DNA of 62,320 bases, the filler included. It is 5 parts of 5 records of this genome, joined end to end, with 100 filler letters (N's around TTAATTAATTAA, not from the genome) between each part and the next. Parts side by side here need not be neighbours in the genome. Positions count along the whole stretch, not along the records: positions 39,232 to 55,433 come from SRR2962707_5388; 4 more parts are not named here. One strand, 5' to 3'. Shown piece after piece: positions 1-62,320 of the stretch; the stretch's first letter is position 1, and each line of letters starts with the position of its first letter. A program made the position numbers and the translations under genes. The notes below the pieces were generated by a model, which worked only from the letters and a program-made list of their open reading frames with translations, did no database searches and was not told where the DNA came from.

Positions 1-1
1 C

Positions 2-598
2 AGCGGCAAGAACATCCATCGCTGCAAGACCGCCATGCTGGATGTGGAAACGGTAAAACCCGGAGACCGCATTCTCTTTGCCGGCGTCGGCCACGGCCGG
101 GACGCTATCCGAGCCGCAGAGCTGGGAGCGGAGGTAACGGTGGTCGATCTGTCCGAAACCATGCTGCGCAAATTCGCCGATGCCCAGCATAAAGAAGCGC
201 CTCATCTGACCATACGCCGCATCCACAGCGACATCATGAAGGTGGATGAGTTCGAGCAATACGACATGGTGGTCGCCAACTTTTTCCTGAACGTGTTTGA
301 CGAAGACATGATGGTGAAGGTGCTCGAGCACCTGATTCGCCTGGGCAAAGCCGATGCCAGAGTGGTTGTCGGCGACTTCTGCTACCCGACGGGCAACATC
401 CTGTCCCGCATGTTCAAGAAACTCTACTGGTACATGGCGGTGTTCATTTTCTGGCTGTTTGCCAACAACGCCTTCCACAAGATCTACAACTACCCCGAGC
501 ACATGCAGCGCCTGGGCCTGCAGGTAACCGAGAAGAAGCACTTCAAGCTTCTGAACATGGACTGCTACTGGTCCATCCTCGGCCGAAAACAGGCCTGA
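2..598 (+). CDS. Class I SAM-dependent methyltransferase, probably 5'-truncated
   Basis: Motif I ILFAGVGHGRD, VDLSETML and YDMVVANFFLNVF; frame is open back to the window edge. Confidence 0.8.
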   Translation, partial: SGKNIHRCKTAMLDVETVKPGDRILFAGVGHGRDAIRAAELGAEVTVVDLSETMLRKFADAQHKEAPHLTIRRIHSDIMKVDEFEQYDMVVANFFLNVFDEDMMVKVLEHLIRLGKADARVVVGDFCYPTGNILSRMFKKLYWYMAVFIFWLFANNAFHKIYNYPEHMQRLGLQVTEKKHFKLLNMDCYWSILGRKQA

Positions 599-642
599 AC
601 CCCTGACACCAAAAACAACAACAGGTTATCGGGAGCGTCATC

Positions 643-1650
643 ATGTCAGACCAGATTCTTGCACTGGACCGTACCCAGGGACTCACCGACGGACAGTTTA
701 CGTTTTCAGAGCGGGTGAACTACCTCAAGCAGTTCGGCGTGCACTCACAGTCCTTCTCGACTCTGCAGCCGGGGATGCAGTACTTCGATGTTGAAGGGAT
801 GGGCTACGTGGCCTACATGCGTAAATGGGGCGGCACCTTTGTGCTGTCAGACCCGGTTTGCGCACCCGAGAACTTTCCGGTGATTCTGGAGCGCTTCCAC
901 CAGAAGTTTCCGAATGCCTGCTACATCCAGGTCTCCAAACCGGTGGTGGATTTCCTGCATCTACGCTTCGGGCTCTACGGCACCCAGTTTGGCAGCGAAT
1001 CCCGCATCGACCTGCGCAAATGGTCCCTCAGCGGCAAGAAAAAGCAGATTCTGAGAACCGCCCTGAACCAGGCCGAAAAGAACGGGATCACGGTTAAAGA
1101 GCGTTTCAGTGATGACCACACGCGGGAAATCTCGGAAGCCTGGATTCGCACCCGAAAATGCAAGAGCAACGAAATCCGTTTCCTGATTCGCCCGATGGAA
1201 ATGGATTATCGGGAAAACGAACGGCATTTCTACGCCTATCAGGATGGCAAAGCCGTCGGCTTTATCTACTTCGACCCGATCTATCGCAACAACGAAATCA
1301 TCAGTTATGTGCCCAACATATCCCGCGCCAACGCGGACTTTCGTCAGGGCATATTCTATACCCTGATGGCCCACGCCATGGACGTGTTCAAAGCCGAGGG
1401 TGTGCCGTTTCTGGACCTGGGCCTGATTCCCCTGTCCCTGGACAAAGCCACGGAGCACCAGGAAAGCCGGCTGCTCAAAAAGATGCTCCACGGCATCTAT
1501 GAGAAAGGAAACTTCCTGTACAACTTCAAGGGGCTGGAGTTCACCAAATCACGTTTCCGCGGCGATGGATTCAAGACCTACTGCTGCCACAAGCGGGCTA
1601 TTCCAGCTCTGGAGTTCCTCGCCATGTTCAAACTGACCCGGTTACTGTAA
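643..1650 (+). CDS. DUF2156 / MprF C-terminal-like (aminoacyl-tRNA-dependent GNAT-fold transferase) protein with no membrane domain
   Basis: VLSDPVC, IDLRKWSLSGKKKQILR, FLDLGLIPL and LYNFKGLEFTKSRF match the LPG-synthase C-terminal motifs; no hydrophobic N-terminal region. Confidence 0.75.
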   Translation: MSDQILALDRTQGLTDGQFTFSERVNYLKQFGVHSQSFSTLQPGMQYFDVEGMGYVAYMRKWGGTFVLSDPVCAPENFPVILERFHQKFPNACYIQVSKPVVDFLHLRFGLYGTQFGSESRIDLRKWSLSGKKKQILRTALNQAEKNGITVKERFSDDHTREISEAWIRTRKCKSNEIRFLIRPMEMDYRENERHFYAYQDGKAVGFIYFDPIYRNNEIISYVPNISRANADFRQGIFYTLMAHAMDVFKAEGVPFLDLGLIPLSLDKATEHQESRLLKKMLHGIYEKGNFLYNFKGLEFTKSRFRGDGFKTYCCHKRAIPALEFLAMFKLTRLL

Positions 1651-2473
1651 CGCCGGGCCAGTGGCCGGCCACCAGCCCCACCGGGATGCCCATTTCCGAC
1701 ATGAACGGGCTCAGGTCTTCCGGCGCATCACCGGAAAAGCAGGCACTGATCACCACCGGCCCGGAGTGGTCCGGTGGCGTCTGCGCACCGGCCAACTGCC
1801 CCGCCTGATCGAGCCACCAGGCCACGCGGCGGGCAATCGCCTCGCCAGACTCCACCCAGTGCATCACCTCCGGTAACGCCTTGCGCAACCAGGGCAACAG
1901 TAACGGGTAATGGGTACAGCCCAGAACCACCGTGTCGACACCGGCATCCCGCAGCGGCGCCATGGCCTCATCCACCTCCACCTGATTCGGCGCAGAACCG
2001 CCAACCAGTTCCTCTGCCCAGCGCACCAGGGCAGGATGGCCAAGGCGGACCACCTCGCAATCCCGGGCAAACTCCTGAATCAGATCATCCAGATATGGGC
2101 GTTTGACGGTCGCCGGTGTCGCCAACAGGCCAATGCGGCGATTGGTGGAGCAGGCCGCCGCCGGTTTGACCGCCGGCACTACCCCCACCACCGGCACAGC
2201 AATGGCGGCCCTGAGCTCGGGCAAGACAACGGTACTGGCGGTATTGCAGGCCACCACCACCACATCACAGGGGAACCGGGCCAGGCATTGCCGTATAAGC
2301 GTGCAACAGCGTTCGATCACCACCTGTTCAGGCTTGTCGCCATAGGGAAAGCCGGCATTATCTGCCAGGTAAACCAGCTCCACACCGGGCAACGTCTGGT
2401 GAATACAGGCAGCGACACTCAGACCACCGACCCCGGAATCAAACACCAGCACCCTCGGGCGACGGTCAGTCAT
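1628..2473 (-). CDS. murI: Glutamate racemase
   Basis: FDSGVGGLSV, FPYGDK, ACNTAS and LGCTHYP motifs; start placed at the ATG overlapping the nudC stop. Confidence 0.95.
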   Translation of the reverse strand: MTDRRPRVLVFDSGVGGLSVAACIHQTLPGVELVYLADNAGFPYGDKPEQVVIERCCTLIRQCLARFPCDVVVVACNTASTVVLPELRAAIAVPVVGVVPAVKPAAACSTNRRIGLLATPATVKRPYLDDLIQEFARDCEVVRLGHPALVRWAEELVGGSAPNQVEVDEAMAPLRDAGVDTVVLGCTHYPLLLPWLRKALPEVMHWVESGEAIARRVAWWLDQAGQLAGAQTPPDHSGPVVISACFSGDAPEDLSPFMSEMGIPVGLVAGHWPGVTVTGSV

Positions 2474-3302
2474 GGTGGCTACCGCCATTGCCGGCAGCAA
2501 TCTCTGCTTTCAGGGCATTGATCAATCGCCCTGCTATGGTGGTTTCTGGCGGAACCGGAGGATGTTCATCCAGCGTAAACCAGCCAGCATCCGCCAGTTC
2601 GTCTTCCTGCAACCGCAATTCACCACTCTCGTAGTCGGCAAAGAAGCCCAGCATCAACTGGTGAGGAAATGGCCAGGGCTGCGACCCCTGATAGCGAATG
2701 TTGGTCACCGCCAAACCGGTTTCCTCCATCACCTCCCGGGCCACCGCCTGCTCCAGATTTTCGCCAGGCTCCACAAAACCAGCGATCAGACTGTAGAAGT
2801 TGCGGGTAACCCGTGAGGATTTTGCCAGCAGGAAGCGGTCGCCCCGCCGAATAACGGTAATGATGCAAGGGGCAATACGCGGGTACCAGGGGATGCCGCA
2901 CCGGTTGCACCAGCGCGCCCGTTCGCGGGGATGGGCTCCGGTTTTCTCTCCACAGCGGCCGCAGTAACGATGGTCCTGCCACCACTGCCAGACCTGGTAA
3001 CCGGTACTGAGTAGATCCGCCGGCGCCTCGGGCGTGAGCAGCATGGCCTCACGCAGGGATAGAGTCTGCATGCCCGGCACACCCGTATCCGGCAGCATGG
3101 TGACATACAGAGGGCGCCTCTCCCAGGTGCCCAGAGACAGCGCCTCCGGTCGGCTGCCACCCATTTCCGGGCCACCCCAGCGAAGGAACCAGCCATCAGC
3201 CGGCTTCAGGATACTGTTGCCTGAGAACGCCAGCAGCAGATCGCCCTGCTTCGGCAAAGCCTCACTCCACCCGGGTGTCCACTGTGCCTTGTTGTCTGCC
3301 AT
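2466..3302 (-). CDS. nudC: NAD(+) diphosphatase / NADH pyrophosphatase
   Basis: Zn ribbon CGRCG..CNRCG, Nudix box GFVEPGENLEQAVAREVMEETGL and SQPWPFPHQLM. Confidence 0.95.
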   Translation of the reverse strand: MADNKAQWTPGWSEALPKQGDLLLAFSGNSILKPADGWFLRWGGPEMGGSRPEALSLGTWERRPLYVTMLPDTGVPGMQTLSLREAMLLTPEAPADLLSTGYQVWQWWQDHRYCGRCGEKTGAHPRERARWCNRCGIPWYPRIAPCIITVIRRGDRFLLAKSSRVTRNFYSLIAGFVEPGENLEQAVAREVMEETGLAVTNIRYQGSQPWPFPHQLMLGFFADYESGELRLQEDELADAGWFTLDEHPPVPPETTIAGRLINALKAEIAAGNGGSHHD

Positions 3303-3442
3303 GCCCTGCCTTTCCTGCTACCTGAATGCCAGTTCCGAAATGTACCACATCACATTCATCACCAAGAATTGGTGCGCGACTTTCCGCTACCGCCCCAACC
3401 CGTTAAACTTGGCGCCTGTTTCCAGGACCGGAGTAACCGTTT

Positions 3443-5914
3443 ATGCGACTTTATCAGGGCATTCGCAGCCTGATCCTGTCTCTTTTCCGAAAGATCCTGT
3501 TTTTATGGGTCAGGACCGATGTCAGTGGCAATACCCTGGAAGCCCTCGGGCTGGCCCCGGACAAGCCCGTCTGTTACGTGCTCCAGTACAGCTCACTGTC
3601 GAGCCGTCTGGTGCTGGAGCAGGAAGTCATCCGGGCCCGGTTGCCGGGAGCCACAGATACCTTGCCGGTCAAAAACGGGCCCTCGCATTCGTTTTTCTTC
3701 CTTTACAAACGCATTGGCGGCCTGTTTCGGGGCGGCCGGCACAAGCCGGTGCCTACCCGGGAATTTACTGATCTGGTCCACTTCGGGCTGGAACATCCGG
3801 ATCAGGACGTCCAGATTGTGCCCGTCTCGCTGTTCTGGGGTCGCTCACCCGACAAGGAAAAGTCCCTGGTCAAGCTGCTGCTCTCAGACACCTGGTCGGT
3901 GGCGGGCCGCCTGCAGAAATTTCTGATTATTCTTGTGCATGGCCGCAACACCTACGTGCAGTTCAACCAGCCGCTGTCACTCAGGCAGGTGGTGGACGAG
4001 TATCGAGACAACGAGCAGAAGGCCAACCGCAAGCTGGCGCGAATTCTGCGAACCCACTTCCGTCGTGTACGCCAGGCGGTGCTGGGGCCGGATTTGTCGC
4101 ATCGACGCACCCTGGTGGAGGGGCTGGTACGCACCCAGGCGGTCAAGGAAGCCATCCGCGAGACTGCTGCGAAGGACGATATCCCGCCGGAGAAGGTCCG
4201 CGCCAAGGCCTACAAATACGCCGACGAGATCGCCGCCAGCATGTCGATTGTCACTATTCGCTTCCTGGAGCTGGTATTGGCCTGGCTCTGGAACCGGATC
4301 TACAACGGCATTGCCATCCACAACATTGGGGTAGCCAAGGAAGCGGCACAGGACAACGCTGTGGTCTACGTACCCTGCCACCGCTCCCACATCGACTACC
4401 TGCTGCTGTCCTATGTGCTCTACAAAAACGGCCTGATGCCGCCCCACATTGCGGCAGGCATTAACCTGAACATGCCCATCGTGGGACCAATCCTGCGACG
4501 TGGTGGCGCGTTTTTCATGCGCCGCAGCTTCAAGGACAACCCGCTTTACGCCACGGTATTCAACGAGTACATGCATGTGATGTTCACCCGGGGCTACTCG
4601 GTGGAGTATTTCGTCGAGGGTGGCCGCTCCCGGACCGGCCGCATGCTGCCTCCGCGCCCGGGCATGCTGTCAATGACCGTGCGAAGCTTCCTGCGGGATC
4701 ACCGCAAGCCCATCGTTTTTGTACCGGTGTACATCGGCTACGAGAAAGTCATGGAAGGGCGCTCCTACCTCGGCGAGCTGCGCGGGAAAAAGAAACAGAA
4801 AGAAAGCATTTTCGGTCTCGCCAAGACCGCTCGCAAACTGACCAACTCGTTTGGCCGCGTTGCCGTCAACTTCGGTGATCCGATCCACCTGGACAAGGTA
4901 CTGGACGACGTTCACGAAAGCTGGCGCCACGAAGCCTATGACGCCGAGTATCGTCCCCCCTGGCTGAACCAGGCCGTTGATAATCTGTCCCAGCGTGTGG
5001 CCAGCAACATCAACGCCTCGGTGGCCGTGAACCCGATTGGCATGACGGCCACCGTTCTGCTGGGCACTGAGCGGCTGGCGATGGATGAGGGCCAGCTGAT
5101 CCGCCTGCTGGACAAGTATGCTGACCTGCTCCGCGCCTATCCCTATGCCGAAACCATTACCCTGCCCGAAGGCAGCGGCCGGGACTGGATTGCCTATTGC
5201 GAGAACATGGGGCTGATTACCCGTCAGCCCCAGAAACTGGGCGACATTATTGCCCTGGAGGGCTCGAACGCCATCCTGATGACTTACTATCGGAACAACA
5301 TCCAGCATCTGTTTGCTCTGCCAGCCCTCATTGCCAGCCTGTTCGAGAACAAGGCCAGCCTGAGCCGGGAAAAGATCGTTTTCCTCACCAGCGTCGCCTA
5401 TCCCTACCTGCAGTCAGAGCTGTTCCTGCAGTATGACCAGGAAAAGGTAGACGCGGTGATCAACCAGTGGATTGACGTGCTGGTGGACCAGGGCTTGCTG
5501 ATCAGGCTTGAGGATGAGCGTCTGGGACGGCCTGAGGAAGGTACCGAAGCGATGCTGCGGTCGCGGATTCTGTCCCGCTTCATCATCCAGACCCTGGAAC
5601 GCTATCACATCACCCTGGGCATACTCAGGAAATATGGCTCCGGCAACCTGACGGCGGCAGAGCTGGAAGAACAGAGCACATTGCTGGCAGAACGGATGTC
5701 GATTCTGTTCGGCCTGAACGCACCGGAGTTCTTTGACAAGACCCTGTTCCGGAACTTCATCGCCAATATGCAGAAAAACGGCGTTCTCACAACCGATGAA
5801 GACGGCCGGCTGTGCTATGGCGAGGGTCTGGATGAAGTGGCTGAAGACGCCCGTCTGGTTCTGAGCGTGGAGAAACGCCAGGCGATCCAGCAGGTCACCA
5901 TGCTCGACGCCTGA
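3443..5914 (+). CDS. plsB: Glycerol-3-phosphate 1-O-acyltransferase
   Basis: PCHRSHIDY, GAFFMRR, FVEGGRSRTG and APEFFDK motifs; 823 aa. Confidence 0.96.
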   Translation: MRLYQGIRSLILSLFRKILFLWVRTDVSGNTLEALGLAPDKPVCYVLQYSSLSSRLVLEQEVIRARLPGATDTLPVKNGPSHSFFFLYKRIGGLFRGGRHKPVPTREFTDLVHFGLEHPDQDVQIVPVSLFWGRSPDKEKSLVKLLLSDTWSVAGRLQKFLIILVHGRNTYVQFNQPLSLRQVVDEYRDNEQKANRKLARILRTHFRRVRQAVLGPDLSHRRTLVEGLVRTQAVKEAIRETAAKDDIPPEKVRAKAYKYADEIAASMSIVTIRFLELVLAWLWNRIYNGIAIHNIGVAKEAAQDNAVVYVPCHRSHIDYLLLSYVLYKNGLMPPHIAAGINLNMPIVGPILRRGGAFFMRRSFKDNPLYATVFNEYMHVMFTRGYSVEYFVEGGRSRTGRMLPPRPGMLSMTVRSFLRDHRKPIVFVPVYIGYEKVMEGRSYLGELRGKKKQKESIFGLAKTARKLTNSFGRVAVNFGDPIHLDKVLDDVHESWRHEAYDAEYRPPWLNQAVDNLSQRVASNINASVAVNPIGMTATVLLGTERLAMDEGQLIRLLDKYADLLRAYPYAETITLPEGSGRDWIAYCENMGLITRQPQKLGDIIALEGSNAILMTYYRNNIQHLFALPALIASLFENKASLSREKIVFLTSVAYPYLQSELFLQYDQEKVDAVINQWIDVLVDQGLLIRLEDERLGRPEEGTEAMLRSRILSRFIIQTLERYHITLGILRKYGSGNLTAAELEEQSTLLAERMSILFGLNAPEFFDKTLFRNFIANMQKNGVLTTDEDGRLCYGEGLDEVAEDARLVLSVEKRQAIQQVTMLDA

Positions 5915-5932
5915 CAGATCGCTGCGGCACTG

Positions 5933-6769
5933 TCAGGCCGGCAGCGCCCGGATCGGATAGATGTCGTAGCGACTGCTTTTACCCTCAACCCGCGCAGCCG
6001 GCTCCGGTCCGGCGATCGCGGGTGCCTTGCGGGGGCGTTTGACCACCACCCGATAGCGGGCACAGCCGAGCGCGGCCTCCAGTAGCTGGCTGGCGTCGTC
6101 ATCATCACCCACCACCTGCCGGAACACCTGCATTTCCTTCTTGACCAGCGCAGACTTGTCCCGATGCGGGAACATCGGGTCCAGATAGACCACATCGACG
6201 GCTTCGGGTCCTGCCTGGTTCATCCAGTCCAGTGAGTTGCCAGAGTGCAGCGTCATTCGCGCCACAATCGGTGCACAAGCCTCATTCAGGCTAGCCCGGT
6301 ACAGGCCATCGGCCAACAGGGCATGAATGATCGGGTTACGCTCGAACAGTGTCATCTGGCACCCCAGGGAGGCCAGTACAAAGGCGTCCTGGCCGAGGCC
6401 GGCGGTGGCATCAAGCACCTGCAACGGAGCGCGGGTTTTCTGCATACCCACGGCGCGCGCCACCAACTGGCCAGCGCCACCACCGTGCTCGCGCCGGTAG
6501 CCCATCTTGCCACTGACAAATTCCGCCCTGACTGGCCCGGGCGCACCTTTACCGGTTTGTTGTAACGCCAGCCCATGCTCGTCCATGAACAATAGAAGAC
6601 CGTAGTCCCGAACCTGTTTGGGGGCGACCACGCCCAGCCAGTCAAGCCCCAGCTCGGTGGCCAGCGTACGGGCTACGCCCGGTTCAGCCAAGGGGCTATG
6701 AGCAACGGCCAGGATGTGACGGAGAGACGAGGAATCCGGAAGCTCGGTGTGAGAGGAAGGCGACGGCAT
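5933..6769 (-). CDS. rsmJ: 16S rRNA m2G1516 methyltransferase
   Basis: [26 protein letters not shown] and RVVVKRP. Confidence 0.9.
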
Positions 6770-7158
6770 CAGACCAGAATATCAATTCCGCTCAGCACGC
6801 TGCCGCTCTCAAACTCCTGTCCGGCAGCGGCAACGCCGGCAAAAGCCGACAGCGCGCGGGCGGCAGGAAGCGGCAATTCATCTGCGCGAAAACGTTCAAG
6901 CCGGGCATCTTCCGCCGCGCGCCGGGCTTCGACACGCCGGCTGTCCAGTTCCGGGCCGGTACCACCGGGCTGTGCCGGATTACCGGGGGCGGTATCCCGA
7001 TCCTGACGGGCGGTATTGAGCTGGTTGCGAACATCACCCGTGGCAAGTGCCTGGGGGTCCGCCGCCGGGGTGCGGGATACATCCGTGCGTTCCCGGGCCG
7101 GGGAGTTGTTACCCGCCTGGTACAACGAAGGATTTGAGGGATTGATGCCGCCAATCAT
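6769..7158 (-). CDS. Small hypothetical protein, low-complexity, translationally coupled to rsmJ
   Basis: 129-aa ORF whose stop overlaps the rsmJ ATG; same strand as tsaB and rsmJ. Confidence 0.6.
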
Positions 7159-7245
7159 AACGCACCACCGGGGTGAGGATTCAGAGTCGTCATCGCATTA
7201 TGGAGGATCTGGTGCAGAATGCAAAGACGGCGGTTGGAGCGGGGT

Positions 7246-7947
7246 TCACTCCCGACCGGGCAACTTCTTCCAGGCCACTTCGTCCCGGATATACACCGGT
7301 TGTGCCTGCTCTGCTGGCACCGCCTGCCCGTTCGACATTCCCTGTTCGGCCAGCTTCGCCACCTGGGCCGCTGCCGGCAACAACGTATCGTCAATGGCTG
7401 CGAGGCGTTCAACGAGTTCACCGGGCATCTGCTCTTTCAGGGTCCAGCCCTGACCGGCGCCGTACCAGTTGCCACTGGCATCCGGTGGCAGAGTCACCGC
7501 GTCAGGCGGGCAGACCCGCTCCTCGCTCAGCAACACTGGAAGCCCCGCCTCACAGCGGAACACGCCCCAGTAAACCTCCCCCATGCGGGCGTCAAAGGCC
7601 ACCGCAATGCAATCACCCTCCTGCAGGGCGTGCGTTTCGATCGCCGCGAGCGCCACCGCCGCCAGGGACGACACTGGAACCACGGGGATATCCAGCCCCC
7701 AGGCCAATCCCTGGACTACACCGGTTGCAATCCGCAGCCCGGTGAAAGAGCCTGGGCCCCGGGCGAACGCCAGCGCATCGAGATCGGTTGGGGACAGGCC
7801 CTGCTCCGCGAACAATTCGCGAACCATGGGCATTAACAGGCGAGTGTGGCCCCGCGGAGCCACCTCGAATCGCTCGGTCACCCGGCCATCCAGCCAGAGT
7901 GCCGCGGAACAGCCCTCGGATGAGGTATCCAGTGCCAGAAGTTTCAC
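7246..7947 (-). CDS. tsaB: tRNA t6A biosynthesis protein TsaB
   Basis: LLALDTS, GPGSFTGLRI, DARMGEVY and C-terminal PVYIR. Confidence 0.95.
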   Translation of the reverse strand: MKLLALDTSSEGCSAALWLDGRVTERFEVAPRGHTRLLMPMVRELFAEQGLSPTDLDALAFARGPGSFTGLRIATGVVQGLAWGLDIPVVPVSSLAAVALAAIETHALQEGDCIAVAFDARMGEVYWGVFRCEAGLPVLLSEERVCPPDAVTLPPDASGNWYGAGQGWTLKEQMPGELVERLAAIDDTLLPAAAQVAKLAEQGMSNGQAVPAEQAQPVYIRDEVAWKKLPGRE

Positions 7948-7980
7948 AGAATCACGCCTCCTGGGCTGAGCCGGTTTCGA

Positions 7981-8760
<780 letters not shown>

Positions 8761-8860
8761 TTATACGAACTCACACTCGGCAGAGAAAGTCGACCTCCGT
8801 ATCATTGTCCGAAAGCCTGGCTGTCAGCTGCCTCAACGGCCGGTGCAAGGCTGGGGATAA

Positions 8861-10231
8861 TCAGGAAGCGAGGGAAGACGCCAGCACGTCCAGATCGGAA
8901 GCCACCTGGTCCATGTCGCTCTGAACCCGTTCCAGCACATCCGCCCGGAGCCCAAGGCTCTCAACCAGTGCCGGCAGGTCGTCAGGATTGAGTTCGTCAC
9001 CGATACCACGCTCCTTGAGCATGGCATTGGCCAGCTGCACCATCTGGACATATTCCTCGTGCTCGCCATGGTATCCGATGTGCTGGTGCATGCCGGCCGC
9101 TTTGATTACGGCTTCCGGCAACTGCCACAGCCGGTGAAGAATACCGCCAATGGCACCATGACCAACAGCCAGAATATCCTGGCGCTCACTGTGGCCAAAC
9201 ACTTCCTGCTCGAGCGAGTGCATGCTTGCCTCCGGGTTGATTTCCCGCAGAGCATTAAGCTCTTCAAACTCCGATGGAAACAGATGGCCCACCAGTAGCA
9301 AGCCGAAGTTGTGCAGCAATCCGCACAGATAGGCGAGCCCCTTGTCGCGGCCGGAATAGGCGGCGAGGTTCTGGCACAGGAACGCGCAATAAAGCGAGTG
9401 GCGCCAGAAATTGTCCATGCCGAGCATGCCTCCGCGGGGCACATCAAACGCTCGCACCGAGGCAATACCCAGGGCAATGTGGGCAACCCGGTCAAAGCCG
9501 AGGACCCGGGTGACCGCTTCCTGTACAGAGTTTATCTGGCCGGGGTAGTTGAACAGCGCTGATCGGGCATAGCGCATGATCTGCGCGGTCATACTGGGGT
9601 CAAATTCAATCAACTCGGCCAGCTCTTTGGCCGTCGCTTCTGTGTTGGCGGTCAGCCGCAGGATTCGCAATGCCAGGGCCGGCATTGGCGGCAGCCGATA
9701 AAGCTTTTGCAGTTTGTCTGCCACGTCTTCCAGAGTCAGGGCTTCGCGATCTTCCACGCCCTGACCACGAATAACCAGATGTCCCTGCCGGGCGCCAGCC
9801 TGGGCCAGACGGAAGGCCCGGCCGTCCATTTCAACCAGGCTGTGGTCCGTGCCACCGGAGAAGATCACACTTTCGGCTGTCACTACATCTTCATCCACCA
9901 GAACCGGCAGCTCCCAGGCGGCTCCGATCGGAGGTACGAATCCGGCGTCACAGTCCCCGAACAACCGGGAAGTCTGGCGCGCCGTCAGCGGCTGCAGGCG
10001 CCGACCGGTGAACTGGTGCATGGCATCCATATCAAGCGTGCTGTCAAAACGGTGTACCACCATAACCACCCCATTGATATCGATCAGCAGGGTCGCCTTG
10101 ATAAAGTCATGCTGGGGTTTACCCGAAGCAAGCACCGCCGCGTCCAGATTGGCAACGGGCTCCGTTTCCAGTGGCTGGTAGGTAATGCCCTTGCGGGCCA
10201 GAAAACGCGAAAGCCTCTCCGACAATGCCAA
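8861..10231 (-). CDS. YbaK/aminoacyl-tRNA-deacylase-like domain fused to an HDOD domain
   Basis: N-terminal KATLL..LFGDCDAGFVPPIG..FSGG (YbaK-like); C-terminal LPPMP..DPSMTAQIMRYARS..FWRHS..GLLHNFG..WQLP (HDOD). TTG start at 10231 with AAGGAG RBS upstream. Confidence 0.85.
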   Translation of the reverse strand: MALSERLSRFLARKGITYQPLETEPVANLDAAVLASGKPQHDFIKATLLIDINGVVMVVHRFDSTLDMDAMHQFTGRRLQPLTARQTSRLFGDCDAGFVPPIGAAWELPVLVDEDVVTAESVIFSGGTDHSLVEMDGRAFRLAQAGARQGHLVIRGQGVEDREALTLEDVADKLQKLYRLPPMPALALRILRLTANTEATAKELAELIEFDPSMTAQIMRYARSALFNYPGQINSVQEAVTRVLGFDRVAHIALGIASVRAFDVPRGGMLGMDNFWRHSLYCAFLCQNLAAYSGRDKGLAYLCGLLHNFGLLLVGHLFPSEFEELNALREINPEASMHSLEQEVFGHSERQDILAVGHGAIGGILHRLWQLPEAVIKAAGMHQHIGYHGEHEEYVQMVQLANAMLKERGIGDELNPDDLPALVESLGLRADVLERVQSDMDQVASDLDVLASSLAS

Positions 10232-10256
10232 CGGGGGTAACTCCTTAAAGCAAATG

Positions 10257-10280
10257 GGCCGGGGCTGTCCGGCCCCGGCC
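10257..10280 (-). terminator. GC hairpin after ppc (terminator-like or mRNA-stabilising)
   Basis: GGCCGGGGC-6nt-GCCCCGGCC; the U-tract is weak. Confidence 0.4.
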
Positions 10281-10292
10281 TTATTATGCACC

Positions 10293-12938
10293 TTAACCGG
10301 TATTTCGCATACCGGCAGAAATTCCGGCCATGGTCACCTTCAGCGCCCTCTCGACCAATTCCGGCACCTTTCCAGCCCCCTCGCTTTCCCGGTCACGCCT
10401 GAGTAATTCTGCCTGCAGATAGTGCAGCGGATCAGTGTAGGGATTCCGGACTTTCATTGAATGGGCAAACACCGGCTCCTGCTCCAGCAGAGTCTGTTGC
10501 TGTTTAAGCTCCAGCAGACGCTCAATGCAGCCCTGCAAACGCTGCCTCAGGCTCTGGCCAAGCGCCAGCAAGTGCTCGTCCTCAACCAGGGTCTGCTCGT
10601 AATAGCTGGCAATACGCAAATCTGCCTTGGCGAGGACCATTTCCAGCATATCCACGTAGGTGCGGAAGAACGGCCAGCCCTGCATCATCTCCCGCAGTTC
10701 GGGCAGGCGGTCCGCCTGGGCCGCCTGTTCGAGGGCAACATCACTGCCCAGCCAGCTTGGCAGCATCAACCGCATCTGGGTCCAGGCAAAAATCCACGGA
10801 ATGGCTCTCAGGCTTTCAACGCCCCCTGTGGCCTTGCGCCGGGCCGGCCGGCTGCCAAGGGCAAGTTTACCCAGAGCCGTTTCCGGTGTGACCTGGCGGA
10901 AGTAAGGCACAAAATCCGGATTCTCACGGACCACCTCACGGTAGGACCGCAGCGAACGCTCGGTCAGCCAGTCCATCACCTCGCGCCACTCATCCTTTGG
11001 CACAGGTGGTGGCGCCAGGGTCGCCTCAATCACCGCGGTGGTGTACAAGGTCAGACTCTGCACCGCCAGCCTCGGCAGACCAAATTTAAAGCGGATCATC
11101 TCGCCCTGCTCGGTAATCCGGAAGCTGCCGTTCACCGAGCCCGGCGGCTGGGACAGAATCGCCCGATTCGCCGGACCACCGCCCCGGCCCACGGTGCCGC
11201 CGCGACCATGAAACAGAGTCAGATGCACTCCATATCGATTGGCCACTTCGGTCAACTTCTCCTGGGCCTGGTACTGGGCCCAGGCCGCCATCAACTGGCC
11301 GGCATCTTTGGAGGAGTCTGAATAGCCGATCATGACTTCCTGGCGTCCGCTGCAGTATTCCCGATACCAGTCCACCTCGTACAGGGCCGCCATACTGTCG
11401 GGAGCCCCCTTGAGATCATCCAACGTTTCGAACAGCGGCACAACGCGCATGGGGAAAGCCATCCCCGCTTCCCGCAGCAGCAAAATCACGTTTAAAACGT
11501 CCGAGGGCTTGCTGGCCATGGAAATGACGTAGGAACCCAGGGCTTCCGGTGTCTGGCCTGCGACCACCTCGCAGGTTGCCAGCACCTCCCGCACCGGCTC
11601 GGAGGGTTGCCAATTCCGGGGCACCAGGGGGCGCCGCCCTTTCAGTTCCTTGACCAGAAACGCCTGGCGCTCCTGTTCCGACCAGGACAGATAGTCACCC
11701 AACCCCAGGTAGTTCACCATCTCTGCCACCGCCTCGGCGTGGCGTGAGGCCTCCTGGCGGATATCCAGTCGGATCAGTGGCAGGCCGAAGGTGTGAGCCC
11801 GGCGAATGGTATCCAGCAGCGGACCATTGGCAATGGTCTCCAGCCCGCACTCCATCAGGGAGCGATAGCACAATTCCAAAGGCCCGGTCAGATCCTCGTT
11901 CTCAAACAGAATGCCCGAATCGTCCGCCGGCTCGCCCTTGACGCTGGCCTCGGCCCAGTCCCGGGTCTTGATCAGGCGTTCCCTCAACTGGGCCAGCACC
12001 TGGCGATACGGCTCCCGGGAATCTCCCACCTCGGCCCGCAATTCATCGCTTGCCTGCCACATGGAGAGCTCCGCTCTCAGCGCCTGGATATCGCGCAGAT
12101 AGAGATCTGCGGCCATCCAGCGACCAAGCAGAAACACTTCCCGGGTCACTTCGTGGGTGACATTGGGGTTGCCATCACGGTCTCCCCCCATCCACGAGGC
12201 AATTCGGATCGGCGACACCTGCAACGGAAGCCCCTGACCGGTCGCCTCCGACAGCGAGGTGTCCAGGCTACGGAGAAATTTCGGCAGCGCCTGCCAGAGA
12301 CTGTTCTCGATAACGGCGAAGCCCCACTTGGCCTCGTCCACGGCGGTCGGCCTTTCATGCCGAATCTCGTCGGTATGCCAAGCCTCGGCAATCAACAGCG
12401 ACAACCGGTCAACAATTTCCTCCCGTTCACCGGGCATCAGGTCGTCATGATCCAGCCTCGACAGGCAATCGGACATTTCATCGTACTTGAGGATCAATGT
12501 ACGCCGGGCCACTTCGGTGGGGTGCGCGGTGAGCACAAACTCTATGCGTAAATCTGCAACCTTCCGATGCAACTCTTGCGGGTCTATCCCCCCGGACTTC
12601 AGCCGATCAAACACGTCCCCCAGGGATTCCACCATCAGATCTGACGGATGCCCCTGCTTGCGACGAATTCCGTGGTACTGCTCAGCGAGGTTGGCAAGGT
12701 TGAGAAACTGGTTAAAGGCTCGGGTCACCGGTAACAGCTCATCATCGCTGAGCTGGCCCAGGAGCTTCACCAGGCGTTGTCCGGAACCGCTTTCCTGGCG
12801 CCGGTCAGCCTTGGCGGCGGCGCGGATTTCTTCAATGCGGTCGTAGCAGTCCTGTCCGGGGAATCGGAGTATGCTCTGGCCAAGCAGATCGCCCAGCAAA
12901 CGTACGTTTTCTCGAAGATCCGGGTGCAGTTCGGTCAC
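10293..12938 (-). CDS. ppc: Phosphoenolpyruvate carboxylase
   Basis: VLTAHPTE, SWMGGDRDGNP, VMIGYSDSSKD, FHGRGGTVGRGG, LRAIPW and C-terminal GMRNTG. Confidence 0.98.
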   Translation of the reverse strand: MTELHPDLRENVRLLGDLLGQSILRFPGQDCYDRIEEIRAAAKADRRQESGSGQRLVKLLGQLSDDELLPVTRAFNQFLNLANLAEQYHGIRRKQGHPSDLMVESLGDVFDRLKSGGIDPQELHRKVADLRIEFVLTAHPTEVARRTLILKYDEMSDCLSRLDHDDLMPGEREEIVDRLSLLIAEAWHTDEIRHERPTAVDEAKWGFAVIENSLWQALPKFLRSLDTSLSEATGQGLPLQVSPIRIASWMGGDRDGNPNVTHEVTREVFLLGRWMAADLYLRDIQALRAELSMWQASDELRAEVGDSREPYRQVLAQLRERLIKTRDWAEASVKGEPADDSGILFENEDLTGPLELCYRSLMECGLETIANGPLLDTIRRAHTFGLPLIRLDIRQEASRHAEAVAEMVNYLGLGDYLSWSEQERQAFLVKELKGRRPLVPRNWQPSEPVREVLATCEVVAGQTPEALGSYVISMASKPSDVLNVILLLREAGMAFPMRVVPLFETLDDLKGAPDSMAALYEVDWYREYCSGRQEVMIGYSDSSKDAGQLMAAWAQYQAQEKLTEVANRYGVHLTLFHGRGGTVGRGGGPANRAILSQPPGSVNGSFRITEQGEMIRFKFGLPRLAVQSLTLYTTAVIEATLAPPPVPKDEWREVMDWLTERSLRSYREVVRENPDFVPYFRQVTPETALGKLALGSRPARRKATGGVESLRAIPWIFAWTQMRLMLPSWLGSDVALEQAAQADRLPELREMMQGWPFFRTYVDMLEMVLAKADLRIASYYEQTLVEDEHLLALGQSLRQRLQGCIERLLELKQQQTLLEQEPVFAHSMKVRNPYTDPLHYLQAELLRRDRESEGAGKVPELVERALKVTMAGISAGMRNTG

Positions 12939-13040
12939 GGCAGGTTCCTTCTGAATTGACGGAAACAATCTAAACTTACGATACTAGGGAGCAACGCAGA
13001 AAGTCTATTGACGATTCAACCACTTCGCTCAGGAGCTGAC

Positions 13041-13277
13041 ATGAAAGTGACCGAACTGCCCCAGCATTGGGAAAAGGAAAAACAGGCCCAGGAGCGCAGC
13101 CATGAATACAACCTGCGCCTGCCTCTGGAAGATGCCGCACGGATTGCGGCCCTGGCGGAACTCTACCCGGACCGGAGCGAAAGTGAGATCCTGAACGACA
13201 TGATTGCCGCCGCTCTGGACGACCTGATCAGCCAGGGCCCGCTGAAAGACCGATTGGCAGAACAGAAGAAGTCGTAA
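13041..13277 (+). CDS. Small RHH-like protein, short paralogue of 13349-13693
   Basis: AGGAG RBS; MKVTELPQHWEK..LAELYP..MIAAALDDL aligns with the convergent neighbour. Confidence 0.75.
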   Translation: MKVTELPQHWEKEKQAQERSHEYNLRLPLEDAARIAALAELYPDRSESEILNDMIAAALDDLISQGPLKDRLAEQKKS

Positions 13278-13281
13278 TACA

Positions 13282-13316
13282 AACAACAACGCCGGGCTGA
13301 GCCCGGCGTTGTTGTT
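13282..13316. terminator. Bidirectional terminator between the convergent paralogues
   Basis: Perfect 16-bp inverted repeat AACAACAACGCCGGGC-TGA-GCCCGGCGTTGTTGTT. Confidence 0.75.
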
Positions 13317-13348
13317 ACAGAATCTATGGCAATGGGTGTTGGCAACCG

Positions 13349-13693
13349 TCAGGCAACCGACTCCAACTGGCGGGCCTTGAGGCGCTTGATGTGTTTCTGG
13401 CTCAGGGCAACGAATTGCGGCGTCAGGCCTTTGTCCTCATAGATTTCAAAGCCATCCTCGTCGTAAGCCACAACCTTCTCACCCTGAACGTAGGGGAAAC
13501 TGGTTTCCAGCTCGTCGAGAGCGGCGGAGATCAGATCCCGCATCAGATCCTGAGTGGACTTCATCGGATACAGTGCCGCAAGCTTCTGCAAACGGTCATG
13601 ATGCTGGTCAGCCAAAGACAGATAGGCGGCATCCCGGGTCAGTCTTCCACGGCCGTGTTTATCCCAGTGCTTGACCAGATCTTTGATCTTCAT
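13349..13693 (-). CDS. Conserved gammaproteobacterial small protein (often labelled 'pilin assembly protein'; RHH-like)
   Basis: MKIKDLVKHWDK..LAALYP..LISAALDELETSFPYVQG..DEDGFEIYEDKGLTP. Confidence 0.75.
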   Translation of the reverse strand: MKIKDLVKHWDKHGRGRLTRDAAYLSLADQHHDRLQKLAALYPMKSTQDLMRDLISAALDELETSFPYVQGEKVVAYDEDGFEIYEDKGLTPQFVALSQKHIKRLKARQLESVA

Positions 13694-13841
13694 GGTGCCT
13701 TCACTCCTGCATCTTGTTTGATGGCACAACGCACTTTTTCAGTGCGACTGTTCCCGGAAGTGTAGACGAAGAATGACAGGCCGGTGACGGAAAATTGGTA
13801 ACGGATTGTACCTATCGGTGACGGTTTCCAGTTCCGCTTCC

Positions 13842-14681
13842 CTACTCCTTTTCCACCCCTTTCACGCTCTGCCACACGGCATCCAGCGCTTCCAGGGTTT
13901 CTTCATCCAGATTACGACCTTCTTTTTCCAGCACCCGCTCAATGGCACGGAACCGGGCATCAAACTTGTGATTGGTTCGCTTCAGGGCCTGCTCGGGATT
14001 TACTTTCAGGAAACGTGCCAGATTTACGCAAACAAACAGCAGGTCACCCAGCTCGTCCTCAACCGCATCCAGATCTCCGGTACCGGCCTCGGCCATTTGC
14101 CAGGCTTCCTTCAGCTCGTCGATCTCTTCGTGAAGTTTGTCGAACACCGGGCCGATATTCGGCCAGTCGAAGCCATGCCGGGCCGCACGCCGTTGCAGTT
14201 TTTCCGCCCGGGCCATGGCCGGCAGGGTGCGGGCAATACCGTCCAGACGGCTGGCCGGAGTATTCGCCACCGGTTTCTCAGCACGCTCCTCGGCCTTGAT
14301 GCGCTCCCAGCTTTCCTTGATCCAGGCTTCGTCGGGTCGATTATCCGGATCGATACGGCTCTCCAGCGTGCCCCCCGGAAACACGTGGGGATGGCGCCGA
14401 ACCAGCTTGCGAACCAAATGGTCAACAATGCCATCAAACTCAAAGTGTCCGGCTTCTTCTCCCATGCGGGCATAGAAGATGACCTGGAAAAGAAGATCTC
14501 CCAGTTCGTCTTTCAGATGTGGGAAATCCTCCTGCTCGATGGCATCAGCGACTTCGTAAGCTTCTTCAATCGTGTGGGGCACGATGCTGGCAAAGGTCTG
14601 TTTGGTGTCCCAGGGGCAACCGGTGTCCGGATCCCGGAGCCGGGCCATCAGGTGTTTCAGATCTTCGATGCTGTAACTCAT
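13842..14681 (-). CDS. mazG: Nucleoside triphosphate pyrophosphohydrolase MazG
   Basis: LRDPDTGCPWD, EEAYEVADAI, two ELGDLLF motifs and RRHPHVF; follows relA. Confidence 0.96.
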   Translation of the reverse strand: MSYSIEDLKHLMARLRDPDTGCPWDTKQTFASIVPHTIEEAYEVADAIEQEDFPHLKDELGDLLFQVIFYARMGEEAGHFEFDGIVDHLVRKLVRRHPHVFPGGTLESRIDPDNRPDEAWIKESWERIKAEERAEKPVANTPASRLDGIARTLPAMARAEKLQRRAARHGFDWPNIGPVFDKLHEEIDELKEAWQMAEAGTGDLDAVEDELGDLLFVCVNLARFLKVNPEQALKRTNHKFDARFRAIERVLEKEGRNLDEETLEALDAVWQSVKGVEKE

Positions 14682-16118
14682 CCGCGTTTCCGCCTTACGT
14701 CGATGATGTTCGGCAGGTTCCGAATCTGGGCCAGCAGCCGCGCCAACTGCTCCAGGCTGGAGATTTCCACCGTCACCCGCATAGTGGCCGTGTTTTCGTC
14801 TTTGTTGGTCACGGTATTGAGAGACAACACATCACTGCGGGACGAAGACAGCACCTGGGTGATGTCTCGCAGCAGACCGGATCGATCATAGGCCTCGATT
14901 TCGATATCCACCGGATAGACCGCCGCAGGCTGCCCGCCCCAGTTCACTTCAATGATGCGGTTCGGTTCAAATTCCCGCAGGTTCAGGAACGTGAGGCAGT
15001 CCTGGCGATGCACGGTCACGCCGCGGCCCACGGTGATATAGCCTCCGATCGGGTCGCCGGGCAGCGGTTTGCAGCACTTGGCCACCTGGGTTTTCAGCTT
15101 GCCAACACCAAGTATCTGGATATCGGATTCAGTGTCGTAGGGCTTTTTCCGGTTCGGGGTCAGCTTAAGGTCCAGCTGTTCGGACCGGGGCTCCAACAGT
15201 TGCTGAGCCACATTGGCCACATGAGTAGGCCGCAGGTCTCCCGCCCCGATGGCGGCAAACATATCATCAATGCTGTGGTAGTTGACCTTGGCCGCCAGTT
15301 GTTCCAGCTCCACATCAAACAGCGACAGGCGCTTGAACTCATCTTCCAGAATAGCGCGGCCGTCAATGACATTGCGGTCACGGTTCTGCTGTTTGAACCA
15401 GTGTGTAACCTTCGCTCGGGCCCTGGACGTCTGAATATAGCCCAGGCTCGGGTTGAGCCAGTCCCTGCTGGGAGCCGGATTATTGGAAGTCAGAATAAAT
15501 ACCTGATCCCCGGTCTTGAGCGGGTAGGTCAGCGGAACGATGCGGCTGTTCACCCTGGCACCCCGGCAGGCATGACCAATTTCGGTATGCACCCGGTAGG
15601 CAAAATCCACCGGCGTGGCGCCCTGGGGCAGGTCTACCACATGGCCTTCCGGCGTAAACACATACACCCGGTCTGAGGCCACGTCGGATTTCAGGTGATC
15701 CGCCAGTCCGGAAATGTCACCCAGTTCCTCCTGCCATTCCAGAACCTGGCGCAACCAGTTGATCTTGGCGTCGTAGCCGGTGGATTTGTTCCTGGTATCG
15801 GTGCCCTTGTACAGCCAGTGGGCACACACACCCAGCTCCGCTTCTTCATGCATGGCATGGGTACGAATCTGCACCTCCATGACCTTGCCTTCCGGGCCGA
15901 TCACAGCCGTGTGCAGCGACTGGTAACCATTCTCCTTGGGGTTGGCAATGTAGTCATCAAACTCGTTGGGAATGTGGCGCCACAGGGTGTGAACAATCCC
16001 CAGCGCGCCATAGCAATCACGCACTTCCGGCACCAGAATGCGTACGGCACGGACATCGTATACCTGGGAAAAATCGATTCCCTTACGACGCATCTTCCGC
16101 CAGATACTGTAGATGTGC
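14678..16118 (-). CDS. relA: GTP diphosphokinase RelA, 5'-truncated at the contig edge
   Basis: YDVRAVRI, PKENGYQSLHT, EVQIRT, TGS (TPVDFAYRVHT), CCKP and ACT (DRSGLLRDI); relA-mazG order. Confidence 0.95.
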
Positions 16119-16218
16119 NNNNNNNNNNNNNNNNNNNNNNNNNNNNNNNNNNNNNNNNNNNNTTAATTAATTAANNNNNNNNNNNNNNNNNNNNNNNNNN
16201 NNNNNNNNNNNNNNNNNN
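16119..16218. other. Artificial contig linker
   Basis: N44-TTAATTAATTAA-N44 (stops in all six frames); the organism changes across it. Confidence 0.99.
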
Positions 16219-16248
16219 CGTGTGCGTGCGTGCGTGCGTGTGTGCGTG
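16219..16248. repeat. (GTGC)n/(GT)n microsatellite at the contig start
   Basis: cgtgtgcgtgcgtgcgtgcgtgtgtgcgtg. Confidence 0.85.
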
Positions 16249-16434
16249 GCGATCAGGTGGATTATTAATAGGGTGCTGTGCAATCGAGCGCAGGTGGTTG
16301 GCTGTTTGTGTTTTCAATGTGACGACACCCAGTGTGCCTTGAATTGGAGCCCGCCCGGTGGTGTTTCTGTGATCGGTGATGATTCCCTGGTAAAGATTTT
16401 GAGAAAAGTTGGAGAGGTGTCTGAGCAGCTGGCA

Positions 16435-19400
16435 ATGGCGAGTCACAGCTCTACAGCGACGACGCGGACCTTTAAGCGAGGGCGGTCTCTGCAAGGGTGG
16501 ATCGTCTTCCTGGTTGTATGCTTGCTGGCCGTATCTGCCCAGTTCATGTGTGTGGAGGGTGGCCTGCGTGACAAGATTAAGAAACGGCTCAAGCTGAAGA
16601 AGGCCAAGAACGCTCAAAGGCCAGCGCGTGAGCCAGATGAACCATCTGCGGCCGAAAATGAGCGGTCAACGCAAGACCACGGCAACGAGCAAAATGCCTC
16701 GGTTTCAGGAGCGCCAGCCGTCACGAAGGCGGAAGGCAACTCTGCGCTGGAACAAGAACAAGAAATCGAGAAAGCCGAAGAAGAATTGGCCTCAATCGCA
16801 ACTGGAACTGTTGCTGATGTTGACCCAAATGCGCTGCCCGACTCTTGGTACGAATACGACACAGCTGAAGGGAAAAAATACTACTACAACCCAGACAGTG
16901 GTGTAACGCAATGGGAGCGACCGTGCCTTGTCCGGGAAGACGATGCAATCCCAACGTCAGTACCTCCGGGCTCAGTGGCGACGTTCGATCGATGTGGGAC
17001 TTGCGGTGGTGATGGACAGTCCTGCACTGGCTGCTTGTCAAGAGCGGCTGCAAATTATGATCCTTCTATGAAATTCCACAACGAGAGCAAGTGCTTGTTT
17101 CCTCGGCCGCCGAGCACGCCGGCACCGCCACAGGAAGGAATTCAAGGCAATGGCAAACGCATTGACGCCGAAAACAACTCTGTTGTGCAGTATCCTGACA
17201 CCGAGTTGCCTGCACAAGCACAATCCACGCACCAGACTGCGACTGAGCAACAGGTGCACGGTCCGGATACTGACGCGAGTTCGGTTCTGTCGGGATGCGG
17301 AAATACCAGCGCGTGCAACTTTGATGCGCGTGCAGAAGTGCACATTGAATCGGCTTGCATCTTCCCCCTGCACGGATTTGACTGCGCAGGCAATTGTGCT
17401 GCTGGCCTGGACTGCAGTGGACTGTGCGGTGGAGCGAACACCTCTTGCGGGTGCATGGATCGGCGCGCGTAAGTTCGACGTGTGCTCTGTTGGGTGTTTG
17501 TATGCCGTTCGTTCCACATCATGCTGTTCTGATTGATTGTTTCTCCATTTCGACACACCTGCATTGGCGATTGCATTGCCTCAGGTGCAACTTTGTCTGG
17601 AATGCCACCACCAATGTTGTTGATGGCCAGCCAGCGCATTGTGTTTTCAAAGACGTCTGTCAGGTACATTGTTGTGTTGGTACTTTTATTCTGTGCAGTA
17701 TACCCATCGTGCAATCAGAACCAGTGTTCATCATAGACCATTTCGACGCTAGGTCTGCGGTGGTGACAACTCGAGTTGCGCAGTTGGGGACAATTCGCGG
17801 TGCAATGACAAACTTGCTTGCAATTTCCAACCCTCCACTTTCGATCCACTGGATGGCGGAGTGAACCGTTCTTTGGACTGTGTTTACGCTCCCAGGGGCT
17901 ATGCCTGCTCTGGACGGTGCGAACTCCGCAGAGACTGCCGAGGAGTATGTGGTGGAAATGCGCGCAAAGACCGTTGTGGGGTGTGTGAGGGTGACGGCCA
18001 GTCTTGCTTTGGATGCAAGGACGCGCGGGCATGTAATTTCAACCCATCTGCGACCAAAACCAGGCGTGGAATTTGCCGGTACGTTTCGCTAAACCCCTTG
18101 ACTCGCGTTTAGAAAACGCCAACCAAATGCATCATTCCCTCGCACACTGATATTCTCTGTGCAGGTATGCGGCAGCGTTTCACGACTGCGATGGGAAGTG
18201 TTTAGTTCCTGTCGACTGCCTCGGTAATTGCGGTGGACAAACGAAAGTCGATCGTTGCGGTGTGTGCGGTGGCGACGGCATGTCTTGCGCAGGCTGCCTT
18301 GATTCGATTGCGTGTAACTACAATAGCGGTTTTCTTTTTGACAACCCAGCATCCTGCCGGTGAGTGCTTTTCATCATTCCAGAATTCGTTTCTGTCCCAT
18401 TCCCATGCGTGAACACAGGACACGACATATTTGTTCGTGATTGTGCTGGGTGTAGGTATCCAGAGCCTAAGTACGACTGCCACGGTGAGTGTATGGAGAC
18501 TGAAGACCGGTGCGGGGTCTGTGGCGGCGACAACTCTACTTGTGGATGCACTGATTCCTTCAGCTGCAACTACAACCCTACAGCAACAAATGATGATGGA
18601 AGCTGCCGGTTCGTTTCCGTCGCCAATTCTAGTAGAAAAATGTTTGCCCAACGTGAGTTTTCTGATTTTTTGGCATTTCTGAAGGTACCCACTCCATTCA
18701 AATGTCTCCTGCGATGGAACTTGCCTGGTGGACATGGATTGCAATGGAGTGTGTGGTGGCGGTGCCAAAGCAGATGTTTGTGGAGTCTGCGAGGGTGATG
18801 GAAGTTCTTGTGAGTTTTGCCCCGATCTGTGCACCACGGGTCGGTACAGCCCATCCAGACCATGCAGAACCCAGGTATGTGTTTCAGCAAGCACCGAGAG
18901 CTCCTTTTTATTTATTGTTGCGTTGACTGCTGTGCTTTGTCAAACGCATCCAGGTTTCTGTATGGGGGTGGTGCCAAGCTTCGCACCCAAGCGATCCTAT
19001 CGGCCTGGAACTCCAGCCTGGTCTGGACGAAATGGACAAAGCAGCTCAGGTGCTCAGCATTCGTCAGCGCGAGATCAGTGGCGAGTTACTATCTTGCGCA
19101 CGCTGCAAGCCGGCCCTTGCTGATGCAGTGATGCTTGCCGTTGAGCCGTCATCTATCATGGACGACTGCTGGGACACGGACATGTGCACTTGTTCCGGTG
19201 ACTTTGCGTTGCGTCCTGCATTTCGCACGCCGACGAACGCATCGTGCCTTGCTGAATGCGTCGAAGATCCGACATGCGGGTACGCACTTTGTGCCAGCGT
19301 AATTTTGTTGTTCGGTGCCACGCAAGCATGAACTTCACGTGTGCGTCCGACACGGTACCCTGTGAGCTTCAACAGTTTTCAGATTGATTCTTGATGGTTG

Positions 19401-22400
19401 ATTTTATTGATTGATCGTTGGCCAGATATGCCTTCGTCGAGCGTGCAGGTTGTCATTTGTACTTCGACTGCCTTTATTCGCGCACACCGTTGAACCCGGG
19501 GACTACGTTTAGGCGCGCCGATTGGGAGTCGATTGCTCACGGGTGCACAAACAGCGCCGCATGCAACTACAATTCGTCCGTAAATCACGATGATGGAACG
19601 TGCTCTTTTCCGCTCGTTAATTACGATTGTGATGGGAAATGTGCAGTGCAGCTTGATTGCCACGGCATATGTGGTGGAAACGCTAGAATGGACGCTTGCG
19701 GGGTGTGTGATGGGGGGAATTCTTCGTGCGGGGGCTGCACTGATCCTCGTGCATGCAACTTCCGCAAGGCAGCAACTGTGGACGATGGAACATGCTACTA
19801 CGCAACGGACAAGATTAATTGTGAAGGAGCTTGCTTGGTTCACACCGATTGCAATGGCGTGTGTGGCGGTAGTGCCGAATACGATCGGTGCAACGTTTGC
19901 GACGGCGACGGTCAGGTGTGTCACTTGGCGCCAATTGAATTGTTGTGCCTTCAACCGAATGCCTCCTCCAGATACTCCAACTTGGTTTCATTGTGTTTCT
20001 GTGTTTCCAATAGTCTTGCATCGTGGACTACATGCGTCCCGATTCGTCTCTGGCGACAACACCCGCGTGCAAGCGTAGGGGTATGGAGAGCATGTGCACA
20101 TGCTCGTTGGAGTACGCCCTTCACTTTGTTATGCAAATGCCGTTGATGGTCAAGAAGGTGAACATGCTCATTCCCTCCACAAGGGACAAGTGCGTCGCGA
20201 CGTGTTTGCAAAAGAAGGATTGCAAGCATGCCTTCTTCATGGAAGGAGCAAAAACATGTTATCTCTACTCAGAATGCCCAACGGAATCACTCCGGTATGC
20301 CTCTGGCCCTGGAGAATCGCTTGTGAAAGCCAGTGGGTTAGCTGGTTGCAAGGACTCCGCCGGGTGCAACTACTCCCCGCTCGCGCAGCTCCGCAATGAC
20401 TCCTTGTGCCGGTAGGTTAATGGCGCAGCTTCACGTTTTTGGCACACGAGCGGATTCAATGACGTCCAGTTTCGTCTCACCCCTTTCGAAACTTTTACTG
20501 CGGTGTGTAGGTACCCGCAACAGTTTCACGACTGCAACGGTGTTTGCGTTGGAGGCTTTGACTGTGCTGGGGTGTGCGGGGGCAACGCTGTGCACGACCT
20601 GTGTGGTGTCTGCGGCGGGGACAGCACGTCGTGTGGTCACAGTGACATGGCTCTGTTCAACGTTGAGCATGAGCGACGACTGGCGTGCAACGAAGCCCGT
20701 GGGATCGAAATGAATGCAACAGAGGTAGATGTAGTGGGCACAGCCAGAACCATCACCGATGAATCCGACATGCCTCCACCGCCTCCGGACGACCGGAAGT
20801 GCGCCTGCGCTTCCCCCTTTCAAAGGTTCAAATTGAAGCTTTTTCCAAATATGGACCAACGCGAGTGTGCTGCGCGTTGCTTAGCGGAGCCGCGCTGCGA
20901 CGTCCAGGTTTAGGCGCATTTGCAGTGCGCAAGCAGCTTTATGTTCGTCTCCGTGGAGAATTTTTGCTTGATTTTTGTGTCGACTCTGGTGTTTGATTGC
21001 CAGTCTTTCGACGTCGAGTATTGCTCACTCTTTAAAGACTGTAATCGTGTCCATCTCACCACGCGAGGCGAACTGCGCACATTCAAAAAAGCATGGCAAG
21101 GCTGTACCGATGCTGAGGCATGCAACTTTTTTCCACTGGCCACGATCGAAAATGGTATGTATCAATGACCTGCTTTAGCTAGCACAGCTGTCCATGAGCC
21201 GAGTTAATATCATGTTTGTCTCCAGGCACGTGTACCTATCGAGAGCCACTTCGTGCATGCGATGGCAGCTGTCTTGTGGAAGTGGACTGCGCTGGAAACT
21301 GTGGTGGAAATCTTGTCAACGACCGTTGCGGTGTTTGCGGTGGCAACGGAATGTCTTGCGTTGGCTGTTTGGATCAGAAAGCTTGCAATTTTGACTCAAC
21401 GCTGGCTCTGCACGATGAGAGCATGTGTGTATTTCGAAAGCCTTTTCACGACTGCAATGGGAGGTGCGAACGAGAAATCGATTGTGAAGGGACATGCGGT
21501 GGGATCAAAACAGTAGACAAGTGTGGGGTCTGCGGAGGTGACAGCACATCCTGTGACTTCGGGCTATTGGAAAAAAGCATGGAGGAAGCAACAAGAAGAG
21601 ACGAAGCTGCCCGAGAGGCCCGTCGGGTGGCATCAGCCAAGCAGCGGACTCAAATTGGACAGCTTGAGGCGCAAGTTGCAGCGCTCACAGCGGCGCTTGG
21701 AGACAATGATCCCACCGGAGCAATTGAAATGTTGCGAACAACCATCACTACGATGAAGCAAGAATTGTCGGAAGTGGAAGCAACGAACGCCGACGCCTCC
21801 GATGAGTCGCTAACTTTGAACCACACTTCTGACAACAACGCTTGTAGTGCGAATGATTGCCATGGGTATGCTCGGGATCATGTCAAGAATGAGTTCCCCC
21901 AACCGTTGTGTCTGCTGTATGACAGAGCGTTGCACCATCTTTGTTGTGTCAGGTACTCGTGCGATCAGTGGATTTTAAGTTTTCAGACCTCTTGCGCAGT
22001 TCTTGAACAAGACTTTGCGTGCAGCTGCGACGGTTGCCGTGGCTGCGCTGGTGCCGGAGCTGGCACACATCGCGGATCAATCGACGAGAGTGCGATCGCA
22101 GCATTTGCAGTTAAAGGAGGTGAAGCGAGCGTGTCATCGATGGATGAACATCTCCCTGATGGATGGTTCTCGGCAATTGACGCAGGCTCTGGACGACAGT
22201 ATGTTTTTGCGTGGCTCGGGACAAAACTAAGTTGCTCAACTGTGGGGTTGCTGACGTTGACAAACTTGTTGACGCATTAGGTATTTTTACAACGCAGCTG
22301 GAGAAACTCGCTGGGACCGACCATCCACCCCAGTCCCAGGTGACGGCGGGAGTGGATCTAGTTCTGCAGTTGATGTTTCCGAGCAGGAAGCTTCAGCGTC

Positions 22401-25400
22401 AGAAATGGCAGCTGCTGCCACAGCAGCGTCTGATGCGATGATGGAACAGAGACCAACTTTGCCACCAGGTGTGCAGCCCCCACTGTTCTTTTCGGAAGTG
22501 AGCGCTGGCCCTGGAAAACAGTGTGTCATTGAGGTACGCCGCTTGAATGTTGCTTGCACATGGTGGCCAGCGTAAATTTTCGACGCCCCATCATGCGTCT
22601 TCCCAACAAGCTGACAGGCGTGCGCGGGTTTGCGTTGTCGAAGATTTTCAACCCAGCCAGGTTCCCAGTGCCGCTTGGGTTATACACGCTCCGCATTTCG
22701 AATGTCGTGGAGCGAGACGATGCCATTGCGGCGGAGGGCATCGACTATGAAAGTGAAACGTTGTCCAAAGACCTGTGGGCAAACGTCCCGGACACAGAGT
22801 TACCTTGGGACGTAATTGTAGATCCGGGCGAGGTATGCTGGTGTGGGTTGACTCATCATTCGAACATAGAAACGACTGTGTCACGAGGGATCCAACATGT
22901 CTGGGCTTTGCCTGGTCATAGGTGATTGTGCTGGCAACATCAATGGCAGGGTTCAAGAAATGGGGCAAGGTGAAAAGTAACATTGAAGGGACTGTGGTCA
23001 TCAAAGAACTTCGTTGTGGCTCGACATTTGCAATTGGGCTGGCTTTTGATGGGGATGTCATGGATGTTGTTGGTGACGTTGCCGGAAAAGGGAGTAGCGA
23101 ACCCGGACGCAGCGGTCGAGGTGGCGGCTTTTCAGTTGCTGGGGTGGAAGGTGGAACGAACAAGGGTACAATCATTCGTCGCGAGTTTGTTGCTGCGCCT
23201 TCATCGCACTGGAACGTCTCAGCTGGCACGAATGCTGTGAATTCAGAATGGCGCGTTGAATCTACCAATACCCCTGTCCCCGACAATCTCGGCTTTCATG
23301 AACACACGGCTACTGTCGTTGAGTGAGTCAAGGTGCCTGGTCTCGCATTTTCACCACTCCCAGGGTGCATAGCTGTCGTTGATGCCTTCGAAGTGAATGT
23401 GCTTGTAATTGCCCACTTGGCCATTGCATTAGGTACGAAGTTGATGCGAGTAGCGGTGCAGTGTTAGCAACGGGGGTACAAGTGAAAGGGTGCACTCGAA
23501 CGGATGCGTGCAATTACTACACCAAGGCAACCCAAGATGATGGCAGTTGTCTTATGCCACTTCGATTTCACGATTGTAGTGGCGCATGTACGATCAACAG
23601 AGACTGCCATGGCGTTTGTGGAGGCCATGCAACTGTTGACGCTTGTGGTGTTTGCGGGGGAGACGGACAGAGTTGCGTGGCAAAACCTTGCGTTGGTTGG
23701 GAGCGCATCGCCGGCCGCACGCGAGGCCGCACTCGTCAGCATTTGTACAACGTGTCCGACTGCCGACCTGACGAAGACATGCCACCTGGCTTTTCATGCA
23801 CGGCACGTGTTTGCGACTCATAATGCTTTTTGGTCCGAAGCGTGCTGCTTAGAGGTGGCTTGACAGCTTGGTGATTGTGAAAACAGGTTCGGTGCGCCGA
23901 AGAATACTTTGGCGAGCCCACTACTTTCGAATGTCCCCCCGACAACCACGTTCCAAACACACAACTGCAAGGCGTGTGGCCGAAATGCTCACCAATGAAG
24001 AAGATGGTCAAGTTTGATGTGGCTTCGACGTTTAATTGCTGGAAGCGTGATGCGTGCACGTGTGCATCAATGTTTAAGCTGAGTGGTCCACAGGTAAGCG
24101 CGTGGCGTTGCTCACTTGAAGCAGTGAAGTCGATACTTGTTTCTATCTGTTGCACCTTACTTTGTGGCTTCGCATGCATCATAGATTGTGCGCGTTCATA
24201 GTTCTTTGCGAAAAGAGCTTGGCACATTACAGGCTTGCCTTCAAGATTGTGTGGCTTCACCGTTATGTAACTATGCCTTTGTTACAGAACGAACAGAGGA
24301 ATGCCACCTGTAAGTGCAAACCCAAACAGTCGAGCAAAGATTCAACACGTAGTCACTAAGCTCCTAATCTTGTGTTACCTGTGTGCGCGCGAAAACATGT
24401 AGCTATTCTGATTGCCGTGAGACGCGTCAGCCCCTTAATCGGGGCCGCAGTTACGCCAAAGAGTTTGCGCCTGGAGGAGGGTGCTTAGATATTGCGAGCT
24501 GCAATTACAACGGTTCGGCCGTGTACCAGGATTCATCGTGCCAGTAAGTTGGAGTGCCCATGTTTTTGAATGCGCGCTCATGGCTGTGTGGCGTACCTGG
24601 GGAGCAGGATACTGAGTCTCTGGTGCCGATTTCTTTAATAACTTTCGCGATCTCCCAAGGTATCCGGCGCCAAACCACGACTGCACAGGAAAGTGTTTAG
24701 TGGCATTGGATTGCGCGGGCGTGTGTGGAGGTTCCACGCAGGAAGATGCATGCGGGGTCTGCGGAGGAAAGACAAAATCGGTCGATAAATGCCACGGCAG
24801 TGCCGCCGCTGCAAAACACCCGGTGCCGCCGCCACCACCACCCACGCGCATAGGTTCTAAAGCTCCACCACCCCCACCACCCCCGACCCGCCGCAGCAAA
24901 GCGGCCCAAATTATTAATGACGTGAAAAAGGCTGCTCAAAGACGTGGGGCTGCCGCCCCCCCTCCTCCTCCTCCCCCTCGCGGCGACAGTGGAGCAAATG
25001 GAGACGCCACAACATCGAACGACATTGCGCTGGCCGGGAGTACCGTCATCGACAGAAATGAGCCTGCTGAAAAGGATATTTCTCTCACAGACTCGCCGCA
25101 TCTCGTCAAGGGTGTTGCGATTGATAATTGGGACAACGAAGCGGTTACCACGTGGCTTAAGCGCATAGGGCTGCCATCTGAAGCAATTTCCCAATTCGTT
25201 GAGTGGGATGTTGATGGGTCAATGTTGCTGGAGTTGGATGATGTACGTAGCCTGCTAGTTAGTGCATGTCTGGGATTTTTAACAGCGGTCCCTTGTTCTC
25301 GACGCTCTCATTTTGCCCATGTTTGCTTCTGCAATAGGCTGACTTCGAAGACATGGGAGTAATTTCTCATTCGCCCGTGCTTGTGCCAAGCATTGACGCA

Positions 25401-25640
25401 GCCTTTGAGATTGCAACAGCGTTGGAGGAGCAGCAGCTGGCCTCGCTGGATGTTGAGGATTTGGAGGCGCAATTGGGCGAGCTGGACGGAGAGGTTCGAA
25501 GCGGGTTGGCGTTGATTTGTGCTTGTCAAAGAGAGAAACATGGGCGTGCCGTGTGATTATGTGCCGGTGGTGTGGTGATCGTATCGTAGATTGCCGACGA
25601 GCTTGAGGAAAGCCTCGGGTTTGATGAGGGGTTTGGCTAA
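16435..25640 (+). CDS. Eukaryotic 23-exon gene for a ~2366-aa multidomain Cys-rich protein (signal peptide, WW x2, Cys repeats, PAN-like x4, LTD-like, sushi-like, poly-Pro, SAM)
   Basis: Hand-spliced introns: 17469-17584, 17664-17752, 18079-18164, 18360-18455, 18609-18684, 18875-18953, 19280-19425, 19916-20013, 20412-20510, 20908-21003, 21155-21225, 21866-21952, 22199-22280, 22534-22643, 22833-22921, 23323-23432, 23803-23886, 24094-24184, 24310-24402, 24544-24659, 25243-25337, 25494-25589. The joined CDS is 7101 nt, in frame, and split motifs are restored across junctions. Confidence 0.8.
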
Positions 25641-25838
25641 AGCAGCAACCTCACGAAGTCATGATGGTCGAACGAACCACCGAGCAACTCGTCTTGCGCC
25701 GATTGACGGTCGCCGAAAGAATATCTCACGTTCAGCGACAAGGGCATTGGCAATTCATTTTATTTGGTTATTTTATTAAAATTAGGTTAGTTATTATATC
25801 AGAAAGAACTGATGCACAGTTCAGCACACGATCACAAA

Positions 25839-26546
25839 TCAAAGATTGTCGTCGTTGTCCAATCCCCATTGGCGAGTCTGAGTCGATTGTCGCTGACCAT
25901 TTCCCCGCAGAACGCTGTTAAAGAAACCGGCAATGCCTCCGATTATGAGCCCCACTGGCAAGCAGTAGTGCTCTTCATGAATCAAGGCATTCCGCAATGC
26001 CCAGCCATGTTTGTCTTCGACATCCATCACGCCAAAAATAAGCCCAAAGACAAACCCCATGACGATTGAGGTGCCGAGCACCAGGTGCACCTGGTCTTTG
26101 GACTCAACCAAGGCCACCGCGTCGTTGTTCTGGCAGGTCCCAACGAGCCAGTTGAGGAGGTCCATGAAGGAAAACGTGAACGCGAAGCAAACTGACATGC
26201 CGAGCAGTGAGTACAGCGGGATCTTGAAGCCGGCCCGAAAGTGAAACCAGTGGGTGTCAAGAAAGATACACAACGACCCGGACACAATAACCATGATGGC
26301 GAATCCAACAAGAACACGGCGCATGGGACTGGCAATCGGGTGGGCTTTCGCACGGATCCGCCAGATAATGACCGCACCAATGGCCGTGAATAGAATGCCG
26401 AAGTACACCGAGAAGAACGTGTTGAAACTTATCTCCGCCAGGGTGCAGTTGACTACCCACGACACGATGACGCCAAGGAGGGCTCCCCCGGCGATGCTCA
26501 TGATGGCATTCAGCACCGTGACTTTTGATGTGTCAAACATGGGCAT
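25839..26546 (-). CDS. Intronless multi-pass membrane protein of unknown function (about 6 TM)
   Basis: Alternating hydrophobic helices, e.g. NCTLAEISFNTFFSVYFGILF and GLIFGVMDVED; convergent with the giant gene. Confidence 0.75.
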   Translation of the reverse strand: MPMFDTSKVTVLNAIMSIAGGALLGVIVSWVVNCTLAEISFNTFFSVYFGILFTAIGAVIIWRIRAKAHPIASPMRRVLVGFAIMVIVSGSLCIFLDTHWFHFRAGFKIPLYSLLGMSVCFAFTFSFMDLLNWLVGTCQNNDAVALVESKDQVHLVLGTSIVMGFVFGLIFGVMDVEDKHGWALRNALIHEEHYCLPVGLIIGGIAGFFNSVLRGNGQRQSTQTRQWGLDNDDNL

Positions 26547-26855
26547 CTTGTGGGCGGCAACTGCAAGATACCAACCACGAAACAAAGGATCGAGCCCGAA
26601 GAAACCCAAAAAAATCGAACAACACTCAAGTATTGTTTTTTCATCGCGTTGAGCGAGCGCACAAAGCCTTCTCGAGAGACCAAACGATTAATTCGCTCGA
26701 GTGAGGAAACCAACCACGGCGCGAGGTCGACGCGAGTTCGCGAGTCAGGAAAGCGAGAAGGGTTCTGACAACTGCGCGCGTGTGCGTGTGCTGTCGGAGA
26801 TGTTGTTTCTGTGTTGCGGCAGTGAGCGAGCGAGGGAGTAAGCAGATCTAAGTTG

Positions 26856-26879
26856 TGAGTGAGTGAGTGAGTGAGTGAG
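26856..26879. repeat. (GAGT)n microsatellite at the contig end
   Basis: tgagtgagtgagtgagtgagtgag. Confidence 0.85.
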
Positions 26880-26979
26880 NNNNNNNNNNNNNNNNNNNNN
26901 NNNNNNNNNNNNNNNNNNNNNNNTTAATTAATTAANNNNNNNNNNNNNNNNNNNNNNNNNNNNNNNNNNNNNNNNNNNN
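26880..26979. other. Artificial contig linker
   Basis: N44-TTAATTAATTAA-N44. Confidence 0.99.
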
Positions 26980-26980
26980 G

Positions 26981-27055
26981 CTCGAAGGTGGCTATGACCT
27001 CAAGGGACTTGCAGGGGGCGCGCGAAGCCATGTTTCGACCCTCCTGGACCTATAA
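26981..27055 (+). CDS. C-terminal end of a histone-deacetylase-family protein
   Basis: LEGGYDLKGLAGGARSHVSTLLDL*; LEGGY is the family C-terminal motif. Confidence 0.7.
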   Translation, partial: LEGGYDLKGLAGGARSHVSTLLDL

Positions 27056-27085
27056 GATGAACGAGATTTGAGTGAGCGAACGAGT

Positions 27086-27337
27086 ATGGCTGACACGGCA
27101 CAGGACGATGTGAAGAAGCTGAGCTTCGAAGCGGCGCTGGAACAGCTCGAGCAGATCGTGGCCAAGCTCGAAAGCGGCAAGGCCCCCCTGGCCGAGTCGA
27201 TCGCCATTTATGAGCGCGGGGAGGCTCTCAAGGCCCATTGCGAAGCGCTGCTCAAGACTGCCGAGGCGCGGATCGAGAAAATCACGCTCAATCGCGAAGG
27301 CAAGGCGGTGGGGACCGAGCCGCTGGACGCGGGCTGA
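27086..27337 (+). CDS. xseB: Exodeoxyribonuclease VII small subunit
   Basis: [31 protein letters not shown]. Confidence 0.95.
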
Positions 27338-27347
27338 GTTTGCTGGA

Positions 27348-27383
27348 TACCCCCTCCCAGCCTCCCCCTGATAGGGGGAGGAG
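27348..27383. repeat. Short palindromic intergenic repeat (REP-like)
   Basis: CCTCCCCCT-GAT-AGGGGGAGG; resembles the hairpin at 30441-30467. Confidence 0.55.
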
Positions 27384-27421
27384 CGCAGTAGTGTCTGCCG
27401 AGACATCGAGATTTTAGGCCC

Positions 27422-28021
27422 ATGACAACCAACGCCACCCTTCGCAATTTCCGCATCGTGCTGTGGGTGCTGGTGGCCGTGGCGGCGATCGGGGCGACGG
27501 CGCTTTATGTGTTCAGGCCGCCGCAGCGGCCGCTGGGCGTAACGGGACAGGAATTTGCGCTGGCCTCGACACAGGGCGGCAGCTTCACCCAGAACGATCT
27601 GCGTGGCACGCCGAGCCTGATCTTTTTCGGCTATACCTTCTGCCCTGATGTGTGCCCGACAACGCTGGCGGAAACCACGGCCTGGCGCGCCCAACTCGGG
27701 CTGGCGCCGGAGGATTTGCGGATCATCTTCGTGACTGTCGATCCCGAGCGGGATAGCCCGGAAATGGTCAAGGCCTATGTCGAAGGGTTCGATCCCAGCG
27801 TGATCGGGCTGGTGGGCAGTGTCGAGGAAACCGAGAAGGCCAAGGCCGCCTTTGGCGTGTTCTCGGAAAAATCGGGCGATGTGGACAGCGAATTCTATCT
27901 GGTCGATCACACCGCGCTGACCTTCCTGATCGACGCGGATGGTACCTTTGAAGGCACGATTGCCTATGAGGAAGCCAGCGACACTGCGCTTGGCAAGATC
28001 GAGCGCATGGTCAAGGGGTGA
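27422..28021 (+). CDS. SCO1/SenC copper chaperone
   Basis: N-terminal TM, FFGYTFCPDVCP, TVDPERD and YLVDH. Confidence 0.93.
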   Translation: MTTNATLRNFRIVLWVLVAVAAIGATALYVFRPPQRPLGVTGQEFALASTQGGSFTQNDLRGTPSLIFFGYTFCPDVCPTTLAETTAWRAQLGLAPEDLRIIFVTVDPERDSPEMVKAYVEGFDPSVIGLVGSVEETEKAKAAFGVFSEKSGDVDSEFYLVDHTALTFLIDADGTFEGTIAYEEASDTALGKIERMVKG

Positions 28022-28755
28022 GCCGCATACGGCTTGACCTGGCGCTGGAACAACGCGGGCTGATGCCCAGCCGGGCGCGTGCCCGCGATGCCATTTTGCG
28101 CGGGACGGTCTCGGTCAATGGCGCAGCGGCGAAAAAGCCCCACCAGATGGTGGGTCCCGATGATGTGCTGGCGCTGGACGATCCGGCGGCAGGCTATGTG
28201 TCCCGCGCAGCGCTGAAGCTGATTGCCGGGCTGGATGCGGGACAAATCGATGCTGGCGGCAAGACCTGCCTGGATGTCGGATCATCCACGGGCGGCTTTA
28301 CGCAGGTGCTGCTGGAGCGCGGCGCGAGCCGGGTGTTTGCCGTGGATGTGGGACATGACCAGTTGCACCAGAGCCTGCGGGATGATGCGCGCGTGGTGAG
28401 CCTTGAGGGGACCAATGCGCGGGACCTGGACCGGGAGACAATCACCGACCCGATTGACCTGCTGGTATCCGATGTCAGCTTCGTGTCGCTGACCAAGGTG
28501 CTGGCGGCGCCAATGGCGCTGTGTGGACCGGCGGCCGAAGCGGTGATCCTGTTCAAACCGCAATTCGAGGTGGGGCGGGAATTTGTCGGCAAGGGCGGGA
28601 TTGTCAGTGATCCGGCGGCCATGGAACGGGCGAAGGCTGACGTCGTGGCGTTTGTGGAAGGCGCGGGGTTTGGGTTGCGGGCAAAGGTGGTTTCGCCGAT
28701 TGCCGGCGGTGACGGGAATGTCGAGACGGTGCTGGTGTTCGGGCGGGGTGAATAG
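28018..28755 (+). CDS. tlyA: TlyA-family rRNA methyltransferase
   Basis: S4 domain, YVSRAALKL, LDVGSSTGGFT, DVSFVSL and KPQFEVG. Confidence 0.93.
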   Translation: MSRIRLDLALEQRGLMPSRARARDAILRGTVSVNGAAAKKPHQMVGPDDVLALDDPAAGYVSRAALKLIAGLDAGQIDAGGKTCLDVGSSTGGFTQVLLERGASRVFAVDVGHDQLHQSLRDDARVVSLEGTNARDLDRETITDPIDLLVSDVSFVSLTKVLAAPMALCGPAAEAVILFKPQFEVGREFVGKGGIVSDPAAMERAKADVVAFVEGAGFGLRAKVVSPIAGGDGNVETVLVFGRGE

Positions 28756-28765
28756 GCGATCAAGA

Positions 28766-28810
28766 CACCCCTACCCTATCTGCGCTACGGCCTTGCGGCC
28801 AAGCTGCGCT
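28766..28810. repeat. Copy of an intergenic palindromic repeat
   Basis: CACCCCTACCCTATCTGCGCTACGGCCTTGCGGCCAAGCTGCGCT aligns with 30397-30441. Confidence 0.55.
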
Positions 28811-28899
28811 CTGCCATTCGAGCTGCCACTCGAGCATAGCTCTCGCGGCCTTCTCGCCTCCAATCATGCCACTGGCATGATTGACCCTCCGGGACGGCT

Positions 28900-29406
28900 C
28901 TAAGCCTGCACCCAGGCCTCGTAGGGGCCGCCGGCGATCAGGGCCCAGTAGAGCTTGCCCGAATTGGTGCGGGCAAAGGCCAGGCCGAATTCGGTGAAGC
29001 GGTTGGAGAGCAGAGTATTGCGGTGACCCTGGGAGCCGAGCCAGCCTTCGATGGCGGCGGGGAGGGTCTTGTAGCCCTTGGCGACATTCTCACCCACCGC
29101 GAGGAGATAGCCGGCTTCCGAGACACGCTGGCGCAGGGTCACGCCGAGGTCGTGGCTGAGCGTGTCCTTTTGGGCCATCAGCCGCGCCTGGGCGCGGGCG
29201 GCGGCTTCGAGCTGCGGATTGTAACTCCAGCTTCCGGCGCCATTGGCACGGCGAACGGCGTTGATCGTTGCAACGATCTGGTCGCGGGTGAGGTCTTCAG
29301 GCCGGTCCGAGACCTTTGCCGGCAAGGGCGGGATGGTCGAGGCACAGGCCGAGAGCAGGGACGTGGCGAGCAGGGCCAGGGCGACGCGGCGGGTATAATG
29401 GGTCAT
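28900..29406 (-). CDS. CAP/SCP-domain lipoprotein
   Basis: Lipobox LLSAC, GENVA and WLGSQGHRNTLL. Confidence 0.9.
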   Translation of the reverse strand: MTHYTRRVALALLATSLLSACASTIPPLPAKVSDRPEDLTRDQIVATINAVRRANGAGSWSYNPQLEAAARAQARLMAQKDTLSHDLGVTLRQRVSEAGYLLAVGENVAKGYKTLPAAIEGWLGSQGHRNTLLSNRFTEFGLAFARTNSGKLYWALIAGGPYEAWVQA

Positions 29407-29410
29407 GGGG

Positions 29411-30262
29411 TCAGGCCTGGTCGTATGCGCTCAAGAGATTGGGCAGAATGGCAAGATCGGTGGTGACGGGATTGCCATCGACCAGATCCCAGCAGACCGA
29501 AAGGCCCGAATGGGCCGCGGCAAAGCCGAGTACGCGCTTGCGGTTGAAACCCAGCCGCGCGGCGAAGGCATCGGCCATGGCGTTGATGCGCTTGGGATCG
29601 GCAGCCAGTTTGGTGGCGCCGGGCGGATTGCGGAATGCGTTGGCGACTTCGTAGTGCGGATCGCCGGTCAGGCCCTTGGGGTCAATGGCCAGCCAGCCGC
29701 GATCGGACGAGATGATATTGTCGTGGTGCAGATCGCCATGCAGAGGAATTTCCGGCATGGGCTTGTCAAAGAGTTTCAGCGCAATACCGGCAGAGCGCGC
29801 ATAAAGATCGCGCGCGGTATGAGGCCATGTGCGCACATCGGTGTCGAACAGGGCCTGAAAGCGTTGCCGCAGCGGCAGCAGGTCGGCCGGCGCATCGGCG
29901 CGATGGCGGTGGAGGTTGGAGACAACGGTGGCGAGGGCCGTAGTGGCTTCGGCATCGCGGCCATTGCGGGCCGCCTCGCCCAGGGTGCCGCCATCGAGCC
30001 ATTCCATGAAGATGGTATCGCCATGCATGTCGAAGACTGTGGCAGCACCGTCGCCGCCATACCAGGACAGCAGGCGAGCGCCCCTGCCCTCTTCTTCGGA
30101 CACGGCAGGCTTGAGGATCTTGAGGGCAGCGAAATTGCGCCCATTCTGTTCGACGCGAAAGATCCAGCTGCGCGGCGTTTCCGCCACAGGGGTGGACTTG
30201 GTCAGTGACCAACGGATCATGGCACGGCTCAACGCCGTTTCGACGGGGGACTGATTCACCAT
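29411..30262 (-). CDS. Aminoglycoside/hydroxyurea kinase, APH(6)/StrB-like
   Basis: AALKILK, LLSWYGGDGA, PLHGDLHHDNI, LAIDPKGL and YEVANAFRNP. Confidence 0.85.
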   Translation of the reverse strand: MVNQSPVETALSRAMIRWSLTKSTPVAETPRSWIFRVEQNGRNFAALKILKPAVSEEEGRGARLLSWYGGDGAATVFDMHGDTIFMEWLDGGTLGEAARNGRDAEATTALATVVSNLHRHRADAPADLLPLRQRFQALFDTDVRTWPHTARDLYARSAGIALKLFDKPMPEIPLHGDLHHDNIISSDRGWLAIDPKGLTGDPHYEVANAFRNPPGATKLAADPKRINAMADAFAARLGFNRKRVLGFAAAHSGLSVCWDLVDGNPVTTDLAILPNLLSAYDQA

Positions 30263-30396
30263 GGCGCCATTAGAGCAGAAGCGTGGACACGATTCGACGG
30301 TTCTGTGCACGTGACGCGAGAAGGTGATGGAAGTGAGGCGGAATGTGTTTGTCGGGTGCCCCAACTGGTGCTGCCGAGGTGAGGACTGAAGGCGAT

Positions 30397-30467
30397 CACC
30401 CCACCCTAGCTTCGCTACGGCCCTGTGGGCCTAGCGCCGCTACCCTCCCCATCAAGGGGAGGGAGGG
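30397..30467. repeat. Composite palindromic repeat (REP-like)
   Basis: Contains both the CGCTACGGCC..GGCCTAGCG arm and the CCCTCCCC-ATCAA-GGGGAGGG hairpin. Confidence 0.6.
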
Positions 30468-30543
30468 ATGAACACTAGTGCCTCAGCCGACGCGACCCTC
30501 CTCTGAAGGAGAGAGCATGAGGGTGACGTGACCTCGCCGTGTC

Positions 30544-31962
30544 CTAATTTATTCTGTAGGCGTCTTTCGCTGCTTGATAGCTCAGATGCCTGGCGATTTC
30601 GGTGGCAGAGGATTTGCTCAGGCGGTTTTCGGCGACCCAGTTGGCCAGGAACCCGCTGACTTCGCGGCGCCAGACATCGTGGCGCGCGGGGATGGAGAGC
30701 AGTGCCCGGGTGTCGTCGTTGAAGCCGGCGAGATTGTAGAAGCCGGCGGTTTCCACGACCTGATCGAGATAGCGGCGGATGCCTTGCGGGCTGTCGTGGA
30801 ACCACCAGGGCGGGCCGATCATCAGCGAGGGCCAGTAGCCAGCCATGGGCGCCAGTTCGCGGGCATAGGTGGTCTCGTCGAGCACGAACATGATGATCTG
30901 CAGGTTCGGCTCATTGCCACACCGGCTGAGCAGCGCCTTGAGACCGCCGACATAGTCGGTCGGCCCCGGGATATCGGCGCCCAGATCGGCGCCGCGCTCG
31001 TCAAACAGCAGCGGATCGGTGTTGCGGCGCGAACCGGCGTGGATCTGCATGACCATGCCATCCTCGACCGAGAGCAATGCCATTTCCGTGAGCATCTGGG
31101 CGCGGAACAGTTCGGCGTCATTGGCGTCGTGGCGGCCAGCCAGCACCTTGTCGAGCAGGGCCTGCTTTTCATTGAGCGGCAGATCGGCGGTGTTGGCCGT
31201 GGGCACGCCATGGTCGGTGGCGACAGCGCCAAATTTGCGGAAATATTCGCGGCGCTTGCGATGAGCGTTGATCAGCCCATCCCATTTGGTGATGTCCTCG
31301 CCGGTGAGCTCGCCGAATTTATGCAGATTTTCGACAATGGCGGCGCGGCTCGGGTCGGTGACGTCGTCGGGACGGTAGGTGGTGCGGACCTGGCCGATCA
31401 GGCCCTGTTCGGCCATGGACTGGTGATGGGCCAGCGGATCGAGCGCAAACTCTGTGGTGGCGATGACCTCGACCTTGAAGCGATCGAGAATAGCGCGCGG
31501 CAGCAGATCGGGTGACGCCAGCTTGGCGTCGATGGCATCGTAGATGCTGTCGGCGGTGGCGCCGGACAGTTCCTCGGTGATGCCAAAGACCGCATGCAGG
31601 GAATGGTCGACCCAGGTTTTCGACGGCGTGCCGGCGAACAAATAGTAGTTCTCGGCAAACAGCCGCCAGGCCGCGCGGCCATCGGTTTGGATGGTCTTGC
31701 CATCCTTGCGGGGGATGCCCAGCGCATCATAGCTGATGCCGCGGCTCTTGAGCATGCGCAGCACATAATGGTCCGGTGTCAGGAACAGCGCGGTGGGGCT
31801 GGCAAAGCGACCGTTCTGCGCGAACCAGGATGGATCGGTGTGGCCGTGCGGGCTGATTAGCGGCAGATCGCTGACGGTGCCGTAGAGATCGCGCGCAATG
31901 GCGCGCGCCGGCTCGGAGGCGGGAAACAATCGGTCGGGATGGAGATGGCTTGGCTGGGTCAT
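30544..31962 (-). CDS. uxaC: Uronate isomerase
   Basis: ISPHGHTDP, PDHYVLRML, GPPWWFHDS and GFNDDTRA..IPARHD. Confidence 0.95.
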   Translation of the reverse strand: MTQPSHLHPDRLFPASEPARAIARDLYGTVSDLPLISPHGHTDPSWFAQNGRFASPTALFLTPDHYVLRMLKSRGISYDALGIPRKDGKTIQTDGRAAWRLFAENYYLFAGTPSKTWVDHSLHAVFGITEELSGATADSIYDAIDAKLASPDLLPRAILDRFKVEVIATTEFALDPLAHHQSMAEQGLIGQVRTTYRPDDVTDPSRAAIVENLHKFGELTGEDITKWDGLINAHRKRREYFRKFGAVATDHGVPTANTADLPLNEKQALLDKVLAGRHDANDAELFRAQMLTEMALLSVEDGMVMQIHAGSRRNTDPLLFDERGADLGADIPGPTDYVGGLKALLSRCGNEPNLQIIMFVLDETTYARELAPMAGYWPSLMIGPPWWFHDSPQGIRRYLDQVVETAGFYNLAGFNDDTRALLSIPARHDVWRREVSGFLANWVAENRLSKSSATEIARHLSYQAAKDAYRIN

Positions 31963-32343
31963 GGAGGAGGTTGTGCCACGTTCACCGGGCAGTTTCAACA
32001 TCTTCCATACAAGATGGGATCACAGGGGATTTGAACCAAATTAACCGCAAAGGGAGAACGCGCTTGGATGGTCGGAGGCTCGCGGTATCCTCGGTGCCAT
32101 CAAGGGTAAGAAACGGCCCAGCAAGGCGGCTGCCCGGCAATCACATTGCGTTCCCTTTGGAATGGCGTGTTGCGGAGGCGGCAAGATGACCCATCTCGAT
32201 CTCGACCAGTCCGGCTCGGACGTGACCCGCCTGCGGCGCGGCGTTCCGGCGCAGCGCCGGCGGCTGATGGTGATATCGGGCTTTGCGTGTGCCTTTGCCA
32301 TGGTCGGCGTGGCCGCAGCAGTGCTGAACGCCCTGCTCTAGCT

Positions 32344-34182
32344 TCAGGCGCTGGCAGAAATGCGCCGGGGCAAATCCGGCTTCTGGCCAAAAAGCTGCAA
32401 CATGGGGGTCAAGTCCTGGGCCGGGACGGGGCGTGAATACAGATAGCCTTGCCCCATCTGGCACCCATACCGCCCCAGAATATCGGCCTGTTGGCTGGTT
32501 TCAATGCCCTCGGCGACCACGCGCATGTCGAGTTGGCGGGCGATGTCGAGAATGGCGCGCGTCACCACGCCGCTGGGCTCGTCAACGCCCAGTCTTTCGA
32601 CAAAGGAGCGGTCGATCTTGATGATATCGACCGGGAAGCTGAGCAGATGGGTGAGCGAGGCATAACCAGTACCGAAATCATCCAGCGCGACGAGGAGCCC
32701 GAGATCGCGCAGGGCTTCCACGGCTCGGGGCACCGTCTGATCACTGTCGCCCATGAAGACGGATTCATTGACCTCGAGCACGACATGGCTGAGCGACACG
32801 TTCTGGCGGGCAAAGATGTCCTGGATTCGCTGGGCCAGGTCGCCACGCTGGAAGTCGCCGGTGGTGACGTTGATCCCCACATGTTGAAACGGAATGCCTG
32901 CGTCGAGCCAGGTACGGATGTCGCGCGCGACGTGTTCGAGCATCGTGCCGGTCAGTTCATAAGCAATGCGCGGATCCTCGAGCCCGCTCTGGAACGCCCC
33001 GGCAGAGACGATGGTGCCATCCGGCATGACGAGGCGAGCGAGCGCTTCCAGACCAACGATTTCAGCGGTTTCGAGCCGCACAATGGGCTGGTAGTGGGCG
33101 ATCAGCCGGCCTTCGTTCAGGGCAGAACCAAGCTGGCGCACCGTGGCGATCCGTTCGACCATGTCGGTGCGCAGATCCGGGCGAAAGCCGACATAGCCGC
33201 CGCGATGGGTCTGCTTGGCCTGATAAAGCGCAAAATCCGCATTCTGGCACAGGGTATCGGAGTCGGCGCCATCGACGCCGAACAGTGCGCCGCCCAGCGT
33301 CACATGGGCGTCGATGGTCTGATCACCGACCTCGACCATCCCCGAGGCTGCGGCCAGCACGCGGGCGGCAGCGGCCTCGAGACTGGCGTGGTCGGCGCAA
33401 TCGGAGACAAGCATGGCGATCTCATCGCCGCCCTGGCGGCAGGGCAGGATGTCTGGACCACATTGGCGCAGGCGATCGGCAATGGCGCGGATGAGTGCAT
33501 CGCCAGCGGCGTGGCCGATGCTGTCATTGACCAGCTTGAGATGGTCGATATCGAGCAGGATGAGCCCGAAGGGTTCGCCAACCAGGATGCGCTCGGCCAG
33601 CGCCGCGTTGAAATGGCCCCGATTGGGGAGGCCGGTCAGCACGTCGAAATAGGCCAGGCGATGGTTTCTGGCACGGACACGTTCATGTTCGATCGCCAGG
33701 GCGCAGAGGTGGAGGCAAGTGTCCACCACGTCGCGCTCGAAAGCGGAGGGGCCACGCTTGGTGTCGTAGTAAAAGGCAAAGGTGGCGACCACCTTGCCCT
33801 CGCTGTTGTGGATGGGGCTGGACCAGCACGCCTGCAACCCCAGCGGCAGGGCCAGCGCCTTATAGTCAGCCCAAAGCGGGTCGGTTTCGATATCGGTGAC
33901 GATCACCGGTTCGCCGCGCCACGCGGCGGTGCCGCAGGAGCCGGCGCACGGGCCGATCGGGACACCGTCCACTGCAGCCGAATATGTGACCGGCAGGCTG
34001 GGACCGGCGAGCGGACGCACCTTGCCCTCTTCGATCAGCAGGATGGAACAGGCAACCCCGGGCACACGGCTCTCGACGCGGCGGCACAAAATGTCGCCGA
34101 CCTCGGCCAGTTCTTCACCTCGCGCGACGGCTTCCAGGACTTCCGTCTGTACGCGGAGCAGGAGTTCGGTATCGCCCGCCAC
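32344..34182 (-). CDS. GAF-GGDEF-EAL c-di-GMP signalling protein
   Basis: GAF (GSCGTAAWRG), DVLTGLPNR, RQGGDEI, EALAR, DDFGTGYASL and IKIDRSF. Confidence 0.93.
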   Translation of the reverse strand: MAGDTELLLRVQTEVLEAVARGEELAEVGDILCRRVESRVPGVACSILLIEEGKVRPLAGPSLPVTYSAAVDGVPIGPCAGSCGTAAWRGEPVIVTDIETDPLWADYKALALPLGLQACWSSPIHNSEGKVVATFAFYYDTKRGPSAFERDVVDTCLHLCALAIEHERVRARNHRLAYFDVLTGLPNRGHFNAALAERILVGEPFGLILLDIDHLKLVNDSIGHAAGDALIRAIADRLRQCGPDILPCRQGGDEIAMLVSDCADHASLEAAAARVLAAASGMVEVGDQTIDAHVTLGGALFGVDGADSDTLCQNADFALYQAKQTHRGGYVGFRPDLRTDMVERIATVRQLGSALNEGRLIAHYQPIVRLETAEIVGLEALARLVMPDGTIVSAGAFQSGLEDPRIAYELTGTMLEHVARDIRTWLDAGIPFQHVGINVTTGDFQRGDLAQRIQDIFARQNVSLSHVVLEVNESVFMGDSDQTVPRAVEALRDLGLLVALDDFGTGYASLTHLLSFPVDIIKIDRSFVERLGVDEPSGVVTRAILDIARQLDMRVVAEGIETSQQADILGRYGCQMGQGYLYSRPVPAQDLTPMLQLFGQKPDLPRRISASA

Positions 34183-34346
34183 CTTGCTGGCTCCCAGTTT
34201 GCTAGGCGATGAGACTAGCAGACCGCGCGTAAAGGGAGTGTTTGCGGAAGAATGCAGATTGAATCAATTTGTGCCGGGCTTTTTGGGTGCGGCCCGGGAC
34301 AGCAAATAGGTGGCCATGGACAATGTCCACGGCCACCTTGATGGTT

Positions 34347-36752
34347 CTAGCTCGGCAGCTTGAACGCCACGACCTTGGTGGAATAGCGCGACTGGATAGC
34401 ACCCTGCCCGCCGGCGATGACGGCGATATATTGCTCGCCATCAAGGGTATAGCTGATCGGGTTGCCGCCAGCGGCGGGCAGTTCGTATTGCCAGACGACT
34501 TCACCGGTGGCGAGATCATAGGCGCGCAGGATGTTGTCCTTGGCACCGGCGTTGAAACCGATGCCGCCTGCCACAATCAGCGAACCGCCATGGGTCGGGG
34601 TGCCCATGGGGATTTCCCAGGGAACCGAGATGCCCAGGGCGCCACTGCCCTTGGCGCTGCCATAGGTATTGGACCAGAGCAGCTTGCCGGTGTTGAGATC
34701 CACCGCGCTGATAAAGCCATAGGGCGGATCGATGCAGGGGGTGTTGAGCGCGGTCAGCCAGAATTGCGGGAAGGCAGCATAGGGCACATTTTGCTGTGCC
34801 ACCACACCACCGACTTCACGCGGATCGCCCCATTCGCTCTGTGGCTCCACGCCCATAGCGTCGGCCTCTTCGCGCGTCAAAAGCTCGGTATAGCTGGCGA
34901 AGCGGTTGGAGTTGACGAGCATAACGCCATTGGTCGGGTCGACCGAAACGCCGCCCCAGTTGATGGCGCCAAAGCTGCTCGGCGACTGGACATAGGGATC
35001 CAGACCCGGCGGGGTGTTCGGGCCTTCATAGCGCGCCTGCTTGAACTTGACGCGGCAATAGAGCTGATCGAAGGGCGAGACGCCCCACATATCCGCCTCG
35101 GTCAAGTTTGCACCCCGGAAGGAGGGCAGGCTGTTCGAGAAGGGCTGGGTGGGCGAATTGCGCTCTTCGGGCACGACGCCGCCCTGCGGCATTTCCACTT
35201 CGGTGACCGGGAAGATCGGTTCGCCGGTGATGCGGTCGAGCACGAAGATCTCGCCGGCCTTGGTCGGCTGGATCAGTGCCTTGCGCATGGTGCCAGTGGC
35301 ATCGGGCAGCTCCAGGAGAGTGGGTGGCGAGGCCACATCATGGTCCCAGATGTCGTGATGCTTGGTCTGGAAAGACCAGCGGACACGGCCGGTTTCCGCG
35401 TCGAGCGCCACGACCGAAGAGCTGTACTGGTCATCAAACTCACGACGCTGGCCGCCGAAATAGTCGGGGGTGGCATTGCCGGTAGGGAGGTAGACCAGAC
35501 CCAGCTCTTCATCAGCCGAAGCCGGCGCCCAGCTATTGGGCGTGGCCACGGTATAGCTTTCGCCATCGGGCGGCAGGCCGGTTTCGTTCGGACGGCCCAT
35601 ATCCCAGGCCCAGGAGAGTTCGCCGGTGACCGCATCGAAGGCGCGGATAACGCCGGAGGTTTCGCCCCAATACTGGCCATCGGTAACCCAGCCGCCCACG
35701 ACCACCTTGCCGCGCACATAGGTGGGGGCAGAGGTGACCTTGTAATAGCCGCCGATGAACTTGCCTTCGTGGTCTTCCATGCCCACGGAGAGATCGGCCA
35801 TGCCGCCCTCGCCGAAGTCGGCGCAGAGCTGGCCGGTTCCGGCATCGACGGCCACCAGCTTGGCGGTACCGGTTCCGGCAATGATGCGTTCGGCGCATGC
35901 GCCGCTCAGGCCCGGTTCGGCGTGGAAGGTAACGCCACGGCAGGTGCCGCCATGACCTTCTGAGGCGTCGTACATCCAGCGTTCAGCACCGGTCGCCGCG
36001 TCGAGCGCGAAGAGCTGGCTGAACTGGTTGCACATATAGATCGTGTCATCGATCTTGAGCGGAGTGGAATTATTGGCCGGAATGCGGCCCACATCGACCG
36101 ACCAGGCCACTTCGAGCGTATCGATATTGTCGAGGGTAATCTGGTCGAGCGGCGAGTATTTCTGGCCACCCTGGTCTCCACCGAAATAGGGCCAGTCCGC
36201 ACCGGTCTGACCGGCGGGGGCGGCGCCATTGGCTGCGGGATAGGCGCCAAAGCCGGTCTGGAAACGCGGATCCTGCGGCAGGCCGGGCGCGCTGACACCG
36301 TAAAGCGCGGCACCCAGGCCGACCGACACGACCGTACCAGCCAGGATGAGACCGGCAGCGCCAGCCGGCACCTTGCCGGCGAAATTCAGCCTGCCCGAGA
36401 GCGCATGCTGGCTCCAGGGCAGGAGCAGCCAGATGCCGAAGGCGAAGGGGATCAGCAGGCGGGGCATCAATGCCCAGCCGTCAAAGCCGACTTCCCAGAT
36501 GGCCCAGACAATGGTGATGGCCAGGGTCAGCCCGAAAAGCCAGGCACCCAAGCGCCGTCCGCGGAACAGCAGTATCGCAGCGGCAAGGAACAAAATGCCC
36601 GAAATCACGTAATAGAGCGAGCCGCCCAGCGTGGCGAGATAACCGCCGCCGCCGATGAAAATCAGGGCCATGACGCCCAGCACGATGGCGAAGAGCCACA
36701 TCAGCCCGCGCGCCAGAATATGCGGGGGTTTGGCCCCGCCTTGGTTACTCAT
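34347..36752 (-). CDS. Membrane-bound PQQ-dependent dehydrogenase, glucose/quinate/shikimate family
   Basis: Five N-terminal TM helices, YSPLDQI, CRGV, TPNSW, HHDIWDHD and PPYG. Confidence 0.92.
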   Translation of the reverse strand: MSNQGGAKPPHILARGLMWLFAIVLGVMALIFIGGGGYLATLGGSLYYVISGILFLAAAILLFRGRRLGAWLFGLTLAITIVWAIWEVGFDGWALMPRLLIPFAFGIWLLLPWSQHALSGRLNFAGKVPAGAAGLILAGTVVSVGLGAALYGVSAPGLPQDPRFQTGFGAYPAANGAAPAGQTGADWPYFGGDQGGQKYSPLDQITLDNIDTLEVAWSVDVGRIPANNSTPLKIDDTIYMCNQFSQLFALDAATGAERWMYDASEGHGGTCRGVTFHAEPGLSGACAERIIAGTGTAKLVAVDAGTGQLCADFGEGGMADLSVGMEDHEGKFIGGYYKVTSAPTYVRGKVVVGGWVTDGQYWGETSGVIRAFDAVTGELSWAWDMGRPNETGLPPDGESYTVATPNSWAPASADEELGLVYLPTGNATPDYFGGQRREFDDQYSSSVVALDAETGRVRWSFQTKHHDIWDHDVASPPTLLELPDATGTMRKALIQPTKAGEIFVLDRITGEPIFPVTEVEMPQGGVVPEERNSPTQPFSNSLPSFRGANLTEADMWGVSPFDQLYCRVKFKQARYEGPNTPPGLDPYVQSPSSFGAINWGGVSVDPTNGVMLVNSNRFASYTELLTREEADAMGVEPQSEWGDPREVGGVVAQQNVPYAAFPQFWLTALNTPCIDPPYGFISAVDLNTGKLLWSNTYGSAKGSGALGISVPWEIPMGTPTHGGSLIVAGGIGFNAGAKDNILRAYDLATGEVVWQYELPAAGGNPISYTLDGEQYIAVIAGGQGAIQSRYSTKVVAFKLPS

Positions 36753-36781
36753 TGAAATGCCTCCTAGAGTATATTTGTGTT

Positions 36782-37267
36782 TCAGGGGTCGGGTGTGTCC
36801 GCCCCTGTTTGAGGGTAGAGAACCTTGTTCATGGCCAGGGACAGGCGCTGAACGCGTTCGAGGTAAAGGGCGATGGCCAGCAGGTTGTCGTCCGAGAGAT
36901 CGGCGAGCGCCGCCTCATATTCGCGCGAAATGCGCCGATGCAGCCGAAGCGGCTCGGCCGCGGCCACCTCGTCGAGCACGATCAGCACGCTGCGCCGATC
37001 CCTGGGGTGGCGCTCACGCCGCACAAAACCGGCCTTTTCCAGACGATCGAGCAGTGCGGTGCCGGCGCCGGAGGTCAGCCCGAGATAGGCGATGATCTCG
37101 CGCGGACTGGCAGGTTCATTGCGCGCCAGCAGGTAACCCATGCAGCGAAAATCGGTGGGGTGGATGCCATGATGGCGAGCCGCCGCCTCCTGGGCCTCTT
37201 CGGCCCGCCGGATCATCCCGACCAGCGCGGCCCCGACCCTGTTCTGTAATTCTTGCCGATCCGGCAC
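36782..37267 (-). CDS. MarR-family regulator
   Basis: GIHPTDFRC, LGLTSGAGTALLDRLEKAG and HPRDRRS; directly upstream of the PQQ dehydrogenase. Confidence 0.9.
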   Translation of the reverse strand: MPDRQELQNRVGAALVGMIRRAEEAQEAAARHHGIHPTDFRCMGYLLARNEPASPREIIAYLGLTSGAGTALLDRLEKAGFVRRERHPRDRRSVLIVLDEVAAAEPLRLHRRISREYEAALADLSDDNLLAIALYLERVQRLSLAMNKVLYPQTGADTPDP

Positions 37268-37508
37268 GGTATGTCACATTCGATAAGTATCTTTATGGTG
37301 AAGATATATGGGTGTGGCGTGTTGGGCAAGGGTGGGGCGAGAGGGGGGCGGCTGAGAGCGGGGCGCGACGGCCAGATATAGATCTCAGTGGTGAAGGCTA
37401 GCGTGAGCGTGGCGGGGCTGCAATGCGGGCGGTGGTGGAGCCCACGATACTATGGGAGCTTGCTCGACAGGCCTGGTGGCCCCGGGAGGCGTAAGCAGAT
37501 CGCCCGTT

Positions 37509-38072
37509 CTACTGACGCTTGACCGCGAAGTCTGCGGCCAAAAGCTTTCCAGAGCAGTCCACTAGGAGTTTAGCGGCCTCGTAATCCTCGTCAAAACCCC
37601 AAACCCGATACTCGAGCTGAATCAGCCCATCTAGGGCTTTCAATGATACTGCCTCATCGACCCCACCAATGGTTCGATTAAAGCCCGTATGGCTGAAAAA
37701 GTCCGCGTATCGACTAGCCTCGAACCCGTCGACCACGTGCCCTGCACTAACGACATAAGCGTTGGTTCGGATCTTGGCGAACCAGTCGCGGCACTCTCGC
37801 TCATAGTCCCGCTCTGACAGAGGCGGATAGAGCACCTCACTGCGATAGATGACAATCAAGTTCCTTTCCCAATCGTAGGACACACCGATGTCCTCGCCAG
37901 GCCAGGTCTTGAGCACATGGCGCTCAAGTCGGTCGATGCCCCAGTCCATCATCGAGGGAGTGTCATTGAGAAATCGGTTTGCAGTGCTGTCGGGCCCTGC
38001 TGTCGCCAACGTTGCTCCAAACGCTGTCAGGACCACTCCAGCGGCCACACCGGTTCGTTTCACTGACTTCAT
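37509..38072 (-). CDS. Hypothetical secreted protein
   Basis: Signal-peptide-like MKSVKRTGVAAGVVLTAFGATLATA; visibly lower GC than the upstream genes. Confidence 0.6.
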   Translation of the reverse strand: MKSVKRTGVAAGVVLTAFGATLATAGPDSTANRFLNDTPSMMDWGIDRLERHVLKTWPGEDIGVSYDWERNLIVIYRSEVLYPPLSERDYERECRDWFAKIRTNAYVVSAGHVVDGFEASRYADFFSHTGFNRTIGGVDEAVSLKALDGLIQLEYRVWGFDEDYEAAKLLVDCSGKLLAADFAVKRQ

Positions 38073-38306
38073 CCCCATTTCGCGCCCTCGTTTCCCGGCG
38101 CAGCGGTAAGTTAGCGGCAAGATGTCAGACGCATCAATCCGTTCTACAAACCGCGGGCAAACCGACGGATCGGCGGTCAGCTGGAAGTGTTGTTGGGCCG
38201 GGTGACGGCCGCCGGAGAAAACCAGCATTCCCGACTTCCTCGCCCTAAGTAACCAGATCAACGCCACTATGCCAATGCGGCACAAGATCGATCGGAGACT
38301 CGAACT

Positions 38307-39089
38307 TTAGGCAGAACCCTCATCTGCCTCCGGCGGCGCGATAACCGCCTGTGCCTTTGCCGCCTTGAAATTGGCGATGGCCGCCTTCTTTTCAGCCGCG
38401 ACGGATTTGATCTTATCCAGTTTTTGCTGCCGGGTGTGTCGAGAGCTGTACCATTCTTCGAATAGCATCTCGATCAGCTCGATAAGGGCTTGCGCCTCAC
38501 CTGGGTCGACATCAACGATAAGGCTGATGTCTTTCTCCATATGGGCGCCGATGTTGCCTATTTCACGGATACTGTCGATGGCTTCTACTGTTTCCGCCTG
38601 CACGCCTTTCGGTGCATTGCCACTGTCGACCTGAGCTTTGAGCTCTTTGATCTCGTCAACGAGACGGTTCTTGGAGATGTCACAGAAGTCTCGGATCATT
38701 CCCTGCAAACAGCGCCTTGCGAGGGTAGCTGAAGCTTTCGGGCTCTTGTCCCTGATCAGGCATGCTTCGTAGTAATCCTCACGCAATGGGGCGGGGATAT
38801 AGGATGGCTGCGGTTTAGCCGAGGATTCTGGGCGAAGGCGCCACCGCCCTAGTTCCTCTTCAGTGAGGCCCATATAGCCGTTTGGCTTATGACCCCATTT
38901 ACCAAGCACCGTAGTGAGGGTGACCTCATTGCAGGCAGGATTGGCGCAGCGAACTCCTAGGACAGCAACACCAACGCGGCCATGCTTCGTTACTCCAACA
39001 TCGACGTGAGTTTCGTTGCTAAAGGATGTCGCGTTAGTCACTACCTGGTGGGCGCCACAAAAGTCGCATTTCCATTCAAAGTTCGCCAT
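38307..39089 (-). CDS. DUF4145 (HEPN-like) protein with an N-terminal Zn ribbon
   Basis: CDFC..CANPAC, EDYYEACLI..ASATLARRCLQ and IREIGNIGAH (RxxxNxxxH). Confidence 0.85.
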   Translation of the reverse strand: MANFEWKCDFCGAHQVVTNATSFSNETHVDVGVTKHGRVGVAVLGVRCANPACNEVTLTTVLGKWGHKPNGYMGLTEEELGRWRLRPESSAKPQPSYIPAPLREDYYEACLIRDKSPKASATLARRCLQGMIRDFCDISKNRLVDEIKELKAQVDSGNAPKGVQAETVEAIDSIREIGNIGAHMEKDISLIVDVDPGEAQALIELIEMLFEEWYSSRHTRQQKLDKIKSVAAEKKAAIANFKAAKAQAVIAPPEADEGSA

Positions 39090-39131
39090 TTACGTCTGCC
39101 CCCATGTCGCGCCCTTGTCGCGTGGCGCTGC

Positions 39132-39231
39132 NNNNNNNNNNNNNNNNNNNNNNNNNNNNNNNNNNNNNNNNNNNNTTAATTAATTAANNNNNNNNNNNNN
39201 NNNNNNNNNNNNNNNNNNNNNNNNNNNNNNN
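39132..39231. other. Artificial contig linker
   Basis: N44-TTAATTAATTAA-N44. Confidence 0.99.
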
Positions 39232-39388
39232 GCTCGCGCTCGATATCCATCGAGTCGAGCACCTGCTCTTTCATCTCGCGCACGGTCAACCCGCCGCAAA
39301 GCTGGATGAGGCGGTCGGCGAGGGTCGACTTGCCGTGGTCGATATGGGCAATGATCGAGAAATTACGGATATGGGAAAGGTCGGTCAT
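39232..39388 (-). CDS. lepA: Elongation factor 4, 5' part only
   Basis: [39 protein letters not shown]. Confidence 0.95.
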
Positions 39389-39514
39389 GGGGCCTACTGG
39401 TGCTCGGACGGGCCCATATAGCATTGGCCGGGGCGCAAGCCAATTGGGGGATTCAGAGGTCGTTTTTGAACTCCCCAAGCCCCCCCAGCACGGCTTGATC
39501 ACGACCCTGGTGAT

Positions 39515-40420
39515 CTAGGAGAAACGACGACTTTGGCGATATTTCAGGCGCTCTTTAGATGTCATGTTCTCATAGCCATCAGAATCGCCTTCTTCATCAG
39601 CGGTCTCGTACCAAAGCATGATCAGTGCATATCCCTTCGCCCGGAGACAAATCTGTTCATAGAGACTCGGAGCCCTTTTACCCCATTCCACATCTATCCA
39701 CGTTTCCGGAAGTACGGAGTCCACATTACCGGGCGTTCCTTCTTTAAGACCTTTGCGGTGGAACGTGGAACCAGTCGGCACCTTTTGCCCTTTCCTGACT
39801 ACAACAAAAGGGAATCGGCGCTGATTTCTGTAAGTGCGCAAAACAGCGCCGTTGTGGACTAAAACAAAAGCAACTGCTGCGGGGTGATATTCCGTATACG
39901 TACGGCTCATTGCTTCACGGCTAACGTCAAAGTTATCCGCCAACTCAAACACATGTTCGATGCTGGGCTCCTTAGAAACAAGGAGTGGTCGCAGCAATGG
40001 CGGCGGCATCAGCATGAGCGATGAGAATCTATTGGCTTCCACTTCCATCCGCGCACGCCGTTCTTGCTCCTTTACGTGAAGCAGCGCCATGTCGCTCGCG
40101 GAACACAGGAACTGACCCTCCTTATCAGGAACATGAGTGGCTATAAGGAAGTGACCAAGTTCATGTCCCACAGTGAACCTTCGCCTTTGCCGCGTCAGCC
40201 CCTGCTTCACGAGGATGATTCCCGTACTCCGGGAAGTATCCGTGAGAAGTCCGCCGACAAAGCCTTCTGTTTTCAGGCTTTGGATCTCTTGGATATCAAG
40301 TTGATAGCAAAGCTCCTCAATTGGCACGGGGTACATCAGACTTGGCTCGCTCTTGAGAATTAGCTGAACGAGCCCATCCGGCGAGCCTCGGTCGGCCAAA
40401 TCTATTCGGGCGACTGCCAT
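39515..40420 (-). CDS. ImmA/IrrE-family Zn metallopeptidase, CapP-like
   Basis: RRRFTVGHELGHF (HExxH), EVEANRFSSLMLMP, HTH-like LADNFDVSREA and a C-terminal GAF-like region; 301 aa. Confidence 0.88.
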   Translation of the reverse strand: MAVARIDLADRGSPDGLVQLILKSEPSLMYPVPIEELCYQLDIQEIQSLKTEGFVGGLLTDTSRSTGIILVKQGLTRQRRRFTVGHELGHFLIATHVPDKEGQFLCSASDMALLHVKEQERRARMEVEANRFSSLMLMPPPLLRPLLVSKEPSIEHVFELADNFDVSREAMSRTYTEYHPAAVAFVLVHNGAVLRTYRNQRRFPFVVVRKGQKVPTGSTFHRKGLKEGTPGNVDSVLPETWIDVEWGKRAPSLYEQICLRAKGYALIMLWYETADEEGDSDGYENMTSKERLKYRQSRRFS

Positions 40421-40429
40421 GAGCAGATA

Positions 40430-40750
40430 TCACTCTTTGGGAGTTTTTAGACGTTCCATCAGTAGGCGAATTGTTTCTCGATCAGATACGTCAAGCGATT
40501 TTAGCTCTCGATATAGCGCCACCAGATCGGTGTCTTCACCTTCCGCATCCGGATTCTCGCCAACTAAATCTGCAACGCTGACTCTGTAGTAGCTAGCAAT
40601 CTTCGTAAGGAGCTCAAGAGAAGGATTCTTGCTTCTTCCTGTTTCTAAATCCCAGATGTGAGTCTTTGATGCGCCTATCGCGTCAGCCACATCTTGAAGC
40701 GACTGTCGGTGCTTCACTCTCAGTTCTTTCAACTTTTGACCTACTGCCAT
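40430..40750 (-). CDS. XRE-family HTH repressor, CapH-like
   Basis: GQKLKELR..SLQDVADAIGASKTHIWDLETGRSKNPS plus a short helical C-terminus; 106 aa; 9 nt upstream of the peptidase. Confidence 0.88.
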   Translation of the reverse strand: MAVGQKLKELRVKHRQSLQDVADAIGASKTHIWDLETGRSKNPSLELLTKIASYYRVSVADLVGENPDAEGEDTDLVALYRELKSLDVSDRETIRLLMERLKTPKE

Positions 40751-40800
40751 CAAAACCCCTGCCGGAATCACGAAAGGCGCGCTCGCCATGGCGGCACGCC

Positions 40801-40872
40801 GTACGATTATTATTGGACGAATTTATACCGGCAGGATTGACGCCACAAGCCGTTCGATGTATCTGTACGAAT
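40801..40872. promoter_or_regulatory. Divergent promoter region with two imperfect GTWCGAT..ACGAAT sites
   Basis: 40801-40822 GTACGATTATTATTGGACGAAT and 40852-40872 GTTCGATGTATCTGTACGAAT flank a TTGACG -35-like hexamer. Confidence 0.4.
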
Positions 40873-40919
40873 ACGGGGGTTCATACCGGACTCTCGATTT
40901 CTTTACGAGAGGATCGAAC

Positions 40920-41102
40920 ATGTTTCAGTCTGTAACGAAGGCCCCGATTGGGACCACGGCGCGTACCGGCGAAGTTTGCCCGGAGAGCGGCGTGTGGAAG
41001 GTGAGCGGCACGCCGTCGACCACGGCACCGATCGCGAAGGGCAATCGCATGCCGCCCTACAACAACAAGGCGGTTACGTGGATGCTCATCCAGTACGCAT
41101 GA
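40920..41102 (+). CDS. 60-aa YjzC-like small protein
   Basis: GAGAGG RBS; TGEVCPESGVW..APIAKGNRMPP..VTWMLI matches the YjzC-like G-x-x-x-P-x-SG-x-[YW]..G-x-x-[FM]PP..W pattern. Confidence 0.75.
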   Translation: MFQSVTKAPIGTTARTGEVCPESGVWKVSGTPSTTAPIAKGNRMPPYNNKAVTWMLIQYA

Positions 41103-41179
41103 GCCCGGTGTGAGTATGAGAGGGGCGGTCGCGGGATAACTAGAGGCAACAGCCTGCCCGCGACCAATCCCGAGAAGTC

Positions 41180-42007
41180 CTACGATCTCTTCCACTCCGC
41201 TCGGCGCTTCTCTATCCAGGCCTTGACCCCTTCCTTGTAGTCGGGGTGCTTAATCATCTCTTCCAGCAGCCGCTCGGCGGCCACCACAGCGCCTGCCGCG
41301 TCCCGGTGGAGGTCGGTATAAATCTGCTTCTTGGTCTCACGGAGCGAGCCGGGCGAGACGCCGTCCGCCATCTTGCGGGCGTAGTCCATGACATGGGGCA
41401 TGAGGTCGGCTTCAGCCACGAGCTTGTTCAGGAAGCCCATTTCCATCGCCTCTTCCGAGGTGAAGACCCGGCTCGACAACAGGATGTCGTTTGCATGGGT
41501 CAGCCCGACGATGCGCGGCAGCACCCATGAAAGCCCAAACTCAGCCGGGAAATTGAAGCGGCCATGGGCGGCGGTGAATTTCGCGCCGGGGACGCAGAAG
41601 CGGAGGTCCGCAAAGGAAGCAAGCACGAGGCCAACCCCCGCCGCCGCACCGTTGATCGCGGCGATGACGGGTTTCGTGAGGCCAAAATGATAGGCGAAGG
41701 TCGCGTCGAACTCGGGCGCAACGCCATAGCCGGGCTTGGCAATGTCGTCGCTCGTGCCGCTGTCATAGCGGCCTTTCTCCGAGTGGCCTTCCAGCGCCGC
41801 CATATCCGCGCCCGCGCAGAAGGCTTTCCCCTCCGGGTCACCCGTCACGACAATGACGCGAACGGCAGGGTCCTTGTCGGCCTCCGCCAGCACCCAGCGA
41901 TATTCGGTGTGCATGCGGCCGGTCCAGGCGTTGCGGCGCTTCGGGCGCGACAGCGTGACCGTGGCGACACCGTCTGCGATGTCGTAGCGGAGGGCTTTAA
42001 GTTCCAT
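41180..42007 (-). CDS. Enoyl-CoA hydratase/isomerase family protein
   Basis: LSRPKRRNA, AFCAGADM and KPVIAAINGAAAGVG. Confidence 0.92.
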   Translation of the reverse strand: MELKALRYDIADGVATVTLSRPKRRNAWTGRMHTEYRWVLAEADKDPAVRVIVVTGDPEGKAFCAGADMAALEGHSEKGRYDSGTSDDIAKPGYGVAPEFDATFAYHFGLTKPVIAAINGAAAGVGLVLASFADLRFCVPGAKFTAAHGRFNFPAEFGLSWVLPRIVGLTHANDILLSSRVFTSEEAMEMGFLNKLVAEADLMPHVMDYARKMADGVSPGSLRETKKQIYTDLHRDAAGAVVAAERLLEEMIKHPDYKEGVKAWIEKRRAEWKRS

Positions 42008-42011
42008 CGTC

Positions 42012-42812
42012 CTACTCTGCGCTCTCGATATAGCTGCGGATGATCTCGACAATGCGCGCGGGCTGCTCCGGCAACATGGCGTGACCGGCATTGGGCAGTT
42101 CGACCAGCGTCGCGCGCGCGCCGAGGCGTTTCTTCAGGTCATGCGCGTTTGCGGGCAGCGCGATTGTATCTTCCGTCGCCTGCACGACGAGGATCGGCTG
42201 GCCGCCCGCCTCCCACCAGTCCTCGACCGGCGTTGCGCGCACGGCGGAGGACTGCATCAGCATGACTTGTCCGCACCAGCCGCCGCGCCAGACTTCCGGG
42301 TCGTTTCCCTTGGCGAAAAAACCGTAGCGCACGCATTCGATGTGTTCGTCCGGCGACAGGCTCTCGTCGAAGCAGCCGATCAGAGCCTTGCGGGCCTCCG
42401 CAGGCATCTCGATGAGCCCGCCACAGGCAAGCAGGCCCACGCGGGAAACAAGTTCGGGCCTATCCGCCGCCGCCGTTCGCGCGAGGCGATTGCCGAAGGC
42501 ATGGCCGATCAGCATGACGGGCGCCGCCGTCTGTGTTTCGATCACGGCGGCGACATCCTCCGCGAGATCGTGCAACGTCAGCCCTTCCATCGGGCCTTCG
42601 CTGCCGCCAAGTCCGCGGGGCTCGGGCAGCGTCACGCGGCAGCCCTTGCCCGCCAGCGCTACCGCCACTTCATCGAAATCGGTTCCGGGCCGCCCGAGAG
42701 ATGCCAGCATGACGACGGGCTTGCCGCCCGCCCTGCCGATCGTGCGGCCTGTCAGCAAGACAGCGTGGCCGTCGCCGTCGGTCCTTGAGATGCTGTAGCT
42801 CTCGAAATCCAT
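42012..42812 (-). CDS. Alpha/beta-hydrolase-fold protein; the nucleophile elbow reads GHAFG
   Basis: PRGLGGS, LIGHAFGNRLA and NAGHAMLPEQP. Confidence 0.85.
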   Translation of the reverse strand: MDFESYSISRTDGDGHAVLLTGRTIGRAGGKPVVMLASLGRPGTDFDEVAVALAGKGCRVTLPEPRGLGGSEGPMEGLTLHDLAEDVAAVIETQTAAPVMLIGHAFGNRLARTAAADRPELVSRVGLLACGGLIEMPAEARKALIGCFDESLSPDEHIECVRYGFFAKGNDPEVWRGGWCGQVMLMQSSAVRATPVEDWWEAGGQPILVVQATEDTIALPANAHDLKKRLGARATLVELPNAGHAMLPEQPARIVEIIRSYIESAE

Positions 42813-42842
42813 TCACCCCTCCCCGAGCGGATGACGGACAGT

Positions 42843-45278
42843 CTAGCTTCTCAGCGTGCCGCCTGTCGCCTTTTCGACCGCCGCGACGATGCGCTTCGAC
42901 ACGCCCTCGATTTCCTCGTCTGTCAGCGTCTTCTCGACGGGCTGCAGCGTCACTTCGATGGCGAGCGACTTCTGCCCCTCGCCGAGAGACCCGCCCTCAA
43001 AGACGTCGAAGAGCGAGACATCGGCAATCAGCTTCTTGTCGGCGCCGCGTGCGGCGCGAAGCGTCTGCTCCGCCGTCACGCTCTCCGCCACCACGAAAGC
43101 GAAGTCGCGACGCAGCGGCTGGAGGTCCGACATGTCGAGCGGCGGCTTCGAGCGTGTGGCTTTCCGCTTCGGCTCCGGGATCGCGTGCGGGAATATCTCG
43201 AAGGCAACCATTGGTCCGGCGACGTCCATCTCATCCAGCACGCGCGGATGAAGCTCACCGAAATAGCCGATGACATTCTTCGGGCCGAGACGGAACACGC
43301 CGGAGCGCCCCGGGTGATACCAGGAGGGCGCATCCGCCGCGATCTGGAAGCTCGCGACCGGCGCGCCGAGGGCTGCGAGAAGCGCGACCGCGTCTTCCTT
43401 CGCGTCCATCGCCTCGACAGGACCGCTCTTGCCCTGCCAATGACGGCCGCTGCCAAGCGGGCGCGCCGTGCCGCGCCTTATGCCGCTTGCCGCAAGCACC
43501 TGACCCGACACCTCATCGCTTTCGAATTGCTGGCCCACCTCGAACATCGCGATGTCCGCGTGGCCCCGCGCCATGTTGCGTCCCGCCGCCGCGATCAGGC
43601 CCGCAAGCAGGCTCGGCCGCATATGGCTCATGTCCGACGAGATCGGATTGGCGAGCTTCAGGCTCGACACGGCGTTGCCGCCGCCGAAAAGCTCCGCGGC
43701 GCGTTCGGAAATGAAAGACCAGGTGACCGCCTCGACAAGCCCGCGCGCGGCAAGCGCACGGCGCGCCATCCGTTCGCGGCGCTGCCGCGTGGAAAGCACC
43801 GGCGTCGCTACCGCATGAAGACGCGGCAGCGCAACCGACTTCACTTCGGAGAGCCCATGCACGCGCACGACCTCTTCCACAAGGTCCGCCTGTCCGTCGA
43901 TATCCGGGCGCCAGGAGGGCACGGAAACGGAGAGCTTCGCGCCCGCTTCCGCAACGCCGAAGCCGAGCGCAGAAAGGATCGCGACCGCTTCCGATTTCGG
44001 GAGTGCGAGGCCCGTCAGCTTTTCGATGCGTCCGGTGTCGAACTCGATTGTCTTCGATGTGTCGGGCACTTTCCCCGCGACAACAACATTGGACGGCTCG
44101 CCGCCGCACATGCCGAGGATCATCTTCGTCGCGAGTTCGAGGCCCGGCAGCACGAATTCCGGGTCGACGCCGCGCTCGAAGCGGTAGCGTGCGTCCGAGA
44201 CGATGCCCGTGTCGCGGCCCGTGCGCGCCGTGCGGTAGGGATCGAAGTAAGCGCTCTCGACAAAGACATCGACGGTCGCTTCCGTCGAGCCGCTTTCCTC
44301 GCCGCCCATCACACCGCCAAAGCCCAGCACCTGCACATCGTCGGCGATGACGCACATCTCGGGACCGGCTTCATATTCCTTGCCGTCGAGGGCGAGGAAT
44401 TTCTCGCCCTTGCGGCCGAGCCGCGCGCGGATATTGCCCTTGAGCTTCGCCGCGTCATAGACGTGAAGCGGGCGGGCGCGGTCGAGCGAGATGAAGTTCG
44501 TGATGTCGACCAACGCATTGATCGGGCGGAGGCCAACCGCCTTCAGATATGTCTGCAGCCATTCGGGCGAGGGGCCGTTCTTCACGCCACGGATCACGCG
44601 GCCCGCGAAAACAGGACAGGCGTTTTCTGCGCCCGCCGGGAAATCGAGTTCGATGCCGACCGGGCTTTCGAAGGTGCCGGGTACGGGCGAGAGGTCGCCT
44701 TCGAGAAGACGGCCAAGACCCGCCGCTGCGAGGTCGCGCGCGACGCCATAGACGCCGAGACAATCGGGACGGTTCGGCGTGATCGCAATTTCGATCACGG
44801 GGTCATTGCGGCCAAGCACTTCGGCTGCGGGCGTGCCGACCTTCCAGTCGCCTTTCAGGTCGATGATGCCTTCGTGATCTTCCGAGAGTTCGAGTTCGCG
44901 CTCCGAACACATCATGCCGTTCGACTCGACGCCGCGGATTTTCGTCGGCTTCAGCACCATGCCGGTCGCAGGGATCGTCGCACCGGGCGGCGCGAATATA
45001 CCTGTCATGCCGGCGCGTGCATTCGGCGCGCCGCAGACGACCTGCAACTGCTTCACTTCACCTTCGACAAGCGCCTCGACTTTCAGCACCTGCAGTTTGT
45101 CGGCGTCGGGATGCGGGCCCGCTTCCAGAACTTTCGCGACAGAGAAGACCGAGAGCTTTTTTGCCGGATCTTCCACACCCTCGACCTCAAGGCCGAGCAT
45201 GGTCAGCTTCTCGACGATCTGGTCGAGCGAGGCATCGGTTTCGAGCGGGTTCTTCAGCCAGCTGAGCGTGAACTTCAC
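42843..45278 (-). CDS. pheT: Phenylalanine-tRNA ligase beta subunit
   Basis: [31 protein letters not shown] and RRDFAF. Confidence 0.98.
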
Positions 45279-46366
45279 GACGAGAGCCCTCCCGCGAGCG
45301 TCGGCACATCGAGCGCCGCGAAACCATAGTGACGCAGCCAGCGCAGATCGGCCTCGAAGAAGGCGCGCAGGTCCGGGATGCCGTATTTCAGCATCGCAAT
45401 CCGATCGATCCCCATGCCGAAAGCAAAGCCCTGATATTTTTCCGGGTCGATGCCGGCTGCCTTCAAGACGTTCGGATGGACCATGCCGCAGCCGAGAATT
45501 TCCAGCCAGTCATCGCCTTCGCCGATGCGGATTTCATTGCCGAGACGCGCGCAGCGCACATCGACTTCCATCGACGGCTCCGTGAACGGGAAGAAAGACG
45601 GGCGCATGCGAAGCTCCACGCCGTCCACCTCGAAGAAGGCACGCAGGAATTCTTCCAGCGTCCACTTCAAATGTCCGAGATGCGTCGTCTCGTCGATAAC
45701 GAGGCCTTCGATCTGGTGGAATTGCGGCGTATGCGTCTGGTCGCTGTCATTGCGATAGGTACGGCCGGGGCAGATGAAACGGAAGGGCGGCTTGCCCGCT
45801 TCCATGGTGCGCACCTGCACCGGGCTTGTATGCGTGCGGAGCAGCATGCGCGAGCCGTCGGCTTTCGGTTCGAAATAGAATGTGTCGTGCATTTCACGCG
45901 CGGGATGACCTTCGGGGAAGTTCAGCGCGCCGAAATTATAGTGGTCCGTCTCGATATCCGGGCCCTGCTCCACGGCAAAGCCCATATCGGCGAAGATCGC
46001 GACGACTTCGTCCCACACCTGGCTCAGCGGATGGATGCGGCCCGTCTCGAGCGCTGAGGCCCGCACCGGCAGTGTCACATCGATCTTTTCGCCTGCGAGC
46101 CGCGCTTCGAGAACTGACTCGTGCATTGCCTGCTTGCGCGCGGCGAGCGCCTCCGTCAGGCGGTCCTTCAGGCCGTTGAGCTTCGGGCCCATCTCCTTGC
46201 GCTCTTCGGGCGACATACCGCCGAGCCCCTTCATCAGCTCGGAGACGCGGCCCTTCTTGCCCAGCGCTGCCACGCGCACGGCTTCGAGCGTGTCGATATC
46301 CACCGCATCGGCAATTGCCGCGGCGAATTCCGCTTCCAGTTTTTCGAGATCGGCGCTGTCGGTCAT
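45275..46366 (-). CDS. pheS: Phenylalanine-tRNA ligase alpha subunit
   Basis: [26 protein letters not shown] and GFAFGMG. Confidence 0.98.
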
Positions 46367-46580
46367 CTTCTCACCGGCTTCTGATCGTTTCGCGAAAACA
46401 CGTGTTCACTCAAATCGCCCGATGCCTGCGCAAGGCAGGCTCTCGGGTGACATGAGGGAAACGGCGTGCGAACGATGCTATCGACCGGCGATCCGCCTCA
46501 CCCCCGAGAACGGCACATGCTGACACGCACGCGCCCCGGACGGGTGACCGGCTCTGGCTGTCCTTCGGCCAAGCGCACTC

Positions 46581-46937
46581 TTAGTTGAGCGCGGCTTCCG
46601 CCTGGGCGACCAGAGCCTTGAAGGCCTCGGGCTCATGGATGGCGAGATCGGAGAGCACCTTGCGGTCCACCTCGATGCCAGCCTTGGCGAGGCCGTCGAT
46701 AAATCGCGAATAGGTCAGGCCGTGCTCGCGAACGCCCGCATTGATGCGCTGGATCCAGAGCGCGCGGAAGTTGCGCTTGCGCGTGCGACGGTCGCGATAG
46801 GCATACTGGCCGGCCTTCTCGACGGCCTGATTGGCCGTGCGGAAGGTATTCTTGCGGCGGCCGTAATAGCCCTTCGCCTGCTTGATGATCTTGCGGTGCC
46901 GGGCATGGGCGGTAACGCCCCTTTTGACGCGCGACAT
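46581..46937 (-). CDS. rplT: 50S ribosomal protein L20
   Basis: [24 protein letters not shown]. Confidence 0.99.
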
Positions 46938-46973
46938 GAGAATTCTCCTCGAAAGAAAATGGGACCTAAGCGG

Positions 46974-47180
46974 TTATTTCAGGCCGTAGGGCGCGAAAAT
47001 CTTCACAATCCGCTTCGCATCGGGCTCGGCGACGAGCGTCGTGCCGCGCAGGTTGCGGATCTGCTTGTTGGTCCGTTTGATCATGCCGTGCTGCTTGCCG
47101 GTCTGGCCGCGCTTCACTTTTCCGGTGGCGGTGAAGCTGAAACGCTTCTTGACGCCACTCTTGGTCTTCAGCTTGGGCAT
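46974..47180 (-). CDS. rpmI: 50S ribosomal protein L35
   Basis: [14 protein letters not shown]; upstream of rplT. Confidence 0.98.
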
Positions 47181-47270
47181 TTTGCTCTCCGTGTTTTAAG
47201 GAACCTGTCCTTGAAGACCTTGAATTCATTGAAGAATTCGGAAGGTGGCGGGTCCGGGTCTTGGCATTAC

Positions 47271-47307
47271 GGGCGGTCACGGCATGCCCTACAGGCCGGG
47301 CCACCCC
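47271..47307 (-). promoter_or_regulatory. Candidate structured leader of rpmI-rplT
   Basis: On the minus strand GGGGTGGCCCGGC-CTGTAGGGCAT-GCCGTGACCGCCC forms an imperfect hairpin about 90 nt before rpmI. Confidence 0.35.
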
Positions 47308-47369
47308 GAAGCGGCGGATTTATAAGGGAAAAGACCCGCGCGTCAAGCAGTGCGGGCGGGTTTCCGTCC

Positions 47370-47416
47370 ATACGCAGGCTTGATGCGCATGGATAATGCG
47401 CATAGACTATGCGCAT
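47370..47416. promoter_or_regulatory. Array of ATGCGCAT palindromes, putative CcdA operators
   Basis: Exact copies at 47383, 47396 and 47409, and a degenerate ATACGCAG at 47370; 13-nt period. Confidence 0.7.
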
Positions 47417-47636
47417 GCCAAAGAAAGCGGTCAATCTCTCGGTCGATGCAGGCCTTCTCGCCAAGGCGAGGGAGCAGCAGATGAACCTGTCTTCCCTCCT
47501 CGAAGAGGCGCTTTCCAAAAGCGTTCGGGAGAAGGAAGAAAGGCGCTGGCGCGAGGAGAACAAGGCCGCAATCGAAGCCTCTAACCGCTTCACCGACGAC
47601 AACGGCATCTTCGGTGATGACTTCCGGTCGTTCTGA
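47409..47636 (+). CDS. ccdA: CcdA-family antitoxin
   Basis: KKAVNLSVDAGLL..MNLS..RWREENKAAI..GIFGDDFRSF. Confidence 0.9.
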   Translation: MRMPKKAVNLSVDAGLLAKAREQQMNLSSLLEEALSKSVREKEERRWREENKAAIEASNRFTDDNGIFGDDFRSF

Positions 47637-47953
47637 TGGCGGTTATGGATATTCACCCCAATCCCGAACCGCGAACGCGCGGCGCCCTGCCCTACATCAT
47701 CGAGTTGCAGGCCGATCTGCTGAGCGATCTCAACACGCGCCTGGCCGCTCCCTTCGCACCCGCGCGGCTCTACAAGGGCACCGTGCCGCGCCTCAATCCA
47801 GTCATCGAGATCGGCGGCGAGCCGCATGTGCTGCTCACACAGCAAATGGCGGCATTGCCGAAGCGGCTTCTCACTGCGCCGCCTGTCGCCAATGCCGAAG
47901 CGCATCGCTACGAGATCATTGCAGCGGTCGACTTCCTCGTGACCGGCATCTGA
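47636..47953 (+). CDS. ccdB: CcdB-family toxin
   Basis: PYIIELQADLLSDLNTRLAAP, RLNP and EIIAAVDFLVTGI; coupled to ccdA. Confidence 0.9.
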   Translation: MAVMDIHPNPEPRTRGALPYIIELQADLLSDLNTRLAAPFAPARLYKGTVPRLNPVIEIGGEPHVLLTQQMAALPKRLLTAPPVANAEAHRYEIIAAVDFLVTGI

Positions 47954-47966
47954 CGGAGACAAGAAC

Positions 47967-48494
47967 ATGAGCCGATTTTTCGGAAACGTCTGCCAGAACG
48001 GTTATGTCGTGCGCGACATCGAGGCAGCGCTGAAGCATTGGACGGAGGTCATGGGCGTCGGGCCGTTCTATTATATCGACCGCGTGAAGTGCGACTGGTT
48101 CACCTACAGGGGAAAGCCCTCGCCCGTCGAAATGAGCATCGCGCTCGGCAATACCGGCGACCTGCAGATCGAACTCATCCAGCAGCGCAACGATGCGCCT
48201 TCCATGTATATGGATTTCCTGAATGCGGGGCGCGAAGGCCTGCAGCACATGTCCTACTGGACGAGCGACTACCAGGCGCAATACGACCGCGCCATCGCGT
48301 CAGGTTTCAAGGTCGGGCATGAGGGACAGATCGGCGGCGAGCAGGGCCGCTTCGTCTATTTCGACACCGAGACGCATCCCGGCACCGTGATCGAAATGTC
48401 GGATATCAGCGGCTCGAAGGGGCAGTTCTTCGAACACATCCGAAAGGCCGCCATCGATTGGGACGGCAGCAACCCGGTCAGGCACGTCCGCTAA
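47967..48494 (+). CDS. VOC/glyoxalase (methylmalonyl-CoA epimerase-like) protein
   Basis: QNGYVVRDIE, QIELIQ, EGLQHM and FVYFDT..VIE. Confidence 0.88.
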   Translation: MSRFFGNVCQNGYVVRDIEAALKHWTEVMGVGPFYYIDRVKCDWFTYRGKPSPVEMSIALGNTGDLQIELIQQRNDAPSMYMDFLNAGREGLQHMSYWTSDYQAQYDRAIASGFKVGHEGQIGGEQGRFVYFDTETHPGTVIEMSDISGSKGQFFEHIRKAAIDWDGSNPVRHVR

Positions 48495-48521
48495 AGCGAA
48501 CGGACCTCACCGGCGCTCAGG

Positions 48522-49079
48522 TCAGCCGCAATAGACCCTCGAAACATTGTCATCCGCGTCCAGTTCGACATTCAGCCGGTCGGCGCGGAAATCCTGCGTC
48601 ACGGCCTCGTCCGGGCGGATCACGCGGATGGTCGCGACATCTTCACCGGCCGAAATCTCGCTTTCGGCTTCGGAATAGGACTTGCCGGTCCAGGTGCTGC
48701 CGAGCGCGTCGGCCGCTGCCTGACAGCCCGCCGCTTCATCATCCGTTCCGGCGATTGTTGCGGGATCGGTGTTCTCGGCTGCCGCTTCCTCGCCCATCGA
48801 CATGTCATCCGACGACATGTCGCTGCCGGGCATATCGTCGGCAGGCATGTTGCTCTGCGGCATGTCACCCGCGGGCATGGTGCTGTCGGCGGTCCGGTCC
48901 ATCGCGCCCGGCGTCGTGCCACCCGGCTCGGAGGTCATGGGCACGGCGCGCTCCGACGATTCCATCTCGCCCGGCACGGCATTGCCGGCCTGCTCTTCTT
49001 CGTTCTGGTCGCAGGCCGCGACCATCATCAGGGCCGCGACGGCGACCGAGCCCAGCAGGTGCTTTGACGAATATTTCAT
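48522..49079 (-). CDS. Lipoprotein with a C-terminal peptidase inhibitor I78 domain
   Basis: Lipobox VAAC, a Met/Asp/Pro-rich linker, then RVIRPDEAVTQDFRADRLNVELD..VYCG. Confidence 0.85.
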   Translation of the reverse strand: MKYSSKHLLGSVAVAALMMVAACDQNEEEQAGNAVPGEMESSERAVPMTSEPGGTTPGAMDRTADSTMPAGDMPQSNMPADDMPGSDMSSDDMSMGEEAAAENTDPATIAGTDDEAAGCQAAADALGSTWTGKSYSEAESEISAGEDVATIRVIRPDEAVTQDFRADRLNVELDADDNVSRVYCG

Positions 49080-49252
49080 GTCTCTCTCCCGTTTATCGTG
49101 AGCCTGTCGGCACAGCCGCGCCCGCGAGGGCAGCATTCACTGCCGGACCGTTCCCTCATCAATGCGTTCAGGCTGAGGTGGTTCCATGACGGAACGCCTT
49201 TTCCGGCGCCGCCACGGTCATATCCGTCCGATTTGCCGCGTGTGGTGGGAAC

Positions 49253-50101
49253 TCAGTCCGCCGCCGTCTGGCCCTCGTACATTTCATCATACCCGCGCTG
49301 CCAGATCAGCTTCGAGCCATCTTCCCGGCCAAGCATCGCGATCGGGTCCACATTATCGACATGCCCGTAAAGGCCGCGATAGACCGAATAGCCGCACAAT
49401 TCCTGCAGACGGCGCGGAAACTTGCGCGCCTCCTCCAGCGGAATGCCAAGCTGCTGGTTCTCCTGCTGGCGCATGAAGCCCGCGCAATAATAGTTCGCGA
49501 CGCAGAAGCGGCGGTCGTCCGAGCGGTTGGTGCCGCCCGCATGCCACAGGCTGCCGTGCCAGAAGAGCACCGAGCCCGCGGGCATCACGCCCGCAACCGT
49601 GTCGCAATCAATGTCGTAATCCGGCATACCGCCCGCCTTGTGGCTGCCCGGCACCAGCCGCGTCGCACCATTCTCTTCCGTGAAGTCCGAAATCGCCCAA
49701 ACGCAGTTCAGCGTGAAGGGCTGGTGCGGCTTCGGCACAGGGATCAGCTGATCGTCCGCATGCAGAGGTTGCGCGCCCTGCCCCGGACACAGCGTGATGG
49801 AACTCACGGACGACACCTGCAATTCCTCGTCGAGCACCTTCTCGGCGAAGGGCAGCGTCGCCGCGTGCATCGGTATCTTCCAGAAGGTCGGGCCGTGAGC
49901 CAGCAGGTTGTAGATGCGCACCGTGCGCTTGCCTTCGAAGTCCGTCTCGCGAAAACCCATGTCATTGTCGCGTTCGACTCGCAGCAGCTCATCCTTGATC
50001 TCGGCGACAAGGTCCGGCTCGATCACATTCTCGAAGATCACATAGCCGTCGCGTTCGAAATCCGCGTATTTCGCTTCCAGGTCGATCTTTCCCTTCGGCA
50101 T
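49253..50101 (-). CDS. Phytanoyl-CoA dioxygenase family (Fe/2OG)
   Basis: QPLHADD, DFTEENGATRLVPGSH and GSLWHAGGTN. Confidence 0.9.
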   Translation of the reverse strand: MPKGKIDLEAKYADFERDGYVIFENVIEPDLVAEIKDELLRVERDNDMGFRETDFEGKRTVRIYNLLAHGPTFWKIPMHAATLPFAEKVLDEELQVSSVSSITLCPGQGAQPLHADDQLIPVPKPHQPFTLNCVWAISDFTEENGATRLVPGSHKAGGMPDYDIDCDTVAGVMPAGSVLFWHGSLWHAGGTNRSDDRRFCVANYYCAGFMRQQENQQLGIPLEEARKFPRRLQELCGYSVYRGLYGHVDNVDPIAMLGREDGSKLIWQRGYDEMYEGQTAAD

Positions 50102-50206
50102 CTCTCCCCCTTTTCCAACACCGGTTTGTCCGGCTTCCTTCCGGCGGACCGGCTCCCCCAAGACCGCCGATTTCAGCCTAGCGCATCGGGCGCGTGATTT
50201 CCAGTT

Positions 50207-50225
50207 TGCGTATTTTAAGTACGCA
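50207..50225. promoter_or_regulatory. Palindrome TGCGTA-N7-TACGCA in the divergent promoter
   Basis: Inverted repeat seen directly, about 105 nt upstream of the dioxygenase start. Confidence 0.45.
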
Positions 50226-50270
50226 TATTTTCTGATGGCGAAACCCTTGCCGGACACGGCATCCTTTCTT

Positions 50271-50288
50271 ATAGTGTATCTACACTAT
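50271..50288. promoter_or_regulatory. Putative MarR operator ATAGTGTA-TC-TACACTAT
   Basis: Perfect 8-bp inverted repeat 24 nt before the Fe-S gene; its 12-nt core recurs before the MarR gene. Confidence 0.7.
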
Positions 50289-50312
50289 ACGGATGAAGGG
50301 GAGACGGACGGC

Positions 50313-51665
50313 ATGGCTCACGATCTCGCCGGGGAAGAGCATCCCGATGTGGCGCGCTGGCGTGCCAGCGGCACTTCCGCAGCAGAGGCAGCGCTTACAT
50401 CGGAAAGCCTGCGCGCGCTGATGCTCGATTGCGGCGCGGACGATTGCGGCTTCGTCGCCGTTTCCGATCCCGCCATCGCCGATCAGCAGGCATGGATTTC
50501 GGCTCTCCTGCCAAACGCGAAAACGCTCATCAGCTTCGTCGTCCGCATGAACCGCGACACGGTGCGCACCTCCGTCCGCTCCGTCGCGAATGAGGAATTC
50601 CACCAGACTTACGACGACGTGAACCATGTCGCCCGCAAAGCGGTGAGGCGATTGGAAGAGATGGGTTTCGGCGCGGTCAACCCCGCAGCCGCCTTCCCGA
50701 TGGAGGCACAGGCCTATCCGGCGGGGATGCGCGTCATCTCGCACAAGCCGATCGCAGAAGCCGCAGGGCTCGGCAAGATGGGGCTCCACCGCAATGTCAT
50801 TCATCCACGCTTCGGCAGCTTCATCCTGCTCGGCACCATCGTCATCGACCGCGAGGTAAGCGAACTCTCAGTGCCGCTCGACTATGCGCCCTGCCTCGAC
50901 TGCAAGCTCTGCGTCGCCGCCTGCCCGGTCGAAGCCATCGGCATGGATGGCTCGTTCAACTTCTCCGCCTGCTACACGCATAACTACCGCGAGTTCATGG
51001 GCGGCTTCGTCGACTGGGTGCATCAGGTCGTGGAATCGGAAGACGCCGACGACTACGACACGCGCGTGACACCCGGCGAAAGCGTTTCGATGTGGCAGAG
51101 CCTTTCCTTCAAGCCCGGCTACAAGGCCGCCTATTGCCTGAGTGTCTGCCCGGCAGGCTCGGACGTGCTGGGGCCATATATGGAAGACAAGGTCGAGTAC
51201 CGCAAGCGCATCCTCGATCCGCTGCTGGCGAAGCCGGAGACCGTTTATGTCCTGAAAAACTCGGATGCCGAAGAGAGCATCCCGAAGCGCCTGAAGACGA
51301 AGGAAGTGAAACTCGTCGACTACAATATTCCGTCCGACAATCCGTTCTCCTTCCTGTTCGGGCTCACGCTCACTTTCCAGCGCCGCAAGGCACGCGGCAT
51401 CGACGCGACGCTCGCGCTCACCATTTCCGATCACGGGCCGCTTCATACGACGGTGCGTATCCGTAATTCGAAGGTCGAAGTGGAGTTCAAGGCCCCGGAA
51501 ACCTCCGACGCCTCGCTCACGGTCGACTGGAAGACGCTGCAGGAGATTTTCCGCGACGGGCTTTCGCTCGCGGATGCGGCGGCCGGGCGCGGTGCGGTCC
51601 TTTCAGGCGATGCGGAAAAGGCACAAGCGATCCGCGACTGCTTCCCGGTCTACCGGGTGCGCTAG
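50313..51665 (+). CDS. QueG/reductive-dehalogenase-like Fe-S protein with a C-terminal SCP2-like domain
   Basis: GADDCGF, SHKPIAEAAGLGKMG..HPRFG, CLDCKLCVAACPVEAI and YCLSVCP; C-terminal DASLTVDWKTL..LSGD (SCP2-like). Confidence 0.8.
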   Translation: MAHDLAGEEHPDVARWRASGTSAAEAALTSESLRALMLDCGADDCGFVAVSDPAIADQQAWISALLPNAKTLISFVVRMNRDTVRTSVRSVANEEFHQTYDDVNHVARKAVRRLEEMGFGAVNPAAAFPMEAQAYPAGMRVISHKPIAEAAGLGKMGLHRNVIHPRFGSFILLGTIVIDREVSELSVPLDYAPCLDCKLCVAACPVEAIGMDGSFNFSACYTHNYREFMGGFVDWVHQVVESEDADDYDTRVTPGESVSMWQSLSFKPGYKAAYCLSVCPAGSDVLGPYMEDKVEYRKRILDPLLAKPETVYVLKNSDAEESIPKRLKTKEVKLVDYNIPSDNPFSFLFGLTLTFQRRKARGIDATLALTISDHGPLHTTVRIRNSKVEVEFKAPETSDASLTVDWKTLQEIFRDGLSLADAAAGRGAVLSGDAEKAQAIRDCFPVYRVR

Positions 51666-52096
51666 GTCTTCGCGATTAGCTGGTGGAGCGACTTCTTCAC
51701 GGAAGGCCAGTTCTGGCCGAGCGCGCCTTCTATTCCGTCTTGGGCCTCGCGCCAGAGCGGCAGCGCTTGGGTCAGCCGCTTCCGGCCCATCTTGGTGAGC
51801 TTCAACCCGAGCGAGCGGCCCTCGCCGCTCGGCGCACTCTCGATCAGCCCCTCGTCTTCCAGCAGCTTCACGTTGCGCACGAGGCTCGAGCGTTCAAGCG
51901 CCAGCATGTCGGCAAGCGCGGTGAGCGATTTTGCACTCCCCTCCTCGACCGCGATCAGCAGCGTGAATTGCGTGATCTTGAGGCCGGCGGGCTTCAGCGC
52001 CTTGTCATAGGCACGCGTCAGCTTGCGCGCCGCCATGCGCGTCCTGAGCGCCGCGCAATTCTCGCGCACTTCTTGCTCGGTCACTGTCAGGCTCAT
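51662..52096 (-). CDS. MarR-family regulator
   Basis: CAALRTRMAARKLTRAYDKALKPAGLKITQFTLL, LERSSLVRN and ALPLWREAQ. Confidence 0.92.
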   Translation of the reverse strand: MSLTVTEQEVRENCAALRTRMAARKLTRAYDKALKPAGLKITQFTLLIAVEEGSAKSLTALADMLALERSSLVRNVKLLEDEGLIESAPSGEGRSLGLKLTKMGRKRLTQALPLWREAQDGIEGALGQNWPSVKKSLHQLIAKT

Positions 52097-52112
52097 GCTT
52101 CACCCGCTTTCT

Positions 52113-52124
52113 GTGTAGATACAC
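52113..52124 (-). promoter_or_regulatory. Second copy of the putative MarR operator
   Basis: Reads GTGTATCTACAC on the minus strand, 16 nt before the MarR ATG; identical to 50274-50285. Confidence 0.7.
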
Positions 52125-52140
52125 ACTAGACATATGCGAA

Positions 52141-52163
52141 AGGCCGCGCAAGCAGCGCGGCCT
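52141..52163 (-). terminator. Hairpin after the LLM gene
   Basis: AGGCCGCGC-AAGCA-GCGCGGCCT. Confidence 0.5.
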
Positions 52164-52182
52164 CTCAACACGTTCCGGCGGA

Positions 52183-53433
52183 TTACTCCGCCGCGTTTGT
52201 GCTCTGGTTCACCTGCGCCTTTTTCACTGAGGCCTGCACCAGCGGGATCTCGTGGTCTTCCAGCGGCTTCATCCAGTTCTTGCGCTTCAGCGCGGCCTCG
52301 ATGTAAGGCGCGAGTTCCTTCTGCTTCTTCGCTTCGCGCGCCGCCGCTTCCTGCTTGAACTCAGGCATCACGTCGGACGCAAACAACTCCAGCGAGTCGC
52401 AGATGTCCGAATGCTTGTTGCGGCCGGCCTGCTGCATGAAGATGACCTGGTCGACGCCCGCATTCTGGAAGGCGCGGAGATGCGCGCGCATGTCGTCCGG
52501 CGTGCCGATGCCGGTCGCGATGGCGTCGGCGCGCTTGGCCGCGTCGATTACTTCCTGCGTGCGGTTGCCGCGCGCCTTGATGTAGTCGCCCCACATGTCG
52601 GTGCGGCCCGGCACCGTGTCGTGCGCGACAAGCGCGTTCAGCGCATAGCCGAAGAATTCGAAGCCTTCATGCCCGCGCCGGATCGCCTCTTCGCGGTCTT
52701 CGTGCAGCGAGAAGTTCGAGACCATGGCGATGTTCGCGTTCACGGTATGGCCGATGGGCTTGCACTCGTCCGACTTGATGATGCCGTAATAGATTTCCGA
52801 CCAGGCCTTGGCTTCTTCGGGATCGACGAAGGAGAAGGCCAGCGCGCCGACACCGAGCGACGCCGCCACGCGGATCGTGTCGCGATTGGTGCAGGCCATC
52901 CACATCGGCGGGTGCGGCTTCTGCACCGGCTTCGGCAGCACGTTGCGGCAGGGCATCGAGAAATATTTGCCCTCGAAACCCGGATAAGGGTCAAGCACCA
53001 GCATGTTCGCGATCTGCTCGCCCGCCTCGATCGCCATGGCGCGCTTTTCCTTGGCGGGAATGTGGAAGCCGCCGAGTTCGAGCCGCGTCGCGCCTTCGCC
53101 GATGCCGAATTCGACACGGCCCTTCGACATGATGTCGAGCGTCGCAAGGCCTTCCGCCGTCCGGGCCGGATGGTTGTAATTCGGTATCACCTGCCGGATG
53201 CCATGTCCGAGACGAATGTTCTTCGTCACCGACGCCGCCGCCGCGAGGAACACTTCCGGCGAGGACGAATGCGAATATTCGTCGAGGAAGTGATGCTCCA
53301 CTTCCCAGGCGTGATCGAAACCGAGCTTGTCCGCCAGCACGATCTGTTCCAGCGCCTCGTGGAACAGGCGCTGCTCGTCGCCATCGTTCCAGGGCTTGGG
53401 CAATTGCAGTTCGTAGAACACTCCGAATTTCAT
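52183..53433 (-). CDS. Luciferase-like (LLM) flavin-dependent oxidoreductase
   Basis: MKFGVFYELQ, WEVEHHF..SSPEVFL and PKPVQKPHPPMW. Confidence 0.93.
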   Translation of the reverse strand: MKFGVFYELQLPKPWNDGDEQRLFHEALEQIVLADKLGFDHAWEVEHHFLDEYSHSSSPEVFLAAAASVTKNIRLGHGIRQVIPNYNHPARTAEGLATLDIMSKGRVEFGIGEGATRLELGGFHIPAKEKRAMAIEAGEQIANMLVLDPYPGFEGKYFSMPCRNVLPKPVQKPHPPMWMACTNRDTIRVAASLGVGALAFSFVDPEEAKAWSEIYYGIIKSDECKPIGHTVNANIAMVSNFSLHEDREEAIRRGHEGFEFFGYALNALVAHDTVPGRTDMWGDYIKARGNRTQEVIDAAKRADAIATGIGTPDDMRAHLRAFQNAGVDQVIFMQQAGRNKHSDICDSLELFASDVMPEFKQEAAAREAKKQKELAPYIEAALKRKNWMKPLEDHEIPLVQASVKKAQVNQSTNAAE

Positions 53434-53582
53434 GGTCGACTCTCCCCGATTTTATTCTTTGCAGCCTCAAGCCGAAGCCAGGACCGCATTGTTATGAATA
53501 TCGATGGGAGAGAGTGTAGTCGGCAAATGCCGCCGTCGCGACCCCCGGGGGGACATCGCCGCGTCAGGCCGCCTTGCCGCGA

Positions 53583-53843
53583 TCAGTGCAGGCCCGCGCC
53601 GCTTCCCTGGTCGTGAACCACGCGCCGGGAAGCACGGAACGCCAGTTCCGCTCCGGCCGCCTCGCGCCGGCGTTCGTTCTTGTCGGTCTCGAGGATGCAG
53701 CGCAGGTCCTCGTCGGCAAACAGGCGCAGGTCGACCGGCCCCGTTGCCTCGATGGCGCGGCGCATCACGTCTTGCGTGTCGTAAAAAGACCTTCGTCTAC
53801 GCCGGCGGGTCGTGAGACGCCGCCACAGTTCCGATATGGACAT
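53583..53843 (-). CDS. Possible small hypothetical protein
   Basis: 86-aa ORF in an otherwise intergenic gap; no recognisable motif. Confidence 0.35.
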   Translation of the reverse strand: MSISELWRRLTTRRRRRRSFYDTQDVMRRAIEATGPVDLRLFADEDLRCILETDKNERRREAAGAELAFRASRRVVHDQGSGAGLH

Positions 53844-54160
53844 TGTTCACCGGCCTTTTGCGGATACTTTCAGCATCCCTTCGCGCTCCGGCGTTTCGAC
53901 CCCGCCGCCGGACTTTGCGAAAACACAGTTCCGGCTCTTTGTTTGTCGAATAGAAACCGAGATTATATCAACCTCCGTTGCGACGCCATGCTCAACTCAC
54001 ACAAGGTAATCATTTCGTTGGACGATAGTGTGACGCAATCAGGGAGACGACCGCGATTGTCGCCACATTGACCGGAAACGGGACGCCGAAAACGGCATAA
54101 TGGACGGCGCTTCGCCCATGCGGATAGTCTCTCGCCGGCAGGCGATCCTTGGGGGCTTTC

Positions 54161-55117
54161 ATGACACATCTACTACAGGTAGCGCATCGCGGCGGTGCGG
54201 GACTCTGGCCGGAAAACACGATGGCCGCCTTCACCCGCGCCATCGAGGCGGGCGCGGACGGCATCGAGCTCGATGTTCATCTCACGAAGGACGGCAGGCT
54301 CGCGGTGCATCACGACGAGAGCCTGAAACCCGCCATCGCGCGAGGTCCGGACGGCACATGGCTCGCCCGCCCGACGCCGCGCCTCAAGGATCTCACCTTT
54401 GAGGAACTCCAGGCCTACGACATCGGCCGCCTCCGTCCCGATGCCCGCTATGCCGCGCGCTACCCTGAACAGACCCCCGCCGATGGCGAGCGCATCCCGC
54501 TCCTTGCCGATGTCTATGGCCTTGTGAAGAACCGTGCGAAGCCCGGCTTCCGGCTCTATGTGGAACTGAAAACGGCGCTGCTCGATCTCTCGCAATCGGC
54601 CGACCCGGTGGAACTGGCGGACGCCGCCGTCGCGCTCACCCGCGAGCATGGGCTGGAAGAGACCGTCACCTTCGTCTCGTTCGACTGGCGCGCGCTCGCC
54701 CGGGCAAAGAAAATCGCACCCGAGATCCTCAACGCCTTCACGACGCTGCCTTTTTTTCAGATCGACCCGGCTGCCCCCTCCGCCGCCCGCGACAAGCCGG
54801 GCTCGGACGACGAAGCGATCCGCCGCGCCTCGGCCGAAGGTGCACCCTGGGCGGCGGGCTATGACTGGCGGAACGCGGAAGGCGCAACCTTCTCCGAGCG
54901 GATGCTGCGCGCTATCGCCGCCGCGCCGGCCGATGGCTGGTTCTCGTGGCATGGCGACGTCACGCCCGAAACCGCCGCGCTGGCGCGCGAGCTCGGCCTC
55001 GCCGTCTCGTGCTGGACGGTGGACGAAGAAGCGGAGATGAAGCGGCTTGCCGCGCTCGGCGTCGAGGCGATCCTGACCGACCGGCCGGACCGGCTCGCAA
55101 AAACCCTCGCGCCATGA
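54161..55117 (+). CDS. Glycerophosphodiester phosphodiesterase
   Basis: AHRGG..PENTMAAF, IELDVHLTKDG..HHD and WTVD..ILTDRP. Confidence 0.93.
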   Translation: MTHLLQVAHRGGAGLWPENTMAAFTRAIEAGADGIELDVHLTKDGRLAVHHDESLKPAIARGPDGTWLARPTPRLKDLTFEELQAYDIGRLRPDARYAARYPEQTPADGERIPLLADVYGLVKNRAKPGFRLYVELKTALLDLSQSADPVELADAAVALTREHGLEETVTFVSFDWRALARAKKIAPEILNAFTTLPFFQIDPAAPSAARDKPGSDDEAIRRASAEGAPWAAGYDWRNAEGATFSERMLRAIAAAPADGWFSWHGDVTPETAALARELGLAVSCWTVDEEAEMKRLAALGVEAILTDRPDRLAKTLAP

Positions 55118-55149
55118 AAAAGGCCCGGTCGCAAAACCGGGCCTTCCTT
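55117..55149. terminator. Hairpin terminator between the convergent GDPD and infC genes
   Basis: AAAAAGGCCCGGT-CGCAAA-ACCGGGCCTT. Confidence 0.7.
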
Positions 55150-55171
55150 CTTCGTCTCGCAGGTGGCGGCC

Positions 55172-55433
55172 TCAGCGCGGCGCCAGCACCATGATCATCT
55201 GACGGCCTTCGAGGCGGGGGTAGAGTTCGACCTTGGCGATCTCGTCCACCTGTTCCTTGACCTTGTTCAGGAGCTGCATGCCGAGTTCCTGATGCGCCAT
55301 TTCGCGGCCACGGAAGCGAAGCGTGACCTTCACCTTGTCGCCTTCCTCGAAGAAGCGGAGCATGGAGCGCATCTTCACATCGTAGTCATGCACGTCGATG
55401 TTCGGGCGCATCTTGATTTCCTTGACCTCGACG
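55172..55433 (-). CDS. infC: Translation initiation factor IF-3, 3' part
   Basis: [29 protein letters not shown]. Confidence 0.96.
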
Positions 55434-55533
55434 NNNNNNNNNNNNNNNNNNNNNNNNNNNNNNNNNNNNNNNNNNNNTTAATTAATTAANNNNNNNNNNN
55501 NNNNNNNNNNNNNNNNNNNNNNNNNNNNNNNNN
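55434..55533. other. Artificial contig linker
   Basis: N44-TTAATTAATTAA-N44. Confidence 0.99.
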
Positions 55534-55534
55534 T

Positions 55535-56491
55535 TCTTCTTCTTCTTCTTCTTCTACTTCTTCGTCTTCCGGTGCGGATCAGTGCTTCTCCGACGAGGCC
55601 ACTATCCGCGAAATAAAGCTGCAGATTGAGCGCACTCGGAGAGAAAAGGCCCGGCTGGAGCAGGAGATTCTCAAGGGAGACCTTGCTCACGTGGAGCGCA
55701 AGCAGCGCATTCGGGAGGAAGAGGCGGCTGCGGCTGCTGCGCAGGAGAAAGCCGCTGCTGAGCGGGCCGCAGCGGTGGCTTCTGGAACGCCGGAAGAAAA
55801 AGAGGCAGCTGCAAAGGCAGCTGCAGAGCAGGTGCGCAAGGACGCGGAGGCTCTCAAGGAACAAAACGATGGCGATGGGATGTGGAAGCCACCGCTGAAC
55901 TGCGTGCCCATCTGTGGAGACGTGCGGAGCATCGACTTTGACAAGCTCTGCGCGAGCCAGATCGCTGCTCGTGGCCGCCTATTTGACGTCATCACGATGG
56001 ACCCTCCGTGGCAGCTGGCGTCGGCCAACCCGACACGCGGCGTGGCGCTCGGGTATTCGCAGCTGGGTGACTCGCTCATTGAGCAGATTCCAGTTGGCAA
56101 GTTGCAGACCGACGGGTTTCTGTTCATGTGGGTCATCAATGCAAAGTACAAAATGGCGCTGGGGTTGCTCAAGGCCTGGGGCTACGAGTTCGTGGACGAA
56201 CTCACGTGGGTCAAGCAGACCGTGAACTATCGGGTGGCAAAGAGCCATGGGTTCTACCTGCAGCATGCGAAAGAAACCTGCTTCGTTGGGCGTAAAGGGA
56301 AACTTCCGCCTGGATTTAAAGGAAACATAGGAAGCGACGTGATCTGGAGCCTGCGGCGCGGCCAGAGTCAGAAACCAGAGGAACAATACACGCTCATGGA
56401 AGAGCTTGTCCCGAACGGTTCGTACCTGGAGATATTCGGCCGCCGCAACAACTTGCGGAATGGGTGGGTGACCATTGGCAACGAACTGTAG
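55535..56491 (+). CDS. AMT1: MT-A70-family DNA N6-adenine methyltransferase, AMT1/MTA1 clade; 5'-truncated
   Basis: DPPWQLASANPTRGVALGY, LFMWVINAKY, HGFYLQHAKE, RRGQSQKPEE and LEIFGRRNNL..IGNEL. The frame is open to the contig edge through a (TCT)n poly-Ser run and a coiled coil. Confidence 0.88.
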   Translation, partial: SSSSSSSTSSSSGADQCFSDEATIREIKLQIERTRREKARLEQEILKGDLAHVERKQRIREEEAAAAAAQEKAAAERAAAVASGTPEEKEAAAKAAAEQVRKDAEALKEQNDGDGMWKPPLNCVPICGDVRSIDFDKLCASQIAARGRLFDVITMDPPWQLASANPTRGVALGYSQLGDSLIEQIPVGKLQTDGFLFMWVINAKYKMALGLLKAWGYEFVDELTWVKQTVNYRVAKSHGFYLQHAKETCFVGRKGKLPPGFKGNIGSDVIWSLRRGQSQKPEEQYTLMEELVPNGSYLEIFGRRNNLRNGWVTIGNEL

Positions 56492-56836
56492 CAATCTGAG
56501 AGGGGAAACGAAGGCGGGCGATATTGTGATGGGATGCAGGCAGTATCGCGGCAACAACGGTGGCATTTTGTGGCATTTCCTGTACGCTGCACGGCGGCCA
56601 GCCGACCAGCTAGTCGGGCTTGTTTCTGCCTGTGGCGCATGGGGGTGTGCGCATCGGTGTGTGCGCCAACGGATGCGGGGTTGATTTTGGTGTCGATGGT
56701 GTTCGTTGTGTTTATTGATTAAAGATTGTCAGAAAAAAAATATTTGTTTGGGGCTTACTACATACATGCACAGTTTGGCTTCCGGGCGCGACAGCGTTGG
56801 GCTATCCTGCGTCATCGTCCCGGATGCCCGAGGTTC

Positions 56837-59800
56837 TTAGTCAGAGAATTCATCCTCGACATCACTGCCAATTTCACTGCCGATTTCACTGCCAATGTCA
56901 CTACCAATTTCCTCCCCAATCCCTTCTTCCTCCGCGTCATCGCCAACATCCCCTGATTTCCCTTCATCACCGCCGGCGTCCTTGGCCTCGTCACGGTCCT
57001 TCAACTCGTCACGACCATTGGCCTTATACACTTCGTTGAGCATTGAACGCTCGATGTACAGCGTGACATCCAAGCGCCACCGTGTTTCCATAGAATGCAC
57101 GGCGCGCATGGCGGCCTCCGCTTTGTTCGACGCCATGTGTGTCTTCACCAGCAGAGCAAAGACGTCGCCCACACGCACAGCGGCCTCGACATTTGGGTGC
57201 TTGAGTAGCTTTTCGCAAGCGACCTCCACCTCGTCCACCTTTTTTTCCTCGGCAAGAGCCTGAATTTTTGTGAACTCTTCGACGACCTCGATACGGGCAT
57301 TGAGTGCCTTCATCTGAGCGTAGCAAATGTACACAGAGACACACGCATGCCGGTTAAATAAAAACCACGGAAGTGTAAATTGGCCAAATCGTGCGAAGCC
57401 AACTCGTTGCAGAAGGAGGCAACGTAGCGCACCTGGCCTTCGACATCCTTTTTCGCCTTTTCTTTCTTCAAGAACTTCACCGCATTCTTCAGATACTTCA
57501 GCGACCGCTTGTAATCGGACAGCTCATCCATCATTGTCATGGCCATCGAATCGAAGAAGGACCCAAGTTGCCTGAAAGCGCGCGCTTTGTAGTAGCAGTT
57601 GATGATGGCCTTGACAGTGTCGTCTTGCTCGTGCACATTCTCGAGGTTGCTCAGATAGTTAGCCGCGAGAATGTACACTTCCTTCAGGCGCGCTACGTTG
57701 GCGAAGAATATGATGCGCTCGGTGTCGCCGCTCATCAGCAGCGACTTCATAGCCTTCAGCTTCTCCCCCGCCTGCGTGTATTTCTTGGCAGCCAAATGGA
57801 AACTGTTTTGCTTCTTGCACGTCGACGCAATTTTAAGTAGCAGCTCTTTCCGCGCTGCATTGAGCTCCTTGTCATCCACGGTTGAGCCTTTTTTCTTCTC
57901 CATGGTCATGCCTTCAACCATGCTTTCTGTCAGAATGACCTTGTGCTCCAGTGCCAACTCCATAGCGTCGTCGTAATTTTTGGACGAGATGGCCAACTCG
58001 ACGGCCTTGTCGTACTGTTGATTCTCAATGAAAAAGTCTGCACACCGACGGAAGACGGCAGGGTCCGTGTTCTCGTCCATAGTCATGGCGATCTCAGCCA
58101 GCTGTCCGAACTTGGAGTGCGCGAAGCACAAATGCAGTGCGTGGTCGGTGGCCTTGCCCTGTCAGCGATATCCATGCCAACGAAACAACGAAAGTCGAGC
58201 CAAGGCTTAGGTCGGGCACGGACCCTTCATGAGCAGGTTGGAAATGCTCCATCAAGTACGCGCACGCAAAGCACAGCACACAACGTACCTGACGGTAAAG
58301 AGAGATAGCCTTGTCCATGTCGCCACGTTGCTCAAAGTAGCGTGCGGCAATTTTCACAACCGGTGGATCCGGGCACTGCATCGCCAGCTGCATGATGTCG
58401 ATGTCGAACTCGTTGGCAATCGCAAGGCGGATGGCATGGTTGTAGCGTCCCGCTTTCACATACATGTCAATGGCTTCTTTCACCTTCTCTTCGCCGACAC
58501 CCTCGTATTCGCGTGCCAAGTGGTACGCCAGAGGGCGCTGCATGCCGTCCGGGTCAGCGTTCTTCACCAGCTTTTCCGCCTTCTTCCACTCTTGACTAAA
58601 GCAGCGAATCCTCATCATGGCCATTGAGTCTCCAGCGTGCTGGTAAAACTCGAATGCCGCCTTGATATCTTGGTCACTCTCCAAATACTGACCCCACCAT
58701 CGCAGAAGCTTGATCTCCTGCGTTTCCCGAATGTACTCCTCCAATTCGTTGGTTTTGTTGGCATTGTACATCATGCGCGGAACTTCGGCTGTGTGTGTTT
58801 TGCTCAGTTCGTACTGCCGGATGGCTTTTGAGTACTGCCCAAGGCTTTCAAGATGGCGCGCGTACTTGTAATGTGTTGTACGAAGGTGAATGCGGTCCTT
58901 TCGATTTGCCACTTCGATGGCCTTCTCCCACTGCCCAGACGCCTGCGCACAGCCAAGGAATTTGCTCAGATTTTCGCGGAGTGCGCGAGAGAAGCACTTG
59001 TGAAAGCAGTTGGTTGATATGCAACGGGGCATACCTGGTAGAGCTTGTTCAAGAGGTCAAAGCGTTTCGCGTTCTTGTACAATTTCTCCGCCTCAGTCAG
59101 GAGACCCAGTTGAATTGCAACCATCGCGATAGCAACATCGAGGTTCCCTGGCTCGGCCAATTTTGTCTCTCGCACCATTTTCGCGCCGCGAGCATTCTTC
59201 ATGTTTCCAAGGCACACCTCCGCGACATCAAGGCGCTTCGTCTTGACGCAAACTTGCAGCATATTCTCCCACACCTCCGGACTTTCAATGGCCTTGACTG
59301 CCGAGTAGGCAAGGTCCATGTTGCCGATCGTCAAAAAGTAACTGAATTCGATAAGTGCGCTGCGGGTCTTGTCATCCACCGTATCGAGGCCTGCAGTGCG
59401 AGGAGGGTGCCAGTGTGAGCGAGCATAGGCACGTTTTGCCCAAGCAACGCAATGGAGGGAGTACAAAAAAGAGACTGTGCGAGGACGTACCAACGAAGTC
59501 CTTCATCATTCGGCTTTTAAGGCGCACCACGCCATCTGCACTCTGGGAACTTTGGGCAAAGTAAATGTAGGGCACGCACATGCTTGCAAGAGCGAGCTTG
59601 TCGCTGTTAAATGAGAATGAGTCCTGCAACAGCACTCCGTGCGAATCCGTGGCGAAAAGAGTGGCGAGTGTGGAGCGATCGTCGTCATCCACGACTGACT
59701 CATCTTCAACAGAGAGCAGAGCATCATCCGAGTCCTTGCCGGCACCGCCATTTTTGTCGTTTTTTGAGGGAGGACGGTATCCGTGAACCTGGTCAACGTT

Positions 59801-62242
59801 GCAGAGCAAACCGTGGTGAACAAAGCAGCGTGGATCAAGGCTCGTAAGTTTCGAAATCCAGCGGACCCTGCGGGTGGGCGCTTGACGGACCTTTGAAGTC
59901 TGCACGCAGACAAGTTTCGGCTCGTCACAGTCCCAGCATACTTTTGCTGGGAAGCGCGCAGGCCCAAAATCATGGGCAGTGATGCCATGCGTGTCAGCGT
60001 TGTAAACATGCAACTTCGTGTTGGGCTGCTGGCTGTAACTGTCAGTGGACTCCGTGTCGCTCAATATTGCGACACGCGTGCCGTCGCAATTGATTTTGAC
60101 GTCGCGAATTTTTCCCAGTGACTTGTTTGTCTTGAAGTCGACAAATCGCCTGGAACAAGCACGCAATAATGTGGCTGAATGGTTCTTCCCCTCTTTAAGA
60201 ATAGGCGCAAAGGTCTGGACGGACATTGGAAAAAGGCAACAAGACAACTTACGTTCGAGAGCCCATTTGCCGCACAGTTTTGGGGTCTTCTGCGGTGTAG
60301 ATCTTGATAATACCCTGCGTGGTCGCCACGACGATGAAGTGGGAGTTGATGTCAATCACGAAAGGTTTTCCTTCAATCTCCGTGAACGGCAGGCTATCAA
60401 TTTTTTTGCCACCCAGCTTGACCACATCAACATGGTCGCCGTTCACCGCATACCTTTGACAAAGGGCACGTGACCAAACTATCAAAGACAACAGTCGAAC
60501 CTCCGATTCGACACAAACGATGGCTACATGTCATGCGCTCGCAATGATGCGCGGAGGCAACACTCACAGGTGATCATGCTGAAAGCAAAGGGGCCCTTGC
60601 GTGTTCGGCAATTTAGCCCCGCTTTCTTGGCCATCCTCTGCGGCAAAGTCGAAGAGCTCCGCCGAGTTGTTGCCCCAGGCAACGAGCAGCTTGTTGAAGA
60701 CGGCTGCCCCACGGATGGTGGACTGGCACTTGATTTTCTTGGATCCGGGGTCTTCGCTCGAATTGATGGCACCGCTTCCCCATCCCTTGTGCTCGACGTA
60801 GAATTCGGTGGGGGAGAACTGGAACACGGACATGGTCTCGGAGACGCGGCTATGGAGCTCCGTCTCGTTCAGAATAACAAGTTCGCCGCGGCCATCATTA
60901 TCCATGGCAACGGACATCAGCTCCTTGCGAGTTCCCCACTGAAGCCGGTACCTGTTTGTCAGCACGAGCCAACACACCGCAAATCAGGAGCGAAAGCAAG
61001 AGAAATTGAGGAGGCACGCTGAAGCAACGGCCGGTTCAGCACACGCGCGATCGCCAATCCGCAAGCGCAAGCTCATGCCAATCACGACACGAGGGCCATA
61101 GACCATGCCAAGCCAAATAATGAGAGTGGCACGTACAGTTCGCACTCCTCGAAGTGCTTGTGAAAGATAGGTTCCCACAAGTCGGACACTCCGTCGCCAT
61201 CCACGTCGGCGGATTTGCCACTCATGGCACCACTGAACTTCCACATCATTAGGTGACCTTCGTGGGTCGCAACGGCGAGCGTGGAACGCTCTCGGTTGAA
61301 GTCGACGCTGACAATGACATCTTGCTCGCTGACCGCAGGCATGCCGGAGTCTGGGTCGTTGAAGGCGGTGCGAACCGGGAGGACGTAGTTCTCGTTCTTG
61401 AAAATGTCGAGGAAGCGTAAATTGAGCTCGCCTGTGCCGATCATGAGTAGACCGGGGCCCACCCATTCTGCCTGAACTTCGCAACCAGGCTTGGGTTTCA
61501 CGCCTAAGCGCACTTGGCGGAGTTCCTGGGCGCGGTACTGGCCGCGCGTGCCGCTCACGCGTAGATGGAGCAGCTGCAGCGACTCGGTGACGATCATGAT
61601 CTCGCCCGGCTTTTCGCAGGGCAGGATGAAGGACACGGCAGAACTATCGACGGTGCTGTAGACACCTTGGCACCCACCGGAATCATCGCAAATTGCGATC
61701 CCCCCACTCTTACTCCCAACCAGGAAGTTGGAGCTGTCCGGGGAGCCAGCGCCGTTCGTAAGGTCGATGAAGAGCGAGGAGGTGAGCAGACCACCGCCGC
61801 GCTCATACTTGATAATGTGAATGAGGCGGCCTCGGTTGTCACTCTGCCAAACACCGATGGTACCTTCGGTGTCACCGGAGACGAGGCGGCTCCCGTCTTC
61901 GTTCCAGTTGAGCAGCTGCAAGGCGGCGTTCTTGTGAATGACGTTGTCCTCCCGAGTGATCTGCTCTTTCATGTACCAAAGCGAGACCACGCCGTCCGAC
62001 CAGCCACAGGCGAGAATGCGGCGCTTTGGGTGCCACGTGAGCACATTGGCGTCGCCCGGGCGCTTGATGGAATGCTCCAGCATTTGCTGGCCTTCCTCGC
62101 GGAAGAACACGACCTTGGCAGTGGCGAAGCCACGGGTTGCAACGGCCAGAATAGGGTCTTCTTTGGAGTACGACCAGGCGAACACTTTGTCCAGCTCCGA
62201 CCGCCCGACGGTGCATTTGTACTCGAAAAAGAGGGAAGACAT
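56837..62242 (-). CDS. IFT140: Intraflagellar transport protein 140 (9 exons, ~1486 aa)
   Basis: Exons 62242-61137, 60951-60568, 60453-60253, 60149-59891, 59788-59491, 59390-59035, 58942-58289, 58158-57433 and 57313-56837, all with GT-AG introns; 4461 nt in frame. WD40 N-terminus (WHPKRRILACGW); TPR region with VWENM..CVKTKRLDVAEVCLGNM, DRIHLRTT, WWGQYLES and AAKKYTQAG. Confidence 0.93.
56858..56918 (-). repeat. 12-nt coding tandem repeat (E/D-I-G-S) in the IFT140 acidic tail
   Basis: ATTTCACTGCC(A/G) units encode GIGEEIGSDIGSEIGSEIGSD. Confidence 0.7.
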
Positions 62243-62320
62243 GGTGGCGATAGAAAGAAGGAAAAGAAGAAAGAAGAACGAAAAAATGAACAAACACAAA
62301 AATAATAAAAAAAAAAAAAA

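Follow-up and report, generated by a model that had tools for sequence, protein, structure and literature searches.

A low-GC islet with full-length CapP and CapH genes and one divergent 60-aa gene belongs to a recurring three-gene arrangement

Results

A low-GC islet carries two regulator genes and one divergent small gene

The window analysed here is a stretch of 62,320 bp in which several contigs are strung together, with runs of N around a TTAATTAATTAA linker at 16163, 26924, 39176 and 55478; sequence to the left of 39232 comes from a different contig and provides no genomic context for the islet described below. The genes at the locus are as follows.

39233-39388, minus strand: lepA fragment (TIGR01393, 1.9e-21), the first 52 codons only, the rest being cut off by the contig end
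39515..40420, minus strand: capP, encoding a 301-aa zinc metallopeptidase of the M78/IrrE type (PADLOC capP 1e-52; Pfam Peptidase_M78 8.7e-14)
40430..40750, minus strand: capH, encoding a 106-aa XRE HTH protein (PADLOC capH 3.5e-22; Pfam HTH_31 9.5e-11, HTH_3 9.1e-9)
40920..41102, plus strand: 60-aa cargo gene with an AGGA ribosome-binding site 8 nt upstream
41180-42091, minus strand: enoyl-CoA hydratase gene (Pfam ECH_1 1.6e-47; NCBIfam PRK06210 8.9e-84), convergent with and downstream of the 60-aa gene

The capH and capP genes form one operon on the minus strand, with capH upstream and a 9-bp gap between them, and the 60-aa gene is transcribed divergently on the plus strand. A preliminary description of this DNA, made from the letters, had recognized these three genes as a HExxH peptidase, a 106-aa XRE repressor and a small divergent gene, and all three are found as it placed them. 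Base composition also agrees with its impression that the peptidase and HTH genes are AT-rich: GC is 0.520 over the islet (39515-41102), with 0.518 for capP, 0.467 for capH and 0.617 for the 60-aa gene, as against 0.657 over the 3 kb that follow and 0.631 for the remainder of the contig. The low-GC islet stops ~80 bp past the stop codon of the 60-aa gene. The next gene is indeed one of core metabolism running toward the islet, and there is no CD-NTase cyclase or effector ORF between 41103 and this convergent enoyl-CoA hydratase gene. The placement of the block between lepA and the hydratase gene holds for the hydratase; lepA is represented by a 52-codon stub because the contig end truncates it. 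Reading of ORFs in the window revealed no gene fragments in 41103-41179, ORF calls and Pfam revealed no integrase, excisionase or phage genes within the islet, and a search for repeats shared between 39389-39514 and 41103-41179 found none. No insertion scar was identified.

The regulators are full-length CapP and CapH

Sequence, motifs and fold show that both proteins belong to these families over their full length, and the CapP/CapH assignment proposed earlier is supported by PADLOC, by sequence matches in the PDB and by a CapP structure as the closest fold. Residues 14-272 of CapP match positions 5-242 of the 242-position PADLOC capP profile, and its best sequence match in the PDB is CapP 7T5T from Thauera. 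The HELGH motif occupies residues 86-90, and in a phmmer alignment H86-E87-L-G-H90 and E126 line up with the HELGH and the third-ligand Glu of 7t5t_A; H86, E87, H90 and E126 are invariant among 19 CapP homologues. C106, in the segment egqfLCSasdm, aligns with the sfqCSdadm loop of 7t5t_A and is a candidate cysteine switch, kept in at least 90% of the same 19 homologues. The roles of the zinc-site and switch residues are those given in the available text of Lau et al. 2022 (10.1101/2022.04.27.489752). As the cysteine-switch loop is found in 33% of CBASS CapPs, it is characteristic of CapP and not obligatory.

The AF2 model of CapP (pLDDT 89.2) was compared with the PDB using Foldseek, and the top match was 7T5T (E=9.3e-17, TM 0.65/0.69, 286 columns), followed by PprI/IrrE (8SLN, 3DTI). 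Together with the match to the full PADLOC profile, this indicates the three-domain CapP fold of peptidase, helical linker and C-terminal GAF domain. After the GAF-like domain there is a 30-residue tail, first acidic and then basic, which lies beyond the PADLOC profile. As a member of this family, CapP would be expected to cleave its partner repressor upon stimulation by ssDNA.

CapH has an N-terminal XRE HTH; its gene immediately precedes capP in the operon and is transcribed away from the cargo. The PADLOC capH match spans positions 6-100 of 103, and the best sequence match in the PDB is the CapH HTH domain 7t5u_A (3.7e-8), with DdrO and SinR next. Proteins of the CapH family carry a C-terminal oligomerisation helix with an aromatic-Arg site for CapP. 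Of 18 aligned CapH sequences, 17 contain a [LM][FY]R[QED] motif, which corresponds to Y80-R81 in the protein studied here. In the accessible part of 10.1101/2022.04.27.489752, CapP is reported to cleave CapH at F82|R83; the position of Y80|R81 matches this site, making it a candidate for cleavage by CapP. A longer, 119-aa start of the HTH gene (40789) was considered and rejected, as 17 aligned homologues begin at the 106-aa start.

The three-gene arrangement recurs at unrelated sites

Relatives of the 60-aa protein were found in 449 species genomes, and we examined the gene neighbourhoods in the best 80 of these; neighbouring ORFs were called with a greedy longest-ORF heuristic, and some short neighbours may therefore be spurious. 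The compact triad of capH, capP and small gene is present at 18 of the 80 loci, and tblastn places CapH and CapP in the same divergent layout at 17 of the 80. The CapP proteins of the triads are only 19-59% identical, far less conserved than the small protein (73-89% identity to that of the window among its best 120 homologues). In 14 of the 18 compact triads, the first ORF of at least 60 aa beyond the small gene runs on the opposite strand; in the other 4 it is co-directional. What lies next to the triads is unrelated from one locus to another (Tn3 transposase, GmrSD, aconitase, RTX protein, Cpn60, TetR, cytidylyltransferase), and flanking ORF clusters are common only to the pairs L011/L012 and L014/L021. 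At many loci, that in the window included, the GC content of the triad is below that of both flanks. A tree of the 81 small proteins, built on 59 columns, is poorly resolved with 34 open forks; the triad label needs ~10 changes on it, and one origin is not separable from several.

The triad together with its promoter architecture thus recurs as a self-contained unit at unrelated genomic sites. The preliminary description had offered two alternatives, a minimal three-gene system and the stump of a deleted defence operon, and had suggested a survey of neighbourhoods to choose between them. Such triads do recur, with different genes around them, and usually with a convergent gene as the next neighbour; we consider it highly probable that the CapH/CapP module at this locus is complete and that the small gene is its sole cargo.

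The stump alternative supposes that the triad is what is left of a larger CapH/CapP defence operon (CBASS, Bub-like or similar) of which the small gene was the first gene. Longer operons that begin with the small gene do exist among the 80 loci: a CBASS cyclase comes after it in L028 (PADLOC 1.4e-80), Metallophos and SMC-like genes in L018 and L024, multi-ubiquitin/E1-like genes in L031 and L034, and a DUF3892-like ORF (E=9e-4, below the cut-off) in the L041 triad. The available text of Lau et al. (10.1101/2022.04.27.489752) also lists a 'hypothetical protein' first in a CapH/CapP ubiquitin-like operon. Yet the longer operons headed by the small gene mostly use WYL or M78-UvrD proteins upstream, not the CapH/CapP pair, and the islet in the window ends ~80 bp past the small-gene stop with no gene remnants in the following stretch up to 41179. 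Because homologues do not always carry a longer operon, the compact form with a convergent next ORF recurring at different sites among different neighbours, we regard a stump as very unlikely.

Low GC and the type of regulator could also be explained if the pair were the ImmR/ImmA-type switch left by a mobile element or prophage that has decayed, with the small gene an unrelated neighbour; the block is a low-GC insertion, and published accounts, as far as available, have such pairs controlling mobile elements. Against this, the islet is without integrase, excisionase, phage gene or bracketing repeats, at 16-18 independent loci the pair is again linked to the small gene and shows the same promoter layout, and PADLOC and PDB comparisons group the pair with CapP/CapH rather than with other M78 pairs. 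This explanation is highly improbable.

The intergenic region contains a conserved candidate operator

The region between capH and the 60-aa gene is 169 bp long and contains the following elements.

40800..40821, plus strand: box O1, a 22-nt variant of the CGTWMGAT-N7-TACGAA box, read from the sequence
40837..40842, plus strand: inferred -35 element, TTGACG
40851..40871, plus strand: box O2, a 21-bp conserved box, CGTTCGATGTATCTGTACGAA, over the inferred -10 region; candidate CapH operator
40874..40896, plus strand: stem-loop with a 9-bp stem and a 5-nt loop, at the start of the predicted leader

With up to 3 mismatches allowed, the box has a single match in the 62,320-bp window, O2, where 0.04 would be expected. 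Allowing up to 2 mismatches, there are 23 boxes in 3,001 bp of triad intergenic DNA compared to 3 in 206,892 bp elsewhere at the same loci, counts made with a pattern derived from the same sequences. At least one box is present in 16 of 18 triad intergenic regions, and the remaining two have none at up to 2 mismatches. O1 lies on the capH-proximal side, 51 bp upstream of O2; its spacer is one base longer, and a scan with fixed spacing missed it. Two boxes 50 bp apart are seen in 7 of the 18 triad intergenic regions (up to 2 mismatches). O2 is a predicted CapH operator and putative binding site.

The TTGAC of the -35 element is invariant in 16/16 aligned triad leaders. A sigma-70 promoter scan of 39300-41300 called no promoter, and the -35 assignment therefore rests on conservation; the inferred -10 hexamer of the small-gene promoter is poor. 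A hairpin is predicted at the same position in all 16 triad leaders, from sequences that differ (z -0.1 to -3.7), and its covariation is 0.310 compared to 0.214 when shuffled (0/500 shuffles). These values rest on per-sequence folds and a structure specified by hand, and RNAalifold run on a MAFFT alignment of the 16 leaders returned no consensus structure. The layout common to the triads is thus TTGAC, the 21-bp box and the hairpin.

SOS-controlled promoters carry the LexA-box consensus CTGT-N8-ACAG. No such box was found in L081, an E. coli colicin-N plasmid locus with the small gene, and it is wholly absent from 77 of 83 loci; there is consequently no independent link to the SOS response.

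The 60-aa protein is strongly constrained and only distantly related to YjzC

The 60-aa ORF is a genuine gene, and purifying selection on it is very strong. Its product has 1279 homologues at E<=1e-3, and identity to the protein in the window is 73-89% among the best 120 of these and about 80% across phyla. Compared to the genes at 80 loci, median pS is 0.73, pN 0.14 and pN/pS 0.18, with synonymous sites near saturation, and pN is lower than pS in 77 of 80 pairs. The protein is basic and all-beta, with C20, W26 and W54 invariant, and its AF2 model (pLDDT 87.5) has four strands; it has neither a membrane segment nor an enzymatic motif. Foldseek comparison of the model to the PDB gave nothing at E<=0.001 (best E=0.49, TM <=0.34), and PADLOC gave no match for the protein.

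The protein had been called YjzC-like, a label that stands as a distant signal at the level of the family and not for the protein itself. Its match to Pfam YjzC (PF14168), with E=0.026, reaches 15.3 bits where the cut-off is 25, and at E up to 10 the only Pfam families are YjzC and TOH_N; DUF3892 (PF13031) and DUF2188, which we take to be PF09954, are not listed at this threshold. YjzC is matched at E<=0.1 by 12 of 48 relatives, with 2.8e-6 as the lowest E-value. Given these values, we treat YjzC as a distant relation and not as a case of membership. In the ESM Atlas, YjzC is the nearest named cluster (score 0.87), which is a lead only, and the nearest clusters overall are unnamed or auto-named 'putative Sel1' and are uninformative. 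The two families are of like size (about 55-60 aa), but the 60-aa subfamily is distinct and far more conserved, with the motif PIGTxAxTGExCPESGVW...MPPY...W. Judged by titles and abstracts, none of the papers found for YjzC deals with that protein.

There are three weak pointers to immunity proteins, none significant and none seen by Foldseek. The family profile compared to PDB sequences matches the C-terminal 26 residues of the DUF1911/PoNi type VI immunity protein 9VY2 (E=0.6), NCBIfam gives a weak match to the C-terminus of the TaeI immunity protein (E=0.028), and the ESM Atlas also lists a TsiV-bearing cluster at 0.81. The 26-residue C-terminal region is not discussed in the available text of the 9VY2 paper (PMC13377157). 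We take these pointers as a lead for an 'inhibitor-like' role and not as evidence for one.

The small gene is widespread outside the CapH/CapP context

At 60 of the best 80 loci, there is no CapP-like gene or CapH/CapP pair next to the small gene. Matches to the 60-aa protein occur in 668 plasmid records, 54 of which cover at least 80% of the protein, and many of the matches listed fall under no annotated feature; 50,697 phage records contained no match. The gene is found alone on 5-7 kb ColE1-type plasmids, co-directionally behind large genes at some loci, and after a histidine kinase and response regulator pair in 10 Bacteroidota loci. Its defence and mobile contexts include AbiLi, HerA, Cas3 and DndB, as well as SIR2/Hxs in E. 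coli. The 60-aa domain is also fused C-terminally to TIR (3 representatives), HNH, receiver-domain and BrnA proteins. A permissive Pfam scan took in 34 unexplained neighbouring ORFs in total; the 13 that were short divergent upstream ORFs and their partners at non-triad loci had no match, and thus no further regulators were found upstream there.

An M78-domain protein lies directly upstream of the small gene at 26 of 80 loci, in three architectures (CapP-like 20, M78-UvrD-PD-(D/E)XK 4, HTH-M78 fusion 2). This would be expected if the small protein were a partner of the M78 peptidase that resets or tunes the switch as its feedback inhibitor, co-sensor or substrate. But 54 of the 80 loci are without an adjacent M78 protein and the gene also occurs on plasmids that lack one, and WYL regulators as well as the histidine kinase and response regulator pair occupy the same upstream position, which fits a shared regulatory logic better than a physical partnership. 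A dedicated M78 partner is therefore quite unlikely.

The preliminary description had considered the small protein as the effector of the system, and in its strongest form this would make it a minimal abortive-infection or growth-arrest effector whose overproduction after CapH cleavage poisons a universally conserved target. Several features would agree: the box over the -10 region makes repression appear tight, the extreme constraint across phyla fits a universal target, and the gene keeps company with defence-island and mobile genes. Known CapH/CapP cargo is, moreover, mostly cell-killing defence operons in the available text of 10.1101/2022.04.27.489752. The distribution of the gene does not support the effector role. 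At three quarters of the examined loci (60/80) no repressor is adjacent, the gene persists alone on small plasmids or co-directionally behind large genes, the protein has no membrane segment or enzymatic motif of its own, and in the fusions it is the TIR or HNH domain that supplies the activity and the 60-aa domain that is the appendage. In three-component toxin-antitoxin systems of the Xre and M78/COG2856 type, the pair neutralises a toxin encoded by the third gene; here, the CapP-free loci and the lone plasmid copies argue against a toxin. On balance, we find an effector of this kind unlikely.

Discussion

The observations suggest a model in which the islet is a horizontally acquired, complete module with capH and capP on one strand and a single 60-aa gene on the other. 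A CapH dimer would bind the two conserved boxes, one of them over the -10 region, and keep the small gene off. ssDNA arising from DNA damage or phage infection would bind CapP and free its cysteine switch, CapP would then cut CapH at Y80|R81, and the small gene would be transcribed. Its product may serve as a damage-induced accessory, adaptor or inhibitor-like factor, and the same 60-aa module appears to have been reused as an appendage at the C-terminus of proteins with TIR, HNH and receiver domains. In this model, repression, damage induction and CapH cleavage are inferred from family membership and the published mechanism. Taken as a whole, an acquired and complete module that is switched by damage and has a non-killing binding module as cargo is the reasonably probable explanation.

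The nature of the cargo is a more tentative matter. A binding or accessory module fits better than a toxin because of the CapH/CapP-free loci, the lone plasmid copies and the appendage on TIR and HNH proteins, and we suggest, short of considering it probable, that the 60-aa protein is a non-toxic binding module with a small basic beta fold. As the fold has no match in the PDB, this is an argument from context. Its target would, with lower confidence, be something universal, perhaps a form of nucleic acid or a highly conserved cell protein. A bolder reading, which we think possible but doubtful, is that the 60-aa protein is the entire output of an immune or stress switch triggered by DNA damage, a pan-bacterial mini-protein not named before that binds a universal target, for example a nucleic-acid form associated with damage or a core protein of replication or repair, and has been reused as a sensing or targeting module in TIR/HNH effectors. 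If that were true, the triads would rank with the smallest inducible defence or stress modules that are self-contained, and the 60-aa family would be a missing common component of many defence islands that is often skipped by annotation pipelines.

CapH/CapP is an established damage sensor and often guards tiny uncharacterised proteins. With one 60-aa gene as the whole cargo, whatever phenotype the module has must be due to the product of that gene, and the triad therefore offers a clean way to find out what a small defence-island protein induced by damage does. Because the family is widespread, constrained and fused to TIR and HNH domains, assigning its function would annotate many loci together.

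The closest known arrangement is CapH/CapP of CBASS (E. coli MS115-1 and Thauera sp. K11), for which the available text of 10.1101/2022.04.27.489752 gives the same order, with capH-capP divergent from the cargo, an XRE HTH repressor whose C-terminal aromatic-Arg cleavage site has a candidate counterpart in Y80-R81, and an HExxH peptidase that likewise has a GAF domain and the Cys of the cysteine switch. The islet differs in that a single 60-aa gene, with no cyclase or effector, is the whole cargo, in the 30-residue C-terminal tail of its CapP, and in the position of the box, which overlaps the -10 region here whereas that text places a 22-bp site upstream of the -35 element.

Cleavage of a repressor by a peptidase on DNA damage is also shared with IrrE(PprI)/DdrO of Deinococcus and ImmA/ImmR of ICEBs1; unlike the pair in the window, these control a regulon or the excision genes of an element and not one adjacent small gene. 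IrrE is, moreover, described as having no cysteine switch in the consulted part of 10.1101/2022.04.27.489752.

A Cap regulator pair that responds to DNA damage and has a small uncharacterised protein as its sole downstream gene is likewise seen with CapK/CapS, which is followed by only a YegP homologue in 57 cases according to the available text of PMC13373217; there, the sensor is a kinase/STAS pair and YegP is a different small-protein family. The same is true of CapH/CapP itself: Fig. 6F of Lau et al. 2022 (10.1101/2022.04.27.489752), in the portion available, includes CapH/CapP systems with only small cargo, namely DUF3892 (Sulfitobacter sp. CW3) and DUF2188 operons, where, as here, the divergent cargo is one or two small uncharacterised proteins. 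That portion of the paper does not name the 60-aa cargo family, and the 60-aa protein of the window matches neither DUF3892 nor DUF2188. CapH/CapP control of a cargo made up of small proteins has thus already been reported, and it is the cargo family that differs here.

Gene content of the locus and identity of its regulators

The triad of capH, capP and a divergent small gene lies on a single contig (window 39233-55430) of a concatenated draft assembly, and gene neighbourhoods are not readable across the linkers at window 16163, 26924, 39176 and 55478, where N-runs flank TTAATTAATTAA. As a pseudo-molecule, the window strings together at least five contigs by means of such six-frame-stop linkers.

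Genes of the locus (window positions)
39233-39388, minus strand: lepA, partial; 52 codons are left, as the contig begins inside the gene (TIGR01393, 1.9e-21)
39515-40420, minus strand: peptidase gene (capP), 301 aa
40430-40750, minus strand: HTH gene (capH), 106 aa
Between capH and the small gene: intergenic region, 169 bp
40920-41102, plus strand: small gene, 60 aa
41180-42091, minus strand: enoyl-CoA hydratase gene, convergent, its stop codon 78 bp past the small gene

The block has a GC content of 0.520 (capP 0.518, capH 0.467, small gene 0.617), compared with 0.657 in the next 3 kb and 0.631 in the remainder of the contig. Because these coordinates and values agree with it, the preliminary description of an AT-rich regulator pair and one divergent gene between lepA and an enoyl-CoA hydratase is correct, except that lepA is truncated and the contig to its left is unrelated. 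That neighbouring contig carries a gene for a 260-aa DUF4145 protein (38307-39089, minus strand; Pfam 1.4e-9, PADLOC PD-T7-4 5.7e-11) beside a 258-aa ORF with no family assigned; this gene at the contig end is a possible defence gene, in a position unrelated to the triad.

The two regulators are CapP and CapH, as had been proposed from the sequence. The peptidase matches the PADLOC capP model with E=1e-52 (profile positions 5-242 of 242), every other PADLOC defence model being at least 40 orders of magnitude weaker, and the HTH protein matches capH with E=3.5e-22 (positions 6-100 of 103); an unlikely rival reading takes the pair for an ImmR/ImmA relic. The sole PDB sequence match of the peptidase is Thauera CapP (7T5T), and in the alignment H86-E87-x-x-H90 falls on its HELGH motif, while C106 matches the Cys of its cysteine switch and E126 the residue that serves as third zinc ligand, roles taken from the available text of 10.1101/2022.04.27.489752. 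A CapP model built from 19 homologues (pLDDT 89.2) also has 7T5T as its top fold match (E=9.3e-17, 286 columns, TM 0.65/0.69), followed by Deinococcus PprI/IrrE; the GAF-containing three-domain architecture is thus present. In the PDB, the HTH protein matches the HTH domain of CapH (7T5U) best, with DdrO and SinR next. A [LM][FY]R[QED] motif occurs in 17 of 18 CapH sequences (that of the window and 17 homologues from related loci), and Y80-R81 of the window CapH, a candidate cleavage site, aligns with the position of the CapH site F82|R83 given in the accessible part of the same report.

CapP proteins of other triads, in contrast to their small proteins, are only 19-59% identical to that of the window. 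In their alignment, most have at the C-terminus a conserved run of acidic residues and then W-x-x-P-x-F-R-R, an ending replaced in the window CapP and its three closest relatives by a longer acidic-then-basic tail (listed at window 40273-40420).

The 60-aa gene encodes a conserved protein

The small protein has 1279 homologues at E<=1e-3, the top 120 sharing 73-89% identity with it, and one scan found a relative encoded in 449 of 185,579 species genomes. Our locus analyses used the best 80 of these 449, i.e. those most similar to the window's small protein; they include Alpha-, Beta-, Gamma- and Deltaproteobacteria, Bacteroidota, Verrucomicrobiota, Planctomycetota, Latescibacterota, Acidobacteriota, Actinomycetota, Spirochaetota and Bdellovibrionota. 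Over the last 52 codons, comparison with the 80 loci gave median pS 0.73, pN 0.14 and pN/pS 0.18, and pN was below pS in 77/80 pairs with the window gene; the three exceptions are probably out of register because codons were extracted without gaps. A ratio this low at such a pS indicates that the high identity reflects constraint and not recent spread. The 60-aa gene is a real gene.

Across 48 aligned sequences with identities as low as 38%, C20, W26 and W54 never vary, and G17, P21, G24, P45 and L56 hardly do. The protein reads as basic and without a hydrophobic segment, and AF2 models it with confidence (pLDDT 87.5) as an all-beta fold of four strands; a PDB fold search with this model returned no match (best E=0.49). 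The only Pfam hit is YjzC (PF14168), at 15.3 bits against a threshold of 25, and 12 of the 48 relatives match it at E<=0.1 (best 2.8e-6). Given this sub-threshold score, together with significance in some relatives, we regard the protein as a distinct, highly conserved branch and distant kin of YjzC, not a member.

Triads recur without a common downstream operon

A tblastn search with the window proteins located CapH and CapP together in 17/80 loci, immediately upstream of the small gene and with the divergent arrangement seen in the window. Clustering of neighbouring ORFs, which were called by a greedy longest-ORF heuristic, gave an 18th compact triad (L041) and two looser cases with a CapP-like gene ~1.1 kb off (L023, L069), so that 20/80 loci carry a CapP-like gene.

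The preliminary description allowed that the triad is a stump of a deleted defence operon, in which case homologues would always carry a longer operon. Past the small gene, the first ORF of at least 60 aa lies on the opposite strand in 14/18 compact triads, and the downstream genes are mutually unrelated: a Tn3 transposase (L004), GmrSD (L014 and L021), aconitase (L032), an RTX protein (L038), Cpn60 (L054), a TetR regulator (L003) and a cytidylyltransferase (L012). Co-directional next ORFs are one of 287 aa (L002), one of 60 aa (L019), an AraC regulator at a distance of 258 bp (L022) and a DUF3892-like ORF (L041; E=9e-4, below the cut-off). A longer operon therefore does not always follow. Flanking ORF clusters are common only to the near-identical pairs L011/L012 and L014/L021, and in many loci triad GC is below that of both flanks (0.54 vs 0.68/0.67 in L003; 0.53 vs 0.63/0.63 in L032). 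In these comparisons the triad behaves as a self-contained, transferable module.

A conserved control region precedes the small gene

The 16 aligned triad leaders, from TTGAC to the start codon, are colinear and 81-96 nt long (86 nt in the window), with the order invariant TTGAC, ~9 nt, a 21-bp box (CGTWMGAT-N7-TACGAA), a hairpin, a ribosome-binding site and ATG.

Elements of the control region (window positions)
40800-40821: box O1, a 22-nt variant found by reading the sequence; candidate CapH operator
40837-40842: putative -35 element, from TTGAC conservation
40851-40871: box O2, over the putative -10 region; candidate CapH operator
40874-40896: predicted hairpin

With as many as 3 mismatches allowed, O2 is the sole match to the box in the 62-kb window (expected 0.04). 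A looser pattern, searched with at most 2 mismatches, matches 23 times in the 3,001 bp between capH and the small gene of the triads vs 3 times in 206,892 bp of the rest of the same loci, a contrast that is the only control because the pattern was derived from the same triad sequences. At least one box is found in 16/18 triad intergenic regions, and two boxes 50 bp apart in 7/18. A sigma-70 promoter scan of the control region called no promoter.

The hairpin is predicted in all 16 leaders with differing sequences (z from -0.1 to -3.7). The covariation score of the helix that we named was 0.310 vs 0.214 for shuffles, a value reached by 0/500 of them; RNAalifold gave no consensus structure for the leaders. 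Its position just past the candidate operator box is kept in triad leaders between L001 and L054 while stem sequences vary by genome. The hairpin may act as a leader element in the RNA or, as a DNA site, form a second palindrome, which several loci spell GTCCA-N3-TGGAC.

The small gene outside triads

No CapP-like gene is present in 60/80 loci. In 10 Bacteroidota loci (L009, L016, L035, L042, L048, L051, L056, L067, L076, L077), the small gene comes after a gene pair for a TPR-histidine-kinase and a LuxR-type response regulator, and before arrays of other small genes, which contain YidD-like, DUF4236, DUF4177, TerB, HSDR_N and DUF6232 genes. Four Bradyrhizobium/Xanthobacteraceae loci (L018, L024, L031, L034, ~2400-10150) have it behind a 1137-1154-aa M78-UvrD-PD-(D/E)XK fusion, with either Metallophos and SMC-like genes or multi-ubiquitin, DUF6791/ThiF (E1-like) and DUF6527 genes downstream, an operon type that may be worth separate attention. 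Two Phycisphaerales loci have it behind an HTH-M78 fusion. Together with the CapP-like loci, the immediate upstream neighbour is thus an M78-domain protein in 26/80 loci, the setting for a rival reading in which the cargo is a partner of the M78 peptidase. On one strand of L028 (~4400-7503) follow a WYL regulator, an HNH nuclease, the small gene and a CBASS cyclase (PADLOC 1.4e-80), placing the small gene between another type of damage-sensing regulator and a classical defence operon. Neighbours elsewhere include Cas3, HerA, AbiLi, DndB, Fic, a staphylococcal-type nuclease, a DNA methylase and relaxases.

By tblastn, the small protein occurs in 668 plasmid records, with at least 80% coverage in 54, mostly ColE1-type plasmids of 5-7 kb from Enterobacteriaceae and Aeromonas; on a colicin-N plasmid the gene stands alone as a 'hypothetical protein'. 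In many large plasmids of Klebsiella and E. coli the copy is only partial, without the first ~11 codons. The protein was found in 0/50,697 phage records and in 41/5,426 complete E. coli genomes, of which 5 have it full-length; one chromosomal copy that lacks annotation (L083, 7001-7169) is flanked by an HxsABCD cluster on one side and DUF3223/SIR2 genes on the other. In plasmid and E. coli matches, the small gene often falls under no annotated feature of the public record. The small proteins of L057 (Streptomyces mutabilis, 1232-bp contig) and L062 (an Acinetobacter idrijaensis contig) are identical and their next ORFs share a cluster; the 'Streptomyces' contig resembles a stray piece of a small plasmid more than Streptomyces DNA.

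Searching 1.84 billion cluster representatives with a profile gave 340 relatives at E<=1e-3. Among 20 scanned representatives longer than 110 aa, 8 have a further domain N-terminal to the small-protein domain: TIR in three, and HNH, a response-regulator receiver, BrnA, a CopG-type antitoxin (below the cut-off) and a Kelch/galactose-oxidase-like protein in one each.

Proposed mechanism and comparison with known systems

In the published switch, as described in the available portions of 10.1101/2022.04.27.489752 and 10.64898/2026.05.16.725639, CapH represses, ssDNA opens the CapP cysteine switch, and CapP cleaves CapH so that the cargo is expressed. Because the regulators belong to this family, the regulatory half here likely works in the same way: CapH would repress the cargo promoter, ssDNA would open the cysteine switch of CapP, and the opened CapP would cleave CapH, allowing expression of the small gene. 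In a less likely rival reading, the cargo is a minimal killing effector. We favour a non-toxic binding module, because hosts tolerate the gene with no repressor dedicated to it, both on small ColE1-type plasmids and behind large genes, and because activity in the fusions is supplied by the partner (TIR or HNH). Two further reasons are that the receiver-domain fusion and the kinase/regulator neighbourhoods suggest an output or adaptor role, and that a surface conserved almost completely from phylum to phylum speaks for a universal ligand.

What makes the locus of interest is chiefly the small protein, for its conservation, spread, effector fusions and frequent lack of annotation. We did not find the cargo family in print: none of the papers found on YjzC, judged from their listing, concerns it, and the available passages on DUF2188/DUF3892 and CapH/CapP do not mention it. 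The CapH/CapP switch is already known, as is its guarding of only small uncharacterised proteins. Like the triad here, the systems in the Fig. 6F legend of Lau et al. (10.1101/2022.04.27.489752, seen in part) pair CapH/CapP with small proteins, either two DUF3892 proteins or DUF2188 proteins, and CapK/CapS, in the accessible part of PMC13373217, likewise has small uncharacterised cargo, a YegP homologue being the sole following gene in 57 cases.
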